DNA of 64,000 bases from a virus (Duplodnaviria > Caudoviricetes), in IMG/VR virus record IMGVR_UViG_3300037420_000470, positions 23,298 to 87,297 of that record. The stretch is one strand, 5' to 3'. A program made the translations under genes and the position numbers. The notes under the pieces are model-generated. The model saw nothing but the letters and a program-made list of their open reading frames with translations. It searched no databases and was not told the DNA's origin. Positions 1 to 64,000 of the stretch are shown here, piece after piece; within the stretch, counting starts at the first letter, position 1, and every line of letters starts with the position of its first letter.

Positions 1-46
1 TTACGCTGTGTGTTGCTAATGTAGCTATAGGACTCATGGTGAAATA

Positions 47-1048
47 ATGGCAGGATTAGCAGTAATTGACGGAGATATAGTATCGTATAGGTGTGCAGCA
101 GCTAATGAGAAGAGAAGCGTAATAGCAACACACAAAGATACACTTTCAGAACTTGAATTTGACACAGCTACACAATTCAAAGAGTGGGTTAGTGGTAAAG
201 GGTACGAGTATGATTGGTTCACTCTCACACCTAAACAAACACCAGCACCAATTGAACATGCTTTGAACTCTGTGAAAACGGTGATTCACAACATCACAGA
301 GAAAGCTAAGTGTGATTCTTATCATATTGTTGTGTCTGGAAAAGATAATTTTAGGTTAGATTTACCGTTGCCTACACGGTACAAAGGAAACAGAGCAGAA
401 AGCACTAGACCGCTACAGTTAGATGAATGCAGGGAATACTTGCTCAAATATCATGATGCTGAAGTGAGTGAAGGTGTTGAAGCAGATGATGTTCTCGTAG
501 GCTACATGTACCAAGGCCACAAGGATGGTGATTATGTAGTGCAATGTAGCTTAGATAAAGACGCAAAATGTGGTCCTGGGTGGTTGTTTGATTGGACAAC
601 GATGAGTGAACCTGAATTGATTGAAGGCTATGGAGAACTTACCTGTACGCTTCGAGAGACAGGAAGAAAGACTGCTAAAGGTGCTCCAGTGTATGACAAG
701 ATAATCAAAGGTAAGGGGAGAGCATGGCTTTGGTATCAACTAGTGTACGGGGATGCTGTTGATGGATTTAAGCCTTGTGAATTGGCTAAAGCTAAGTTTG
801 GTGAAGTTGGAGCATACGACTTGCTTAAACATGCGACTAGCGACAAAGAGGCATTAGAAGCAATCGTAACGAAGTATAAACTTTGGTATCCTGAACCAAT
901 AACCTATCGTGCCTGGGATGATAGTTTGCATACGAAAGATTGGTTAGAAATTATGCAGATGTACGCTGACTGCTGTTTCATGAGGCGTTGGGAAGGTGAT
1001 AGGTTGGATGTGAAGAAATTACTTACAAAACTTAAGGTGAATCATTAA
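47..1048 (+). CDS. 5'-3' exonuclease (T5 D15 / T7 gp6-like)
   Basis: 333 aa; acidic motifs IDGD, EADD, DKD and GDAVDG typical of phage flap/5'-exonucleases. Confidence 0.8.
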   Translation: MAGLAVIDGDIVSYRCAAANEKRSVIATHKDTLSELEFDTATQFKEWVSGKGYEYDWFTLTPKQTPAPIEHALNSVKTVIHNITEKAKCDSYHIVVSGKDNFRLDLPLPTRYKGNRAESTRPLQLDECREYLLKYHDAEVSEGVEADDVLVGYMYQGHKDGDYVVQCSLDKDAKCGPGWLFDWTTMSEPELIEGYGELTCTLRETGRKTAKGAPVYDKIIKGKGRAWLWYQLVYGDAVDGFKPCELAKAKFGEVGAYDLLKHATSDKEALEAIVTKYKLWYPEPITYRAWDDSLHTKDWLEIMQMYADCCFMRRWEGDRLDVKKLLTKLKVNH

Positions 1049-1434
1049 TGAAACAATTTAAATTTAAGCACTGCAACGACGATGGTGTTATCTACACTGC
1101 AACGCAAGATGGAAGCGGTTATGCAATCACTTGGGTATATAACGATGGTAGATTGGGAGAAGAGTTTTATGGTGAAGAATCTGTTGAACGGATTCTCAAT
1201 AAGGGTATTTGGACTGTTGTAGAAGACATCACTTGCTCTGCGGAGGAACCTAAGCAAGAGGTTCCTACGTTGCTTGAAAAGGTTAAACAATTTGCTAAAG
1301 ACACTGGCAACGAAGTGTATATCAACAAGAATGGCTATTTGATTGGGACTGACAACAGGACGTATGCTGCTAAGGATGACGAAGAATTAGAGCGTAAGAT
1401 GGAGGCAATTCGTACTTTGTATGGCGAAGAGTAA
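1048..1434 (+). CDS. hypothetical protein
   Basis: 128 aa; start overlaps the upstream stop, in operon. Confidence 0.7.
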   Translation: MKQFKFKHCNDDGVIYTATQDGSGYAITWVYNDGRLGEEFYGEESVERILNKGIWTVVEDITCSAEEPKQEVPTLLEKVKQFAKDTGNEVYINKNGYLIGTDNRTYAAKDDEELERKMEAIRTLYGEE

Positions 1435-1966
1435 AAATACTGTGCTAACTAGATGTAGCGGTACAATGACGGAATCTCAGTGGCTTGCCTGGGTACGTTC
1501 TGCTCTTAGGTCTAAATGGTTGAGATGGAAACCGAGAGCAGATGCACTACGTGCTGCACAAGAGCCATACAAGGGTGAAAATAAACGACAAAAGTTTGCA
1601 TATCGTTGTGCTATGTGTAATAATCTTTTCTCACAGAAAGATGTCGAAGTTGATCATTTTCCCAGAGATGCTGGCAGTATTTTGAGTGTTGATGATATTG
1701 GGGAGTTCTGCAACAACCTCTTCTGTGAAACTGACAATCTCCGCGTAGTTTGTAAAATTTGTCACTCTATATACACACTAAGTCAGCGTAACGGCATAAG
1801 TTTGGAAGAGGCAAGATTGCAAAAACAAGTGATTGAAATTTGTAAAGACAAACAAAAAACTCTTGCTTTTCTTGCTGCGAATCAATATAATGTTAAAACA
1901 TTAACGAATGCAGCAAAACGTAGAGAAGCAGTCGAATCAATACTAAGGGAGAAAATGAGTGCGTAA
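1421..1966 (+). CDS. HNH-type endonuclease
   Basis: CAMC...VEVDH...NLRVVCKICH Zn/HNH pattern. Confidence 0.65.
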   Translation: MAKSKNTVLTRCSGTMTESQWLAWVRSALRSKWLRWKPRADALRAAQEPYKGENKRQKFAYRCAMCNNLFSQKDVEVDHFPRDAGSILSVDDIGEFCNNLFCETDNLRVVCKICHSIYTLSQRNGISLEEARLQKQVIEICKDKQKTLAFLAANQYNVKTLTNAAKRREAVESILREKMSA

Positions 1967-2264
1967 ATGGGTATGTAACGGTGTGGAATTCCGTGAAGGT
2001 GATCGTGTCAAGGTTGTACGTTTTGAAGAAAACTTAGCACCGAACGGGATGGGTGAAGGAATCGAATGGGATAACACATGGGTCAACGCAAGGTACGAAG
2101 ATAATGGCACGATAAATCTTAACATGGATGGTTATTTCGGAATTGAGTTTGTCATCAACCATATTGACCAAAGCGGAGTCGAATTTGAGAATGATCTTGG
2201 CTATGCATTCCCGTTGTCTAGCCTAGAAAAAGTAGTTCAATCGCAGTTGAAGGAGGTTGCATGA
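1959..2264 (+). CDS. hypothetical protein
   Basis: 101 aa, GTG start, coupled to neighbours. Confidence 0.65.
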   Translation: MRKWVCNGVEFREGDRVKVVRFEENLAPNGMGEGIEWDNTWVNARYEDNGTINLNMDGYFGIEFVINHIDQSGVEFENDLGYAFPLSSLEKVVQSQLKEVA

Positions 2265-3115
2265 GTGATATTGAAGTTGGGGATGTTGTACGAGTTGTAG
2301 ATACTGGCAAGCAATTCAGTCTATACACAGAATGGGCAAGCAAACATGGTCTGGATCACTTCAGTACAAAGCGTGATGTTGAGAAAGGAAAAGAATACTC
2401 TGTTGTTGTGATAGCTCCGCATAGTAGGTATGGTGTGTACGGAACCCTATACGGCTTGCGTGATGAAACCACTGGTTATGAACACATCATTGGACGAGGG
2501 GGAATTGAGTTAGTGTCTAAGAAGTTTGAACTTCAAGATGATTTTGATTTCACTTATGCAGATGCGCGATACAACTTCAAGAAGAAATCAGATGGTGTGT
2601 ACACTTGCACTAAGTATGGTGATGATTGGCAGTATGACTATGTTTCTGGTGAATTGAGTCAAGCAATTAATCTGTTCGAAAACGGTGTTTGGAAAATTGT
2701 TGAAAAGGAGACTGAATTGGTGGAACAACAAGTAGCGAACGGTGTAGATGCTAATAACAAACCTTTGAATTTCACTATTGATGATCTTCAACCGTTTGAT
2801 CGTGTAATCACTGATTCAGGTACATATATTGTTGTGTTGGACGGTGATAGGTGTGTTCTAGTAGGTGTTGGTGGTTGGCTTGATGAAGATGTATTCTTAT
2901 ACGATACATGCCATTATTTCTCACCACTGGAAGTGTATAGCAAGCCAACTTACTACGTTGATTACTTCGATTACAACCTTCAAGGTAGGCTTCGCTGGAA
3001 GCGTGTTGATCCTGAGTTTGTTAAACGGATTTCTTACTTGGAAGAGAAGATCAAAGCTGTAGCTGATGAATTGCACACTCTGCAAAACGAGTATTACGAA
3101 CTGAAAGTAGCATAG
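2261..3115 (+). CDS. hypothetical protein (multi-domain, C-terminal coiled coil)
   Basis: 284 aa, ATGA overlap, RBS GGAGG. Confidence 0.7.
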   Translation: MSDIEVGDVVRVVDTGKQFSLYTEWASKHGLDHFSTKRDVEKGKEYSVVVIAPHSRYGVYGTLYGLRDETTGYEHIIGRGGIELVSKKFELQDDFDFTYADARYNFKKKSDGVYTCTKYGDDWQYDYVSGELSQAINLFENGVWKIVEKETELVEQQVANGVDANNKPLNFTIDDLQPFDRVITDSGTYIVVLDGDRCVLVGVGGWLDEDVFLYDTCHYFSPLEVYSKPTYYVDYFDYNLQGRLRWKRVDPEFVKRISYLEEKIKAVADELHTLQNEYYELKVA

Positions 3116-3124
3116 GAGAATAAT

Positions 3125-3997
3125 TTGAGTGGTATAGTAAAAGATTGGCAAGAAGATGCAATTACGCTAGATAGAACAGGTATTTTCTCTAGAAGAGAAA
3201 TAGCAAAACTACTAGGTGTCCCACGTAGTACAGTATTAGATTTTCTTAGGAAGTATTTTGAAGTGAAGAATGAACCGAAAGAGATTGATTACAATGCTGA
3301 AGTGTTGACTGATCCAGTAAGACAATACAACAATAGCCGCATTTTATTCATTAGTGACATGCATATCCCTTACCACCATCAAGGGCTTCTGCCCTTTTTG
3401 GAAGGATTGAAGAAACGTTATGAACCTACACGGGTGATTTGTTTAGGGGATGAACTCGATAAGCATGCAATGTCTTTTCATGATTCTGATCCTGATCTGC
3501 CAAGTGCAGGGGATGAGTTGAACAAGGCTTTACCAGTGATTAAGGAATTGGAAAAGTTGTTCCCTGAAATGGATTTGATTGACTCGAATCATGGATCAAT
3601 GGTGTATCGCAAAGCCAAGCATCACGGTATACCGCGCAGGTACATTCGTGGTTATAACGATGTGCTTGGAGTTGGTGATGGTTGGAAGTGGCACATGGAT
3701 TTAACCATTGAGCTACCTGATGGTCAAAAGGTTTATATCCATCATGGCAAGACTGCTGATGCATTGAGGACGAGTCAAGGAATGGGCATGAGTCATGTGG
3801 CAGGACACTACCATGAGCGGTTTAACGTGCAATATTGGGCTAACCCTGTCGGTTTGTATTTCGCAATGAACTGTGGATGCTTGGTTGACGATAATGCTTT
3901 AGCGTTCAGTTATAACAATGTGAATCTGAAAAGACCAATAGTAGGTACTGGTTTGATTATTGATGGGTATCCGGTTCTTGAACCGATGCCACTATAA
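3125..3997 (+). CDS. calcineurin-like metallophosphoesterase with N-terminal HTH
   Basis: SDMH, GDELD, SNHG, GHYH motifs; SRREIAKLLGVPRSTV HTH. Confidence 0.8.
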   Translation: MSGIVKDWQEDAITLDRTGIFSRREIAKLLGVPRSTVLDFLRKYFEVKNEPKEIDYNAEVLTDPVRQYNNSRILFISDMHIPYHHQGLLPFLEGLKKRYEPTRVICLGDELDKHAMSFHDSDPDLPSAGDELNKALPVIKELEKLFPEMDLIDSNHGSMVYRKAKHHGIPRRYIRGYNDVLGVGDGWKWHMDLTIELPDGQKVYIHHGKTADALRTSQGMGMSHVAGHYHERFNVQYWANPVGLYFAMNCGCLVDDNALAFSYNNVNLKRPIVGTGLIIDGYPVLEPMPL

Positions 3998-4007
3998 GGA
4001 GATGAGA

Positions 4008-4463
4008 GTGGAACACAATAATTTGTTTAATGTTGGTGATCAAGTAGTGTGGAAGCGTTTTGTAGAGACTGGTGAAATTCCATGCGAACATTGTGATAAT
4101 GGTTCTCATGAAGTTGGTACATTGTTTGAAACTGTACATGAAATCATTGATGTTGAAGCAACGTTTTACCCTGGTCGGGTAGTTTATTCATATGTGCTAG
4201 ATACGTCTTGGAAAGACTCTGAAACGGGCGAGATGAACGAATGTTGGAAAACTGTTTCTGAGAATGCTTTAACGTTGCCAAAGAAAGTAATCAAAACTAC
4301 TGAAGAACAACTTGAAAAAGCTTTTGCAGAATACTATCGTCGTGCAGCAGAGCATCCTGAAGATTTTCTTCAAGACGCAGTTATAGCTAACTTTGAAGAA
4401 GCTGGAAAAAATTCTGCTGCGTACCTTGTAGGAATCTTGAAAGAGTTGAACGGGGAAGAATGA
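4008..4463 (+). CDS. hypothetical protein
   Basis: track ORF 3960-4463; GTG at 4008 chosen from AGGAG spacing. Confidence 0.6.
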   Translation: MEHNNLFNVGDQVVWKRFVETGEIPCEHCDNGSHEVGTLFETVHEIIDVEATFYPGRVVYSYVLDTSWKDSETGEMNECWKTVSENALTLPKKVIKTTEEQLEKAFAEYYRRAAEHPEDFLQDAVIANFEEAGKNSAAYLVGILKELNGEE

Positions 4464-4792
4464 TAATGCAGTTGCAAGTTCCTATTGCTGGTATGCCAGT
4501 GCATTTGATCTGTTGCTTAGTACCAGGGACAACAGTTGTGAATGGAATTACTTACAACGTTGAAGGTAAGGTAGCATTTGTAAAGGTTGCTCAATTTGAT
4601 ACTGTATTCGACCAACCACAAAACAGGGGAGATATTGGAGCAATCTTTTACGAAGACAGTTTTATATTGATTGATGAAGATTGGATGGAGACATTTAATT
4701 ACAGCACTATCTATGACTACAAAAACATACCAAGAATGCTTAAATGGCTACAGCAGCAGAATTTGCAACTGCCTGAAGTGATAATGATGTAG
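4460..4792 (+). CDS. hypothetical protein
   Basis: 110 aa, ATGA overlap. Confidence 0.6.
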   Translation: MIMQLQVPIAGMPVHLICCLVPGTTVVNGITYNVEGKVAFVKVAQFDTVFDQPQNRGDIGAIFYEDSFILIDEDWMETFNYSTIYDYKNIPRMLKWLQQQNLQLPEVIMM

Positions 4793-4799
4793 GAGGGAT

Positions 4800-4988
4800 A
4801 TGAGTAAGAAGAAGCGTGAGAAAACGATACGCTGTCAAGTATGCGGAGTAGTTGCTACGCAACATAAGTTGTCTTTTGCATTATGTGACAACATTGTTTG
4901 TGATGTAGTCAGACAGGAGATTATTAATGAAGAAATTAAGCAGCACAAGGAGGTTGAATGTCAAGAGTCTTGTCTTTCAGAGATTTAA
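4800..4988 (+). CDS. small Cys-rich (zinc-finger-like) protein
   Basis: CQVC...CDNIVC; RBS GGAGG. Confidence 0.6.
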   Translation: MSKKKREKTIRCQVCGVVATQHKLSFALCDNIVCDVVRQEIINEEIKQHKEVECQESCLSEI

Positions 4989-5491
4989 AGCTAATCACTG
5001 AATTAGCACCATATACAGAAATATCTTTGCTTGATCCATCGATGGATGAACGAGTTAATTATTACTTGGACAAACTAGGCTTTGATGTGGAGTATGGCAT
5101 ATGTTATGAACCATCTCTCCACAGGGATATGCGGAATAAAGTTGCTGTAGGTTTTAGAGTAGTAGGGGAATTGAATGTTAATCGTAACATCATCAATAGC
5201 GATCTTTGTACGCTAGAAGATAGGTTGATTGCAGCAGCATATCTTGACCCTACGTTAGTACGAGAATTAAGCCCATTGATGGGAACTAGACTTGATTACA
5301 GAGCATTTCATGCAGAAGACGCTGAAAGTGAAGATAATGAAGATTTCCTATCTGACGATATTGAGCCTGATTATGAAATGATTAAGAGTCAGATCGAAGC
5401 ATTGACAGCGATTAGGGATAGTCTGAGGGGAAGTGTATACAATGAAGCAGGCAGTATTAAAAGCCCTGCTGAGAATTTTTCTCATAAATGA
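4958..5491 (+). CDS. hypothetical protein
   Basis: 177 aa, RBS GGAGG, acidic linker. Confidence 0.7.
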   Translation: MSRVLSFRDLKLITELAPYTEISLLDPSMDERVNYYLDKLGFDVEYGICYEPSLHRDMRNKVAVGFRVVGELNVNRNIINSDLCTLEDRLIAAAYLDPTLVRELSPLMGTRLDYRAFHAEDAESEDNEDFLSDDIEPDYEMIKSQIEALTAIRDSLRGSVYNEAGSIKSPAENFSHK

Positions 5492-5495
5492 GAAA
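5478..5495. promoter_or_regulatory. 18-bp palindrome TTTCTCATAAATGAGAAA (copy 1, upstream of nrdB)
   Basis: 8-2-8 inverted repeat; six related copies in the window. Confidence 0.65.
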
Positions 5496-5509
5496 TTATA
5501 GGGAGTTGA

Positions 5510-6490
5510 ATGAAAGAAGCGAATATTAAGAAGTGGAGAGATGGGTATATTGATTTGTACCCTGAGTTTGGTAAACTAGCAGACGATCAGATTAAAATCT
5601 TCTGGCCTTGGAATGAAATCAATGTCAAGAAAGATAAGCAGGATTTGTTAGTTGGTATGACTGATGCAGAACATCATGGAACTGTTTTCACTCTTAAGCT
5701 GTTTACTAAATACGAATTATTTGTTGGTAATGAGCATTGGGGCAATAAGATTGCTAAAGCATATCCGCAAGTTGGTATTCAACGGATGGCAGCAGCTTTT
5801 GCGCATGTAGAATTGAATAGTCATGCTCCGTTCTACAACGAGATTAATAAGGAACTTGGACTAGCTAATTATGAATTCTACACTTCATATTTGAATGATC
5901 CTGTATTAGCTGCTAGGATGAAATTCATTGAAGATGTGATCGCAAGTGATGATGATGAGTTGTCTACAGCAGTGTTTAGTTTAGTTGAAGGTGCTGTGCT
6001 GTATAGTGCTTTTGCTTTCTTGAAGCATTTCCAAAGCCAGGGGAAGAACAAGGTACAAAATATTAATCGTGGTATTAATATGTCAGCACGAGATGAGAAT
6101 CTTCATGCTATTGGTGGAAGTGGAATTGTACGTGTAGCATTGAAAGAGCAAGATCGTACTGAGTACGAGATACGGGAGTTCAAAGAAGCAGTTAAGGAAG
6201 CGGCAGATCAAATTTACTTACATGAATGCCAAATCGTTGATAAGATTTTTGAACTTGGCAAGATGGATGGAATCACAGATTTGCAATTGAAACGCTTCGT
6301 GCAGAGTCGTATCAACTTGTGCCTTGATTATCTTGGTGTTGAACGTAATTATGTTGTCGAGTACAACCCAATTGCTGAGTGGTTTTATAAAGGGATTAAT
6401 GACTACCAAATGAATGATTTCTTTCAAGGAGTTGGTAGGGAGTACACCCGCGATTGGGATAAAACTAGGTTTATTTGGAAGAAAGGTTGA
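5510..6490 (+). CDS. nrdB: ribonucleotide reductase class I beta subunit
   Basis: ferritin-like ligands KYE, ELNSH..Y, VEG, DENLH; C-terminal DFF...EY. Confidence 0.9.
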   Translation: MKEANIKKWRDGYIDLYPEFGKLADDQIKIFWPWNEINVKKDKQDLLVGMTDAEHHGTVFTLKLFTKYELFVGNEHWGNKIAKAYPQVGIQRMAAAFAHVELNSHAPFYNEINKELGLANYEFYTSYLNDPVLAARMKFIEDVIASDDDELSTAVFSLVEGAVLYSAFAFLKHFQSQGKNKVQNINRGINMSARDENLHAIGGSGIVRVALKEQDRTEYEIREFKEAVKEAADQIYLHECQIVDKIFELGKMDGITDLQLKRFVQSRINLCLDYLGVERNYVVEYNPIAEWFYKGINDYQMNDFFQGVGREYTRDWDKTRFIWKKG

Positions 6491-8212
6491 ATGGATAGTT
6501 TATACGAGAAGCTAAGTAAAGAGCGAAAAGAACTACAAGCTAAGGGATTAATGCAGGATTGGTGGTCAACTGGTAGTTGGCAATTATTCAAAGCTAAGTA
6601 TTTGTATCAAGCTGAAAATCCTAGAGAGCAGTATGAACGTATTGCAGAAACGTTAGCGCAGTATATTGAGGGTCATTACCCTGAGTGGTGGGAATCTGAG
6701 TTTGGACAAGGTTATACTTGGAAGCAAGCTTTCTTTGATCAAATGTGGATTGGTAATCTATCTGGCTCCACCCCTGTCATTGGGAACACTGGTACGAATC
6801 GTGGCTTTTCTGTCTCTTGTTCTGGCAATGTAATGCCTAACAGTATTAACGACATATACGACACGAAGCGTGAAATTGCAGTTTTGACGAAGAACAGTTT
6901 TGGTACTGCATCTTATCTTGGAGATATTCAACCAAGGGGAACTGTTACCAGCAAGGGACAAAAGGCTGTAGGTATTTTGCCAGTGATTAAAGGTGTTGTG
7001 CATGACATGGAATATGTTGCTCAAGGTGGTAGACGCGGAGCATGGGCTGGTTATATTCCAATTGATCACGGAGACTTCAAGGAAGTGGTTAGTTATCTTG
7101 AAGAAGCACCTGATGGATTGAATATTGGCTGGAATATTCCAAATAGTTTTAATGATCGGATGGAAAATGATGATCATGAAGCTATTGACCGTTGGCAGAC
7201 ATTCATGGTTGCAAAGATGAAGACTGGAAAAGGTTACTTTGCTTTCATGGATAAGATCAATGCTCGCAGACCAAAAATGTATGTTGACCGTGGCTTATTT
7301 GTTGTAGCACCACAACTATGCAATGAAATACATCTACATAGTTCTGAGACTTTGACATATACTTGCGTTCTTTCAAGTCAAAACGCAGCACGTTGGGATG
7401 AGTGGAAGAACACAAAGTCGGCATTTATTGGGCAAGTGTTTTTGGATTGTGTATGTGAAGATTTCATTACGAAGGCAGCAGGAATATCAGGATTAGAAAA
7501 AGCTGTTGAGTTCACTCGTTTAGGTAGACCAACGGGATTGGGGATTTGTGGTTTCCATACGTACTTGCAAAAGAGGCGTATTCCTTTTGAAAGCTTTGAG
7601 GCTTACCAGTTCAACAACGAATTGTTTAAGCATTTGCACGATGAAACATTGGAAGCATCGCAGTGGCTTGCTAAAGAGTTTGGTGAACCTGAATGGTGTA
7701 AAGGGTACGGTGTACGTAACACGCATAGGACAGCAATAGCACCTACTAAGAGTAGCGCATTACTGATGGCAGGGGTGAGTGAAGGGATTAATCCTGATCC
7801 TGCTATGACGTTTACACAGCTTACTCCTGCTGGTGAAGTAGATAGGGCTAACCCTGTGTTGCTTGAGTTGATGAAAGAACGTGGTGTGTATGACAAACGG
7901 CATATGGATGAACTGACTGCTGCTCAAGGTTCTGTTCAAGGTGTGAGTTGGCTTACTGATGAAGAGAAGAAAGTGTTTAAAACTGCTTTTGAAATAGACC
8001 AGAAAGTAATTATTAAATTGGCAGCAGCAAGACAGCGGTATCTTTGCCAGGGTCAATCGTTGAACCTGTTCTTTAGCGCAGAAGAGGATGAAGAATATAT
8101 TGCAGAGGTTCATTCTGAAGCATTTAAGAATCCTTTGATTCTAGGTTTGTATTATTGTTACTCAAAGGCTGGTGTAACAGCATCGAAAGGGGAGTGTGAC
8201 ACTTGCATGTGA
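6491..8212 (+). CDS. nrdA: ribonucleotide reductase class I alpha subunit (no ATP cone)
   Basis: STPV, LCNEI, TAIAPTKSS and QSLNLF motifs; C-terminal CDTC. Confidence 0.9.
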   Translation: MDSLYEKLSKERKELQAKGLMQDWWSTGSWQLFKAKYLYQAENPREQYERIAETLAQYIEGHYPEWWESEFGQGYTWKQAFFDQMWIGNLSGSTPVIGNTGTNRGFSVSCSGNVMPNSINDIYDTKREIAVLTKNSFGTASYLGDIQPRGTVTSKGQKAVGILPVIKGVVHDMEYVAQGGRRGAWAGYIPIDHGDFKEVVSYLEEAPDGLNIGWNIPNSFNDRMENDDHEAIDRWQTFMVAKMKTGKGYFAFMDKINARRPKMYVDRGLFVVAPQLCNEIHLHSSETLTYTCVLSSQNAARWDEWKNTKSAFIGQVFLDCVCEDFITKAAGISGLEKAVEFTRLGRPTGLGICGFHTYLQKRRIPFESFEAYQFNNELFKHLHDETLEASQWLAKEFGEPEWCKGYGVRNTHRTAIAPTKSSALLMAGVSEGINPDPAMTFTQLTPAGEVDRANPVLLELMKERGVYDKRHMDELTAAQGSVQGVSWLTDEEKKVFKTAFEIDQKVIIKLAAARQRYLCQGQSLNLFFSAEEDEEYIAEVHSEAFKNPLILGLYYCYSKAGVTASKGECDTCM

Positions 8213-8780
8213 TTTTGACGAGCACTTAGGACTTCCTATAATAGAAATAGACTTATCCTGTTGTGTCTACGTTGTAACATGCAATATCAATAACAAACGC
8301 TATGTTGGAATTTCCAACGACCCTGAAAGGCGTTGGAAAGAACATACCAGAAGGGCAAACAACCCTTCTGACCCATCATACAATTTAAAGTTATATAGAG
8401 CTATACGTAAATACGGGTGGGAGGCATTTAGCGTAGAGGAAGTATTAAGAGGAAGCAGGGAGTTTTGCGGTTTGTTGGAGGTAAGTTTTATCTCAATTTA
8501 CGACAGTTTTGAAAACGGGTACAATTCGTCGCAAGGTGGTGAAGGTACATCATACGTTGAACCTTGGAACAAAAGTACCAAAGGTGTTTGTAAACCTAAT
8601 AAAACATCCTTTGTCAAAGGTGGGAAATCATTGCGGCAAGTTCTCACGGAAGATGAAATAAAAAGGATTCTTCAGGAGTACGACGATGGAATCCCGCCTA
8701 CTAAAATGACGTGGCTCCCTGTTCATTGGTCCCAAGCTTATAGGGTTATTAATAAACACAAATTGGAAAAGGTTGGATGA
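8196..8780 (+). CDS. GIY-YIG homing endonuclease (free-standing)
   Basis: VYVVTC...YVGIS...RRWKEH...E..FI...GYN. Confidence 0.8.
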   Translation: MTLACDFDEHLGLPIIEIDLSCCVYVVTCNINNKRYVGISNDPERRWKEHTRRANNPSDPSYNLKLYRAIRKYGWEAFSVEEVLRGSREFCGLLEVSFISIYDSFENGYNSSQGGEGTSYVEPWNKSTKGVCKPNKTSFVKGGKSLRQVLTEDEIKRILQEYDDGIPPTKMTWLPVHWSQAYRVINKHKLEKVG

Positions 8781-8995
8781 GAATTGTAATTTATTCAAAA
8801 AATAATTGCCCTGCATGTGAAAGGGCGAAGAGTCAGTTAGTTCTTAAAGGTGTTGAATTCTACGTACTCAACATCGACACAGATATGGATGCGATGGATT
8901 TTATAGCTGCTCAAGGGCATAGGTCAGTTCCACAAGTCTATGCAGATGGTGTACACGTATCAGACCTTAGCACATTAACTAGCGAAATTATTTGA
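8777..8995 (+). CDS. glutaredoxin / NrdH-like redoxin
   Basis: CPAC and SVPQV motifs, next to nrdA. Confidence 0.85.
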   Translation: MRIVIYSKNNCPACERAKSQLVLKGVEFYVLNIDTDMDAMDFIAAQGHRSVPQVYADGVHVSDLSTLTSEII

Positions 8996-9047
8996 TTAAT
9001 ATCAAGGAAGCAGTTATAATACTGCTTCCACATTTAAAGGAGATGAA

Positions 9048-9149
9048 ATGTTGAGATTTATTTTGAGTGCTTTGATAGGGCTTGCCCTTGAGTTTATTCC
9101 ATTCGGGTGGGCTATTGGTGCAGTATTATCCTATAAAGGATATATGTAA
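9048..9149 (+). CDS. small membrane protein (33 aa, not in ORF track)
   Basis: MLRFILSALIGLALEFIPFGWAIGAVLSYKGYM; RBS AAGGAG. Confidence 0.55.
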   Translation: MLRFILSALIGLALEFIPFGWAIGAVLSYKGYM

Positions 9150-9353
9150 ATGAGAAATCGCTATAACGATATGAGTTTAGGGTATGCAGCATTTATACTG
9201 CTAAGTACATTCCTTGTTGTATGTTTAGGTTTGTACGGATGGGTATCGAATATTGTATCGCTATTCCATGCTACAGGGTTTAGTGGTGCAGTTGTTTTAC
9301 GTATTATTGGTGTGTTCATGGTCCCATTAGGGATTGTATTAGGGTATGTTTAA
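9150..9353 (+). CDS. two-TM membrane protein
   Basis: two hydrophobic segments. Confidence 0.65.
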   Translation: MRNRYNDMSLGYAAFILLSTFLVVCLGLYGWVSNIVSLFHATGFSGAVVLRIIGVFMVPLGIVLGYV

Positions 9354-9362
9354 GGAGAATTT

Positions 9363-9653
9363 ATGAAGAAAATCACGATTGAAACTGGCGAAGGCAATAT
9401 TACTATTGATGCAGAACTGCTCAAAGAATACCGTCAACGAGCATTTGAGACATTGAAGGCTCAAGATGAAGCTAAACTTGAGTTCAAAGAGGAAGTAGAT
9501 GCTGCAGCAGATGGTGCAGAGAGTACCACTGTAGAGAAGAAAGTGCTGGTCAAGATTCTTGGTAAGTATTTCAAAGCAGCATATAAAGACTCCACGAAAG
9601 AAGCTAAAGAACTTGGTGAAGTGTTTGCAGCACTAGATGAAGCAGTAGCGTAA
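9363..9653 (+). CDS. putative DNA-binding protein (T4 DsbA / GapR-like)
   Basis: 96 aa helical; size and residue pattern recall DsbA/DUF2312, from memory only. Confidence 0.4.
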   Translation: MKKITIETGEGNITIDAELLKEYRQRAFETLKAQDEAKLEFKEEVDAAADGAESTTVEKKVLVKILGKYFKAAYKDSTKEAKELGEVFAALDEAVA

Positions 9654-9667
9654 TTGAAAGGAAATAA

Positions 9668-9883
9668 ATGAATATTCTTACAGCAATTCCTGTAGTATTT
9701 GAAGTAGTACGTTCGATTGAACAACTCCTGCCTGAAGGCAAAGGTAAAGAAAAATTTGATGCAGCATTTGCAATGTTCCAACAACTGTACAACGACATTA
9801 GTGTAGCTGTTCCAGTAGTCACTGCCCTGATCAATACGGCAGTAGCATTGTTGAATCTCAAAGGCGAATTCAAGAAGTCGTAA
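9668..9883 (+). CDS. hypothetical amphipathic protein
   Basis: 71 aa, RBS AAAGGA, last gene of the + block. Confidence 0.65.
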   Translation: MNILTAIPVVFEVVRSIEQLLPEGKGKEKFDAAFAMFQQLYNDISVAVPVVTALINTAVALLNLKGEFKKS

Positions 9884-9918
9884 AAGCAAAAAGCCTTGAC
9901 GCAATTAAGCATCAAGGC
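9884..9918 (-). terminator. intrinsic terminator ending the late/lysis transcript
   Basis: GCCTTGA...TCAAGGC stem followed by TTTTT on the - strand. Confidence 0.55.
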
Positions 9919-10089
9919 ATAAAATTGCCCTACCAGAAGGACAGTAACCTAGCGGTTCGTTAGAAACGTAACTTTTAATAATTGCAATATAGCGTAATCG
10001 TACCTCCATCAATTTCGCCAGCCTCCAACACTAGATATAAATTGTCAGGTAGAGTATTGAAATTCTTGGAAAGGATTACGCTTTGCATT

Positions 10090-10467
10090 TCAGCCAAAAT
10101 AGATTGATTTATTCTGATCGTCGGTTTTAGGCTCAGACTGCACAGACTTTTCTGCTGGCACTCTATCGCTGATTTCTGAATTGCTTGGGCTATCGGGCTT
10201 GTCTGCTTTCTCAGGCAATATTCCTGCTCTCTTGCTTGTGACGTTGTGAATGACAAACTGTACAAGAGCAACAATACCAAAAGCAATGCTTGTAGCTTCT
10301 TCAGTAGATAGTTGAACACCATAGCCATAATCCCCTGCCACCTTAACTAACAGCATAATAAATGGGACTAGTAAGGTAGTGGCATTACCTCTATCCTTCC
10401 AAACCTCACTGTTAGATAGTTCACTACCCTTCCTAAACAAATTAAACAAGTCAATCAGTTTATTCAT
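10090..10467 (-). CDS. holin-like membrane protein
   Basis: two TM segments and charged tail, directly after the endolysin. Confidence 0.55.
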   Translation of the reverse strand: MNKLIDLFNLFRKGSELSNSEVWKDRGNATTLLVPFIMLLVKVAGDYGYGVQLSTEEATSIAFGIVALVQFVIHNVTSKRAGILPEKADKPDSPSNSEISDRVPAEKSVQSEPKTDDQNKSIYFG

Positions 10468-10468
10468 T

Positions 10469-10990
10469 TTAAACTCCTAATACTTTCTTAGCTGTTATAT
10501 ACAATGCAGACCTATCTGCAAAACCGTTATAACCACCATTAATAATCCTTGTGATTCGCCTAAAGTCTCCTACATCAGCGAGTTCATTTAGTCCATGCAC
10601 CTTCCACCACCAAGCACTCACTCTACAAGCACTTATAGGTTCTTCTAGCAATTCTGGATGCTCTACACAATCAATGTCCAAGGCAAGCATAACAGACACG
10701 TAATTAGATCGTCCTGTAACCTGTATAAGCCCTCTTCCCTTGAACCTAGTACCATCCCCTTGCATAACGTTTCCGAGGTCTTTACGGCCCTCATACGCGC
10801 TTCCAGAGGCTATTTCCTTGACATACCTAAGCTGCGCTGACTCATGCCCTATCTGAGCTAAGAAAGCCGCTTGTCTTACCGGCGTACTGATATCGAATTC
10901 AGTCATCGCAGCGTTGATATGCGCAAGAAACAAGTCTACCCTTTTAGCCGCTAAAGGCATAATGACTAGTAATTGTTCCTTTGTGACCAT
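10469..10990 (-). CDS. endolysin, glycoside hydrolase family 19
   Basis: AAFLAQIGHES, YEGRKDLGN, FKGRGLIQVTGRSNY. Confidence 0.9.
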   Translation of the reverse strand: MVTKEQLLVIMPLAAKRVDLFLAHINAAMTEFDISTPVRQAAFLAQIGHESAQLRYVKEIASGSAYEGRKDLGNVMQGDGTRFKGRGLIQVTGRSNYVSVMLALDIDCVEHPELLEEPISACRVSAWWWKVHGLNELADVGDFRRITRIINGGYNGFADRSALYITAKKVLGV

Positions 10991-11274
10991 TACTTATCCT
11001 GTTTGTTATCCAACTTGACTTCAATCCTATCAAGTTTAATCTCAAGTTTCGAAGAAAACGCTTCAAATGATTTATTAAATGCTTCAATAGCCGCTTGCAA
11101 TTCTCGCCTTGTAGCATGATTCTCCGCTACGTGAACTTTATAGTCTGCGAACTCTTGTGCCAACCTATCAGCCTTGGTTTTTAAGTCTCTAAAACTTACC
11201 CATAATACTGAGCAAAACCCTGCCCCAATTGCTTGTAACAACCACAAGAGCATTTGCCGTGTTTCAGCATCCAT
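10990..11274 (-). CDS. single-TM coiled-coil lysis-associated protein (holin/antiholin-like)
   Basis: MDAETRQ start behind GAGG; TM segment then coiled coil; upstream of endolysin. Confidence 0.5.
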   Translation of the reverse strand: MDAETRQMLLWLLQAIGAGFCSVLWVSFRDLKTKADRLAQEFADYKVHVAENHATRRELQAAIEAFNKSFEAFSSKLEIKLDRIEVKLDNKQDK

Positions 11275-11308
11275 ACATTCCTCTAATAAATTCTTCCTAA
11301 CGGGATTG

Positions 11309-11728
11309 TTAAGAAGCTGGTACAAAGCTACGGAGAGCAGACGCTAATGTGTTAGGCCCATATCGCCATGCTTCTTTAATTCCTAATGCATCAGCACAAG
11401 CACGAGAACAAAACCATTTATCCCTGCTTGCTGAAAGAAAATCAAAAATGAAGCGAATATCACCTAAATAGTCGTATGCTTTCCCTTCGTGTTCTGTAAA
11501 CCATTGTCTTGCTCTAATCTCTAGATGAGCAGGTAATTCAATGAAGTCCCAATCATTTTCATGCATCACCCTGCGAGTGATACGCACACCATTCTTCACT
11601 GTTGATGAAGCTGTTGCACCATCACTGAATACTAACTCGCAATGACTGTATGGACCTCTCTCCCACCACCTAATCAGATTATCAAAGAGTCTTCCCTTAC
11701 CTTTATAAAACGCAATTCTAAATGTCAT
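11309..11728 (-). CDS. permuted papain-like amidase (NlpC/P60 superfamily)
   Basis: YSHCELVF before GKAYD...WFCSR (His before Cys). Confidence 0.7.
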   Translation of the reverse strand: MTFRIAFYKGKGRLFDNLIRWWERGPYSHCELVFSDGATASSTVKNGVRITRRVMHENDWDFIELPAHLEIRARQWFTEHEGKAYDYLGDIRFIFDFLSASRDKWFCSRACADALGIKEAWRYGPNTLASALRSFVPAS

Positions 11729-11750
11729 TCTTATTAGCCTTATAAAGAGA

Positions 11751-11772
11751 AAGCTAGGAGCAATCCTAGCTT
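11751..11772 (-). terminator. intrinsic terminator after the tail-fibre genes
   Basis: 9-bp stem AAGCTAGGA/TCCTAGCTT, 4-nt loop, T-rich tail. Confidence 0.6.
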
Positions 11773-11776
11773 GTTA

Positions 11777-12292
11777 TTACAATTGCGAAGCTATTAGATT
11801 TACTTGAGAGATGATGTTGTCATGCTCTTGTTGTGCTGAAGGAGTATCTACAGTAGCATCAATCAAGTACTTATCCATCCTCAAGGCTCCTAGTTGTTGC
11901 AATGCTCCGCGCAACTGAGAAGCCTGGGCTAAGATAATGTCAGCAGCTTGTTGATAGGGGATGCCTTTGTTATCAGCGAACCTACTCACCCAAACAGTTG
12001 GATCACCTGTATAGCCAGCATCTTTAAATGCTTGTGCTGCTACTTCTCTATTCGTATATTCCATTTGAAACCTTTGGAATTTTTCATAGATGGAAGCAAT
12101 TTGAGCATCAACATCAGCTTTTAAATCAGCTTTAACATCTGCCAGAGGCAGTGTATCCACTGGATCAGGGGTGTTACCTTCAGCTACCCATGCAAGATAG
12201 GTTTGGTAGTCTGAATTAGCTTCATCCATTGGGATGAAAGCCCCATCATCTAAGCGTAATATACTTTCGTACTTCGTTAATTTGTACATCAT
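11777..12292 (-). CDS. tail fibre assembly chaperone
   Basis: [26 protein letters not shown] motif; follows a fibre gene; ATGA overlap. Confidence 0.7.
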
Positions 12293-13125
12293 AGCTCCGC
12301 GTTCAATGTAAGACCCCAATCGGCAAAGTACCCACTACCAGTCGTGGTGATAGTAGCGGCGATACGTCCTTTGGTAGAAGTCGCATTAGCTACACTAATA
12401 CCACTCATATTGTTGTAACTACCACCAGCAAAAGTGCAAGTAGGTGTAGCTCGCATAGGAACAGGCCACGTGATCCCATAAGCTAAAGCCCCACCCGTGT
12501 TGTTATAACCATATAGATCACACTCAACGATCTGGTAATACCGTTGACACATGGTAAATTCAACACCATAAAGTCGCCGTTCAAATGGGGTAGCCACTGT
12601 GCCGGTTTCAAATTGCACCTTGCCCACTGTCCCAGTGTTGAACTCAATAGTTTGATTAGAACCGCCTGTCAACCCTGTAGCCAATACACCTGTAGCACCA
12701 TAGGAGCCGCTATTCACCCTTCCTTGTGCTGTGCCTGTCCAACTCAACACATAGCTACCTCCTTCGATATTCACCCCTTCAATCACCTGTTGAAGCGATC
12801 CTGCAGTGATAGTGATGGTGGTGTCTGTACCCGATGTAGAGAATGTATAAGTGCAACCAGATGCACCAGCTTTCCAACGATCATGCCCATACGCACCAGC
12901 AGAGAGTGACACTGTTCCTGATACGGCTCTTTGGTTGATAGCGAAGTTGCCATTGATGATTTTGTTACGATGGCCTGCCAGTTGCCCACCATTCAACGAT
13001 GTCGCTGTTACGTCGCTCATGGTAGTCAGCAGTTGCCAACCTGTTCCGTTGTACTGCCAAGTTCTGCCATTGAACGTATAAGTAGCATTGAGGGCAGGAC
13101 TGGAAGGGAAGTTTATGTTTGCCAT
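12289..13125 (-). CDS. receptor-binding protein 3 (anchor peptide plus fibre domains)
   Basis: N-terminal NINFPSSP motif; [12 protein letters not shown]...DRW and CQRYY motifs. Confidence 0.7.
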
Positions 13126-13134
13126 TTGTTATCC

Positions 13135-13851
13135 TTATGCGCCCAAGTATTGCGCTTCCATGAAGTTGGCGAACTCTCGATTGGTAGCAATGGCATAGCC
13201 CGAATTCAATGCGCCGCCAGAGTTTTGAAGCACGAATAGTTCGATATAGTCACCGGCCACCAGATCGGCAGTGGATGTCCCGTGAAAGTGACTATCCCCA
13301 CCATTGGTGGGGATCGTGGCCAACTGCACCACGGAACCAATAACGTTCGTGGTGCCGTTCTTCTTCAGGTGCCCGTACCGGACGCCTGTAGAGTTGTTGG
13401 CGAAGTCCACACCCCAACTAAAACGCCATTTGCCGGCCATACCCGATGGCACTGTGAACCGGCTTGGATTAACGCTGGTGTCGTGAATGTCGTTTGTATC
13501 CCATTCCTCAGTATTAAACGTGAGTGCGGTAGGGGTATTATTCGGAATCGATTGCGTCCCATCGTTATAGGCGCGGCATCCGATATATTTTGTATTTGTA
13601 CTCCCATTCCCTGCCACTTCCACCCATGCATAACTATCCCCATCACCTAGCCATGTGTACTCAATGCCGGATGTGATGTCGAACCATTGATCCCCTTCCG
13701 TGGGGTTCGATGGCGCGGTGCCAGAGCGAGTGTAGACATTGGAGCGTACTGTTTGTAAATCCCATGCAGTGCCGTTGAAGACCCATGTGCGGGTGCCGAA
13801 ACTGTAGGGTTGCCCTGTAGAGGGACTTGAAGGAAAATTTATATTTGGCAT
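13135..13851 (-). CDS. receptor-binding protein 2 (anchor, docking module, C1q-like head)
   Basis: NINFPSSP; SGTAPSNPTEGDQW...DGDS; C1q-like C-terminal domain; GC-rich. Confidence 0.7.
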   Translation of the reverse strand: MPNINFPSSPSTGQPYSFGTRTWVFNGTAWDLQTVRSNVYTRSGTAPSNPTEGDQWFDITSGIEYTWLGDGDSYAWVEVAGNGSTNTKYIGCRAYNDGTQSIPNNTPTALTFNTEEWDTNDIHDTSVNPSRFTVPSGMAGKWRFSWGVDFANNSTGVRYGHLKKNGTTNVIGSVVQLATIPTNGGDSHFHGTSTADLVAGDYIELFVLQNSGGALNSGYAIATNREFANFMEAQYLGA

Positions 13852-13853
13852 TG

Positions 13854-15812
13854 TTATACTCCTACCCTATAGCCACTGAAATAATTACCAGAAAGGCTTG
13901 CATAGAGCGTATTTGCTGTGCTGGTGTAGTAATACGGCTTTACGGTATCCCCGGCATTAAGTCGGACGACTGGAAATGTAGTTATAGCCTGCATTGATAC
14001 TGCGGTACTCAGATTAGGAGGCCAAGGAATATCCCTAAATTTTTCAACACCATTCACATAAAGGAGATTGATCCTAAGTGCCGATGTTGCATTCGTTTCC
14101 ACGACACCCATCGTAAACACATAATCGCCCGCATTCTTGGCAGTGAACGTACCATCCGATCCGGTTTCGGATAGCATGTCGTGCGCAATCGTATCCATCA
14201 CGACTTGCGTATATGTTGCCGCTGAAATAGATTGCGATGTTGAGCGCCCTACTCTAAAGCTGGTCTTGACTCCACCATTTGATTGCCACTTTCCCCGGTA
14301 CAGGCGCATGATGGTGCCGACACCGATGCCATTAGTAGCACTAGCAGTGAGTGTCAATGAGGTAATATTGGATATCGTAAAGGTACTACCACCACCTTGC
14401 TTTTGAATGTAAGGGGTAGTGGTGTTTATGCCCTCAGTGAATTCAGAAGAGAATCCGAAATATCCGCTAGGCAGTTTTGAGCAATACAACTTGCCAAGCA
14501 TATCTCTATTAGCTCCGTGATATAGAGCATTGTTATTGTTTGCTCTCCCTGAAGTGATAGTGGTACCACTGCTGGAGTTATATTCAGTCCAGTAATTTGT
14601 GGTTGTGGTATTACCGTTTATGCCAATTTGAATATCTGCCGCAACCGCTCCAGTAAGTTCAATTTCCAGTTCGTACCAACCATCAACACTGCTATCCAAC
14701 CCGCCGAACGTATAGCTGGTCGCTGCTGAAGTGATCACCACTTCCTGCACTAAGTTACCCTGCCCTGCTTGCGAACCATTGATGACATTGCCGGTTTCAA
14801 CCCATTGAGATGAATCTCCATCGGAGAAGTATGTGTACTGTCTCCCTGTAGTCGTATCTAACCAACGATCACCAGCAGTAGGAGAGGATGGAGCCGTACC
14901 GGAAGCTGTGAATGTCCCACTACCTCCACCTGTAGCTGCTGCCCAAGCAGGATTGCCACTAACAACTGTAAGCACTTGCCCATCAGTTCCTTTAGCAAGC
15001 CTTTGTGGAGTGCCTGAAGTACCTCCGATGATGATATCACCAGCGGCAGTCATCGGGTTGGTCATACCACCAGCATCAACTTGCCAAGAAGCGTCATAAT
15101 CGCTGTTGCTGTTCTTCTTCAGCACTTGACCTGTTGTACCACCAGTAGGTACACCACCTTGATTTGCTGCTAGGTTGCCAGTGATGTTCGATGCGTTACC
15201 TTCAAGGTTGGCTACAATCGTTCCTGCTGTGCCTGTAAATACTTCTGATGTGTTAGTAGCATCAGGGATGAATGTAAGTTTCTGAGTGCTTCTATCAAAG
15301 CCAAAGAAACCTACTTTAGCAGTGCTGCCGTTATGCCAACGGAACTCAACACCACGATCTTTATTGTCGTCAACTGTAGGGGCAGTATCACCACCGAGCG
15401 TGATGATCGGATCATCTACTGTGACTGTTGTAGAATTAACTGTAGTGGTTGTACCATTAATCGTTAAGTTTCCAGTGACAGTGAGGTTCCCACCAACAGT
15501 TGCATTACCACTTGTAGATAACCCAACAGCGGATAAGATACCTGTGGATGGGTTGAATGTGAGTTTTGTGCTAGAAACTTTCTCTGCTTGATTGCCTGAT
15601 GCACCACCAACCCAAGTAAGATACACTGATGCGTTGGTTGCTGTGTCATCAGTGATGGCTATATTATTTGCATTTGTTGCCGTACCAATAAAACCATCAG
15701 CAGTGACAGTTGTGCCTTCGAACGAGCCAGCAGCGATGAGTGCAAGAACATCATCCATCTCGTTCAATTGAATGACGTAATCTTTTTGTCCGGTATAAAA
15801 CCTTGTTGACAT
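13854..15812 (-). CDS. receptor-binding protein 1 / long tail fibre
   Basis: 652 aa Gly/Thr-rich; GGTTGQVLKK and GTDGQVLT fibre repeats; docking module; C1q-like end. Confidence 0.75.
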   Translation of the reverse strand: MSTRFYTGQKDYVIQLNEMDDVLALIAAGSFEGTTVTADGFIGTATNANNIAITDDTATNASVYLTWVGGASGNQAEKVSSTKLTFNPSTGILSAVGLSTSGNATVGGNLTVTGNLTINGTTTTVNSTTVTVDDPIITLGGDTAPTVDDNKDRGVEFRWHNGSTAKVGFFGFDRSTQKLTFIPDATNTSEVFTGTAGTIVANLEGNASNITGNLAANQGGVPTGGTTGQVLKKNSNSDYDASWQVDAGGMTNPMTAAGDIIIGGTSGTPQRLAKGTDGQVLTVVSGNPAWAAATGGGSGTFTASGTAPSSPTAGDRWLDTTTGRQYTYFSDGDSSQWVETGNVINGSQAGQGNLVQEVVITSAATSYTFGGLDSSVDGWYELEIELTGAVAADIQIGINGNTTTTNYWTEYNSSSGTTITSGRANNNNALYHGANRDMLGKLYCSKLPSGYFGFSSEFTEGINTTTPYIQKQGGGSTFTISNITSLTLTASATNGIGVGTIMRLYRGKWQSNGGVKTSFRVGRSTSQSISAATYTQVVMDTIAHDMLSETGSDGTFTAKNAGDYVFTMGVVETNATSALRINLLYVNGVEKFRDIPWPPNLSTAVSMQAITTFPVVRLNAGDTVKPYYYTSTANTLYASLSGNYFSGYRVGV

Positions 15813-16639
15813 TATAGTTCCTCTATCTCAATCGTTGAACTGAATTGATTTATGAATTGGTATTTGATAGAGCCTTGCCTAGACATCTTTCCGTATATCT
15901 GGAACACTTGCTCTTCTGTAGGGTCATCTGCTTCAGGAGTGAGGCTAACGTAAATAGGTCTAAATAAACCGTTCCCTCTTAGGATGTTGTACACCTTGTT
16001 CCTATCCTGGGAAGTGAGGAAACTAACATCAAAACTTAATGTCTTAGCAATCGTTCCACGGTCTGTTCTCAAATCCCCTGCATCAGTGCGCTCTTGTTTA
16101 CTGTTGTCAGTGATACCGACTTGCACACCGTACTCAGCGTTGTATGTCGGACTCCAATAACTCCCGCATATCACCCTAGATGCTTCGATATAACCGAGAG
16201 TGTTAGTATTATCAACGATATCAATTACTAGTTTTTCATAAGCATCTTGAGTAAACCAAAGTACACCATAAGTTCCACCACCATATGAATAAGCATTGAC
16301 TCCTAATGGCTCACTACCCCAATTAAAGCTAGTTAAATCACTTCCTTCACAAGCATATCCAGTAACATCAATTAAAGGGGTTGTGTCAGCAGCATGGGCA
16401 TACCCTCTTACTCTGAATGTGGCAAGCGGCGATAAACTACAAAATGCTAGAGCTACCATACCAATGATTTCAGCAGTAGCCCATGTGATTGTTAATGTTG
16501 CTGTGGTTGATGTACTTCTCCACACTTCCGATTTGAAATCTGTGAGTAAGTTATTTACAACAAGACCACCAGCAGTTGAAGATGCAGACAATGTAGCTCT
16601 GTCAGCGGCATTGTCATATACTACTCTCAAGTTGTTCAT
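15812..16639 (-). CDS. minor tail / distal tail protein
   Basis: position in tail module; MNNLR start. Confidence 0.55.
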   Translation of the reverse strand: MNNLRVVYDNAADRATLSASSTAGGLVVNNLLTDFKSEVWRSTSTTATLTITWATAEIIGMVALAFCSLSPLATFRVRGYAHAADTTPLIDVTGYACEGSDLTSFNWGSEPLGVNAYSYGGGTYGVLWFTQDAYEKLVIDIVDNTNTLGYIEASRVICGSYWSPTYNAEYGVQVGITDNSKQERTDAGDLRTDRGTIAKTLSFDVSFLTSQDRNKVYNILRGNGLFRPIYVSLTPEADDPTEEQVFQIYGKMSRQGSIKYQFINQFSSTIEIEEL

Positions 16640-16641
16640 TT

Positions 16642-17244
16642 TTATTCCCAATCAATTGCATCAAGTGCTGCTATGCTAGTTTGTGCTGCGATTTGATTAC
16701 GGTAAGTGCGTCCCTTTTGGAAGGTCGTATCAAGATGTACACCAAGGGCTTGCCCAACAGCTATCATCCCTTGTGCATCAAGCGTAACTACGCTATTGTC
16801 AGCAACAGTCCAATTAATACTGAATGGTTGATTAGCAAGTTGGGCAAGCAGTGCTAACTGTGCTGCTCCTGCGATTCTTTGCACTGAAACAGGGTCAGAG
16901 TCATACAAGATGTTGTTATAAATAAATCCAGCATTTTCTTGCTTAGTCCTTGCACGTTTGATTCGTTCCCATGCTTGATCTTTAGCAGCATCTAAGTTAC
17001 GAACATCTACCCAATCACGAGTAGTCACTGACCAAACAAACCCTTGCTTTGGCTGTGCTTTACGTTGCAATTCTTCAGCAGTGTATTGAACAAATTCACC
17101 ATCAGCAACGTAGCCAGTGTTAAAATCTCCAACAGCTTCAATGACAAACTCGCCCTCTTGTGCTTGCAACTGAAGATCACCATCTTGGCAAACACCGCAC
17201 CGAATGATTTCTCCAACGGTGTTGTGAACAATAAAATTCTTCAT
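16642..17244 (-). CDS. DUF4376-like tail assembly protein
   Basis: YDSDPVS..RI.GA...WTVADNSVVTLDA motif. Confidence 0.65.
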   Translation of the reverse strand: MKNFIVHNTVGEIIRCGVCQDGDLQLQAQEGEFVIEAVGDFNTGYVADGEFVQYTAEELQRKAQPKQGFVWSVTTRDWVDVRNLDAAKDQAWERIKRARTKQENAGFIYNNILYDSDPVSVQRIAGAAQLALLAQLANQPFSINWTVADNSVVTLDAQGMIAVGQALGVHLDTTFQKGRTYRNQIAAQTSIAALDAIDWE

Positions 17245-19157
17245 CGTTTCGCTTCCTGAATATAAATGCGAGTCTCTGAAGCAGAGATACCACCACTAAG
17301 TTCCGCAGTGTATGTTACTGACACACCCGCTGGCGGAGTGTCAATATAAAAATCCAAAATATGCGCCAAGCCAGAACCCGTTCCATCCACCGTGGATTGA
17401 TCAACCACTGAACCATTCTTCTTAATATTTAAGAAAGCAGTTGAACCACTCAGTGTTCCCTTCCCAATGGCAAATATAGCCAGTGTCCCGCCAGATGGTG
17501 TAATAGTGAGAGAGGCTGTTCCACTAGCGGAACTTGCTACAGAGGGAACGGTTACAGCATTACCAGCAAGGTTGATCGTATTGACTGCATTAATAGCCCC
17601 TGCCGTGAGTGTTCCAGCGAACGTGCCAGAAGCCGCTGACAATGCACCACTGAATGTTGCATTGCCAGCCGATGTGACATTGAATTGTGGAGAAGCTATC
17701 GCGCCGCTGCTTTCAATCTGTAGGAAGCCGATGGACCCATTTGCTGCCCATTGGTTATAGTTGCCTAGCAAGAGTCCAGAACTGCTTAAATGGAATCCAC
17801 CGCCAGCACCGTTTGCAGGCCATGCATAGGCAGATGTATAAGAACCGCCATACACAGCACCAGCAAAATTACCTGAAGCAGCAGATAACGTACCAGAGAA
17901 TGTAGCTGTACCATTAACGATGCTAAATGCAGGAGCGTAGACATTCCCACTAGCCTCAACTTGGAAATACTTGCCACTGTTGGCATTGCCAATAAGCAAG
18001 CCTGCTGCACTTAAATGGAAACCACCATTAACACTTCCTGTAGGCCATGCGTATGCACCTGTAGGATAACCAGCGCCACCATGTAAAGTAACACTGTAAA
18101 TATCACCAGATGTAATGTTACCAATGTTTGCGCTAATCGCTGACAAACTGGTTACACTAATCTTCGATGCACCAACCGTTCCACTGACAAGCAAATTACC
18201 ATCAACTACCGCATTAACTACAACCCATTCGTCACCATTCCAGAATTTAGTTTGAGAGAAGTTTTGTGAGTTATTGTATTGTGTGACTGTGTCATTTAAT
18301 ACAGGACCACCATTAATACTAGCTGTAGTGGTTGCTAACGTGTCAGAATAAGTATTTGTTGTTCCAGTAAGGGCAACATAGAATGTCATGGAACCCCGCG
18401 CACCAGCTAAACCTGAAAGGGTTTTCACCAGTGTTAGTGTCTTATCTAGCGTTGTTGCACCAAAGGTTGCCCTTATGGTGAGCGTTACAGTAGTCTCGCC
18501 AGTATCAAACCCTTTAGTGACAGAGTACGCTCCAGTAGTGGAGTTTAATGTATAAACCAATCCATCAGGATTGCCACCAACAGGGATAGAGAATGTGCAT
18601 GTATTCGTAATATCATACGAACCTTGATACACTTTAAACGTCCCTGATGCGCCGCTATAATTAATTACATTCCCTAAATTGTCGCAGGGTAGATGATGGT
18701 ACTCGTTAGTCAGAAAACCTTTAACAGTGGTAGTTGCACTCTCCCTTGCTTTGATAATACTGACTTCATCAGAGTAGGTAGTGCCATCTTGCGTAACAGA
18801 TACTTTAATCGTGGCATCATCAGTTGTCATATCCCCGTTAGCGATAGTGATTACACCATCTACTATCGTAGGGGCAGGAGAGATTGTGCCACTAGTTACA
18901 GTAACCGTAGGAGTTGCTGTGAGGCTCTTAAGAGTTACAGCAATTACAATTGATGTAGGGTAAACAGAACCAGAGTTAGGAACTACGAATACTTGAGAAC
19001 TAGCACTGAGCGATACTGATCTTAACCCTTGAACAATTAAACCAAGACCTTCAACTTGATCCTGGCTCACAACAATATTAGACGATGCTGTAACAGTTGC
19101 TACTCGTGGTGAAGTAGCCTGCAACAGTATGTCACGAGCATTAACTATTGTAGCCAT
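17241..19157 (-). CDS. tail tip / central fibre protein
   Basis: 638 aa beta-rich; LSAISANIG and internal repeats. Confidence 0.65.
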   Translation of the reverse strand: MATIVNARDILLQATSPRVATVTASSNIVVSQDQVEGLGLIVQGLRSVSLSASSQVFVVPNSGSVYPTSIVIAVTLKSLTATPTVTVTSGTISPAPTIVDGVITIANGDMTTDDATIKVSVTQDGTTYSDEVSIIKARESATTTVKGFLTNEYHHLPCDNLGNVINYSGASGTFKVYQGSYDITNTCTFSIPVGGNPDGLVYTLNSTTGAYSVTKGFDTGETTVTLTIRATFGATTLDKTLTLVKTLSGLAGARGSMTFYVALTGTTNTYSDTLATTTASINGGPVLNDTVTQYNNSQNFSQTKFWNGDEWVVVNAVVDGNLLVSGTVGASKISVTSLSAISANIGNITSGDIYSVTLHGGAGYPTGAYAWPTGSVNGGFHLSAAGLLIGNANSGKYFQVEASGNVYAPAFSIVNGTATFSGTLSAASGNFAGAVYGGSYTSAYAWPANGAGGGFHLSSSGLLLGNYNQWAANGSIGFLQIESSGAIASPQFNVTSAGNATFSGALSAASGTFAGTLTAGAINAVNTINLAGNAVTVPSVASSASGTASLTITPSGGTLAIFAIGKGTLSGSTAFLNIKKNGSVVDQSTVDGTGSGLAHILDFYIDTPPAGVSVTYTAELSGGISASETRIYIQEAKR

Positions 19158-20626
19158 TACACCAATACCTCAACTGTGATGTGCGGATTCAACCAATCTG
19201 TTGCTAACGAAATGATTTGCCCTGTCACTCCATCAGATAAACCAAACCTACTGTGCTTTATTGTTTGACTAGCACCTAGTTGTTCAAGCATCAAATGTGG
19301 CATGCCCGTATATTTATAGGCTTTGCGCTGCACCTTATACATATCCAACCTACGAAGTGTTTCATCTGTAGCATCCGAAGCTGTTAGCAACAAGGTTTCT
19401 TGCATAGCAGGTTCTACAAATGTTTTGTAGTCGCTTTGTGTCAATGTGTCAGAGCGAGTGACTGTCAACCACTCTTGAGCAAACAGATCAATATGATCTG
19501 CAGGGATACCTGTTTGTAGGTTGGTTTGTACAGTCCAATTCTTGCAGTAACCAATTTGAACACCAGCTACAACAGCGGGAAGCTGAGATACAGCTAGTGT
19601 TTGAGCAACCATGTCCTTTGCTTCAACAATGGTTCCACTCTCGCTACGTGGTAAGGTTAGCTTAATCAGAGTTAGCTTACCGCTACGATTAATCAACACC
19701 CTTCCACCAACGCTAGTTGCTAATTGATTGCAACATTCAACAACGTTTGCCCTATCCTTTAAATACAACCCTACAGGCTGTGTGTTAGAAGCTGCAAAAT
19801 CATCGAATGCAGCCGTTTCTAACTCGTCTAGGGTGAAACGCTTATCTACATCTCCAAAACCCGTTACAAGCCGTTTTATGAGGTTTGCAACGTCATTTAC
19901 ATATGTATCCGGTTTATCACCTTGCACACTTGCTGTAATCTGTCCTGCTGGTTGTGCAGCAAGCCTAAACTTGCCAAGGGTGAGCAATGGAGTGAAATCA
20001 ACCGGAACACCGTTGTCTCTTACTTCAATAATCCCTTCAATTGGTCCATCATGAACTTGATACTCATTAACAGATGGATCAACTAGTAAGGGTTCAACAT
20101 TGTGGCACTCTCCAAAGCAAAGCGGGATTAGCCTATCTTTATTTGTTGTTGAGCCACCTAGTTTATTCTCAGTGGCAGGAGTATTTAATCGTTGCATCTT
20201 ATCTGCAACTTTTAGATTCAACCTGCCCCTAGATTTTGTATCAATACTGACAACTAAGCCATCGAAAATCTGACGGAAGTCAGCCCTAACCCAACGTACA
20301 TCTCCAATGAACACTTTGATAGCACGATTATTCCAGATATCATCTAACCATGAATCTCTGTCTCCTGATAGATTATCAATCTCAATATCACCGAAGGATA
20401 AACTTGCATTACCCTCTAAACTGAGAGTTTCTGTAAATTTAATTCCTCCAACGATATAGGGAGCGTAAAGTGTATTAGCAGGAGTGTCACTAGGGCTAGT
20501 GACGTATCCTTTGTTAGACAAAAGGCGTGTCGTTTCCACGCCTCCTGTTTTAACATCTACTTCTATCAGAACACAACGAATAGCTGTAGTATCTTTCAAC
20601 CATGCTATAAATTGTTCATCAGTCAT
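19157..20626 (-). CDS. tail hub / tip protein
   Basis: 489 aa directly after the tape measure; IPLCFGECHNVEP motif. Confidence 0.6.
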   Translation of the reverse strand: MTDEQFIAWLKDTTAIRCVLIEVDVKTGGVETTRLLSNKGYVTSPSDTPANTLYAPYIVGGIKFTETLSLEGNASLSFGDIEIDNLSGDRDSWLDDIWNNRAIKVFIGDVRWVRADFRQIFDGLVVSIDTKSRGRLNLKVADKMQRLNTPATENKLGGSTTNKDRLIPLCFGECHNVEPLLVDPSVNEYQVHDGPIEGIIEVRDNGVPVDFTPLLTLGKFRLAAQPAGQITASVQGDKPDTYVNDVANLIKRLVTGFGDVDKRFTLDELETAAFDDFAASNTQPVGLYLKDRANVVECCNQLATSVGGRVLINRSGKLTLIKLTLPRSESGTIVEAKDMVAQTLAVSQLPAVVAGVQIGYCKNWTVQTNLQTGIPADHIDLFAQEWLTVTRSDTLTQSDYKTFVEPAMQETLLLTASDATDETLRRLDMYKVQRKAYKYTGMPHLMLEQLGASQTIKHSRFGLSDGVTGQIISLATDWLNPHITVEVLV

Positions 20627-20629
20627 ACG

Positions 20630-23600
20630 TTAATTAAGTCCTATCTTCGTTCTTTCCAAATAAGCAGCATCAACAGCAGCCTCTTTAGTACCTTCAACGA
20701 TAGTGTTAGCATTACGCTCACTTGCGTCATAATTGCTTGCGATGAGGCTAGACGTTTGCTGTGCTTGATCTGCACGTAGTTGCTTCACTTCTTCACGCAG
20801 AGATTTAATCTCGCTAACCAAAGCCACCGTGTTAGCAGTACCATAGTTGGAGTAGTTCATCTGATACTCTTTGTTCTCTTGTGCTGTCAATACAGCTTCA
20901 CCCTTATGGAGTTCAGCAATATAGCCATCAAAAGGAACGTAAGACAAACCACCAGCATGAGAGCCATCAACACTAGCTGTTGTAGGCATGCCATTCATCA
21001 CAGCTTGTAGATCAAGGATTGCTTGAGCCACCGTCTTAACGCTATCGTCAATGTCAATCAACTTACCAACTTGTTGCTTCAGAAGATCAAGTTGTTGAGT
21101 TGCATTATCTGCTTGGCTTTGAGCATTTTGCTGTACAGCAGCAGTTTCGTTCAATACCCGTTCAAAATCCTGCATGTATGTAGCACCAGAAGCGTACACA
21201 TCACGCGAGTATTTCAACAAGTCATTAGCTGCGGCCTGGAACTGACTAATTGCATCAGCATCACCAGCTTGTGCTCTCAAAGAGATATCATTGTACTTGG
21301 CTAATGCCGTAGCGTACTTCTCAGATGTAGACAACGGAGACATGTCGCCCATGATTAGAGAGTTCTTGAACTCTTTCAAAGAATCACTGAAGCCTTGCAT
21401 CTTCTCTTGCAGGTTTTGCAAAGAGTCAGCTTCTTTGCCATATGCATCTCTCAAAGCACTTCTAGCATCGTCAATGCTATCTTCCATCCCTTGAGTTGCA
21501 TCAGCAAATGCACCAGACAGCACCATTACCCTGCCAGCTAGCTCTTGACTCTGATCATTGCCAAGCATTAATTGAGCAACTAAAGATTTGAAACCATCCC
21601 TAGTTGTTGGCATTGCTACACCGAGAGCATTGAACTGTTGACGTAGTTTATACATCGCAATCGCTTGCTTCTCTGCATCACTGTAGAACTGACCCATGAA
21701 CTCATTCAAGTTAGATTGCAATTCATCCAACCCGCCAGAGCCGCGAATCATGCTGCGTGTAACATCACCACCTAAACCCATACCTTGCAAACTACTACGA
21801 ACATCGATCAGTTTCTTGTAAGCATCGATCAAGTCTTGTGCGCTACCATTCATTTCATTGATAAAGTTAGCAACTTGAGAACCAGCTTCTTTCAATACTA
21901 AACTTTGACGGATAATTTCAGTGGCAATATCACCATGTTTGTTGACGATATCATTGTAGTTGATCATCGTCACGCCAAGGTTATCAAGAGAATTCTTGGC
22001 AACTTCAACACCATTAGCTAAACGAACTAATGTCTCAAAACCACCTTCACCTATCTTTTGGAATTGAGCGAAGCCTGGAGAAATAGCTTCTGCCATTTGA
22101 TCCCCTAACTTACCAAATGCTGCTTGCAGTTCTTTTTCTAGGTCATCACCAGACAAACCTTTCAAGCTGATTGTACCGATGTCAACACCGAAGTTTTCTA
22201 GTTTAGATTTCAGTTCTGCAGAACCTAATCCAAGAGCATCGGCAGCAGCCATAGCACCATCTGCAATATTTGTAACTGTAAGGGCTATCTGACGCTTCAA
22301 TCCATCATTCAATTCAGACAGAATACGTTCATCAGAAGAACTCTTGGACAATCCCCAAAAGCTGCTCTTCTCTTTGTGAATGTCTTGATATCCATGCACA
22401 CCAACACCCATGTCACGAATAGACGCGATAGTTTGCCCATTATCAAACACCAAACCTGAATCACGAAGTTCTGTAGAAGACGAACTAAACCCAAGGAAAC
22501 TCTTTGAGCTACCAACACCAGCAGCCAACTCATCAGCTTTAGTGCCACGCAAACCTGATGTTTGAGCTACATAAGCAGCCATTCCAGTGATACCATCGTT
22601 AATACTACGCAACACCATCAACATTCTGCTAGAATATTCTAGACCCATGTTGTAGCTATCTTTCAAGCCATCTAAAGCTTTAGACAAAGATTCTGACTTA
22701 GAAGATTCATTTCCAAGAACAGTGCCAGTGCCTTGTACCTTTTGACGCTCTTCGTGAATAGGAACAGACGTACCACTACCACCACCAGAATGAACACCCA
22801 TAGATGCCATGAAAGCTATGATTGCAGCAGCACCAACGAAGCCCCAAACACCTAATTGCTCAAAAGCCTTAGCTACACCAGCCATCACAGAAGCACCTGC
22901 TTTTGTCATGGAGTTGCCAACTTGTACACCTGTAGTTGTAGTGTCAATGGTAGCATTCTTAACGGACGCAGCACCCTCTAAGTTTTTAGCTTGTGCAGCA
23001 ACCGTAGATGCATTCACTTTCGCTTGCATCTCTTGGTAAGTCAGTACAATCTGAGCTAAACGCAAACCAGTTTCAAAAGCATCAAACACCTTATAAGCAA
23101 CCGTCTTCTCTTTGAAGAAACCTTTAGCAGCAGATGCCATGTCAGCATACATATCTACTTCATTCTTCAACGTCGCAGCACTTAATGCAGCTTCACGAGC
23201 AGTACGCTCTTTGGAGTCCATCTTGGTTGCTTTTTCCATCTCCTTACGTGCCTTGTCGATGGATTTCTGCTTTCTACCAAACTGATCCATGCTCTTAGCA
23301 GCTTTATCAATTGCTTGACCAATACCACCAAAAGCCTTCGACATACCATCACCAAACTCAACCAGTTTACCAGGGTCAAGAGCTTTATCAAAAGCATCAC
23401 GAGCCTTATCAGTTTGCTCTAGACCACCAAGGTTTTTCTTGGCTTCGACATACCGCTTGTACTGAACAATCAACTCATCCAACTTCTTAACTTGTTCGCT
23501 CATGAAGTCTAGTTGAGCAAGCCCATCCCGTTGTTCGATTAGTTGTTGCAACTGAAGTTCTTCTGCAGCACCTTTCAACTGACCATAAGCAGCAACCTTT

Positions 23601-26260
23601 GCTTCCATTGCATCAGCCTCTTCTTTCATTTTGCTGATACGGGTTTCCATCTTACGGTTGTTGTCTTGCTCTGCTTCTATACCTTGCTTAATGCGGTTGT
23701 TATATTCTTCAATGGCTTTCAGTTCTCTTGCTTTGACAACTTCCAACAACAGATGCTTTTCCAAGGCAGCATCAGTAGCTTTCGCTTCACCATTCTTACG
23801 ACGCTCTTGAATTTGAGCTAATTCATATTCAATGGCAATTTCTTCACGCGCACCTTTAGTTAGCTTGTCGTAATTAGGTCCATACTCCCTCATACTCATT
23901 TGAAGCTGTTTTTGTTCTGTAATAGCAGTGCTTAAGTCTTCCATCTTACTTACGTAAGCATCCAACTCTTTCTTAGCTTCAGAGATTCCATGCTTGTCAA
24001 CCTTCATAGCGAAAGGATCATCACCAGTTTCTCTTGGTTTACCTTTCGCTTGATCGGCAGCAATCTTTGCTTGTTCTTTTGCTAATGCAGTTACTTCTTG
24101 TTGCTGCTGGATAGTAGTAGCATACTTCTCCTTAACACCAGCAAGAACTTTATCACGCTCTTTCTCTGCTGCTAAGACTTGGTTGACCCTAGTGTTAAGC
24201 ACACCCGCAATTTGATCCAACCCCTGAGCCTTAGCTTGCTCATATGCACGTTGTTGTGCAGGGGTTAGAGAATTCCTTAAGTCATCAACCTTCTTAGTAG
24301 CAGCATCAACAGCAGATTGCCCTTGCGAGAACACCATCGCTAGTTGCCTTTGCCGTAATGCTTCTGTTTCAGCTTCAGCAGCAGTTTTGCCCTGCTTCAT
24401 CAAGTCAATCTGAGTACGCAGACGCTTTGCCTCTTCATCTAGCTTACCATTGAAATCATCAATGTAATTGGTAGCAGATTTGGTAGTATCATTAGCATCA
24501 TCTTTAGCTAGTTTGTATTTGACAAATGCAGCACCAGCAATGGCGAGTGCAATACCAACAACACCAAGAGATACTTGAAAGGCTATAGCTGCTGCTCTAG
24601 ATGCTAACATAGCGTTTCTAAGAATTAAGAATGCTTCAGCAGCACCAGTAACCAACCCAACAACGAACGATACTGCTTTAAAGCCAAGGAACAACTCAAT
24701 AGTAGTCTTAATCAAGCCAATGTTATTAGCCAACCCTAAACCAAAATTAGCTAAAGCAACTGCAATATTCTCAATTCCTTTTTGGAACTCAGGAGAGTTA
24801 AAAACTGCTTTGAGTTGAGTTGCTATTAACGAGATTTGAGGTTGAATGTTTTGGAATGCACCTAGAAATTGTGTTTCAAGAGTATTCTTGACAGACTTAA
24901 GTTGTCCCTCAATAGTTAAAGCCATTGCTGCAGCACCAGTAGCTGTAAAACCCCAGGATTCGTCAATCTTCTTTGCGTATGCTTCCCAAGCATTGCCACC
25001 ATCTTCTGTCTTCTTACGAATTAGGTCAAGACCCTCAACCATCACCTTAGCACCACGCTCATTTGACAACATAGAGATGGCTAATTTTTGGTTCTTCTCG
25101 CTAAGGGTATCTAAGTGAGATGATAGAATTTGGAATACATCAGTCAGAGATTTAAAGTTGCCCTGCTTGTCTTTTAGATCGTCAATTGATAGACCAATTT
25201 GTTTCAAGGCAAGAGTAACTTTATCGCTTCCACTTGCTAATTGCGAATAAAAGTTTTTCAACGCAGTACCAGCAGCAGAACCTTTAATACCAAGGTTAGA
25301 CAGTGCAGCGAATGCCGTACCAATGTCAACAATAGTAGCACCGTACAGCTTACCAACTACTGAACCAGCCTTGAACGATTCAGATACACTCTCAACCGAC
25401 GACATAGAAGCAGCAGCAGTCATCGCAATTACATCTGCTATACGCCCATATGCTGCTGCATCATAGTTCAAGGCTGTACCAACCTGCACAAGTGTTTCAG
25501 CAGCTTTCTCAATTGTCGTTCCACCAACCGTAGCTAAGTTGAGGGCATCTTTAATAGCAGCCATAGCTTGATTTGCATTCAAGCCAGCTAACACCAATAC
25601 TTCAAATGCTTTAGCTACTTCTCTAGGTCCATAAACACCCTTACCTAACTCCATGATGGAGTCACGCATTGCATTAATGGATTCTACAGTTTCAATACCA
25701 CGTACACGAATACCTTCAAGTGTGTGCTCTACATCAGCACCTACAGAAACAATACCTTTAAAAGCTGTACCAATAGCAGCACCAACTGCTAGAGGAACCA
25801 TATTACCGTAGGTCATCCACAACACACCTAAGCTGCCTGTCAAGCCACGAGCCATTGCATGAGCATCTTTCATGGCGTTGGTGTTAGTTCTGATGGCTTG
25901 GGTATTGTTGTTGATTCTACTATTACTGTTTGAGAAGGAATTAGCCATCTTCTCAATGTCAGTTGCCATCTTAGATGTAACACCAAGCAACTGTGCCATA
26001 ACGGTTTGCAGTGCAGATGTGTTTCCACTTGTTACACCACTTGCATTAGACACATTACGCAAGGCATTCACTAGATTATTAGCAGATGCAGTAGCAGAGT
26101 TAGAGCTACCGATTAATTTATTAATAGAGTCAGTAAGTTTTGTTACTCGTTTTTCTGCATTGTTTGCAGATGTGCTAAGGCCGCTAAGAGCCGTAGAAGC
26201 ATCTTTTATACCATCAGATACAACTTTAATCTGTAGGGTAGAAACATCAACACCTGCCAT
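20630..26260 (-). CDS. tail tape measure protein
   Basis: 1876 aa Ala-rich helical; TP901-type core; C-terminal GSHAGGL..VPFDGYIAELHKGE. Confidence 0.92.
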   Translation of the reverse strand: MAGVDVSTLQIKVVSDGIKDASTALSGLSTSANNAEKRVTKLTDSINKLIGSSNSATASANNLVNALRNVSNASGVTSGNTSALQTVMAQLLGVTSKMATDIEKMANSFSNSNSRINNNTQAIRTNTNAMKDAHAMARGLTGSLGVLWMTYGNMVPLAVGAAIGTAFKGIVSVGADVEHTLEGIRVRGIETVESINAMRDSIMELGKGVYGPREVAKAFEVLVLAGLNANQAMAAIKDALNLATVGGTTIEKAAETLVQVGTALNYDAAAYGRIADVIAMTAAASMSSVESVSESFKAGSVVGKLYGATIVDIGTAFAALSNLGIKGSAAGTALKNFYSQLASGSDKVTLALKQIGLSIDDLKDKQGNFKSLTDVFQILSSHLDTLSEKNQKLAISMLSNERGAKVMVEGLDLIRKKTEDGGNAWEAYAKKIDESWGFTATGAAAMALTIEGQLKSVKNTLETQFLGAFQNIQPQISLIATQLKAVFNSPEFQKGIENIAVALANFGLGLANNIGLIKTTIELFLGFKAVSFVVGLVTGAAEAFLILRNAMLASRAAAIAFQVSLGVVGIALAIAGAAFVKYKLAKDDANDTTKSATNYIDDFNGKLDEEAKRLRTQIDLMKQGKTAAEAETEALRQRQLAMVFSQGQSAVDAATKKVDDLRNSLTPAQQRAYEQAKAQGLDQIAGVLNTRVNQVLAAEKERDKVLAGVKEKYATTIQQQQEVTALAKEQAKIAADQAKGKPRETGDDPFAMKVDKHGISEAKKELDAYVSKMEDLSTAITEQKQLQMSMREYGPNYDKLTKGAREEIAIEYELAQIQERRKNGEAKATDAALEKHLLLEVVKARELKAIEEYNNRIKQGIEAEQDNNRKMETRISKMKEEADAMEAKVAAYGQLKGAAEELQLQQLIEQRDGLAQLDFMSEQVKKLDELIVQYKRYVEAKKNLGGLEQTDKARDAFDKALDPGKLVEFGDGMSKAFGGIGQAIDKAAKSMDQFGRKQKSIDKARKEMEKATKMDSKERTAREAALSAATLKNEVDMYADMASAAKGFFKEKTVAYKVFDAFETGLRLAQIVLTYQEMQAKVNASTVAAQAKNLEGAASVKNATIDTTTTGVQVGNSMTKAGASVMAGVAKAFEQLGVWGFVGAAAIIAFMASMGVHSGGGSGTSVPIHEERQKVQGTGTVLGNESSKSESLSKALDGLKDSYNMGLEYSSRMLMVLRSINDGITGMAAYVAQTSGLRGTKADELAAGVGSSKSFLGFSSSSTELRDSGLVFDNGQTIASIRDMGVGVHGYQDIHKEKSSFWGLSKSSSDERILSELNDGLKRQIALTVTNIADGAMAAADALGLGSAELKSKLENFGVDIGTISLKGLSGDDLEKELQAAFGKLGDQMAEAISPGFAQFQKIGEGGFETLVRLANGVEVAKNSLDNLGVTMINYNDIVNKHGDIATEIIRQSLVLKEAGSQVANFINEMNGSAQDLIDAYKKLIDVRSSLQGMGLGGDVTRSMIRGSGGLDELQSNLNEFMGQFYSDAEKQAIAMYKLRQQFNALGVAMPTTRDGFKSLVAQLMLGNDQSQELAGRVMVLSGAFADATQGMEDSIDDARSALRDAYGKEADSLQNLQEKMQGFSDSLKEFKNSLIMGDMSPLSTSEKYATALAKYNDISLRAQAGDADAISQFQAAANDLLKYSRDVYASGATYMQDFERVLNETAAVQQNAQSQADNATQQLDLLKQQVGKLIDIDDSVKTVAQAILDLQAVMNGMPTTASVDGSHAGGLSYVPFDGYIAELHKGEAVLTAQENKEYQMNYSNYGTANTVALVSEIKSLREEVKQLRADQAQQTSSLIASNYDASERNANTIVEGTKEAAVDAAYLERTKIGLN

Positions 26261-26277
26261 ATTCAGTCCTTATTTTC

Positions 26278-26706
26278 TCATTCGTCTTTAGGTTCCTTCT
26301 TCCTCTTCATTGAACGGAACACAGATTTCAGTTTGTTAGCTACAGCTTCACGATCAATCGTTTCTTCCACATACGTATATGGAGCAGGACGATCTTTTGC
26401 TGACGCTTGATTGTATTCTCCTACATAGGCTTCACTCATCTCTTTAATCATGAGTTTTTCCCAAGTAGATAATTCTAGTCCAGTGACTTCAAGCCAGCTT
26501 TCAATCTCTTGCCAAGGGAGAGGGAATATTCCCATCCCTGTAGCAGAACATAAACCGGCCTCATGTAGCAGAGATACTAAGTATTCTGCACCTTCAATTT
26601 TGGGGAGTTTTAGAAATGATGAGTTCTCGTCTAAAGCCTTGTAAGATTTTAGACGAGACACTTTAGAACCTTCAGGAGTGGCATGCAGCCATCCTAAGTG
26701 ACGCAT
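26278..26706 (-). CDS. tail assembly chaperone, T segment (reached by -1 frameshift)
   Basis: open in the -1 frame from the slippery site; lies before the tape measure. Confidence 0.7.
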   Translation of the reverse strand: MRHLGWLHATPEGSKVSRLKSYKALDENSSFLKLPKIEGAEYLVSLLHEAGLCSATGMGIFPLPWQEIESWLEVTGLELSTWEKLMIKEMSEAYVGEYNQASAKDRPAPYTYVEETIDREAVANKLKSVFRSMKRKKEPKDE

Positions 26707-26726
26707 ATGGAGAAATAGAGACTCCT

Positions 26727-27125
26727 TTATGCCTTCAAAAAATTAGAAGTGTCTCCTAATCCTTGATCAACTTGGTCTTTCAGCCAACCAAATGCGGGGT
26801 CACTGTATAGTTCACGGAAGGAAGCATCGTTATCAACTGGCTTACCTTTGTAGGAGAGATTGATAGCTTTCTCACTGCAAGCAACAAGCAGGTCAATACC
26901 CTCTTCACGCATCACTTCTGCACTCACTTGTTTCTTGCCACGTTTAAGCTGGCGGTTTTGCATAGCCGTAACAGCGTTACGGTATTGTGCTGAACTCGTG
27001 CCATACAACACGATAGCAACCTGCTCTTTCTTTTCTTCGTCAGCGAACAAGAGTTCATCAGTGACAGGATGGCGCAGTTGCAGTTCAACAGTGTCCTTCA
27101 GGGACAGGGAATCGAGATTAAACAT
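26727..27125 (-). CDS. tail assembly chaperone G
   Basis: 132 aa between tail tube and tape measure. Confidence 0.75.
   Translation of the reverse strand: MFNLDSLSLKDTVELQLRHPVTDELLFADEEKKEQVAIVLYGTSSAQYRNAVTAMQNRQLKRGKKQVSAEVMREEGIDLLVACSEKAINLSYKGKPVDNDASFRELYSDPAFGWLKDQVDQGLGDTSNFLKA
26736..26742 (-). promoter_or_regulatory. programmed -1 frameshift site T TTT TTG
   Basis: AAT TTT TTG three codons before the G stop; -1 frame has no stop before the T ORF; GGAG...CTCC hairpin downstream. Confidence 0.7.
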
Positions 27126-27187
27126 AATTTTGTTACCTTTCTGGTAGATTAAATAGTTGCTCTCTTTGGAGCATTAAATAATTAAAT

Positions 27188-27214
27188 ATAAGGCGACTCA
27201 AAGAGCCACCTTAT
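27188..27214 (-). terminator. hairpin after the tail tube gene
   Basis: AAGGTGGCTC-TTT-GAGTCGCCTT. Confidence 0.5.
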
Positions 27215-27216
27215 AA

Positions 27217-27234
27217 TTTCTCATTAATGAGAAA
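27217..27234. promoter_or_regulatory. 18-bp palindrome TTTCTCATTAATGAGAAA (copy 2)
   Basis: perfect palindrome between the tail tube stop and the hairpin. Confidence 0.65.
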
Positions 27235-27242
27235 ACTAGTTA

Positions 27243-27686
27243 TTAAATTTCAACGATGTCCGAATCCACTTCAATCGTAGTGGTAGCACCAGTGATTTGA
27301 TCAACAGAGCCAACCGAAGTCTTATAGCTCATTACTTTGCCAGTGAAGTAGTTCTTCGTACCGTCTTGCAGAGTAACCTTGAACGAGAACGAAGCATCCG
27401 AATCCAATGCATTGATCAGAGCAGTTTGACCAGTGTTGTCAGTGTCACGGCCCATTTGCAGTTGCAGAGAACCGTTGTTATAAGAACCTTTGAACTTCTT
27501 AACTTGACGTTGACCAAGTGCGGTATGATTCACTACCGAATACTCAGTACCGAATTCACCCAAGTCAGTGATTTCACCAACTTCAACGTATGTCAGACCA
27601 ACAGCTTCAAAGCCAGCTTGATCGTAAGTAGTAGGTACGCCGGTAGCGATGTACAGTTTAGAACCGGCAGATGTCATAACAGCCAT
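27243..27686 (-). CDS. major tail (tube) protein
   Basis: 147 aa; GEITDLGEFG...VKKFKGSYNNG siphovirus tube motif. Confidence 0.85.
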   Translation of the reverse strand: MAVMTSAGSKLYIATGVPTTYDQAGFEAVGLTYVEVGEITDLGEFGTEYSVVNHTALGQRQVKKFKGSYNNGSLQLQMGRDTDNTGQTALINALDSDASFSFKVTLQDGTKNYFTGKVMSYKTSVGSVDQITGATTTIEVDSDIVEI

Positions 27687-27714
27687 GTGTATTTCCTTTA
27701 ATTAAAGTTTATAA

Positions 27715-28131
27715 TTACGATACTCTCTCGTATCGATATTTAATTGTTACAGGTACAACAACCCACCCTGATTCATCAAGTAATGATGGTTCAGCAGTTG
27801 GAGTGCCTTCGATAGATACATCACCTGTTTTTGGGAGCATGGGGAAGATATCAATTACAGACTGAGCAAGTGTCTCTGCAGCCTTCATACCTTTTCCTTG
27901 TTGCACCCAACAGTTGACTTGAAAAATTCCATACAACGTACTACGCTGACCACTTAATTCAATGTTCATTGTTACGTTGGGAATAAGAAAACATTCTAAA
28001 AATACGCTTCCAGATGTTGTAGGCTTTGTGAAAGGTACGTTCTGAAATGCAATTGGTATTTTTGGTGATTGAGCATCAGCCCAAGTTTTAAGCCGTGTTT
28101 CCAATTCGGCTCTGATTATTGAATTACTCAT
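27715..28131 (-). CDS. tail terminator (DUF4128-like)
   Basis: IAFQNVPFTKP...GIFQVNC...VPVTIKYR. Confidence 0.7.
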   Translation of the reverse strand: MSNSIIRAELETRLKTWADAQSPKIPIAFQNVPFTKPTTSGSVFLECFLIPNVTMNIELSGQRSTLYGIFQVNCWVQQGKGMKAAETLAQSVIDIFPMLPKTGDVSIEGTPTAEPSLLDESGWVVVPVTIKYRYERVS

Positions 28132-28541
28132 CTGTATTTAGCCGCCACTGCTTGAAGTGAAAGTGCTACCATTCGATAAGGTGGTGTACCCTTCCATTGT
28201 GGTGGATTCCAGCCAGTTACTTCCGCAAGATACGAATACGGTATGTTGTTAGATAGTGTGTAGGAAATCTCACTTTTAAAATTAGAATTCCCAACCTTAA
28301 CAACTGAATTAATACGGGCAAGACTCCCACCACCAGCCTTATCTGCACTGCTCGTAGTATTTGAAGAAAAGCTAGAACCAACTTCAGGAAACCAATTATT
28401 GATCAACAGCCCTTTATCAATTGGTGTGGTCTTTACGATTGCTACAAACAATTCATGAGCTATAATTTGGATACGATGCTCTGCCTTCTCTAACAACTTC
28501 TGACTATTCTTAGCAACCGATGCACCAAAACCCGTAGCCAT
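28128..28541 (-). CDS. neck / tail completion protein (HK97 gp10-like)
   Basis: TPIDKG.L..NW and NNIPY motifs. Confidence 0.65.
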   Translation of the reverse strand: MATGFGASVAKNSQKLLEKAEHRIQIIAHELFVAIVKTTPIDKGLLINNWFPEVGSSFSSNTTSSADKAGGGSLARINSVVKVGNSNFKSEISYTLSNNIPYSYLAEVTGWNPPQWKGTPPYRMVALSLQAVAAKYR

Positions 28542-28981
28542 TATCGCCTCAAGTAAAATTCGTAGAGAATCGCACCTGTGCCTGTTGGATCAAGTGCCTT
28601 GACATTGAAAATCTTATAATCAACAGCACCAACTTTCACTCTGTCTGCTGCAACATTCTCTGTGTACAATCCAGCAGGAGTAGTGGTTTCAAGCATGTCA
28701 GCAGAAGGAACAAGATAAAGAACCTTATCCCCTTCTTGTATCATTGTTCCGCTTTGAACACCCATGCCGTTCTGCTTCAGTTGTAAATCCATCAGAATAC
28801 CTTTAACGGAGAACTGATTTACGTCAGCAGTGAAAGTACCTGTAGTTGGATCATATGTACCCATAGACGTATCTGAAGCATCGTAAGGGTTGTTCCCTTT
28901 TTGGTGATAGTAGGTAACGGTGTCTCCGAAATCTGCTATCATTTCAGCTATAGCTTTTTGAAAATCTGAGAGGTCAGCCAT
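28541..28981 (-). CDS. head closure protein
   Basis: position; IQEGDK motif. Confidence 0.55.
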   Translation of the reverse strand: MADLSDFQKAIAEMIADFGDTVTYYHQKGNNPYDASDTSMGTYDPTTGTFTADVNQFSVKGILMDLQLKQNGMGVQSGTMIQEGDKVLYLVPSADMLETTTPAGLYTENVAADRVKVGAVDYKIFNVKALDPTGTGAILYEFYLRR

Positions 28982-28989
28982 AGAACCTC

Positions 28990-29373
28990 TTAAAATTCAA
29001 ATGTTGTACAAGAGTATTCTTCGTTCCACTCATCCATGAATGCAATCAATGGATGATCTTCTGTAGTATTCACGTAGGGAACCGGAGATACAGACATAAG
29101 ATGTGGATTGAGAATTGTTAGCTTAATGAATTGTACGTAGTTATCAAATTGTTCATTTGACCACGTTTCAATCTGTGCTAATTTCCTATGCGTCTTAGCT
29201 GTCAAAGTAGCTAAGATGTATTGAGCGCATAGTGCTGCTGCTCTTGGAACATTATCACTGCAATCTTCAAGAGCAGAGTTAATTACAGAGTCAGGCAGGA
29301 TTGGCAAGTCACTCCAATCACCTATACGAAGCCTAATCTTGCCAATTGATGTTGTTGGGTCTATTACTGTCAT
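28990..29373 (-). CDS. head-tail adaptor
   Basis: KIRLRIGD...ILPDSVI; position. Confidence 0.6.
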   Translation of the reverse strand: MTVIDPTTSIGKIRLRIGDWSDLPILPDSVINSALEDCSDNVPRAAALCAQYILATLTAKTHRKLAQIETWSNEQFDNYVQFIKLTILNPHLMSVSPVPYVNTTEDHPLIAFMDEWNEEYSCTTFEF

Positions 29374-29467
29374 AGGTTCCTTTAAGTTTCATTTAATGGT
29401 GAGAGATTGCTCAGGCGGGCTGGTGATTTCGGTCTGCTTATCCGTTGATGCTTGACGATCAGCGCGG

Positions 29468-31021
29468 TCAAGCAACAGCGACTTCGTACATCATTTTCTT
29501 GACGCGATAGGTCAGCTTCCCGGTTGTGGCCTTCATCTTCACATTCCAGTACGGCGTGACCGAAGTAAGCGTTCCCGCGTAGACGGTAGTATTTGCCACC
29601 AATGGCGGCGAGCGGAATGTGAGTACATCACCATTAAGGAAATCCGGGTCAGGCTCTGCAGAGGTTGGGTTCAAATAGGCTAAAAACGGATTCCCCGTAG
29701 CTCCGATCAAGCGCAAAAACGGGATGATCATCCTCATGTTTTCCGCACCACTGACCAACTCGAACTGCATCACGGAACTGAACAGAGTATTAGCACCATT
29801 GGTCTGTGTGGAGGTAGCAATCGATACGTACTGGAATTCCTGATTTGCTACTGCGGCGAGCGGTGTAATGGATAGCAGTGCGCCGGGGGTTTCCGCAACG
29901 GCGGTATAGTTTGCAAGTGTGGTGCCCGTGATCGATAAGCCAGTCGGCACCGTGCCGGTTACATTTATTCCGCTCGCTGCCGCCGATCCCAGTAAAAATT
30001 TATTCGCGCTGACCTGCGCAAGTGTCGAATAGAAACTATTTGCGATCCGGTTGATTGTCGCTGCCAGTCGGCGCGCATTGAGGACTGCGCCCTTGAAGTT
30101 GGGATGCGGTCCAGCGTCGGTATAGATCGGCGCAGCCGTCGTTCCGAGCGGCATTCCTGGAAGGCTCTGATTTTCATACGCATCCTGGCGCGTGACAAAA
30201 ATATTCACGCTATCATCCAGGCTCAGCACAAAATCACGGATTGCAATGTAGTTGGCAATGTAATTCCCCGTGCCGTTTCCGCCGTTCTGATTGGTGTAGC
30301 CGAATGAGGGGTGCGGCGTCCCGATCAGGATCTTCACGCCCGGCCACGTCGTCTGCAATTTGTCGATCAGCGTCAGCAGATCGCCTTTCATAGTCGAGAC
30401 AGAATGGCCTTGCGTGATCGAGTTCTCAAGGAGGGCGTGCATGAACACGAGTTTTGGAGTAACGCCGGCCGTAGCGAGGCGGCTTAGGAAGTTGGTTCCG
30501 CCGAGGTTAATATTGCCAGCGCCGAATACATCGGTGTTTATGTCTGTCAGTGTTTTCCCGGATGCGCCAAACACACCATAGTTATCGACGGTCTGCGTCG
30601 TCTGCGCGGGGCTTTGGTAGTTGGCATACGTGAAGGTCAGCGGCGCGTCCTTTGCAAAGGTATTCGCCCAATGCATTTCAGAGTTGGTAGCCCACCTGCT
30701 GCCTGCCGCGCCCGTAAAGTCGCTCACACGACACTGCGCGGCAATGGAGTTGCCAATGCAGATTGTGGTAAGCAGAGGCATGCTGACACCTGCAGCGATG
30801 GGCGTGATAGCGCCATCCGGCCCAACCAACCCCGTGACATTGCCGGCTGCATCCTTAGCATATTTAGGAACATTTGCTAATGCCAACCTGCCATTATCAT
30901 CAACAGGAATATTATCCCCAACTAGATAAGATGTTACATTATCTGTACCAGAACCAACAGCGGTAACAATTTCACTATTCTCGTTGAGTCCCCAAACACT
31001 TGTCACTTTCTTGTTTGTCAT
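29468..31021 (-). CDS. virion-associated SGNH/GDSL-like esterase (head fibre candidate)
   Basis: IGNSIA nucleophile block and DAGPHP (Asp...His); lies right after the major capsid gene. Confidence 0.6.
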   Translation of the reverse strand: MTNKKVTSVWGLNENSEIVTAVGSGTDNVTSYLVGDNIPVDDNGRLALANVPKYAKDAAGNVTGLVGPDGAITPIAAGVSMPLLTTICIGNSIAAQCRVSDFTGAAGSRWATNSEMHWANTFAKDAPLTFTYANYQSPAQTTQTVDNYGVFGASGKTLTDINTDVFGAGNINLGGTNFLSRLATAGVTPKLVFMHALLENSITQGHSVSTMKGDLLTLIDKLQTTWPGVKILIGTPHPSFGYTNQNGGNGTGNYIANYIAIRDFVLSLDDSVNIFVTRQDAYENQSLPGMPLGTTAAPIYTDAGPHPNFKGAVLNARRLAATINRIANSFYSTLAQVSANKFLLGSAAASGINVTGTVPTGLSITGTTLANYTAVAETPGALLSITPLAAVANQEFQYVSIATSTQTNGANTLFSSVMQFELVSGAENMRMIIPFLRLIGATGNPFLAYLNPTSAEPDPDFLNGDVLTFRSPPLVANTTVYAGTLTSVTPYWNVKMKATTGKLTYRVKKMMYEVAVA

Positions 31022-31209
31022 TTAGTTCCTTAATATTATTTGTTGTATGTTGTCCACCAGTACTTGCGCTGCAAGATAAGTTTTAGTGTCAAATCCAAGA
31101 TGTCACTACAACGTGAGCGCAATTTACCTATGCTAATGGTTGGATCAATTACTATCATCAATTTCTTCCATGTTCTTTCTACATCCTAACCTAAGATGTA
31201 GAAAGAACA

Positions 31210-31225
31210 GCCCTCCGAAGAGGGC
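31210..31225 (-). terminator. terminator after the major capsid gene
   Basis: GCCCTC-TTCG-GAGGGC then TGTTCTTTC. Confidence 0.7.
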
Positions 31226-31237
31226 ATGGATACAAGA

Positions 31238-32254
31238 TTAGTTAGAACTTGTAAACTCTACAACCATCGCTGGACGCAACAGAGCATTCACGAAGTTCGA
31301 TTCAGATTCAATTTCAATCTTCGTACCTTTGCTGTCAGCCGATTCAAACATGTAAACTTGCTCACCGAGCGTATTCACAAAACCGAAGCGGTTAGCGGGG
31401 GAGAAGTACGTTTTGAAAGCGTTCTGAGTGCCGGTAGGGATCATGTAAGCTTTGCCTGTAGGGACCAGACGATTACCAGCATACGTGTCGCGCATTTCGA
31501 CAAAACGCGTACCACCGTAAACGAATTCACGATGCAAAGCCATCGCACCACCCAGACGTTGACGCAGAGGTTCTTGTGTCGAAGCGTAGTATTGATACGC
31601 GGTTTTCACAGAAGCGTGAGCGATCAGTTTAGCGAAGAATTCAGGCGAAGTCAGAACAACAGTACCAGTGAAAGTTTCACCGTTGGCATTGTCTTGAATC
31701 TGAGCGATACCAGCTTCAATCTTAGCAAGAACTTCAGTAGTCGAAGTACCGAGAGTGAAGTCAACCGACAAACGGGTAACACCGAACTCTGTATTCCAAT
31801 CTTGAGTTACAGTGCCGTTAGGTGCGTACACTGTACCAGCAGTGATAGCTTGAGCACGAGCGTATTCCAACGTCCAAGCGTGATTTTGACGAATGCGCTC
31901 CATTTTACGTGCGCGAACAGCTTCCAGTGTCTCAGCTTCCGAAGCAGAACCATAGGCACGTTTGCCTTGGATATCTTGCGGAGAGATTGCGTCATCATAC
32001 GGGAAATGAGGAACAGCAAAGGTATGCAGCTTGCGCGAGCTATCTTTACCAACGGTAGCACGATCACCACGAACGCGGTCAACGATCAATGCACCATCCC
32101 TTGTGATTTCTTCAAACACAACAACGTGTTCGGGTACAGACTCTTCATTGAAGATACCGAGTTGACCAATTGTACCCCATTGATTCGGGATTACATTGAT
32201 TTCTTGGGTCCAATCCTGTACTTCAAAATTATTTCCAAAACTTCTGATAATCAT
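31238..32254 (-). CDS. major capsid protein (lambda E-like family)
   Basis: 338 aa; follows decoration gene; FAVPHFP...I.PQDIQG motif. Confidence 0.85.
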   Translation of the reverse strand: MIIRSFGNNFEVQDWTQEINVIPNQWGTIGQLGIFNEESVPEHVVVFEEITRDGALIVDRVRGDRATVGKDSSRKLHTFAVPHFPYDDAISPQDIQGKRAYGSASEAETLEAVRARKMERIRQNHAWTLEYARAQAITAGTVYAPNGTVTQDWNTEFGVTRLSVDFTLGTSTTEVLAKIEAGIAQIQDNANGETFTGTVVLTSPEFFAKLIAHASVKTAYQYYASTQEPLRQRLGGAMALHREFVYGGTRFVEMRDTYAGNRLVPTGKAYMIPTGTQNAFKTYFSPANRFGFVNTLGEQVYMFESADSKGTKIEIESESNFVNALLRPAMVVEFTSSN

Positions 32255-32284
32255 TTTACTTATTTCCTATTCTTTCAATTTCAA

Positions 32285-32689
32285 TTAAGCGGCAGTTTCA
32301 ACCAGAATGCCAACAGGAGCCAGCGCCGATTTAACAGCAGAAGCGGTTGTACCAGTACCGAGTTGAAGAGCAGAGTCAGCAACGATCACAGGACCACGTA
32401 CCAATACCAACACTTTGGTATCGGTAGCATTGGCAAGAGCGATGTCACCAGAATTGCCAGCACCATCAGCGATGACGATAGCAGCAGGAGTTTGCGAACC
32501 ATCACCAGCAGCAGATGCGCAGAGTTTGTACTTGCCAGTGCCAGTCACTTTACCGAGGACTGCACCAACTTTCAGGGTTTGAGCAGAGTCATTTACCGTG
32601 ACAACTTCACGGCAGTACGACAGTGAAGGCTCGTATTCATGTTTTACCAGAGCCGAAAAGCGTGTGGAGCTTGTAGCGAGAACAGCCAT
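32285..32689 (-). CDS. head decoration protein
   Basis: LKVGAVLGKVT.TGKY...DGSQTP.AI motif. Confidence 0.8.
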   Translation of the reverse strand: MAVLATSSTRFSALVKHEYEPSLSYCREVVTVNDSAQTLKVGAVLGKVTGTGKYKLCASAAGDGSQTPAAIVIADGAGNSGDIALANATDTKVLVLVRGPVIVADSALQLGTGTTASAVKSALAPVGILVETAA

Positions 32690-32723
32690 TTAAAATTTCC
32701 TTTATGTATATTAAGTTTGATGA

Positions 32724-33518
32724 TTAACTTATTTCCAGAATGTCTGGTGTAAGCTTGTTTCTGAAATTAAGCCAGTCATCGTCCGTAGTCGGATTCCAAC
32801 CAGTCTTAATCTTTTTGACTATTGCTATAATCTGGTGCTTGACAACATTAAAGTGTCGGGCAACATCTGCGTAGCTACAGTCGCTATGATTACTAATAAA
32901 TGTATGAATATCGTCAGCAATCATCCAATTACCTATAACAGCCCTTGAATGCTCCCAAGGCTTCAGTGCAAGACAAGCTTCTCTCATGGCCTTGACACCT
33001 TTCTCACGAGTGTTAAGAACACCTTCAGTCACTCGTCTTGTTTTGGCAGCACTGCTAATATTGGCTCTAGCCTCATCTGACCTGATTTTTCCAGTAAGGG
33101 CTTTGCGAATCTTTTTAACAGTTTCAGGTGAACTCTTACGACCTCTGCGCGTTGCAGACATTTCAGATTTAGTCTCTTCTGTATGTTGAATACCTAAACG
33201 GGTAACTTCTCCACCAACACAAACGTTATAGCCGATGTTCGCTAGAGGTCTTAGGCACTTCTCTTTTTCAAGGCACTCACTAAACGTTCCCTCAAACACG
33301 GTGTCAATAACTAGGTCATCACCGTATTTCCTGATTGCCCTGTGTATGGGCAAATTACTTCCGCGTTTGGAACAGTATTTATGTTCCTTAAACCTTTTAT
33401 CGGCACTCTTTACTGTCACACCAACATAACCTTCGCAGCAAATGTCGGTGTGTTCAGGAAGATGTATCCAATAAGTTATGCCGTGTCTTTCGAGAATATC
33501 TTCAGAAGGTGAAACCAT
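32724..33518 (-). CDS. GIY-YIG-like homing endonuclease with NUMOD3 repeats
   Basis: YWIH...GYVGVT...RFKEH...GYN; HTEETKSEMS and SPETVKKIR repeats. Confidence 0.75.
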   Translation of the reverse strand: MVSPSEDILERHGITYWIHLPEHTDICCEGYVGVTVKSADKRFKEHKYCSKRGSNLPIHRAIRKYGDDLVIDTVFEGTFSECLEKEKCLRPLANIGYNVCVGGEVTRLGIQHTEETKSEMSATRRGRKSSPETVKKIRKALTGKIRSDEARANISSAAKTRRVTEGVLNTREKGVKAMREACLALKPWEHSRAVIGNWMIADDIHTFISNHSDCSYADVARHFNVVKHQIIAIVKKIKTGWNPTTDDDWLNFRNKLTPDILEIS

Positions 33519-34057
33519 TACTTCTTGCCATATTTCGCAAGAAGAATTTTCATTTCTGCTGATTCCTCATTAACTTTTGTAGCGTCTGCTTGCGCAGCAA
33601 CACCGACTTCCTTGAAAAGATTCGATTTCGCTTCTACTTCCACCGAACCAACCAATGCAGACACAACAGCTTCAAACGCTGCATCGTCCAAACCTTCCGT
33701 GGCAAGCAACAGACTGTCAGCTTTTTCAGTGCCGATTGCAGCAACAACTTTCTCTTTACGCGAAGCAGCTTTAGCAGCAGCAGCTTGAGCAATCATTTCA
33801 GCTTTCTCAGCTTCAATTGCAGCCAATGCAGCAGTGGCAGCTTCATATTTACTATTCAGTTCAGCGAGAGCCACCGTAGCAGCATCAAGCGATGTAGTAG
33901 CTTCTTTCAATTGTGCTTGCAGATCAGACACCACTGTATCGAACTCTGCGATAGCATTGTCTAGTTCTGCTTGAGGAACAACAGCTTGTTCCCGTGTTTC
34001 AACTACTTCCGCTTGTGCAGGTTGCACATTCAGAAGCTTCTTAAATTTATCCAGCAT
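33518..34057 (-). CDS. scaffolding protein
   Basis: Ala/Glu coiled coil between protease and capsid genes. Confidence 0.65.
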   Translation of the reverse strand: MLDKFKKLLNVQPAQAEVVETREQAVVPQAELDNAIAEFDTVVSDLQAQLKEATTSLDAATVALAELNSKYEAATAALAAIEAEKAEMIAQAAAAKAASRKEKVVAAIGTEKADSLLLATEGLDDAAFEAVVSALVGSVEVEAKSNLFKEVGVAAQADATKVNEESAEMKILLAKYGKK

Positions 34058-34917
34058 TACGCTGCTCCTTTGTGTAGAGATGCTACATACGTAGCAAATT
34101 CACGATTAGTCATAACTTTATTTGCCAATCCACGTTTAACAGCTTCTTCAGCGTTAAACACTTTGGCTTCAAAACTAGTGATTGTTTTAATATCCAAACC
34201 AGTATATTTACTAACGTGTTCTGCAAATTCCATGTTCAAGCGATCTACTTCAGCTTGTAGCTCATCCAAGAACTCTTGCTTGAATGAACCATCTTCTGCG
34301 AATGGAACTTTAGATTTTCCGCTAGTGATGAAGATGCGTTTGAAACCAGCTTGCTCCATTGCTTTGCTTGTGTCCAACAGCGCAACAACACAACCTATGG
34401 AGCCAAGAGATGCTGAAGGATTGGCAACCACTTCATCACAAATGGAAATCAGAGCATAAGCAGCAGAAGCAGCGAGTGTGTCTGCATAACCAATCAGTTG
34501 AATGTTGCTATCATCACAGATGGCACGAATCTCGTTAGCTGTTTCAAAAACATGCGAAGCCTCACCACCCCCGCTAGAAACTTCCATGACGATAGTTTTA
34601 ACTCCAGCTTCAGCCATCTCTTCAACTTGGTCTACCAAGGATTGATAGCTTGTGCCAGCAGCACCGCATAGAGTCATTACAGGTTTGTAAGTGAGAGAGC
34701 CATCAACCTTGAGAACACCTAAACCGTCGGCATAAGGTTTTTCTTTAGGTTGTCTAGTGTACGGGTCATCTTCATACTCATCGTATGCTTTGACTACACC
34801 GACATCGTTACGGGACTCTAGGTAGTCTAGAATGACGCTGAAAGCACTTGGGGTTATCAAGTGCGGCTTATTGTGAATACTTTCGTACAGCCTAAAGAGG
34901 CTGTGTGCTATTGGCAT
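34057..34917 (-). CDS. head maturation protease, S49 family
   Basis: SSGGGE, AASAAY, GSIG motifs. Confidence 0.85.
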   Translation of the reverse strand: MPIAHSLFRLYESIHNKPHLITPSAFSVILDYLESRNDVGVVKAYDEYEDDPYTRQPKEKPYADGLGVLKVDGSLTYKPVMTLCGAAGTSYQSLVDQVEEMAEAGVKTIVMEVSSGGGEASHVFETANEIRAICDDSNIQLIGYADTLAASAAYALISICDEVVANPSASLGSIGCVVALLDTSKAMEQAGFKRIFITSGKSKVPFAEDGSFKQEFLDELQAEVDRLNMEFAEHVSKYTGLDIKTITSFEAKVFNAEEAVKRGLANKVMTNREFATYVASLHKGAA

Positions 34918-34926
34918 AATGCCTCC

Positions 34927-36432
34927 TTATGCTGTGTTATCACTGTTATTGGATGATCTATCTTTACCTGTTGCAGACTTTGCAGTTCCATCACCAACTG
35001 TACCAACTTCCATGCCTGCACCAGACTTGCTAGATTGGCCTGTCAATGTGGCAGGTAAAGCCTCTTTATCTATCGGCTCGTCATCAGGTTTAGCAGGTAC
35101 ACCAAGCAACTCCCTAACACGATTGAGAACCGGGCGGTCAACTTCAATTGCACTTGTGGAGAACACTCGTTGTACAGCTTTAGAGAATGTCTCAAGGTCA
35201 ATCTCTTCAACATCTGAATAAAAGAAGTGAGCTATGTTTTCTGTAGACCAGCCATTCTGCTCGTATATGATACGCATCAGATGGCTATTCAACACTTCCG
35301 CTATCTCTTTCAAACGATAATCAATAGCGAGAGCAAGAACAGAACTCTTACTTTCTGCTAGTGAGAATGATCCAGAGCCTTCTGCACCTAGTTTGAGAAT
35401 ATCAACAGATAGGGCAGAAAGAATGTCACCTTGCAAGCGACGTATGATTGATTCTGTATCGTACTTCGCACCACCCTTTGACTCCATCAACTCATAAGTG
35501 AAAAGTGGGAGTTTGCTTTCAGGGTCAACCATATTTGGTACGAGCAAACCTCTCTGTGTACCTGCATTGTAGTTGTCGATGATTTGCTGAAATGCTGCGA
35601 CAGCCGCTTTATCTTCAGCAGAAGCGTTAGGGTCAAGGTAGCGCGGAGGAATAGCGATCTTGAGAATGCCTTGAACGTCTTTTGCAACACCAATCAACTC
35701 TTGATCTTGCAACAACTCCATTCTTTTGAATGCGAGATAGATGTTCTTATAAATACTGTTTCCTTCAGGGTTGCCCTTATTGGCACTGGCAGAAAACAGC
35801 AGGAATTTTTCACGATCAATTTGCAGCTTACCTTGATCGTTTAAACGATTCTGAAAACGGTAAGCGTTTTGAATATTATTTAGTGATTGCTCTACAGCGA
35901 GAAGATCAGAACCATCTTCAGAGAAAATCCAACCCGTAATTGTGTCTTGACTACGTACAGGTAGCTTCTTAAGCCCTACCAATCCGTCATTGTACTTACT
36001 GCCATTGCGTAACAACCTGCGACGTAGTACAATCTCATTAATACCAAAACCATATTCAAGGTAAGGGATAACGGACTCAATAAATGCTGACCAAGAGTGC
36101 TCCATATCATGCATCATTGTTCTAATAACATCTGCACGAGATTTAGCTTTATCGTCAGCACCTTTAGGGGCTTGCACATCCCATCTAACCCTACTTATCA
36201 TCATACGGTAAACATTCATTGCGCTCCCAACTGTAGGGTTGTTGCGCATCTCATTTACGGTTTGAATGAATTGTGGATAGCGGAATGCTTTTTGAGTTTC
36301 TTCTGTGATTTGGCGATTCCTAACTTTCAAGCCTAGAATACCTTGCTCTCCAAGTTGGATACGTGGTATAACTATGCCATCATCAGGCTTCAAATCTTCT
36401 TCGGAGCTTTTTGCCTTTTTAGCTTTTGGCAT
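34927..36432 (-). CDS. portal protein
   Basis: 501 aa after the terminase; NPEGNSI and GSFSLAE DUF935-like motifs. Confidence 0.85.
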   Translation of the reverse strand: MPKAKKAKSSEEDLKPDDGIVIPRIQLGEQGILGLKVRNRQITEETQKAFRYPQFIQTVNEMRNNPTVGSAMNVYRMMISRVRWDVQAPKGADDKAKSRADVIRTMMHDMEHSWSAFIESVIPYLEYGFGINEIVLRRRLLRNGSKYNDGLVGLKKLPVRSQDTITGWIFSEDGSDLLAVEQSLNNIQNAYRFQNRLNDQGKLQIDREKFLLFSASANKGNPEGNSIYKNIYLAFKRMELLQDQELIGVAKDVQGILKIAIPPRYLDPNASAEDKAAVAAFQQIIDNYNAGTQRGLLVPNMVDPESKLPLFTYELMESKGGAKYDTESIIRRLQGDILSALSVDILKLGAEGSGSFSLAESKSSVLALAIDYRLKEIAEVLNSHLMRIIYEQNGWSTENIAHFFYSDVEEIDLETFSKAVQRVFSTSAIEVDRPVLNRVRELLGVPAKPDDEPIDKEALPATLTGQSSKSGAGMEVGTVGDGTAKSATGKDRSSNNSDNTA

Positions 36433-36449
36433 TAAGCACTCCTTTAGGA

Positions 36450-37856
36450 TTAATTAATTTTTGGTATTGGTGATTTTTGTTCTAGCGTAGGGACAGCGAA
36501 AGTGGGGAGTTGAATTTGCTTTGCCAGTGTTGAGAAACAGTCAGACACCGCATCAACCTGATCATTTTTCTCCGTTCTGCTTCCACTAAACTGTTCAAGC
36601 TCTAGAAAGAATGCTTCGTTCCAATCACCTTTAACCACCCTAACACTACCGCTTTCACAAAGCGCAGCAAAAGGTTGGAATTTTGTAACTTTACTGTTAT
36701 GCCCTGAAATCGTACATGACCTAGCAACAATACCATTCTCTGCTAATGTACGAATGTAAAACGAGTTGGCTGTACTTCCTGCCGCTCCAGGGTCTTTAGG
36801 AATAGTGACAGAACACTCATCCACACCATCTGCAATAGCGGTATCAATCACAGCTTTAAGAACTTTATCTGTCCTATCTCTGAGTCTTACAACATCTTCA
36901 ACATAGTAGATACCATATTTATCACGACTCATCTTCACACCAGCAGTCCAGTCCGGGTTAGGAACAGCAACAGAGGGCAAAGTTGAGGCAAAGTCCCATG
37001 ACCTTACTCGTGCAATAGGGTTTATTGGTGATCGATCAACTATTGGTGTCCATTCACGCTTGAAATAACCACTACCGCTTTCCTTAGCAGTCCATGAACC
37101 ATGCAAATACTTTAATTGGTTGACGTATGGTTGTGCTAATAGGTTAGCAAGATAACTTGTGTTTCTTGGAGGTAGAAGGTAAGGGTTGTCAAACACACCT
37201 GTAGGAAGAAAACGAAACGATTTAGGCATACACAACCTAAGACGTTCTTCACCAGACATTTTTAACATGTCATCTTCAGTCATGCCGTGAGCATAAATCA
37301 TATCTCTTGGCTTACCGTACAACTCATAGCACTCTTCAGGACTATCTGCCCAATGCGCTTTGTTATCGATAACGATAAACCACCTAATCCTGTTCTCAGT
37401 ACCTTCTACTGGTACACCAGTTTCAGGGTCAAGACTGAAATCAACCCAATTTTTAAGAAAAGAATTGATGTCAGGATTGCACGTCAGGATCAGTTGAGGA
37501 TGAATCTTTGAGTGCGCAGAACGCAAACGAGACAACAAGAATAACACTTGCTTCTCAGTCCATTTATCTGCTGCTTCGTCAATCAGAGCACGTACAAGCT
37601 GAGAACCCTGCCATGAACCTAAATCGTCGTCTGTAGCAATTGCAGAGAACGATACTTGCGCACCTGATGGGAACACCCATTGCATTGCTTGGGATTTGTA
37701 CACACCACCAAAATCACGATACACAGGTTTCGATTCATCGATTAATCCACCCTGCCTTTTGAGTTCAGGGTATGTGCGACGAAAGATTGTGCATCTAAAA
37801 TGAGGATCATCCAATCCATCTAAATTCTTTGTGAGGCAGGTAAAGGACTTACCACC
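36450..37856 (-). CDS. terL: terminase large subunit, exon 2
   Basis: GGKSF, IFRRTYPEL, LIDEA, LTCNP, C-terminal DQVDA; spliced product 501 aa. Confidence 0.9.
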   Translation of the reverse strand, partial: GGKSFTCLTKNLDGLDDPHFRCTIFRRTYPELKRQGGLIDESKPVYRDFGGVYKSQAMQWVFPSGAQVSFSAIATDDDLGSWQGSQLVRALIDEAADKWTEKQVLFLLSRLRSAHSKIHPQLILTCNPDINSFLKNWVDFSLDPETGVPVEGTENRIRWFIVIDNKAHWADSPEECYELYGKPRDMIYAHGMTEDDMLKMSGEERLRLCMPKSFRFLPTGVFDNPYLLPPRNTSYLANLLAQPYVNQLKYLHGSWTAKESGSGYFKREWTPIVDRSPINPIARVRSWDFASTLPSVAVPNPDWTAGVKMSRDKYGIYYVEDVVRLRDRTDKVLKAVIDTAIADGVDECSVTIPKDPGAAGSTANSFYIRTLAENGIVARSCTISGHNSKVTKFQPFAALCESGSVRVVKGDWNEAFFLELEQFSGSRTEKNDQVDAVSDCFSTLAKQIQLPTFAVPTLEQKSPIPKIN

Positions 37857-38115
37857 CAATATCTTCAAGTAAGTTCGTTACGCTTACCCCGCTGTTAAGC
37901 TGCTCCTATTCGCATAGGACGTTGAGACTATATCACCTACCCTTATAGGGTAGCCTTCCGTTTCGGATCACTTGATCCTACTCCCTTGCGGGATAGTCGT
38001 TGAACGTCTTTCTCATTTATGAGAAATTTCGCTGCTGATTGTCTCGCAAAGAGAGTTTCCAGCAATTAGAAAGGTTTGCTACGTAAGATTACTCTTACGA
38101 GGGGCAGTGTTATTT
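37857..38115 (-). mobile_element. ORF-less group I intron (259 nt) in terL
   Basis: exon ends in U, intron ends in G; P AATTGCTGGAAA, Q AATCAGCAG, R GTTCAACGACTA, S GATATAGTC. Confidence 0.9.
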
Positions 38116-38214
38116 ACCCGCGCCTCCACCGAGTAAAATCACATCTGTATGATTATCGGTGAGAAAAAGCCTCTGCTTCTCTGAGCAGGGGCCGTAAACT
38201 TTGGTTTCACTCAA
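38116..38214 (-). CDS. terL: terminase large subunit, exon 1
   Basis: TTG start overlapping the HNH stop; MSETKVYGPCSEKQRLFLTDNHTDVILLGGGAG joins GGKS to give Walker A. Confidence 0.85.
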
Positions 38215-39020
38215 TCTGTTATCTCCACTTCATATTTATACAAAGCATCGTAACAACGAGGATCAATCACATCTTTGTATTTGTCTGCTAAAACTTTTAA
38301 ATACTTCTCTTTCGCTTTCTTATAAGCTTTGAAAGCTTCAGTAGGGCAGTTGAAATAACCTAAATGCCTAGTCTTATTATTCTCTCTAAGGCAAGCCATG
38401 AACTTGTTGTGCTGAGAGTGCCAACTTACACCGATGGGATAATCACCCCGCTTTGAATTAGCTTTAGTCAATTGAGAATTAATTTCCGCAGGGACAAACA
38501 CACAATACTCAGGGCAATAGAGTTTATTGCCTTTTTTCAAAATGTCCTTATCAAGATGAAAACCTTGCTCTTTATATCCTATCTGCTTTTGACACCAATC
38601 AGAGAAGTTATCAGCATACAACCATTCATCACAAACTTCTACACCAGTATATGTTGGTTTTCCAGAATGATATTTGGAATTATAAGCCCGTGTCATCATC
38701 CCATACCAAGTGTTGTATTCCTTTGTAATCACACCGTTATCGTCGTGTGTTTTACTTTTAAAAGGTTTATACCCAACACCATACACTGTAGGGATGTTTG
38801 GATCATAGACACGTTTAGGAATTTTATCAGCACACTTCTTGCAACCTTGACCCCGCTTATGGGAGTTATATACTTGAGAGAACACCCCATGCTCTTTGCA
38901 AATAATATCTATCTTCTCTTTTGTTGCTGTGTACTTAACCAACGAATAATCGTAAGTATTACCATGCACGTCAATTAACTCTTTAACTGCTACTTCTTGC
39001 GTCAATACTCTCTTTGCCAC
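38211..39020 (-). CDS. free-standing HNH-type homing endonuclease
   Basis: CKEHG...CKKC; LDKDIL...YCPEYCVFVP..IN; C-terminal AP2-like HLGYF. Confidence 0.8.
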   Translation of the reverse strand: MAKRVLTQEVAVKELIDVHGNTYDYSLVKYTATKEKIDIICKEHGVFSQVYNSHKRGQGCKKCADKIPKRVYDPNIPTVYGVGYKPFKSKTHDDNGVITKEYNTWYGMMTRAYNSKYHSGKPTYTGVEVCDEWLYADNFSDWCQKQIGYKEQGFHLDKDILKKGNKLYCPEYCVFVPAEINSQLTKANSKRGDYPIGVSWHSQHNKFMACLRENNKTRHLGYFNCPTEAFKAYKKAKEKYLKVLADKYKDVIDPRCYDALYKYEVEITD

Positions 39021-39428
39021 TACTCAACCTCCCCAGGTCATTGTTATTGAATAATCTTTAATCAGCACACCAAGCGCCTAGGGAGGGACACACAAGATGC
39101 ACTGATTGAAAACTATTCAGTTGACGACAAAATCCCTCAAGGCTTTCACCATGAGGGACGTTATATTAGTTCTGTGCTGCCACTCTGTCCATGCAAACAC
39201 AGTTTGGTGTTGCAAAAAATCAACACCTTCTCCACAACATTTTAAAATGCACCCTCCACAACCAAGGAGAAAGGATTTGTGCAAAGGGTACATTTTAAAA
39301 TGCACAGTTTTCGTCTAAGGTACTGTGTAAACCTTATCAAGCCCTTTAAAGGAACTCTGAATGCTGCAACCTTTACAAACCCTTTGGGCCGACCTTTGCA
39401 GGGAAGGAATTAACGCAGCTAAAATTGC

Positions 39429-39504
39429 TGGTGCTGATCGCAGGACTCGAACCCACCACCCTCTGATTACAAATCAGACGCTCTACCAGATGAGCTAGAC
39501 CAGC
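39429..39504 (-). tRNA. trnT: tRNA-Thr(UGU), CCA encoded
   Basis: 76-nt cloverleaf: GCTGGTC/GATCAGC acceptor, TCTGA-TTTGTAA-TCAGA anticodon arm, TTCGAGT loop. Confidence 0.95.
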
Positions 39505-39512
39505 ATTATCTC

Positions 39513-39926
39513 TCACCAAGGAGTTGGTGCGGGAACCGGATAACCAGGATCAGGCTGCTCTACACTACCAAAATCGCCAGGAGAGCAAATCTCCATATAC
39601 ATCATGTCTTGCGAATAATTGAACAAGTAATGCAACAAACCGGGATTCTGACTAACCATATCTCCTGCTTCTACTCGCACAACCTTATCTTCATACATAA
39701 ATTCTGCCCATCCCTGGAGCATATAGACCATTTGAAAATCTAGAACATGTATGTGCCAACCTGTACCCTTGTCAGGAGGACACTCAGGGTTAGCCTTAAC
39801 AAGATGAGCAATCACCTTACCATCTGAAGCATTCTTGATACCTAAATCTTTGTAGAGAAAGAATGGACGTAAGCCTTCGCTTCTCCACTCTGTATCTGCA
39901 GGTTTAACATGTGAGAATTTCATCAC
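39513..39926 (-). CDS. cupin-domain protein (bacterial type)
   Basis: GWHIH..DFQMVYMLQGW...AGD...GLLH cupin motifs. Confidence 0.85.
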   Translation of the reverse strand: MMKFSHVKPADTEWRSEGLRPFFLYKDLGIKNASDGKVIAHLVKANPECPPDKGTGWHIHVLDFQMVYMLQGWAEFMYEDKVVRVEAGDMVSQNPGLLHYLFNYSQDMMYMEICSPGDFGSVEQPDPGYPVPAPTPW

Positions 39927-40128
39927 TCACCCTCTTATCTGGTAGTACCTTATTGATATAACCTAGTGCTAACATAAAGTCAAAGTAGCGTTGGTCTAGT
40001 ACAGTCAAACCAAGGTTGACAGTTTTTACTGAAAACCACTCTGAAGACGTTACGTTGAAAATTTCACCAGCACGTAGAAATGTCTTAGGTACATCACGTA
40101 ATATTACGTACTTCCCTAAAGTGCTCAT
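39904..40128 (-). CDS. hypothetical protein
   Basis: 74 aa, coupled to neighbours. Confidence 0.6.
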   Translation of the reverse strand: MSTLGKYVILRDVPKTFLRAGEIFNVTSSEWFSVKTVNLGLTVLDQRYFDFMLALGYINKVLPDKRVSDEILTC

Positions 40129-40505
40129 TAGGCTATGCTACGGATGGTCGTAAAATCGACAACTGGCCTATTTTTACGTTGTTCTTCCTCTTCATCTTGT
40201 GAGAGGGGAACTAGTTTCGTCTGCGGTTGACGATTTAATTTAATCTCTGCTATCATCCGTTGCATCTGGTCATTAGACATGGCTTTCTTAACGTCAATGT
40301 CAAATTCCAGTAGTTTTGATGCAGCTTGCATCCTAACTTTTTCGTCTGAACTGGCAAGGAGGGTAACAAGAACATCAATAGCCTCTTTTGAGACTTTGGA
40401 AAGTTCTTTAGAGAGTTTGTCTAACTTTACTTTGTCGTTGAGGAAACTAGGATTTTCCTCTTTCGTAACTACGGAAACTGACACAGAGCCGTTATTTTGA
40501 GTCAT
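40128..40505 (-). CDS. candidate terminase small subunit
   Basis: first gene of the packaging operon; AIDVLVTLLASSDEKVRMQAASKLL helical motif; function from position only. Confidence 0.4.
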   Translation of the reverse strand: MTQNNGSVSVSVVTKEENPSFLNDKVKLDKLSKELSKVSKEAIDVLVTLLASSDEKVRMQAASKLLEFDIDVKKAMSNDQMQRMIAEIKLNRQPQTKLVPLSQDEEEEQRKNRPVVDFTTIRSIA

Positions 40506-40530
40506 TTTTGGCTCCTTTTCTAATATGTGT

Positions 40531-40559
40531 ATATTATCATACTTTCCTAGATTTGTCAA
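40531..40559 (-). promoter_or_regulatory. sigma70-like promoter of the packaging/structural operon
   Basis: TTGACA-N17-TAATAT. Confidence 0.7.
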
Positions 40560-40583
40560 TACCCCAATTATCAAACTAACAAT

Positions 40584-40601
40584 TTTCTCATAAATGAGAA
40601 A
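40584..40601. promoter_or_regulatory. 18-bp palindrome (copy 4) between divergent operons
   Basis: TTTCTCATAAATGAGAAA, 6 bp before a TTGACA at 40608. Confidence 0.65.
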
Positions 40602-40681
40602 TTCTTCTTGACAAGATGCTTGATAATTGTCAACATACGCTCATCTCAACACACCGTTGAGACATTAACCAAGGAGAACTT

Positions 40682-41464
40682 TTGAATACTAATGCTGTAA
40701 CCACGAACGTAGTAGCACAACATACTAATGTTGCAACAATGACAAGTTTGGAACTTGTGGACTTTATTAATGACCTGAGAAAGAACGAAAGCGGTTATGT
40801 CCTTCTACGGCATGATCACTTCATGGCTAAGGTAGAGAAAGTGCTTGGAAAAGATGCTCCCAAATTTTTGGGAACATCTCTGTACAAGGGAAATGGATCA
40901 GCAATGCTTGAACGAAAAATCTATAATTTCCCTAAGCGTGAAGCAACCCTAATGGCAATGTCGTACAGCCATGAAATATCTGCCCAAGTATATGACCGCA
41001 TGGAAGCGTTGGAAAAGGAAATTCAAGGTAATGTTACACAGTTTCAAGTTCCAAAATCTTTCCATGAGGCATTACTTCTAGCAGCAAACCAACAGAAACA
41101 GATTGAAGATCAGCAACTAGAAATTGCAGAAAAACAACAGGCACTTACTCTTGCAGCACCGAAAGTGAAGTTTCATGATAATTTTGTGAAAGGGAACAAC
41201 ACGTACAACGCAACTGCTATTGCAAAGAAACTTGGTGTATCAGCTTACACTTTGAATAGTTGGCTTGTGGCTCAAGGGGCTATGTACCAAAATAGGAAAC
41301 ACTTGAGGCAGTGGTATATTGATCAAGGGTATGGTGTTGAGAAGTTTGTTGATGCAGGAGAGTACGCAGGAATCTACCAGCAAGTAAGGCATACTAGCGC
41401 AGGTGCAAATTGGATTCTGCAAAACTTTGATGTAAATTGGAGAGGTAATGCTAAAGTGGCTTAA
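40682..41464 (+). CDS. Rha-family regulator with KilAC-like antirepressor C-terminus
   Basis: MTSLELVDFIN...HDHFMAKV...FPKREA.LMAMSYS; VPKSFHEAL..AA; APKVKFHD. Confidence 0.85.
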   Translation: MNTNAVTTNVVAQHTNVATMTSLELVDFINDLRKNESGYVLLRHDHFMAKVEKVLGKDAPKFLGTSLYKGNGSAMLERKIYNFPKREATLMAMSYSHEISAQVYDRMEALEKEIQGNVTQFQVPKSFHEALLLAANQQKQIEDQQLEIAEKQQALTLAAPKVKFHDNFVKGNNTYNATAIAKKLGVSAYTLNSWLVAQGAMYQNRKHLRQWYIDQGYGVEKFVDAGEYAGIYQQVRHTSAGANWILQNFDVNWRGNAKVA

Positions 41465-41572
41465 ATATTACTTAATCGTCATGCAAAGCACAATCACTGG
41501 TAAAAGTGTAGTAAATTTCCTTGGAAGCACCTACGCAGTAGCCAGTAACGTTGTAAGGAGAATACGTTAAAT

Positions 41573-41755
41573 ATGGAAGTAATGATTTATTGTAGACCGT
41601 ATGAGGGTACATTCTTAATAAAGTTTCAAGCAGTACCAGACCCTAGATTCACCTTGGCTGATTATTTTCAATCAGTGGAAGATGAGCTAAAGAAAGCGAA
41701 TATCGGATACCAAAAACCTTTTATGGCCCTGATTCAAGGGGGTAAAGGTGTCTGA
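41573..41755 (+). CDS. hypothetical protein
   Basis: 60 aa in operon. Confidence 0.5.
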   Translation: MEVMIYCRPYEGTFLIKFQAVPDPRFTLADYFQSVEDELKKANIGYQKPFMALIQGGKGV

Positions 41756-41852
41756 AGACGAGCATATTGATATAAATGAATGGCTAGACCGTAAATACAA
41801 GGAAGAGCAATACGACGAACTATTTTATGAAGGAGAAAATGAGGACGATTAA
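41748..41852 (+). CDS. acidic 34-aa peptide (not in ORF track)
   Basis: GTG start behind AGGGGG; MSEDEHIDINEWLDRKYKEEQYDELFYEGENEDD. Confidence 0.45.
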   Translation: MSEDEHIDINEWLDRKYKEEQYDELFYEGENEDD

Positions 41853-42132
41853 AGTTTTTCCAGACTATTGCAGTTCTGGATTATGGGAAGATGGTGCAAA
41901 CATTGATAAAAGCGAATTTGACGGTATGGTGCCTGAAACAGCACTAATAGCTTTGAAGTATTGGCACTGGATTTGGGAAGTGTGTCAAGACGATGATTAC
42001 AACTTAACGTTCAGTCCACGTTGGCACAGACAATGGTGGGAAGATGGTAAAGACATAATCGACTGTTTGAACCGCCACACTGAACACTTTCACGATATAC
42101 AATTTATATACGATGTAAAGGAGCCTGAATAA
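41839..42132 (+). CDS. hypothetical protein
   Basis: MRTIKVFPDYCSSGLW; RBS GGAG. Confidence 0.65.
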   Translation: MRTIKVFPDYCSSGLWEDGANIDKSEFDGMVPETALIALKYWHWIWEVCQDDDYNLTFSPRWHRQWWEDGKDIIDCLNRHTEHFHDIQFIYDVKEPE

Positions 42133-42401
42133 TGAGTGAACAATTTATAAAGCAACACACCGTAGTTTTGTGCCGTTCTTTGGCTGAATTTGTTTATACA
42201 ATTGATGAATATCGCCAAGCTGGATGGTTATTTGACCCTGATATGCCTCCTGTGGAATTTGCTTTTCAGTATGAGTGTGGCATGATACGAGAAGTTACAG
42301 AAGAACAGATTGAGCAGGAGAATAAGCCTAGCAGGGCAGACATTTTGGCTAAAGCTAGGGCAGCAAAGGCAGCGAAAGCAAGGGAGACAGCTAGTGTCTA
42401 A
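42132..42401 (+). CDS. hypothetical protein
   Basis: 89 aa ending SRADILAKARAAKAAK. Confidence 0.65.
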   Translation: MSEQFIKQHTVVLCRSLAEFVYTIDEYRQAGWLFDPDMPPVEFAFQYECGMIREVTEEQIEQENKPSRADILAKARAAKAAKARETASV

Positions 42402-42594
42402 ATCCGTAGCACAATTGAAACAACGTGTTGTCGAAGCAGAAGCCAAAGTACAATACCTAGAGAGCCTTTTAGACTCTTTTTGGACAGGGGATGTTCCTGA
42501 TGGTGCCACTTTTAACCATATGATTCTTGCAAAATGGGGTAGGAAACGCTTAGAAGAGAAAGCTAAACAACCTGCTTTACTTGTTAGCAAATAG
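42394..42594 (+). CDS. hypothetical protein
   Basis: GTG start behind GGAG, within track ORF 42310-42594. Confidence 0.55.
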   Translation: MSKSVAQLKQRVVEAEAKVQYLESLLDSFWTGDVPDGATFNHMILAKWGRKRLEEKAKQPALLVSK

Positions 42595-42603
42595 ACAACA
42601 GAT

Positions 42604-42632
42604 TTGACAAACAGCTAAGTATCATGTAAAAT
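42604..42632 (+). promoter_or_regulatory. sigma70-like promoter of the phoH operon
   Basis: TTGACA-N17-TAAAAT with extended TG. Confidence 0.7.
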
Positions 42633-42685
42633 CGAGATAGGCCCATCTCCATAAGGAATTATCTTAAAGGATTATCCTAGAGGAT

Positions 42686-43510
42686 TTGACATGTAAAATT
42701 TTTAATAAGAGGTACAAATCTGTGAGTAAAAACGCAGTAAGAAATAGGAAAAAAGAAGAACCATCACCGAAAGAGCAGTTTCTAAAATTAGTGCAAGAGC
42801 AGGAATCTTACGAGAAACCACAAGCTACTCCTAAGTTTGAAGCTGCTAATAGTAACCAGAAAACAGCTTTAGCGTACCTCAATGCTGGAAAAGAAGTGGT
42901 GTTTTTAGTTGGTAGTGCAGGAACCGGAAAATCAATGCTGGCTACTTATCGAGCAGCTTGTTTGTTGAAGCAGAAGAAAGTAAACAAGGTTTATCTGGTT
43001 CGCCCTGCTGTCTCTGTAGGTAAGTCGGTAGGTATGCTTCCTGGGGATATTAAAGAGAAGCTTGCCCCTTACTTCATGCAAACTATGGCACACTTAAAGA
43101 ATTTCCTTGGGAATGGGTATATGAATTATGCCCTTGATAAAGGGATGGTTGAAATGTTGCCAGTGGAGTATCTTCGTGGTGTGAGTTTTGAAGATTGCCT
43201 AGTAATTGCTGAAGAAGTGCAAAACTTCAGCAGCGAAGAAATGGAAATGATGCTAACCCGCTTAGGTAAGAATTGCCAAATTATCTTTACTGGTGATCAG
43301 AAACAGCATGACTTAAAAGGTGTAAGTGGTTTGGAGAAGACAATTGCTTTGCTTGATCGTATTTTGTCTACGCAACCAGCTTATATGTCACACGAAGAGT
43401 TGGACACACTTGATGATGGTGTTGGGATTGTCAAATTTACTCCAAACGATGTAGTACGGTCTGGAATAACTAAAGCGTTTGTTAAAGTGTTTTACAATAA
43501 CGAACATTGA
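42686..43510 (+). CDS. phoH: PhoH-family ATPase
   Basis: GSAGTGKS, RPAV, LPGDIKEK, YLRGVSF, EEVQN, LTRLG, GDQKQHD, VVRS. Confidence 0.9.
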   Translation: MTCKIFNKRYKSVSKNAVRNRKKEEPSPKEQFLKLVQEQESYEKPQATPKFEAANSNQKTALAYLNAGKEVVFLVGSAGTGKSMLATYRAACLLKQKKVNKVYLVRPAVSVGKSVGMLPGDIKEKLAPYFMQTMAHLKNFLGNGYMNYALDKGMVEMLPVEYLRGVSFEDCLVIAEEVQNFSSEEMEMMLTRLGKNCQIIFTGDQKQHDLKGVSGLEKTIALLDRILSTQPAYMSHEELDTLDDGVGIVKFTPNDVVRSGITKAFVKVFYNNEH

Positions 43511-43524
43511 TATAAGGAACTAGC

Positions 43525-44271
43525 ATGTTAAATTTAAAAGCTATTCACGAACAAGATAACTCTGTTCGTATAAACAAAGAGGGTAATGCTCGTGCTGGTT
43601 ATCCGTATTACTACACGAATGAATTCCAAGTGTCATATACACCTATTCGTTCAGGTATTTTCAATATTTACTTGTTCGGAATTATTGAAGATGCAAGTCA
43701 GTTTGTTTCAGCTATTGAAGTGCTAAATACTGCTTCTGAGAATGATGCGGTATATATCCACCTATCTACTCCTGGTGGAAGTATCGAAGCTGCGGATACA
43801 TTCATAGATGCTATGCGCAATTGTGAAGGTAGAGTGGTGGTGAAAGCATCAGGAGGTTGCCATTCTGCAGGAACCATTATTCTGATTAATTCCGACGAGT
43901 TCATTCTGTCAGAGAACTTTCATGCACTCTTGCACAATGGCAGTACAGGTAGTGGTGGTAAATTCTCTGACTGGAAAGCGGAAGTAAGGCACACAGAAAA
44001 GTATATGGAATCTATTCTGCGTAAAACTTACGAAGGATTTCTTACAGCAGAGGAAATTGAGCAATTAATTGAAGGCAGGGATTTCTGGCTTGATGCTCAA
44101 CAATTCTGCGAACGTTATGAAAACCGTAATGAAATGATTCGTGGTAAAATGGCAGAAGTGCAAGCAGATTTTATGCAAGCCATTGGTCTTGGTCAACCTG
44201 AAGAGAAGGCTGCAAAGCCTAAGCGTAAGAAAGCACCTAAAGCTGAAAACATAGAGTTTATTGAAGCCTAA
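43525..44271 (+). CDS. ClpP-like protease
   Basis: LSTPGGS...CHSAGTII...LLH. Confidence 0.75.
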   Translation: MLNLKAIHEQDNSVRINKEGNARAGYPYYYTNEFQVSYTPIRSGIFNIYLFGIIEDASQFVSAIEVLNTASENDAVYIHLSTPGGSIEAADTFIDAMRNCEGRVVVKASGGCHSAGTIILINSDEFILSENFHALLHNGSTGSGGKFSDWKAEVRHTEKYMESILRKTYEGFLTAEEIEQLIEGRDFWLDAQQFCERYENRNEMIRGKMAEVQADFMQAIGLGQPEEKAAKPKRKKAPKAENIEFIEA

Positions 44272-44275
44272 CCTA

Positions 44276-44306
44276 GCCCGTGTCCGAAAAGGGCATGGGC
44301 ATTTTT
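44276..44306 (+). terminator. intrinsic terminator
   Basis: GCCCGTGTCC-GAAAA-GGGCATGGGC then TTTTT. Confidence 0.7.
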
Positions 44307-44330
44307 GTTTGTCAAGGAGAAAATGAAAGA

Positions 44331-44501
44331 GTGAGTAATATTAAACGTGCTGGAACATTGACACTATACGAGATGCCATATGGTGCAGAGATACAGGATG
44401 ATTCTGGTTATATTATTGTATCTAGTGTTGAAGAAGCCGAAATGGTGATTGAAAGTTTAACTAGAATGATTAAGGTGTGGAAGGATAGAGATGAAACTTA
44501 A
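44331..44501 (+). CDS. hypothetical protein
   Basis: 3' part of track ORF 44280-44501. Confidence 0.5.
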   Translation: MSNIKRAGTLTLYEMPYGAEIQDDSGYIIVSSVEEAEMVIESLTRMIKVWKDRDET

Positions 44502-44721
44502 AATTTTAGATGTTGATTCCTTATGCAAATATGACATACACCCATATGATCACCATATATGCCAAGACGAAGACGGTGAAGAGTATCGTATTGATTTAAT
44601 GGTGGATGGTGGCTTCAGTGATGACTTTGACCCTAAAAGTTTAATTGGTAAAACTGTAGAGATTAGTGACATGCACACATATCTATACATCGCTCATAAC
44701 GTGAGGGTAATAGATGAGTAA
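44491..44721 (+). CDS. hypothetical protein
   Basis: 76 aa in operon. Confidence 0.6.
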   Translation: MKLKILDVDSLCKYDIHPYDHHICQDEDGEEYRIDLMVDGGFSDDFDPKSLIGKTVEISDMHTYLYIAHNVRVIDE

Positions 44722-45277
44722 TACATTTCTGATATCAGACACCCACTTTGGTCATGTAGGTTGCACTAAGTTCATGAATGACGATGGAACCAAGATGAGG
44801 CCATGGGATGACGTTCATGAAATGGATGAAGCTCTTGTAGCCAATTGGAACAGTGTTGTAAGACCACAAGACAAGGTATATCACCTTGGGGATGTTGTAA
44901 TCAACCGTAAGGCTCTAAAGACCCTAGAAAGACTTAACGGTGATAAAGTTCTTATTCGCGGTAATCATGACATCTTTAAGCTAGGAGAATATACACAATA
45001 TTTTAGGGATGTTCGTGGTGTGCATGTGTTGGATAAATTTATTCTGTCACATATCCCGCTACATCCTAGCAGCATTGGACGTTGGACAGCGAATATTCAT
45101 GGGCATTTGCACAGCTATAGAGTAAAGGCAGAATGCCTTGTGTATAAAGACGGTGAGATATTTACAAAGGTTGATACTATTGATTCACGCTACTTCTCTG
45201 TATGTGTAGAACAAATCAATTACACACCTATCCCACTCGAAACAGTGAAACAATTAATTAAGGAGCAGCAACAATGA
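44714..45277 (+). CDS. calcineurin-like metallophosphoesterase
   Basis: SDTHFGH, YHLGD, RGNHD, SHIP, HGHLH. Confidence 0.85.
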   Translation: MSNTFLISDTHFGHVGCTKFMNDDGTKMRPWDDVHEMDEALVANWNSVVRPQDKVYHLGDVVINRKALKTLERLNGDKVLIRGNHDIFKLGEYTQYFRDVRGVHVLDKFILSHIPLHPSSIGRWTANIHGHLHSYRVKAECLVYKDGEIFTKVDTIDSRYFSVCVEQINYTPIPLETVKQLIKEQQQ

Positions 45278-45453
45278 AGAAGTATTTAGCAGCAATAGCA
45301 CTAGCTCTCACCCTCTCCGCTTGTGGAGGAAGTTCAGAAACTACTGTAGAACAGCCTACAGTGATGCCTGAGCCGATTATAGTAGTGGAGGAACAACATG
45401 CACTAGTATGTAGCGAACAAGGCAATTGCCATCATGACAAGGAGAAGAAATGA
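45274..45453 (+). CDS. 59-aa lipoprotein (not in ORF track)
   Basis: MKKYLAAIALALTLSA-C lipobox; ATGA overlaps at both ends; RBS AGGAG. Confidence 0.7.
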   Translation: MKKYLAAIALALTLSACGGSSETTVEQPTVMPEPIIVVEEQHALVCSEQGNCHHDKEKK

Positions 45454-45710
45454 GATTGTCAGTAATAGATGGTGATCCTGGTTACGCTCCTTACAACCTA
45501 ATCAAAGATAAAGGTTCTGTGAAAATCTTTCTTGATGATGAGGAATTACGTTTGTGCTATACAGCAGATGAAGAACTTGGCATGGTAGTGAAGACAGTGG
45601 TAGACGATAAAGGAAACATTGTACTAACACCAGACGGATATGAAGTTGCTGCTGAAGTGTTGTATGGTGATGTTAGGATTATTGTAGGAGAGCAGAATGA
45701 GTTGGAATAA
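45450..45710 (+). CDS. hypothetical protein
   Basis: 86 aa, RBS GGAG. Confidence 0.65.
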   Translation: MRLSVIDGDPGYAPYNLIKDKGSVKIFLDDEELRLCYTADEELGMVVKTVVDDKGNIVLTPDGYEVAAEVLYGDVRIIVGEQNELE

Positions 45711-45821
45711 TATTATCCCTTGGCAATGGCTTGCTCAAAAGATAGTGTATTGGCAAGCAAGACAATGTTGTGCTTTTGAAGATGAAGTGCATGTAACAGA
45801 GCTAAGGGAGGATTGGCTTTA

Positions 45822-46004
45822 ATGACAACAGTTAAAGAATTAAAAGAATTTCTAGAAACCTTACCAGAAGATATGTCTGTAGAAGTGCTTGAGGAATATG
45901 CTAGTGGTTGGGAAGTGAGTACACGATGGGTAAGTCTAGAATTAGACACGTATTGTAGTAATTGTTGTGTTTACGGTGGAGCACTGTACATAGGAGAGAC
46001 ATGA
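45822..46004 (+). CDS. hypothetical protein
   Basis: MTTVKELKEFLETLPEDMSV, a common phage motif. Confidence 0.6.
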   Translation: MTTVKELKEFLETLPEDMSVEVLEEYASGWEVSTRWVSLELDTYCSNCCVYGGALYIGET

Positions 46005-46103
46005 AAACCATCATTACTGGAAGCAGGGATATTACAGACTATGACATTGTAAGGAATGCTGTAATTGAATCTGGTTACTGGAAAGTGTGGTGAAAACTGA
46101 TTT

Positions 46104-46139
46104 AAAATAAAAGCCCCTTTATAGGGGCTTATTTTATTC
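46104..46139. terminator. bidirectional terminator
   Basis: A-tract, AAGCCCCT-TTAT-AGGGGCTT, T-tract, between convergent operons. Confidence 0.75.
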
Positions 46140-46616
46140 AATAACGATACGTAATCTTCCTGTCTGTTGGTTCTTCCCAACAATCACTGTCAACCCATCC
46201 ACCACTAGCTCAATCTCCCTACTAACCTTTACAGGGTGCTTTACAGGTTGTGTAGCATCCACTTCCTGTGCTGGTGGAATGTAGGCAGGAGCAGGGGTTC
46301 TAGGTCTAAGACTGGCAAGGTCCATAGAAGTCTTATCCATATCCCGCCAATAAAACCCTACTCGATACTTCTTATCCCCTGTTTGGCTAGAAGGCACAGT
46401 GACTTTGACAATAAGATTATTCTCATGCAGAGTTCTAAGCTTATCCCTTATCTGTATTTCATTCTTAGCCACTTCCTTTACAGCAGGGTTTTCCCACACA
46501 TCCCTAATTGTAGCAGGGCTTTGGGTTCTCGCAGCTTCCTTCAACACTTCTTCCATGCGATGAAACAGAAGCATTTGTTGTTGAATCGCAGTTGTTTGTT
46601 GGTTGTTTGTAGCCAT
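46134..46616 (-). CDS. hypothetical protein, possible winged-helix N-terminus
   Basis: TIRDVW...IRDKLRTLHENNLIVKV. Confidence 0.6.
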   Translation of the reverse strand: MATNNQQTTAIQQQMLLFHRMEEVLKEAARTQSPATIRDVWENPAVKEVAKNEIQIRDKLRTLHENNLIVKVTVPSSQTGDKKYRVGFYWRDMDKTSMDLASLRPRTPAPAYIPPAQEVDATQPVKHPVKVSREIELVVDGLTVIVGKNQQTGRLRIVIE

Positions 46617-46617
46617 G

Positions 46618-46863
46618 CTATGCTCCTTTCTTCGGCTTGGTCTTCATCGTAAAAGTGACGATACATTGCATCAGCTTCTTCTGCTCGTCTGTGGTGAGGT
46701 TGAATTCATGAGCCACTTCAGAGACATATTGCCCAACCAGTGTAAATGGCATGCTAGGTTCAAGAGCCAGCGCCTTACTAGCTATCCTAGCAATCTTTTC
46801 AATGAAATCATCCTTGTCCATGTTGATTCTTGATCCGTTTCCATATTTATACCGAGTAACCAT
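46618..46863 (-). CDS. hypothetical protein
   Basis: RBS GGAG; coupled to downstream gene. Confidence 0.6.
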   Translation of the reverse strand: MVTRYKYGNGSRINMDKDDFIEKIARIASKALALEPSMPFTLVGQYVSEVAHEFNLTTDEQKKLMQCIVTFTMKTKPKKGA

Positions 46864-46917
46864 AATCACTCCTTAGAAGAAAGTTATTACAACTAGGGCT
46901 ATAGCGAAATACGGAAG

Positions 46918-47172
46918 CTATAGCTTTATCATCAACAACTTCTCATTCGTCAAATGCTCTAAAAACTCAATATGCGTATAGCCAGTGGCTTTGATGGCTA
47001 TTTCATCCTGCATAGTGCAATAAGGACCACCAGCAGTTCCAGGAACTACGATTTTAAAATCCAATCCCTTTAACCAATCCGTTAATGCTGTTTCCCACTT
47101 ATGGTAATCCCTCCCATAAGCACCAGCAACAGATAAGATCATCTCATCCTCCTTGTCCGTTAAATCGTACAA
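46918..47172 (-). CDS. hypothetical protein
   Basis: 84 aa, TTG start. Confidence 0.55.
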   Translation of the reverse strand: MYDLTDKEDEMILSVAGAYGRDYHKWETALTDWLKGLDFKIVVPGTAGGPYCTMQDEIAIKATGYTHIEFLEHLTNEKLLMIKL

Positions 47173-47202
47173 TAAGCCTTATAATGTCCATTTTAACGGA
47201 CA

Positions 47203-47847
47203 TTAAGCAGCTTTCCTATTGTATTGCTCTTGCCTTACATTCCATTCTTGTTCATATTCTTCCATCTTCCCTTCCCAAGATTTGAGATTCCTATGAATCG
47301 TATTCCTGGGAATGTTGTACAACGCTTGCAACTTCTCATACGACAAACCTTCTGCTTTCTTTTCCATCAATTCTTTCAGCATAGCAGGGGCGATTGTTAA
47401 AGGAGCACCAAGTTTAGTTCCTTGTGCTTTGGTGCGGTCTAGGCCAGCCTTAGTACGCTCAATCAACAAATTCTTTTCCATCTCAGCCATAGCAGCCATC
47501 ATCGTAACCAACATCTTTCCAGTGCTAGAGGTAAGGTCAGTTCCATCGAATTGCATCACTCTCAGACGGATACCCAACTTCTTAAAATCCTCTACAACCG
47601 ACAATACATCAATCGCATTCCTACCCAACCTATCAACTGCAGTGACGATTACAGTGTCTCCTGCTTTAGCCCTAGACATCATGTATTTAAACGCTGTACG
47701 CTCACAAGCTTTAATGGAGCCAGAAATACCATCTTCTGAAATATATTCATCAACGGTAAATCCTGCATCAGCGATCAGCTTACGTTGGTTCTCAGTGGTT
47801 TGATCATGCGTTGTGGTGGAGACACGGATGTATGCGAATGTTGTCAT
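47203..47847 (-). CDS. small serine recombinase (resolvase/invertase)
   Basis: YIRVST (catalytic Ser), DRLGRN, MAAMAEMEK..ERT..GL...G..LG, C-terminal HTH. Confidence 0.92.
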   Translation of the reverse strand: MTTFAYIRVSTTTHDQTTENQRKLIADAGFTVDEYISEDGISGSIKACERTAFKYMMSRAKAGDTVIVTAVDRLGRNAIDVLSVVEDFKKLGIRLRVMQFDGTDLTSSTGKMLVTMMAAMAEMEKNLLIERTKAGLDRTKAQGTKLGAPLTIAPAMLKELMEKKAEGLSYEKLQALYNIPRNTIHRNLKSWEGKMEEYEQEWNVRQEQYNRKAA

Positions 47848-47880
47848 TTAATTCCCCTACAAGTGATTGAACATGTAGCT

Positions 47881-47993
47881 AGTGTAGAGGCATATCCCAT
47901 TAGTGTCAATAACTTTATGGGAAAATATTCTAATTTGTTTGATATTGCTCAAACACCAGAGCATATTGCTCAAACACTCTTTCTTTGCTACAA
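47881..47993. promoter_or_regulatory. divergent promoters with res-like repeats
   Basis: TTGACA-N17-TACACT (-) and TTGCTC-N17-TACAAT (+); ATATTGCTCAAACAC twice, 21 bp apart. Confidence 0.6.
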
Positions 47994-48027
47994 TGCTAAT
48001 GCAATTTTGCACAACATAGGAGAATGA

Positions 48028-49542
48028 ATGACTAATAATGTAACGTTGATGCTTGGTGATTGTATTGACAAGATGAAAACCCTTCCAGATAGCTCTGTAG
48101 ACTCTATAATAACTGATCCTCCCTACGCTTTCCCTGGCGGGTTCATGGGCAAAGGATGGGACAATTTTGATGGACAAGAAGATGCTGCTTTCGGCTACTG
48201 GTTTGCTGGATTTACAGACGGTGAAGGTCACTTTAGAGTTCAGAAACATGAACGTGGTACACATACTTGCGCTTTCCAATTAAAACTGAGGGATGATGAT
48301 TTAGCTGCTCTTGAGCGAATTAAACGTTTTGTCGGGTATGGTTCAATTTCTTTTGTAGAAGGAGATGGAAGTAGTAACCGACAAGCGGTGTATGTGATAC
48401 AAAACAAAGATGGTTGCGATAGGCTAGTTTCTATTTTTCGTAAGTATCCTCTCACTGCGAAGAAAGCTTTAGATTTTGAAATTTGGGCAGAAGCAGTAGA
48501 AGAATGGCTTGAAAGACCAAGGGGTAATCGCTGGTATGGTGCTGCGGATCAAACTCGTGCAGCAATTTTGAAAGCAAGACTAGAAGATGTTCGGCGTTAC
48601 ACTGATACACCTTGGTCTGGAAATAACTTTCAAGATTGGGTTCGTCAATGGGCTAAAGAGTGTTTGAGGGTGTTAAAACCAGGAGGTCACATATTGGCAT
48701 TCGGATCACCAAAGCAATACCATCGACTAGCGGCAGGTATTGAGGATGCAGGTTTCGAGATTAGGGATCAGATACAATGGATTTTTGGTTCTGGATTTCC
48801 GAAAAGTCATAACTTAAAAGGTGAGTGGGAAGGTTGGGGAACTGCTTTAAAGCCAGCACATGAACCAATCTGTGTAGCACGTAAGCCATTAGCAGAGAAG
48901 ACAGTAGCATCGAATGTGCTTAAATATGGCACAGGGGGGATTAATATTGATGAATGTCGTGTACCAGTTGACCCTGAATCTGATTCATCACAACTACGAA
49001 CAATGAATAGAAGTGAGAGAGACGCAGGGAGAGTTTTTGGTAAATACACAAATGGTGACACAACACAGGTAGTTCATACAGAAGGAAGATGGCCTGCTAA
49101 TATAATTCACGACAGTAGTGCTGAAGTTTTGGAATTGTTTCCAACCACAACAAGCGGGAAACCAGCAGCAAAGCCAAAAACAGAGAGTGTTAAAACTGAG
49201 GGGTGGGGGAACATAGGAATAAATGGACATGGACACCTATATGGGGATACGGGGTCTGCAGCACGTTTCTTTTATTGTGCTAAAGCTTCAAAGAAAGATA
49301 GGGGAGAAGGAAACAACCACCCCACTGTGAAACCTCAAGAACTGATGAAATATCTTGTACGTCTTGTCACTCCACCTAACGGGATTGTGCTTGATCCTTT
49401 CATGGGGAGTGGGAGTACAGGGGTTGCATGTCAAGCTGAGAATTTTGGATTCATTGGGATTGAGCAGAGTGAAGAGTATTTTCAGATAGCACAGAATAGG
49501 CTAGAGAGAATCACACTTGAAAGTGTTGCTGAAGCAGCGTAA
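48028..49542 (+). CDS. beta-class N4-C/N6-A DNA methyltransferase with in-frame LAGLIDADG domain
   Basis: DPPY (aa 30-33), RVLKPGG, HPTVKP, DPFMGSGSTG; YWFAGFTDGEG insertion at about aa 49-198. Confidence 0.88.
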   Translation: MTNNVTLMLGDCIDKMKTLPDSSVDSIITDPPYAFPGGFMGKGWDNFDGQEDAAFGYWFAGFTDGEGHFRVQKHERGTHTCAFQLKLRDDDLAALERIKRFVGYGSISFVEGDGSSNRQAVYVIQNKDGCDRLVSIFRKYPLTAKKALDFEIWAEAVEEWLERPRGNRWYGAADQTRAAILKARLEDVRRYTDTPWSGNNFQDWVRQWAKECLRVLKPGGHILAFGSPKQYHRLAAGIEDAGFEIRDQIQWIFGSGFPKSHNLKGEWEGWGTALKPAHEPICVARKPLAEKTVASNVLKYGTGGINIDECRVPVDPESDSSQLRTMNRSERDAGRVFGKYTNGDTTQVVHTEGRWPANIIHDSSAEVLELFPTTTSGKPAAKPKTESVKTEGWGNIGINGHGHLYGDTGSAARFFYCAKASKKDRGEGNNHPTVKPQELMKYLVRLVTPPNGIVLDPFMGSGSTGVACQAENFGFIGIEQSEEYFQIAQNRLERITLESVAEAA

Positions 49543-49563
49543 TTTTATTTAAAAATTATTTTC

Positions 49564-49596
49564 AGGGAGGGCAACTAGCGTTGTCTTCCCTTTTTG
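49564..49596 (+). terminator. intrinsic terminator
   Basis: AGGGAGGGCAAC-TAGC-GTTGTCTTCCCT then T-tract. Confidence 0.65.
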
Positions 49597-50181
49597 TTTG
49601 GTTGTAAATATCCTGTTAGGAATAGGTAAAAATCGAATGTGTGGCTTAACCACCCCGGCTGGCCCTGATTCACCCTCGCCAAGACTCCAAAATATCCCTA
49701 CAAGCAGCGATCTCACCCAGGACATAGCAAACCATGTCCAACGCTTAAAGCCTCTCAAAACGGCTCTAATTCAGTTTAAACAGCATGTGTATTTATACAG
49801 TGTTTTAGGGTTGGCATGGATATTGCTTAGGATAACTTAGGTCTGACTACTGTATTAACACATGTGTTTATGTACAGTAGTCCATCCCATTAATAGGCTT
49901 ATCCTGTTTACGCTCGGTAATGGGACGGAATAACACTGTCTAAGAGGTAGGAAAGATGCACATATTAGTCATACACTTAGATGTACGCTATGCTGCATGG
50001 CGCTATGTATACCTGTTGACGGACCAGCATGCTATGTGACGGCATAATGCATATGGCATGCATCTTGCTTGTGTTGGATGCACAAAACATACCTGTATGT
50101 TGCATATAAGCAAGGTTTCGCACTGGTTCATGTATGCACTGTTAACATGATGTGCTAAGAAGGAGGCACTGATGACGTGCT

Positions 50182-50263
50182 TAACCAAAGCACATGTTTA
50201 ATCTATAACCAATAATGCTGTTTAGTCTATAACCAAAGAACATGTTTAATCTATAACCAATAA
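50182..50263. repeat. imperfect direct repeats TGTTTARTCTATAACCAA (three copies)
   Basis: AACCAAAG(C/A)ACATGTTTAATCTATAACCAATAA duplicated. Confidence 0.8.
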
Positions 50264-50280
50264 GAAGCCATACAATAAAC

Positions 50281-50321
50281 TTATACACAGATATCATTAG
50301 TTATCCACAAACTTATCCACA
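50281..50321 (+). promoter_or_regulatory. three DnaA-box matches (cluster A)
   Basis: TTATACACA at 50281, TTATCCACA at 50301 and 50313. Confidence 0.7.
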
Positions 50322-50703
50322 TATAAAGTTCTTTTAATTATTTCCTTACATTAATTGTTTTTAGTATGCACTAAACAACAAACACTAATAAATACTCGTC
50401 TAATCAATGGCTTATAAAGAGCCTATAAGCTATTTATAATCGCCTTATAGGCTCTTTGCACAAACACAATACATACTAGATTAAACACTGTTTTAACGGT
50501 CTATTAGGCCACTACATAATGCCTGTACATGTCCCATGCTTGAGCATAGCTTCCGTACAATACCTATGTCATGCCTGAAGCTATGCCTTTATTCTGTTTT
50601 GTTTTTAGTTTCATACATTAGTTTTTCTTTTAAGGAATCCTTTAAAATGTTGTTTTTAGGATATGTTTCCTGTATAATTTACGGTTCTTTCAAGGAACCT
50701 TTA

Positions 50704-50829
50704 AAGAGTCTCTTATATAGGTTGGAAAAATTACTTTATGGACAATCTGACAAAATCCTTTATACGGTTCCTTGTAAGGTTCCTTGTAAGGTTCCTTGTA
50801 AGAGTCTCTTATATAGGTTGGAAAAATTA
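50704..50829. repeat. 30-bp direct repeat flanking three tandem 12-mers
   Basis: AAGAGTCTCTTATATAGGTTGGAAAAATTA at 50704 and 50800; GGTTCCTTGTAA x3 at 50766-50801. Confidence 0.85.
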
Positions 50830-50861
50830 TATTTAGTTAAGAAAGGATTGATACAGGTAGT

Positions 50862-51338
50862 ATGTTTAATGAATTTGAAGAGTCAGAGATTCCAGAATTA
50901 ACACCTGAATTTTTAGATAGTTTGAAAAAACACTTCAGGAAGCGTTATAGACCTGCAGACAAGGAAATCATTCGAGATTATGAGAATAGGTTGATTAATG
51001 ACATGCCGGAAGAGCAAGAACCAAAGCCGGGAAGAAAGGTTAAGACATTAAATAATGTTGATATAAAGGAGAGATTCAACGGCATAGAGTATGCTGACAT
51101 GGCAAGCATGTATCCGCGCATTGATGATATCTTGCATGGCGTTTGTAGACTCGATACAGGAAACAATACAAGGCCATTAAGCAAAACTCTTATATTTAAC
51201 ATCATGGCTAATGCTGAAGAAATTACCATTGGATTGATTATGCATGTTTGTGATGTAAAGAAGAGCCAAGCATATAATTATCTGAAAGCTTGTAGGATAG
51301 CTAGTCGGATGATATTGAATGAGTTTAAAAGGAAATGA
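50862..51338 (+). CDS. protein with C-terminal HTH-like motif
   Basis: ITIGLIMHVCDVKKSQAYNYLKA. Confidence 0.6.
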   Translation: MFNEFEESEIPELTPEFLDSLKKHFRKRYRPADKEIIRDYENRLINDMPEEQEPKPGRKVKTLNNVDIKERFNGIEYADMASMYPRIDDILHGVCRLDTGNNTRPLSKTLIFNIMANAEEITIGLIMHVCDVKKSQAYNYLKACRIASRMILNEFKRK

Positions 51339-51341
51339 AGA

Positions 51342-51539
51342 TTGACAACTACATTTGAAGAAACATTACAGGAACAATTAGACGTTATAGCTAGTCATGT
51401 AGATAGGCATACGCTTGATAATATGGATTATGGGGCGATTAATGCCTTGTCTAAAGTCTTATATGACGGTATAGCATGGACATTGACAGACAAAGAGATT
51501 ATCAACCTATACCGTATAACAGCTAACACTTTCCTATAA
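51342..51539 (+). CDS. hypothetical protein
   Basis: 65 aa, TTG start. Confidence 0.55.
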   Translation: MTTTFEETLQEQLDVIASHVDRHTLDNMDYGAINALSKVLYDGIAWTLTDKEIINLYRITANTFL

Positions 51540-51591
51540 ATGAATAAAGCCGGGAAGATTCCCGGCCTTGTTTGATGTTAACTTAATTTGT

Positions 51592-51744
51592 TTACATGTA
51601 TGAGTACACTATGCAAGGCATTGGAACAAGGCTCTTAGCACATTCTTCAGCTTCTTTATATGTATCAAAGCCAATTACTTCTTTAGTAACAATTTTACCA
51701 GTATTGATAATCAAGAGTTTGAAAATCCAGGTTTGACGGTTCAT
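51592..51744 (-). CDS. early hypothetical protein
   Basis: MNRQTW start behind AAAGGA; own promoter. Confidence 0.6.
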   Translation of the reverse strand: MNRQTWIFKLLIINTGKIVTKEVIGFDTYKEAEECAKSLVPMPCIVYSYM

Positions 51745-51885
51745 TTTGTTTCCTTTCGTTTGCTTGTTGGTATGACTAGATATTAGATCAAACAATTAAG
51801 GAATGCAAGCATTATTTTAAATAAATTGTAACAAACACTAAAAGCCGGGAAGATTCCCGGCCTTGTTTGTTGTTGGTAGCTTAGT

Positions 51886-52272
51886 TTAAAACTGATAATC
51901 TAAACTTAATTTACCCGTCATGTTTTGCGATTTCAATTCTTTAACGATTTTATTTATCAATGCTTGTTTGCTTTTTGCGCTAACTTCAGCCTTCGGTAAT
52001 ACGTCAATCTTAGCAAACAATGTGCTGTTTTCATTCCTGATAGTGGCTTTGGCATTAGTTTCTATTTTATTACGATCGTCCATAAAACCATATCCCATAT
52101 AGAAGCGATCATTGCCGATTGCTGCATTCTCTCTTCCATCTCTCCAGCAATAAAGGACATCAGTGAAAGGAAGTGTTTTGTGTTCTACAACTTTAACAAA
52201 TGCACCTTGTTTTTTGAGATTGTCAATTGCTTGTTTCATCTCCGAAGGATTGCGGAAAGATATTTTTGCCAT
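51886..52272 (-). CDS. early hypothetical protein
   Basis: 128 aa; own promoter; flanked by 69-bp direct repeats. Confidence 0.7.
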   Translation of the reverse strand: MAKISFRNPSEMKQAIDNLKKQGAFVKVVEHKTLPFTDVLYCWRDGRENAAIGNDRFYMGYGFMDDRNKIETNAKATIRNENSTLFAKIDVLPKAEVSAKSKQALINKIVKELKSQNMTGKLSLDYQF

Positions 52273-52417
52273 AATTGCTTCCTTTCATGTGTTTTGTTGG
52301 AGTAGCTTCACTATAACAAACACAAAAAGCCAATGCAAGCATTATTTTAAATAAATTGTAACAAACACTAAAAGCCGGGAAGATTCCCGGCCTTGTTTGT
52401 ATTACTTATCTTGTTTG

Positions 52418-52660
52418 TCAGATTCTATCTTCTAAAAACCTCCATAATTCTTTCATCCCATTGTAGAGGTTGATTTTTACACAATCATATTCTTTCCAAG
52501 ATTCACTTCCACTATATACCATAACAGGATCATACACTCCAATTGTCAATCCAGAATCATCAATTTGGAAAGCTTCATATTCTTGCTTTGCAAGAATGGC
52601 AATAGCTCTATCTGCTGCTGTACCAATGGTTTCTGGCTTGATACGCTTGGTTGTTTGCAT
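52418..52660 (-). CDS. early hypothetical protein
   Basis: 80 aa; own promoter, RBS AAGGAG. Confidence 0.7.
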   Translation of the reverse strand: MQTTKRIKPETIGTAADRAIAILAKQEYEAFQIDDSGLTIGVYDPVMVYSGSESWKEYDCVKINLYNGMKELWRFLEDRI

Positions 52661-52944
52661 GATATTTCTCCTTGTTACTAGTTGGTTGCGATGTGTTCAT
52701 AATAGCAAACACAAAAAGCCAATGCAAGCATTATTTGCACTGGCTTTGAAAATAATTTGAGGAATGTCAAACATCTAATAACTTGTTTATAGCCTGTATA
52801 AGCTCTTTTCTAGTGCTAGTGTATAGGCGAGTAGGACCAACATTAAAAGAAGTCCTATAGCGCCCCCCCAATAGCCTGTAGGAGTGCTATCGTTCCTATA
52901 GAAAGGGATTCCTCTGTATTCAAAATCCCCTTCGCCTAAATTCT

Positions 52945-53229
52945 TTACTGTATGCTTTCCAGCCATTGATTATTTTCCTTTGAGGTCAGATTGATATTGT
53001 TCCATTTACGATCAAACGTTACATCATAATCTTGTCCAAAACATACTTTCACAATATGCTGAATGGTTTCGTTCGCACCATCAATTACAATCATTCCTTT
53101 ACCAAGAAACATTCCAAACAATTTACGCTGATCTGCAGCTTTCATCGTTCCTTTGAACTTGCCGCATACGCTGCCAGTCTTCTCTAACAGGAAGAAAGCC
53201 AAGTTTTGAGCGATTTCGAATTTCTTCAT
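52945..53229 (-). CDS. early hypothetical protein
   Basis: 94 aa; own promoter. Confidence 0.7.
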   Translation of the reverse strand: MKKFEIAQNLAFFLLEKTGSVCGKFKGTMKAADQRKLFGMFLGKGMIVIDGANETIQHIVKVCFGQDYDVTFDRKWNNINLTSKENNQWLESIQ

Positions 53230-53337
53230 TTTGTTTGCCTTTCATGTGTTTGTTGGTATGTCTGAATCATAGCAAACAACAAAACAGAAAGCAAGCATTA
53301 TTTCAAAATTCTTTTGAGCTAAATCAAACAGGATTCG

Positions 53338-53628
53338 TCAGAATCCATACCATCTAATACGATCTTTCTGTCTTTCTCTTCGCTCGCTATCTCTCATACG
53401 CTTGTATTCTTTCCTGATCAATTCAACCAATGGCTTTTCAGGATTCCAAACAAGCGTATTGCCACCTGCCTGGAGCTTTTCACAAATCTGTAAATGGTTC
53501 CATGAATTTCTGACATAGCCACCATCGATAGGAGCAAACACATTGTATCCATATGTTTCATCAGTAACAGAGCATTTATAGCTAATAAACACTCTGTTAT
53601 GTGCAATAGCTTTAATAATTGTTCGCAT
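53338..53628 (-). CDS. early hypothetical protein
   Basis: 96 aa, RBS AAGGA. Confidence 0.65.
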   Translation of the reverse strand: MRTIIKAIAHNRVFISYKCSVTDETYGYNVFAPIDGGYVRNSWNHLQICEKLQAGGNTLVWNPEKPLVELIRKEYKRMRDSERRERQKDRIRWYGF

Positions 53629-53671
53629 GACCTATTCCTTATTCATTGGTTTATGCTAGTCAAAATTGATT

Positions 53672-53896
53672 TTAATCCAAAATCTTTACACTTGAAACAC
53701 CGAACCTATCAATATCGACATCATAATCGAATGTCTGCTTTCCTCTTTCACCTAATGTGCCACCACAAATACAGTCTTTCATACCACATAATTTCGACCT
53801 AATAGACCTAATCCGGCGCAATGATAAAACGTCGCCAGGTTTTGCATAGAATGTTGCTTGTGTATTGTGGAAATCATTAGTAATGATATATCGCAT
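53672..53896 (-). CDS. early hypothetical protein (Cys-containing)
   Basis: LCGMKDCICGG; RBS AAGGA. Confidence 0.65.
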   Translation of the reverse strand: MRYIITNDFHNTQATFYAKPGDVLSLRRIRSIRSKLCGMKDCICGGTLGERGKQTFDYDVDIDRFGVSSVKILD

Positions 53897-53981
53897 GATG
53901 TTTCCTTATTCATTATCAGACATTACACCACCCATATTCATCTGCATGCTGTCTAATTACAATCTTTGGCATGATATGCCT

Positions 53982-54149
53982 TTATTGAGAATGTTTATCA
54001 ATCCAATCTTTAGCACACACTGCAGCCGACTTACCTGCATCGTAATATTCCCTAATGTGTGCCATTGATGGATATTCAATATCACCATGCATCAAACAAT
54101 ACATGTCAATCTTGATTTCAACTGATTTGATGAAATTTTGTGATGTCAT
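53982..54149 (-). CDS. early 55-aa protein (not in ORF track)
   Basis: MTSQNFIKSV...; RBS GAGG. Confidence 0.55.
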   Translation of the reverse strand: MTSQNFIKSVEIKIDMYCLMHGDIEYPSMAHIREYYDAGKSAAVCAKDWIDKHSQ

Positions 54150-54167
54150 GTCTTCCTCTTATAAGGA

Positions 54168-54245
54168 TTAACGAAATAAAACTTTATTTACCATCCGTCC
54201 AATGGTAATTCCAGAAACGATACATGCGGAAATCACTAGTATCAT
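54168..54245 (-). CDS. early 25-aa hydrophobic peptide (not in ORF track)
   Basis: MILVISACIVSGITIGRMVNKVLFR; first ORF behind TTGACA-N17-CATAAT. Confidence 0.5.
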   Translation of the reverse strand: MILVISACIVSGITIGRMVNKVLFR

Positions 54246-54493
54246 GATATGTCGCCTTTCCTGAATTTGTTGAACATGTAGCGATTATGTATGCTCCTAA
54301 TACGCTTGTCAAGCTAAATTTACACATTATTACAAATCTATTTCTAGGCCATTTATAGGCGATTAGAGAGGTTTTAAGCTGTGCTAATAGGGTAGCATAT
54401 ATGCTGATATGTCATCGCTCCTATGGCCTGTAGAATGGCTGGAAATGGATAAAATAAAAGCCGGGGGAATTTCCGGCTTTGTCAGTGTTACTC

Positions 54494-54829
54494 TCACCAA
54501 TGCTCATTATATTCTTGCGATGTCATCGGTCTATGATAGGCTTGCTGTATTTCATATGACGGAAATTTAGCAATCACAGAATTTCCGCGTGAATCTTTAC
54601 TTATTTCTACACACTCGCCCGAATTGAGAATGTACACTTTTGCATCCCTGTAAAACTTGCCCGATTGATTCAATTGTTTTGCATTATAGATTGCTTGATA
54701 TTCGAGTTTATCTCCTTCAACTGTGAAAGCATGGAATATTTCAGGTTGAATAGCTTCGCCATGTTCGGCTTTGTAGTTTTCCAGGTACGCTTGATAACGT
54801 TTTGCTTGTTTGCCCATTTCCATGATCAC
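54494..54829 (-). CDS. early hypothetical protein
   Basis: 111 aa; own promoter. Confidence 0.7.
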   Translation of the reverse strand: MIMEMGKQAKRYQAYLENYKAEHGEAIQPEIFHAFTVEGDKLEYQAIYNAKQLNQSGKFYRDAKVYILNSGECVEISKDSRGNSVIAKFPSYEIQQAYHRPMTSQEYNEHW

Positions 54830-55043
54830 TTCCTTTCATGTGTTTGTTGGAATGATTCAATGCTATACCATCCAAAAACAGAATGCAAGCGATTTTTAAT
54901 GTTTCCTTGCTTTTATTTCCCTATGCCAATGTAGCGCTTCAAGCGTATAAACTTTCCTATTCTCTGCTTTCCTACTGGCTTTAGACAATTTCAAGGCATG
55001 TGCTTTTTGGATCTTTGCATGAGCGATAAATAAGAGCATGTCA

Positions 55044-55253
55044 TTATCCCTTGGTTAATGAATTGTTAATGTGTCTTGCGTTCTTCATTTTCTGGAATTC
55101 TCTTTTTGTGAGAATCCTCGAAATTTCTACATTAATAGAACATCCAACCTTACCTAATGTAATAACTCCTATAATCCCGGTAATCAAATAACCAATAGAC
55201 ACAAGAAAACTATAGGATAATGGTTTTCTTGAAATGTAGAATATGTTCCACAT
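55044..55253 (-). CDS. early membrane protein
   Basis: one hydrophobic segment. Confidence 0.5.
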   Translation of the reverse strand: MWNIFYISRKPLSYSFLVSIGYLITGIIGVITLGKVGCSINVEISRILTKREFQKMKNARHINNSLTKG

Positions 55254-55257
55254 ATTA

Positions 55258-55578
55258 TCACCTTACATCGAAACCGGCGCATTTAGCGGCTTTAAGCCAA
55301 TATTTAAGTTTCCTATCCGGATTATCTCTTGAATAATGAATTGCTGTACTTTCATAATCTCCGGTCTCGAAATCTTGATCAGGTTCGCTGGAAAACCATG
55401 TTATGTATCCTGATGCCTGTATTGGCATGCTTGACGGCATATAATGCGATTCCATCAATCCAACTAATTCACGGAATGTAACAGATTCATTCTTTGCTAA
55501 AAATCCTGATTCTGCTATATCGCCGTCCTGAACTGATTCTTCCGTTAGAATCGCATATGTTCTATTGATTAAGATCAT
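55258..55578 (-). CDS. early hypothetical protein
   Basis: 106 aa; EESVQDGDIAESGF...FRELV...YWLKAAK. Confidence 0.7.
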   Translation of the reverse strand: MILINRTYAILTEESVQDGDIAESGFLAKNESVTFRELVGLMESHYMPSSMPIQASGYITWFSSEPDQDFETGDYESTAIHYSRDNPDRKLKYWLKAAKCAGFDVR

Positions 55579-55581
55579 GGT

Positions 55582-55776
55582 TTATTCCTCCGGCTTGAGC
55601 CATTCAATATTGATAATGCTTTCTTCAAGTTCTAATTCCTGACACATGTCAGCATGATCAATATATCCGGCCTCTTTACAATATGTGTCTAATGCTTCAT
55701 CCATGTCATTAGCTTCTATGATTTGCTCTTGCGCGATAATATCTAAACACCATACTCTGAACTTATACATGATCAT
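55582..55776 (-). CDS. early acidic protein
   Basis: 17 Asp/Glu versus 4 Lys/Arg in 64 aa. Confidence 0.65.
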   Translation of the reverse strand: MIMYKFRVWCLDIIAQEQIIEANDMDEALDTYCKEAGYIDHADMCQELELEESIINIEWLKPEE

Positions 55777-55979
55777 ATCCTTTGATTATAGACGATTATA
55801 GACGTTTAAATGTAAGCAAATAGGCTTTATTCATACCTCCCTATTGGTGCATCTAGCGGGCCGTCCGCATATTCGAAATCTAAATCTAGTGGCAATGTAA
55901 ACACCCACTCTTGAAATGCACATCTACTATCTTGCGCAGCATAAAACCATAAGCAATTATGCGTTATGTAATCCATAAT

Positions 55980-56231
55980 TTAAACTTCATGAATCCGTTT
56001 TACCAATGGCGTATAATCATATGTTTCGACAATCATTGCTCTTTCTGAGCAATACGGCAGCCATGAATAAGCCCCCTTCATTGTCCAGCAAAGAATAGAT
56101 GTACCATAATTATCAATTACTTTGTATTTAGCAAAGTAATCCTTTGCCACGTTATTTACAGATTTGCAAGCTTTGCGAATGTCAGATTTGACAGCTTTAA
56201 AAAGATTTTTGGTAGCGGATTTCGTTTTCAT
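55980..56231 (-). CDS. early hypothetical protein
   Basis: 83 aa; TATAAT and CCAACAAAC leader. Confidence 0.65.
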   Translation of the reverse strand: MKTKSATKNLFKAVKSDIRKACKSVNNVAKDYFAKYKVIDNYGTSILCWTMKGAYSWLPYCSERAMIVETYDYTPLVKRIHEV

Positions 56232-56278
56232 AGCTTGTTATCCTTTGGTTTGTTGGACTGGAGTTATTATACTGAAAT

Positions 56279-56404
56279 TTAGAAAACTACAACATGTTCG
56301 CAGATTGACTTATGCCAATAAGTATAAGAAATTCCTTGCTTTTTGAGTTCCATTATGAATTTACGAACATGTAATTCAGAATCAAATGTTTTAGTGGTTT
56401 TCAT
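56279..56404 (-). CDS. early 41-aa protein (not in ORF track)
   Basis: MKTTKTFDSELHVRKF...; own promoter. Confidence 0.55.
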   Translation of the reverse strand: MKTTKTFDSELHVRKFIMELKKQGISYTYWHKSICEHVVVF

Positions 56405-56478
56405 GGCTTGCTTTCGTTTGTTTGTTTGTTGGAATGATTCAATCTTGCTGGAATTTCTTCCAGCATGTCAAGCATTAT

Positions 56479-56661
56479 TTATTCGTCCATCAACTCTTGA
56501 TAGAGTTCATCCAACTCTCTAGCATACTTTTGCGCATTGATCCAGTCAACATACAAGGATAAATCAACTGTACAGTTTTTAAACTTCCTGTATGCTTGAT
56601 CTTCAGCATTTTGAGCTTTGACAATCTTTCCAAGAAGTTCAAGTTGAGTATTTACATTCAT
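56479..56661 (-). CDS. early hypothetical protein
   Basis: 60 aa; own promoter. Confidence 0.65.
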   Translation of the reverse strand: MNVNTQLELLGKIVKAQNAEDQAYRKFKNCTVDLSLYVDWINAQKYARELDELYQELMDE

Positions 56662-56954
56662 GGCATCACCTTGCTATGTGTTTGTTGGAATGATTAGAGC
56701 ATAGCAAACAAAAACAAGGAATGCAAGCGATTTTTTAAATTATTTTTCAGAAATGAAAAAGCCGGGAATTTCCCGGCTTTGGTTGATTGCTCATGCTCTA
56801 TTTGCTTGCATACATTCGTTTATGCTCGCTCCTAGTCCATTGTTTACCGGCATGGCGCGGTTTGTCATTTCCAGGTTTAGACTCTTTTGTGCGAATGATT
56901 TTGATAAATGATTGATTGTTATGCATGCTGTATTCTCCGTTGTTGGTTTGTTAA

Positions 56955-57554
56955 CTATTCTTCATTATTTGCAAAGTAATCTTTTTCTAAACTATATGCA
57001 CCAAACTCTGTATATGGAACTTTTACAGCATCCGATTTTTTACCAAAAGCATCATATAACCCCACACCATGTCCCATGGCTTGCATTGCCGCATAATGTC
57101 CAAAATTTTCCGGCGTATGATCTATATCGCCCTCGCCTTCAGTATGTTTGCAGAGTATATCGAAAATTTCATTTATCGGTCTTCCGTAATGCCTTTCCAT
57201 TTCCATGCATAGCGTATTTGCAGCATGTATAGCAGATTTGTCTATTTCTTTTGGCATGATATCCATAATTTCAGCGCCAGATAAAATAGAGCTATTGCCT
57301 GTATCTTCAGCCTGATCGGCCCATGCTGATGCAAAAAAAGCTTTAGCCATAGCTTGCAAAATTTCTTGCTTTACTCTTTCCTTAATATGCTTAGAGATTG
57401 CAAGCTTTGCAGCATGCATGCTTTTTATTCCAGTTTTGCGCCACTTGTAACCATATCCTGTAGGAGAATAAATAACTTCTAACTCTTCCTTATTTCCGAA
57501 TGTTTGAACATGGATATAGTATCCTGATTTGTATTGAATCGTTTGCATTGTCAT
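56955..57554 (-). CDS. early hypothetical protein
   Basis: 199 aa; FGHYAAMQAMGHGVGLYD motif; CCAACAAAC leader. Confidence 0.7.
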   Translation of the reverse strand: MTMQTIQYKSGYYIHVQTFGNKEELEVIYSPTGYGYKWRKTGIKSMHAAKLAISKHIKERVKQEILQAMAKAFFASAWADQAEDTGNSSILSGAEIMDIMPKEIDKSAIHAANTLCMEMERHYGRPINEIFDILCKHTEGEGDIDHTPENFGHYAAMQAMGHGVGLYDAFGKKSDAVKVPYTEFGAYSLEKDYFANNEE

Positions 57555-57730
57555 GATGGTTTATCTTTCGTTTGTTGGGAAATGAAGTTATTAATTATTC
57601 TGGAAAATTTGTTTCAAGCCAATCGACACAATTTGCACGTTTCATCGATGAAAACATTATTTTGCCTGATGATATACAAACAATCTTGTATAGTGCTGCC
57701 ACTTTTGTAATTTTAAAGAGATTGCGCATA

Positions 57731-57991
57731 TTATCGCACTCCAGCTAATTGTTTAAGTTTATTTTGCAATTCAATTTTAGACATAATCACTGTTTTATTT
57801 TGCTGTATCCATTCCTGTACTTTTGGATTGTCTGCTATCTCTCCAAGTGCAAAAGAAGCATAAGCGGATTTTGGCACTCTATTCGAGAATTTCCAGGTTG
57901 TAGGCGTTACACTATCAACGCCAAAAGTAAAACCTGATTTATCAGCACCATTAATATATACAGTGCGAATAGTTGCCATGATCATATCCAC
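57731..57991 (-). CDS. early hypothetical protein
   Basis: 86 aa, RBS GGAG. Confidence 0.6.
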   Translation of the reverse strand: MDMIMATIRTVYINGADKSGFTFGVDSVTPTTWKFSNRVPKSAYASFALGEIADNPKVQEWIQQNKTVIMSKIELQNKLKQLAGVR

Positions 57992-58148
57992 TCCAATTTA
58001 TAACGATAACAATTCAACATGATGTATTTGTTTCTCTTTGATGGTTTATTACTTAAATGATTTGGAAAGATTGCCATTCTCTTCATTCCTAGTTTATCGG
58101 AATAAATCCTTATTTCCTCATCATGGAATTTATGAGCGTACACTGTAA

Positions 58149-58385
58149 TCATTTCCAATCCTTTGCATTTTCGTCATCAGTTAATGATTCTGTTTCAATT
58201 CCTGCCAATTGATGAAATGCTTTAACTTTGAACCATCGATAATATCCCATTCCTGATTCATCGCATATACGAATATCAGCACCATTATTCAAAGCTTCTT
58301 TGTCAATTGCATCGGCGGCTTTTTGGAAAGTTTTATACAGTTTGTTTCCGGCTTGCTTGTTTGTGTATATCCGATATCTAGACAT
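58149..58385 (-). CDS. early hypothetical protein
   Basis: 78 aa, RBS GAGGA. Confidence 0.6.
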   Translation of the reverse strand: MSRYRIYTNKQAGNKLYKTFQKAADAIDKEALNNGADIRICDESGMGYYRWFKVKAFHQLAGIETESLTDDENAKDWK

Positions 58386-58459
58386 GGCGCAACATCCTCT
58401 AAATGTAGTTTGTCAGAATAGGTCGGAAATTATAGGCTTTCCGGCTTGCCTATTGTTTG

Positions 58460-58633
58460 TTACTCGCCAGTCAATATAATTTCAATCTGTTTAAATTGTT
58501 CAGGTGTTATATTAATCCAATTAGTTGCGCCATGCTCAGATTGAATTTTAAGCCTGATAATTCCATTCTTATTTTCAGGAAATAAAGACAATGGACAAAC
58601 CTTATAAAATTGATCGGCAATGTATTTATTCAT
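58460..58633 (-). CDS. early hypothetical protein
   Basis: MNKYIADQ start; KIQSEHGATNWINITPEQF. Confidence 0.6.
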   Translation of the reverse strand: MNKYIADQFYKVCPLSLFPENKNGIIRLKIQSEHGATNWINITPEQFKQIEIILTGE

Positions 58634-58634
58634 T

Positions 58635-58850
58635 TTAAAATCCTCTCTTAATCCAGTATGGATCATATGCGAAAGGTACATCGAACCATAATTTACCATC
58701 GATGGCGCATTTAAAAATCGTTGCGTTGGATTCCTGTAACGGAAATTTATTTAATATTTCTTTTGTCTCTTCCGTTACAGGAAAATATAAATCAGATTCA
58801 TGGTTATCGGTCTGTATGTTTGCATTGGTCAAATCAGAATATAAAGTCAT
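58635..58850 (-). CDS. early hypothetical protein
   Basis: DNHESDLYFPVTEET...WFDVPFAYDPYW. Confidence 0.7.
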   Translation of the reverse strand: MTLYSDLTNANIQTDNHESDLYFPVTEETKEILNKFPLQESNATIFKCAIDGKLWFDVPFAYDPYWIKRGF

Positions 58851-58855
58851 TTTGT

Positions 58856-59284
58856 TTATTCCTCTTCGCTCAAGTATTCTTGAATGATAGCTGCAGCTTT
58901 TGCATTAACTTCGGAAAAGTTTATTCCTTGCTTTTTCCACACCTCCGTTATTTTGCGGAATGTATACTCGGTCGAGTCATGCAATGCTGCCAGTAAAGTT
59001 AGTTCCTTTCCTATTGCTAGCCAAGCTTTATCTAGCATCTTGCCTTTCTTGCCTGCTATGTTATTTCTAATGATTTGTTCTGCAAGAAGCATCGCACCAC
59101 ATCCAAAGGAACCATTCAAAATCCAGGTAATACGATTTACGGAACCTTCAACATCAGGTGCTTCCTCTTCTCTCCAGAATCCAAGCTTTGAACGTTTTTC
59201 AAGGAATTTATATTCTGATTTGAGTTCGCTGGATTCGTATTTATCAAGCGGTTTATCTGCAAGGATTTCGGACAGTGTATGCAT
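58856..59284 (-). CDS. early hypothetical protein
   Basis: 142 aa; own promoter. Confidence 0.7.
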   Translation of the reverse strand: MHTLSEILADKPLDKYESSELKSEYKFLEKRSKLGFWREEEAPDVEGSVNRITWILNGSFGCGAMLLAEQIIRNNIAGKKGKMLDKAWLAIGKELTLLAALHDSTEYTFRKITEVWKKQGINFSEVNAKAAAIIQEYLSEEE

Positions 59285-59374
59285 GGTATGCTCTTTTGGT
59301 TTGTTGGGAAGTTATGTCGTTATGTTTCCGACATGTTTTGTATTATGCTGGAATGCTTTGTAGCTTGTCAAGTG

Positions 59375-59794
59375 TTATTTACTTTTTGGCTCAAATCCAA
59401 AATAAACCTTATCACTTCCTTTCCAGATAAAACCAGATGGTTTATCAACTAAGTATGAACCTTTCCCGGCTTGAAAAAACTCTTCCGTTTTCCGCTTGTC
59501 TGTATCCCTATGTGTAGAGAATAAAATGCCGTCAACTAAATAGCAGAATTCCAGATTTTCGCGCTCTATTCTCTTTTGCTCAGCTCGCATCAATCCATAT
59601 ACAAAACCATGCATATAGACCGAGTAAACATGTTTTGGTTTTGTTTTCCCTACTTTGCGGTAAAGTTCGGAATAAATATTTTTCTTGTAATACTCGATTG
59701 CATCTTCTTGTGTCATCTTGCACAGTTTGACCATGTGGAAAACGTCGCTTACTCTAGTTTCCCATTGTCCCATATTTAAAATAGTATTTTTCAT
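59375..59794 (-). CDS. early hypothetical protein
   Basis: 139 aa. Confidence 0.65.
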   Translation of the reverse strand: MKNTILNMGQWETRVSDVFHMVKLCKMTQEDAIEYYKKNIYSELYRKVGKTKPKHVYSVYMHGFVYGLMRAEQKRIERENLEFCYLVDGILFSTHRDTDKRKTEEFFQAGKGSYLVDKPSGFIWKGSDKVYFGFEPKSK

Positions 59795-59842
59795 GTCGTC
59801 TACTTTCTGAATGTTTGGAATGTTTGCCGATGCTGGAAATGT

Positions 59843-60139
59843 TTACTCTTCAGTCACTATCCCGAAATATGCATATGTATCTTCGCCTGCATTCCTACAG
59901 AATGTTTTACGCTTGTCGCAATCTTCAAACAATTCATTAGCGGAATTATGCAAATCTTCAAAATCTTGCTCAGTCGCTTGTCCATCAGGTAAGTATCCAC
60001 TCCATGCATTGATCTCATCTTGCAAAGCTTCCAATACTTCACCATTCCGCATTTTGCCATTAATCGGCACTGCTAACACTTCGCCTCCGAATCCTTGAAA
60101 ATAATCAGGATAGCATGTGTCAAGATATTTAAGATGCAT
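59843..60139 (-). CDS. early hypothetical protein (acidic)
   Basis: 98 aa; CCAACAAAC leader, RBS AAAGGA. Confidence 0.7.
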   Translation of the reverse strand: MHLKYLDTCYPDYFQGFGGEVLAVPINGKMRNGEVLEALQDEINAWSGYLPDGQATEQDFEDLHNSANELFEDCDKRKTFCRNAGEDTYAYFGIVTEE

Positions 60140-60185
60140 TATAGGTTCCTTTCTTGTTTGTTGGAAATGTTATTGTAATTGAATT

Positions 60186-60203
60186 TTTCTCATTTGTGAG
60201 AAA
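60186..60203. promoter_or_regulatory. 18-bp palindrome (copy 5) in place of a -35 box
   Basis: TTTCTCATTTGTGAGAAA upstream of -10 TACAAT (60172-60177). Confidence 0.6.
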
Positions 60204-60205
60204 TT

Positions 60206-60403
60206 TTATTCATTGTCATTTGTGCCGATGTATTCTTGTATAACTTCGCCATCTTTATAGATTGTTACAGATTCACCTGCAAACCTTCCATATCTAGACT
60301 CAGATAATCGCTTGCATTCGCCATATTCTCTATCAGCATCAATCGGATTATTCCCTACCCATACAGTGCCGACATTAGACACCACTACTTCAAATTTTGA
60401 CAT
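60206..60403 (-). CDS. early hypothetical protein
   Basis: MSKFEVVVSNVGTV; own promoter. Confidence 0.65.
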   Translation of the reverse strand: MSKFEVVVSNVGTVWVGNNPIDADREYGECKRLSESRYGRFAGESVTIYKDGEVIQEYIGTNDNE

Positions 60404-60475
60404 GTTGTTGTTTTCCTTGTTTGTTGTTGACATTGCTACACTAGCAGAAAGTTCCAAGCCATGCAAGAAATATTT

Positions 60476-60703
60476 TCATGCTGCTATTTGTTGCAGTGTA
60501 GCATTTTCATATTTACCAGATGGAATCGAAACCATCCATACTGGCACTATTGAGCCGTTTATATAGAGCATGCGTTTATATGGCTTGCTTGCTCGCATTA
60601 CAGCAGCGGATTTATTAGCGAAATCGCGCGCCTGTTCGAATGATTTGAACTTCATTGTGTACACTGCACTTTTCTTTGGTCTATTCAAAATGTAAGTTGC
60701 CAT
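60476..60703 (-). CDS. early hypothetical protein
   Basis: MATYILNRP; RBS AAAGGA. Confidence 0.6.
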   Translation of the reverse strand: MATYILNRPKKSAVYTMKFKSFEQARDFANKSAAVMRASKPYKRMLYINGSIVPVWMVSIPSGKYENATLQQIAA

Positions 60704-61161
60704 ATGCTTGTTTCCTTTCTGTAAAGTTTGCGAACAATGCAATGCTAGACAAGATAGCAAAAAGCAATATTGCGATACATCAAACAATTGCTAAAGATTA
60801 ATCTTAATTTGTCTAGTTTGTCAATAGTTTTAGTTATGAATAACTTTAGTTATGACTGGCGCCAGCATAAAAAGTTCCAAAAATTTTTTAAAAATGTATT
60901 GCTTTTCTTTCTAGCTTTTTATATACTGGTTTTGTATCTTCAGCAATGCGTAAAAGCTTGAAATCCTGGAAGACTAATCCATCCCTGCCTGCTATTTTCA
61001 ATTGGCATGCTAATTGCTACGGCAAGAAACATTCCAGCAAATAGCGCCATTCTTCCCGGCTTACCTTTCTTGCAAAATTAGCTTGCATTCCTGATTCATT
61101 CCGCTACAATTCGAAACATGCTGCATGTCGGCAGTGCGGTTCTATTGTCTAATGACTTCTC

Positions 61162-61218
61162 TGTGGACAACTGGCTTGCAGAATATGTATTGTGGATAAC
61201 TTGCCTTACTTATCCACA
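61162..61218. promoter_or_regulatory. DnaA-box cluster B
   Basis: TGTGGACAA at 61162 (one mismatch), TGTGGATAA at 61191, TTATCCACA at 61210. Confidence 0.7.
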
Positions 61219-61610
61219 GAATATGCCTAAAATTTGTGCAAGTGTAGCGGAAACACAACGTTTCTGTGGCTTTTTGCGCCCATATTCCGGCAAAAACCGG
61301 GAAAACTGCAGGAAACAAGCGGAAATTGCCTAATTTTTGAGCAGTTGCCGCCAAGAAACTCGATTTCTTGCAATTTTGACAACATTCCAGCCCGTTTCCG
61401 CACTGCAACATGCGCGGAAAGAGGGAGGCGATTGCTAAGAAGGAGTAAAATTTTTCGGGTCGAATTTGCCAACACGATTTTGAAAACTAAAATTGACTTT
61501 TTCAAAGTTCCGTGGCTACGCTAGGGGCGCTACAAGGCATTTAAATCACTTACCCCCCATACCACCTTAGCCAGAACAATTTAAGCGCCTTGTAGAGTGC
61601 TATATACGTG

Positions 61611-61829
61611 TTAGACAAGGGTTATAGGTTTTTTCGGAAATAAGATTAACGAGCGTATAGGGAAGTCTATCTCTTCATCAAACGTCATCTTAAAACCATT
61701 AACTACAACAGCACCATTCTGTAACCAACGTTTCAATTCTCCGTTGCTTGCTAACCCAATCTTAGCTCCTTCTCTAGTTTGGAATTGGCACACTTCATGT
61801 AGTTGTCTAAGGAACTGTAGACCAGTCAT
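61611..61829 (-). CDS. small S4-like domain protein
   Basis: ASNGELKRWLQNGAVVVNG resembles the S4 motif. Confidence 0.55.
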   Translation of the reverse strand: MTGLQFLRQLHEVCQFQTREGAKIGLASNGELKRWLQNGAVVVNGFKMTFDEEIDFPIRSLILFPKKPITLV

Positions 61830-62121
61830 GTTCTCTCCTTGGCATAGCGTCTGTTAAAATCCAGTTTGGTTGATCGTCAATCCAAACACTAGGATAATAA
61901 CCTAGCTCAGTGACGAAATCAAACTTAGCTTTACGATCAGTGAAGATAATTCTACTCACCTTGTCACCTAAGTCTCTCACAACTTCCTTACCTTCACATT
62001 CTGCCCTCATTGTAACGCAGATTACAATATGTCCTCTACATTGTGCAGCATGAATAAAGTAACTCCACAACTCAGGATCACGAGTGTACGTATCATCGTA
62101 ATCAATCGCTATTAACATCAA
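61807..62121 (-). CDS. HAD-family phosphatase-like protein
   Basis: IAIDYDDTY, VTMR, AK, WIDDQP. Confidence 0.75.
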   Translation of the reverse strand: MMLIAIDYDDTYTRDPELWSYFIHAAQCRGHIVICVTMRAECEGKEVVRDLGDKVSRIIFTDRKAKFDFVTELGYYPSVWIDDQPNWILTDAMPRREHDWSTVP

Positions 62122-62314
62122 TCACTCCCCTATATAGTTGATCATTGTATACCCACTCAGCTAAACGCTTTGCATAACGCTCTAGCCTAGTTATTTCACT
62201 CTCAGCTTGTTCCATTGTAGTACAATCGCACAACACAATGAAATCACTACTATCTGGTCTGGAATACCCAACATAATATCCATGAGAGTGAGCAATATAG
62301 CTGTATGTTGGCAT
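62102..62314 (-). CDS. hypothetical protein
   Basis: MPTYSY start, within track ORF 62102-62446. Confidence 0.55.
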   Translation of the reverse strand: MPTYSYIAHSHGYYVGYSRPDSSDFIVLCDCTTMEQAESEITRLERYAKRLAEWVYNDQLYRGVIDVNSD

Positions 62315-62456
62315 AAGAATTCCTTTCTTATTATACAGAAAAGCACACAGCTTATAAAATAGCTGTGTGCTAACCTTTGCTGAAGAAAATTTCAAAACCC
62401 TAAAATTCTGACAAGCTGACTTTGAAATTTTTCTGACTTTTTGCAATTGAAGGTTT

Positions 62457-62828
62457 TTAGACTTCCGCTAATTTGTCAGCACGTTCTTGTGCTGCTTTAT
62501 CAGAATACCCATTAGCATACCGCTTACCAAGTTTTTCAATATTTGCTACAAGGGTTTGCTCACGAGTGATGCCTAGATTCTGACGAATCTTTTCCATGTA
62601 GAATTCAAGATCACCTAATTCTTCAATAACATTTTCAAGGTCAATCGGCTTGTTATATACGACATACTTCTTAATTGCATCAAGCAATTCACCAGCTTCA
62701 CCAGATACGCCAGTTCCCATATGCCACAAATCAACACTTTGAGGCGTAAGAGAAGCAATAATATCTGCTCCTGGCTTTACCAATGCTGCCACCATTGCTG
62801 AGAATTCAATACCGTTATGTTCTATCAT
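62457..62828 (-). CDS. mazG: MazG-like nucleotide pyrophosphohydrolase
   Basis: GEAGELLDAIKK...EELGDLEFY...NIEKLGKRY. Confidence 0.85.
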   Translation of the reverse strand: MIEHNGIEFSAMVAALVKPGADIIASLTPQSVDLWHMGTGVSGEAGELLDAIKKYVVYNKPIDLENVIEELGDLEFYMEKIRQNLGITREQTLVANIEKLGKRYANGYSDKAAQERADKLAEV

Positions 62829-62831
62829 TTA

Positions 62832-63002
62832 TCACTCCTTAATCTCTTTCCACACAGGGTTTCCACTAGCTAAACAAGCATCAGCACCATCTGTACAACA
62901 TGATTTAACATCCCGATTGAAAGCACATTCTTTACAACCAGACAAGTCATCTGTTCTTGATACAAGCTGGTATGTTTTGTTATTCAGTTCAATTACTCTC
63001 AT
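62832..63002 (-). CDS. small Cys-rich protein
   Basis: MRVIELNNK...GCKECAF...CC...C. Confidence 0.6.
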   Translation of the reverse strand: MRVIELNNKTYQLVSRTDDLSGCKECAFNRDVKSCCTDGADACLASGNPVWKEIKE

Positions 63003-63141
63003 TGTTCTCCTTAAATTGTTTAATCTCCTGCTCAAGTTCCTTTATCCGCTTCTTGAGCAATTCATTTTGTTTCTTCAAATCGTTCCTGCTCTGCTTGAAC
63101 TTATCACGCTCTGTACGAGCTTTCTTCAGTTTTGTAGGCAT
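62989..63141 (-). CDS. 50-aa basic coiled-coil protein (not in ORF track)
   Basis: MPTKLKKARTERDKFKQ...LKKRIKELEQEIK. Confidence 0.5.
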   Translation of the reverse strand: MPTKLKKARTERDKFKQSRNDLKKQNELLKKRIKELEQEIKQFKENNESN

Positions 63142-63256
63142 ATGTTAAATCTAGGCTTAAAGCCCTCTAAAACCGTTTAAATTGAGTGGTTGGTAGGTTG
63201 GTATCAACCACCCTTAGAAAACGTCTTGTAGAGGCTATACGCAAGCCAGAACAGCC

Positions 63257-63547
63257 TTAATGCGTTACACTAGCTATCTGTGTCTCACCGTCTAACGACT
63301 TTATATATGAACCATTTGACACTGCTGATTTTGTTTCCAATATATCAATGTAGTTGTATTGCTCTGCTAATCGCTTGGCTTGTTGCTTGATTTCTTCTTT
63401 CAGTTTGATATTCTCTTCGTTTATGTTTCTGCCTTGTTCCCAAAGGGCTACAATAATTTCGTCAGCCAAATCTGGTGAATCTGTTTTCAAATTTTTCTTG
63501 CTTTGCTGGTAAAGTTGGTAAGCTTTCTTCCTCACATTTGAATCCAA
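63257..63547 (-). CDS. hypothetical coiled-coil protein
   Basis: 96 aa behind a TTGACG-N17-CATAAT promoter. Confidence 0.6.
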   Translation of the reverse strand: MDSNVRKKAYQLYQQSKKNLKTDSPDLADEIIVALWEQGRNINEENIKLKEEIKQQAKRLAEQYNYIDILETKSAVSNGSYIKSLDGETQIASVTH

Positions 63548-63715
63548 GAGCGCACTCCCTTGTTGTTAATTGAGTTGTCATTATGTATTAACAATTTATT
63601 CTCGTCAACATAAATTTACAAATTATTCGGAACTTTCCACACAGACTACAGTCGTGTAGCATAATTGTAACATAACAGTAATTCGGCAACCTATATAAAG
63701 AACCTTGTAAGGGAA

Positions 63716-63767
63716 ATTCTCATTCTTGAGAAATTTCTTGACAGCAATGGAAATATTCTGATAGAAT
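63716..63767 (+). promoter_or_regulatory. palindrome copy 6 plus rightward sigma70-like promoter
   Basis: ATTCTCATTCTTGAGAAA then TTGACA (63738)-N18-TAGAAT. Confidence 0.65.
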
Positions 63768-63862
63768 GTTCGTTATAATGGTTTTAGAGAGTATTGTAGA
63801 ACACCTACTAGTTTACCCTTTAAGTAGAAACTAATACAAACAAATAACAAACTTAAAACCTT

Positions 63863-64000
63863 TAGTATTCTTCTAGTATTCTTCTAGTATTCTTCTAGTA
63901 TTCTTCTAGTATTCTTCTAGTATTCTTCTAGTATTCTTCTAGTATTCTTCTAGTATTCTTCTAGTATTCTTCTAGTATTCTTCTAGTATTCTTCTAGTAT
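63863..64000. repeat. perfect 11-bp tandem array (TAGTATTCTTC) x12.5, cut by the window end
   Basis: read directly; stop codons in all six frames. Confidence 0.95.

Follow-up and report, generated by a model that had tools for sequence, protein, structure and literature searches.

An in-frame LAGLIDADG endonuclease domain within a loop of a phage beta-class DNA methyltransferase

The open reading frame at positions 48028-49542 (+ strand) of the window, which comprises the final 64 kb of an 87,297-bp IMG/VR virus record rated complete by CheckV, is uninterrupted over 504 aa, and its product (P0001) is a beta-class N6/N4 DNA methyltransferase that carries a LAGLIDADG domain inserted in frame, without start and stop codons of its own, at aa ~51-194 (48178-48609, +). 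A permanent 504-aa fusion is the sole reading supported by the sequence. The best explanation for this arrangement, with roughly an even chance of being right, is a homing endonuclease gene that occupies a permissive loop of the methylase without splicing and homes into insert-free alleles. The preliminary description of this DNA had reported an in-frame LAGLIDADG domain in a beta-class methylase, and its motifs and flanks are present as written, both domains being recognized by Pfam: LAGLIDADG_1 (PF00961) at aa 60-156 (E 9e-17) and N6_N4_Mtase (PF01555) at aa 192-489 (E 1e-38). The insert had been placed at 48172-48621 (aa 49-198); its presence stands, with the boundaries now narrowed to those given above on the basis of end-to-end alignment with free-standing relatives.

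The window has a GC content of 41% and a gene content typical of phages, including an anti-repressor, PhoH, a protease, a phosphoesterase, an HNH endonuclease, and a serine recombinase. The latter (resolvase/invertase; 47203-47847, - strand; PHROG 125 DNA invertase, E 3e-49) lies divergent to the methylase gene. Direct reading of the sequence locates a Shine-Dalgarno-like AGGAGA (48018-48023, +) 4 nt 5' of the methylase ATG. Downstream of the gene, a 12-bp hairpin with a T run behind it (49564-49591, +) resembles an intrinsic terminator. An Rfam match to L20_leader at 49515-49602 is weak (24.6 bits, the cut-off being 58.7), overlaps this hairpin, and is regarded as a chance match. Also, in four soil and rhizosphere DNA runs, the contigs over 46800-50600 are fragmentary, and none of them spans the insert or covers 48451-48700.

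The methylase portions on both sides of the insert follow the motif order of the beta class, with motif IV (DPPY) first, then the target-recognition region, and then motif I (FxGxG). The N-terminal part (aa 1-50; 48028-48177, +) contains, in alignments A1 and A2, the DPPY of motif IV at aa 30-33 (48115-48126, +) and an invariant FMGKxWD, whose GKGWD at aa 41-45 flanks the insert. This DPPY-containing portion precedes the insert and lies outside the Pfam N6_N4_Mtase match at aa 192-489. Beyond the insert, the helix FQDWVRQWAKE and the catalytic core RVLKPGG...SGFPKS...ALKPAHEP (aa 195-300; 48610-48927, +) are common to insert-free homologues and show 69-84% aa identity across the family; the second flank given in the preliminary description, WAKECLRVLKPGG, is found here, at aa 208-220. 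The helix belongs to the methylase, being present as well in insert-free relatives that carry a filler of 60-80 aa at this place. Then follow a variable target-recognition region (aa ~301-410; 48928-49257, +; 25-58% identity), for which the nearest sequences are those of insert-free relatives, and the C-terminal AdoMet-binding part (aa 411-504, including the stop codon; 49258-49542, +), recognized by invariant columns of A1 and A2, among them motif I as FMGSGS at aa 458-463 (49399-49416, +). According to the alignments, DPPY, RVLKPGG, SGFPKS, HPTVKP, and FMGSGS are all intact. Moreover, the methylase part of an AlphaFold model (97-sequence alignment, mean pLDDT of 82.8) superimposes on CcrM (6pbd, Z 25.5), M.BceJIV (Z 25.0), and M.RsrI (Z 22.8), with matches to MboIIA and M1.HpyAVI as well, and the superposition covers model residues 1-503 with the insert skipped. 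P0001 is thus a CcrM/RsrI-like beta-class methylase.

In the same model, the insert is predicted at a pLDDT >93 with the order alpha-beta-beta-alpha-beta-beta-alpha-alpha, while pLDDT is low in the two linkers (aa 40-49 and ~190-199). A comparison with solved LAGLIDADG enzymes gives Z scores of 15-17 and rmsd values of 2.2-3.1 Å over 125-132 aligned residues (VIA). The best match of model residues 49-198 is to the halves of I-OnuI (Z 17.4, rmsd 2.2 Å), and these residues also cover the homodimeric I-Vdi141I, I-TnaI, and I-CvuI over almost their entire chains; by sequence, the nearest solved enzymes are I-LtrI, I-PanMI, and I-OnuI. The insert is therefore predicted to be a complete single-domain LAGLIDADG subunit held on two flexible linkers, leaving the methylase core and its motifs undisturbed. 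AlphaFold had been proposed as a check of the domain boundaries and of a HINT domain, and it returns a separate LAGLIDADG domain with no residues available for HINT.

The motifs noted in the preliminary description are located at aa 57-69 (YWFAGFTDGEGHF), 83-91 (FQLKLRDDD), and 140-153 (YPLTAKKALDFEIW). The LAGLIDADG motif itself, WFAGFTDGEG (aa 58-67; 48199-48228, +), is aligned by HMMER with GFTDAEG of I-LtrI, and the acidic end of the motif helix is present as GFTDGEG at aa 61-67, with E66, at the end of the motif, as the putative metal-binding acid. The predicted active-site lysine position is occupied by K145-K146 in PLTAKK (48460-48465, +), as given by the Pfam and PDB HMMER alignments, in which this PLxxKK element falls on the conserved lysine region of I-LtrI; this position would be equivalent to K98 of I-CreI.

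The relatives of the insert indicate where it might have come from. A HMMER scan with aa 47-200 against 1.84 billion representative proteins gave 48 matches below 1e-30, which fall into three groups. The first one consists of proteins of 500-860 aa, all 10 of those tested having N6_N4_Mtase together with LAGLIDADG_1 at residues ~50-185; the second one of two-domain LAGLIDADG proteins of 290-420 aa; and the third one of single-domain LAGLIDADG ORFs of 145-200 aa. These single-domain ORFs lie between unrelated genes in phage-like contigs, each with a start and a stop codon of its own. They open with M-x-D-x-A-F-G-H-W-L-A-G-F and finish a few residues past R-x-Y, starting at the residue aligned to D52 and stopping at the residue aligned to Y191. 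Since these free-standing ORFs (145-195 aa) align to P0001 over residues ~51-194 and nothing more, the insert corresponds to a whole free-standing homing-endonuclease gene minus its start and stop codons. A further candidate, P0192, in which the N terminus of an SSB is joined to a LAGLIDADG domain, was considered as a second host protein and rejected as a probable gene-call read-through, because its linker is of low complexity, rich in Arg, Pro, and Gly, and comes from a high-GC contig.

The embedded architecture is found in dozens of 50%-identity clusters of phage and prophage metagenome sequences, and tblastn with the insert also matches methylases of Rhodobacter phages at 36.6%. Among the relatives, the spacing from DPPY to RVLKPG is 33, 35, 57-79, 123-126, or ~185 aa, and the insertion site is a length-variable permissive loop and a hot spot. 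FMGKxWD and LRVLKPGG, the coding stretches of highest conservation, flank the insertion point, a placement typical of homing targets.

No splicing apparatus is apparent around the insert. For P0001, Pfam contains no match to a Hint or intein family at E<=1, and over 47500-50000 no intron family is matched in Rfam at E<=10, only two weak unrelated matches being returned. The N-terminal junction, FDGQEDAAF, has no Cys/Ser/Thr that could serve as an intein nucleophile; the C-terminal one, RRYTDTPWSGNNFQ, has no His-Asn plus nucleophile, and homologues read SGHKFQDW at this point. Also, no residues are left for a HINT domain (blocks A, B, F, and G), because the LAGLIDADG fold takes up all 144 aa of the insert. 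Across ~60 homologues from genomes of 43-65% GC, the frame stays open through both junctions and is constrained there at the protein level. The view that the element is neither intein nor intron is borne out by these scans and junctions, and the purifying selection that runs continuously through both of them points to a permanent fusion, as had been claimed. It might still be argued that an unrecognized intein- or intron-like mechanism, ribosomal bypassing, or proteolysis yields a mature methylase without the insert, considering that related methylases host other odd insertions (the ShiLan element and a gene-splitting HNH ORF). However, with junctions devoid of nucleophiles, a single LAGLIDADG fold that accounts for the entire insert, and a frame maintained as protein on both sides, such a hidden removal is highly improbable.

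The pattern of conservation shows that the domain is maintained. Eleven positions (G61, D64, G65, E66, G67, F69, R88, D90, G105, L142, and W153) are invariant in 46 embedded and 22 free-standing sequences, and K145 and K146 are both kept in all 46 embedded copies. In codon alignments with seven viral relatives, dN is 0.05-0.20 for the insert versus 0.18-0.32 for the methylase, with dS saturated, so purifying selection acts more strongly on the insert than on the methylase that surrounds it. Between inserts with 90-100% protein identity, only 21-59% of the codons at the conserved residues are identical. Their composition fits each genome (43% GC here versus 54-65% in relatives); in the present case, the GC of 0.419 and GC3 of 0.236 are like those of the gene and the phage. 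From the saturated synonymous sites and the genome-matched composition, it follows that the LAGLIDADG domain is old in each lineage. A recent transfer into this window was considered and discarded, there being no signal of it with synonymous divergence saturated and composition adapted. No degenerate copy is found among ~60 embedded examples, although some decay would usually be expected of an element that is purely selfish. The element is intact and probably functional.

These same features bear on the idea that the domain, after a single ancient capture, now serves the methylase as a dimerization device and/or a DNA-binding surface, its cutting role being lost. An insert more constrained than the methylase scaffold, fully adapted in composition to its genome and free of decayed copies, would be expected of such a domesticated module, and CcrM and M.BceJIV, the nearest solved methylases, act as dimers. 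However, E66 and K145/K146 are constant in every embedded copy, as in the free-standing endonucleases, whereas LAGLIDADG-derived proteins without nuclease activity, e.g., WhiA, have lost the acid and lysine residues of the motifs. On balance, with the distribution and recombination data described below, domestication seems somewhat unlikely.

The clearest view of the locus without the insert comes from an 85-kb contig (L192), in which PhoH, protease, phosphoesterase, resolvase (-), and methylase (+) genes follow the same order as here. The neighboring genes are 38-75% identical, and the resolvase next to the methylase is kept, with 74.5% aa identity to the product of 47203-47847. The L192 methylase, of 359 aa, aligns with P0001 only over aa 4-45 and 196-495, at 62% identity; it is an orthologue at the syntenic locus that lacks precisely the insert. 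Together with the many other close relatives that manage without the domain, this orthologue speaks against a role on which the methylase would have come to depend.

Whether the insert-bearing methylases form one clade was addressed with methylase-only trees, built without the insert and without the target-recognition region. In a quick tree, the insert appeared scattered, with eight changes and P0001 nested among insert-free proteins. This scatter is a search artifact: a topology that keeps together the 18 clade-A proteins, the closest insert-bearing methylases, is 110 lnL units better (AU p 0.96). A single clade of all 24 insert-bearing methylases is not rejected (AU p 0.29), and the backbone of the careful tree lacks resolution. 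The methylase-only tree thus shows no patchiness and agrees with the vertical inheritance that has been published. That monophyly is not rejected is also what a single domestication would predict. In the tree of the LAGLIDADG domains, 45 embedded copies, including P0001 and Taj, form one group (SH-aLRT 94), with the true free-standing ORFs placed elsewhere, a result compatible with a single capture. Separate captures were considered for two lineages of inserts, given that these are mutually 35-44% identical, far more diverged than their methylase cores (65-78%). Nonetheless, the identities grade into one another without a gap, and a single origin is compatible with the domain tree.

Besides this vertical signal, one set of phages bears the mark of lateral movement. 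The methylases P0014 and P0019, from contigs L088 and L089, respectively, have identical inserts, and a 918-bp segment of L089 (nt 1464-2381), which begins at the gene start, takes in the insert, and reaches aa ~309, matches L088 at 97.5% identity. Outside this island, the two contigs are unrelated upstream, ~50% identical in the target-recognition region, and 70% in the C-terminal part. A third contig, L101, whose methylase is short and insert-free, resembles L089 in the upstream genes (91.5%) and in the C-terminal part of the methylase and downstream (86%), versus 80-83% inside the island. Given this L101-like backbone and the lower identity inside the island, L089 is an L101-like phage with an insert-bearing segment of P0014-like origin, and lateral movement of the insert-bearing half-gene has occurred at least once. 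Gene conversion triggered by an endonuclease, with co-conversion of the flanks, should leave such a footprint, but the pattern is not proof of it. A recent lateral movement of this kind is also at odds with a domesticated domain.

A second, partial island is seen in P0005 and P0024 (L091 and L092), which share only an 874-bp block of 94% identity, at aa 21-311. For this one, a search with the upstream gene for a collinear insert-free relative of L091 gave a best match of 68%, with no matching methylase nearby. Both islands could stem from ordinary modular recombination, because collinear phages (L093, L094, and L008) also swap their target-recognition regions with no involvement of the insert, and the right-hand boundaries of both islands coincide with the end of homology.

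The exchange of target-recognition regions is also relevant for a proposal in which the fusion acts as a weapon: the LAGLIDADG dimer would cut host or competitor DNA and the methylase would mark self, in the manner of a single-chain, type IIG-like restriction-modification enzyme or of marker exclusion. Both modules look catalytically intact in the alignments, and a covalent link would ensure their joint inheritance and expression. However, the swapping of target-recognition regions beside a near-constant insert argues against coupled specificities, and the genes adjacent to the methylase include no conserved partner or immunity gene. This option was raised by Gosselin et al., who judged it unlikely because LAGLIDADG sites of ~20 bp are too rare for general restriction (PMC9957025). 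We likewise consider it quite unlikely. A related candidate, akin to the methylase-meganuclease chimaera of the preliminary description, is a two-activity enzyme, in which the LAGLIDADG dimer would join two methylase cores and cut a long site, and cutting would be dependent on, or blocked by, the enzyme's own methylation, with competitor exclusion or self/non-self discrimination as its purpose; this, too, appears improbable.

The preliminary description had offered, as one of its options, a splicing-free homing parasite accommodated by a surface loop, and it is this reading that fits best, in view of the length-variable loop, the low-confidence linkers, and the one island resembling co-conversion. 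According to it, a free-standing LAGLIDADG gene would have entered in frame the loop just past motif IV, to be translated as part of a 504-aa fusion. The presence of one motif per chain and the conservation of the key residues suggest that two fusion proteins would then dimerize by way of their LAGLIDADG helices, like I-CreI. The dimer would cut a long site, most likely in the methylase gene of a co-infecting phage whose allele lacks the insert. With the insert-bearing copy as the template for repair, the insert would be transferred along with a few hundred bases of the adjoining methylase sequence, so that the element would spread during co-infection. It would persist by being harmless to the host gene, with repeated homing keeping the catalytic residues under selection.

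If so, a homing endonuclease can reside in a protein-coding gene without splicing, by means of a permissive loop. Splicing-free insertion into loops is a little-documented route for selfish DNA, and the methylase offers a natural example of a tolerated domain insertion. Moreover, were the domain active while fused, P0001 and its relatives would provide a compact natural methylase-meganuclease scaffold, as well as a clean system for the question of how homing elements persist without degenerating.

The novelty implied by the preliminary description does not hold, the arrangement being known since 2023: the same element occupies the same site in methylases of cluster F mycobacteriophages, where Taj gp79 and eight others contain "a seemingly lone LAGLIDADG homing endonuclease" with neither intein nor intron detectable and with apparently vertical inheritance (Gosselin, Arsenault, Jennings & Gogarten 2023, Genes, PMC9957025; Arsenault et al. 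2025, Genes, PMC11855218). In agreement with these reports, tblastn with the insert recovers exactly these genes, with 51.6% identity over 153 aa to Taj (gp79), Wee (gp78), Kersh, Mantra, and others. P0001 and the Taj type share the methylase family, the insertion after FMxKxWD and before WAxECLRVLKPGG, with identical boundaries in alignment A2, and the C-terminal PRGNRW...R.Y tail of the insert. They differ in the target-recognition region, which in the Taj type is unlike that of P0001, and in the host, here an uncultured soil phage of 87 kb and 43% GC and there actinophages.

Other known systems share only part of the arrangement. The free-standing phage ORFs P0172, P0190, P0194, P0236, and P0265 are collinear with the insert over their full length (41-50% identity), and, like I-CreI, I-CvuI, I-Vdi141I, and I-TnaI, they have one LAGLIDADG motif per chain. 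However, the free-standing ORFs are intergenic with their own start and stop, whereas the insert is peptide-bonded to the methylase at both ends. LAGLIDADG inteins and the I-OnuI-family enzymes encoded in group I introns have the same endonuclease fold and are also inserted at the conserved catalytic-motif region of a host gene, but the insert described here has one domain instead of two and is devoid of HINT, splice residues, and intron RNA. A parallel in the mode of insertion is the ShiLan element, which also sits without splicing in a loop of a methylase of the same actinophage methylase family and leaves the frame open; there, the HNH endonuclease is hidden out of frame, while the peptide read in frame forms only a passive loop, whereas in P0001 the in-frame peptide is the nuclease domain itself (PMC11855218). 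Finally, the published Taj set comprises nine closely related copies without evidence of transfer (PMC9957025, PMC11855218). To this set P0001 adds a member from a low-GC soil phage, and the present comparison goes beyond the actinophage case with the wide distribution over dozens of clusters, the end-to-end match to free-standing genes, the selection figures, the L192 orthologue, and the one island seen in L089, L088, and L101.

The loop that follows motif IV in the window's beta-class methylase (P0001), which carries the LAGLIDADG insert, is more generally a hot spot at which domains become inserted. In two homologous methylases, P0054 and P0117, the equivalent of window positions 48163-48660 is occupied by a filler of 123-126 aa with a CxxC...CxC spacing, which is possibly a zinc ribbon, and other relatives hold fillers of 57-79 aa in the same loop.

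The insert-free methylase of the related phage L101 (L101:1115-3015) is divided into two ORFs, with the break located after the GRWPANLI motif and a free-standing HNH endonuclease ORF (1923-2519) lying between the N-part (1115-1936) and the C-part (2509-3015). A comparison with L089, a phage of similar backbone whose methylase bears the insert, shows that L101 has an insertion of ~740 bp, with flanks of 25 and 39 bp at 97-100% identity, and no Rfam intron was found at the split. Moreover, the split form recurs, since the homologous protein P0025 terminates in the same short tail. In P0020, the nearest relative of the window's insert, encoded on a 92.8-kb contig, the methylase (L087:3001-4628) consists of overlapping ORFs of 352 and 204 aa, being the break inside the target-recognition region; in this case, it is a frameshift, either real or due to a sequencing error. 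The same region is cleanly replaced (gap at L093 2085-2347) among the phages L093, L094, and L008, which are collinear and 85-90% identical across kilobases, and the replacement is confined to this part of the methylase, which suggests specificity swapping via within-gene recombination.

A second nuclease gene of the window's phage is an HNH endonuclease ORF of 269 aa (38211-39020, minus strand; PHROG 953, E 3e-72), with weak matches close to the terminase end of L192, a syntenic 85-kb phage contig. Also, the search of representatives returned P0155, a two-domain LAGLIDADG protein of 514 aa where an HTH_3 domain separates both LAGLIDADG repeats. Finally, a divergent pair of serine recombinase and methylase is common to the window (47203-49542) and L192 (8623-11080), and the resolvase, with 74.5% amino acid identity, is the best-conserved neighbor between them.
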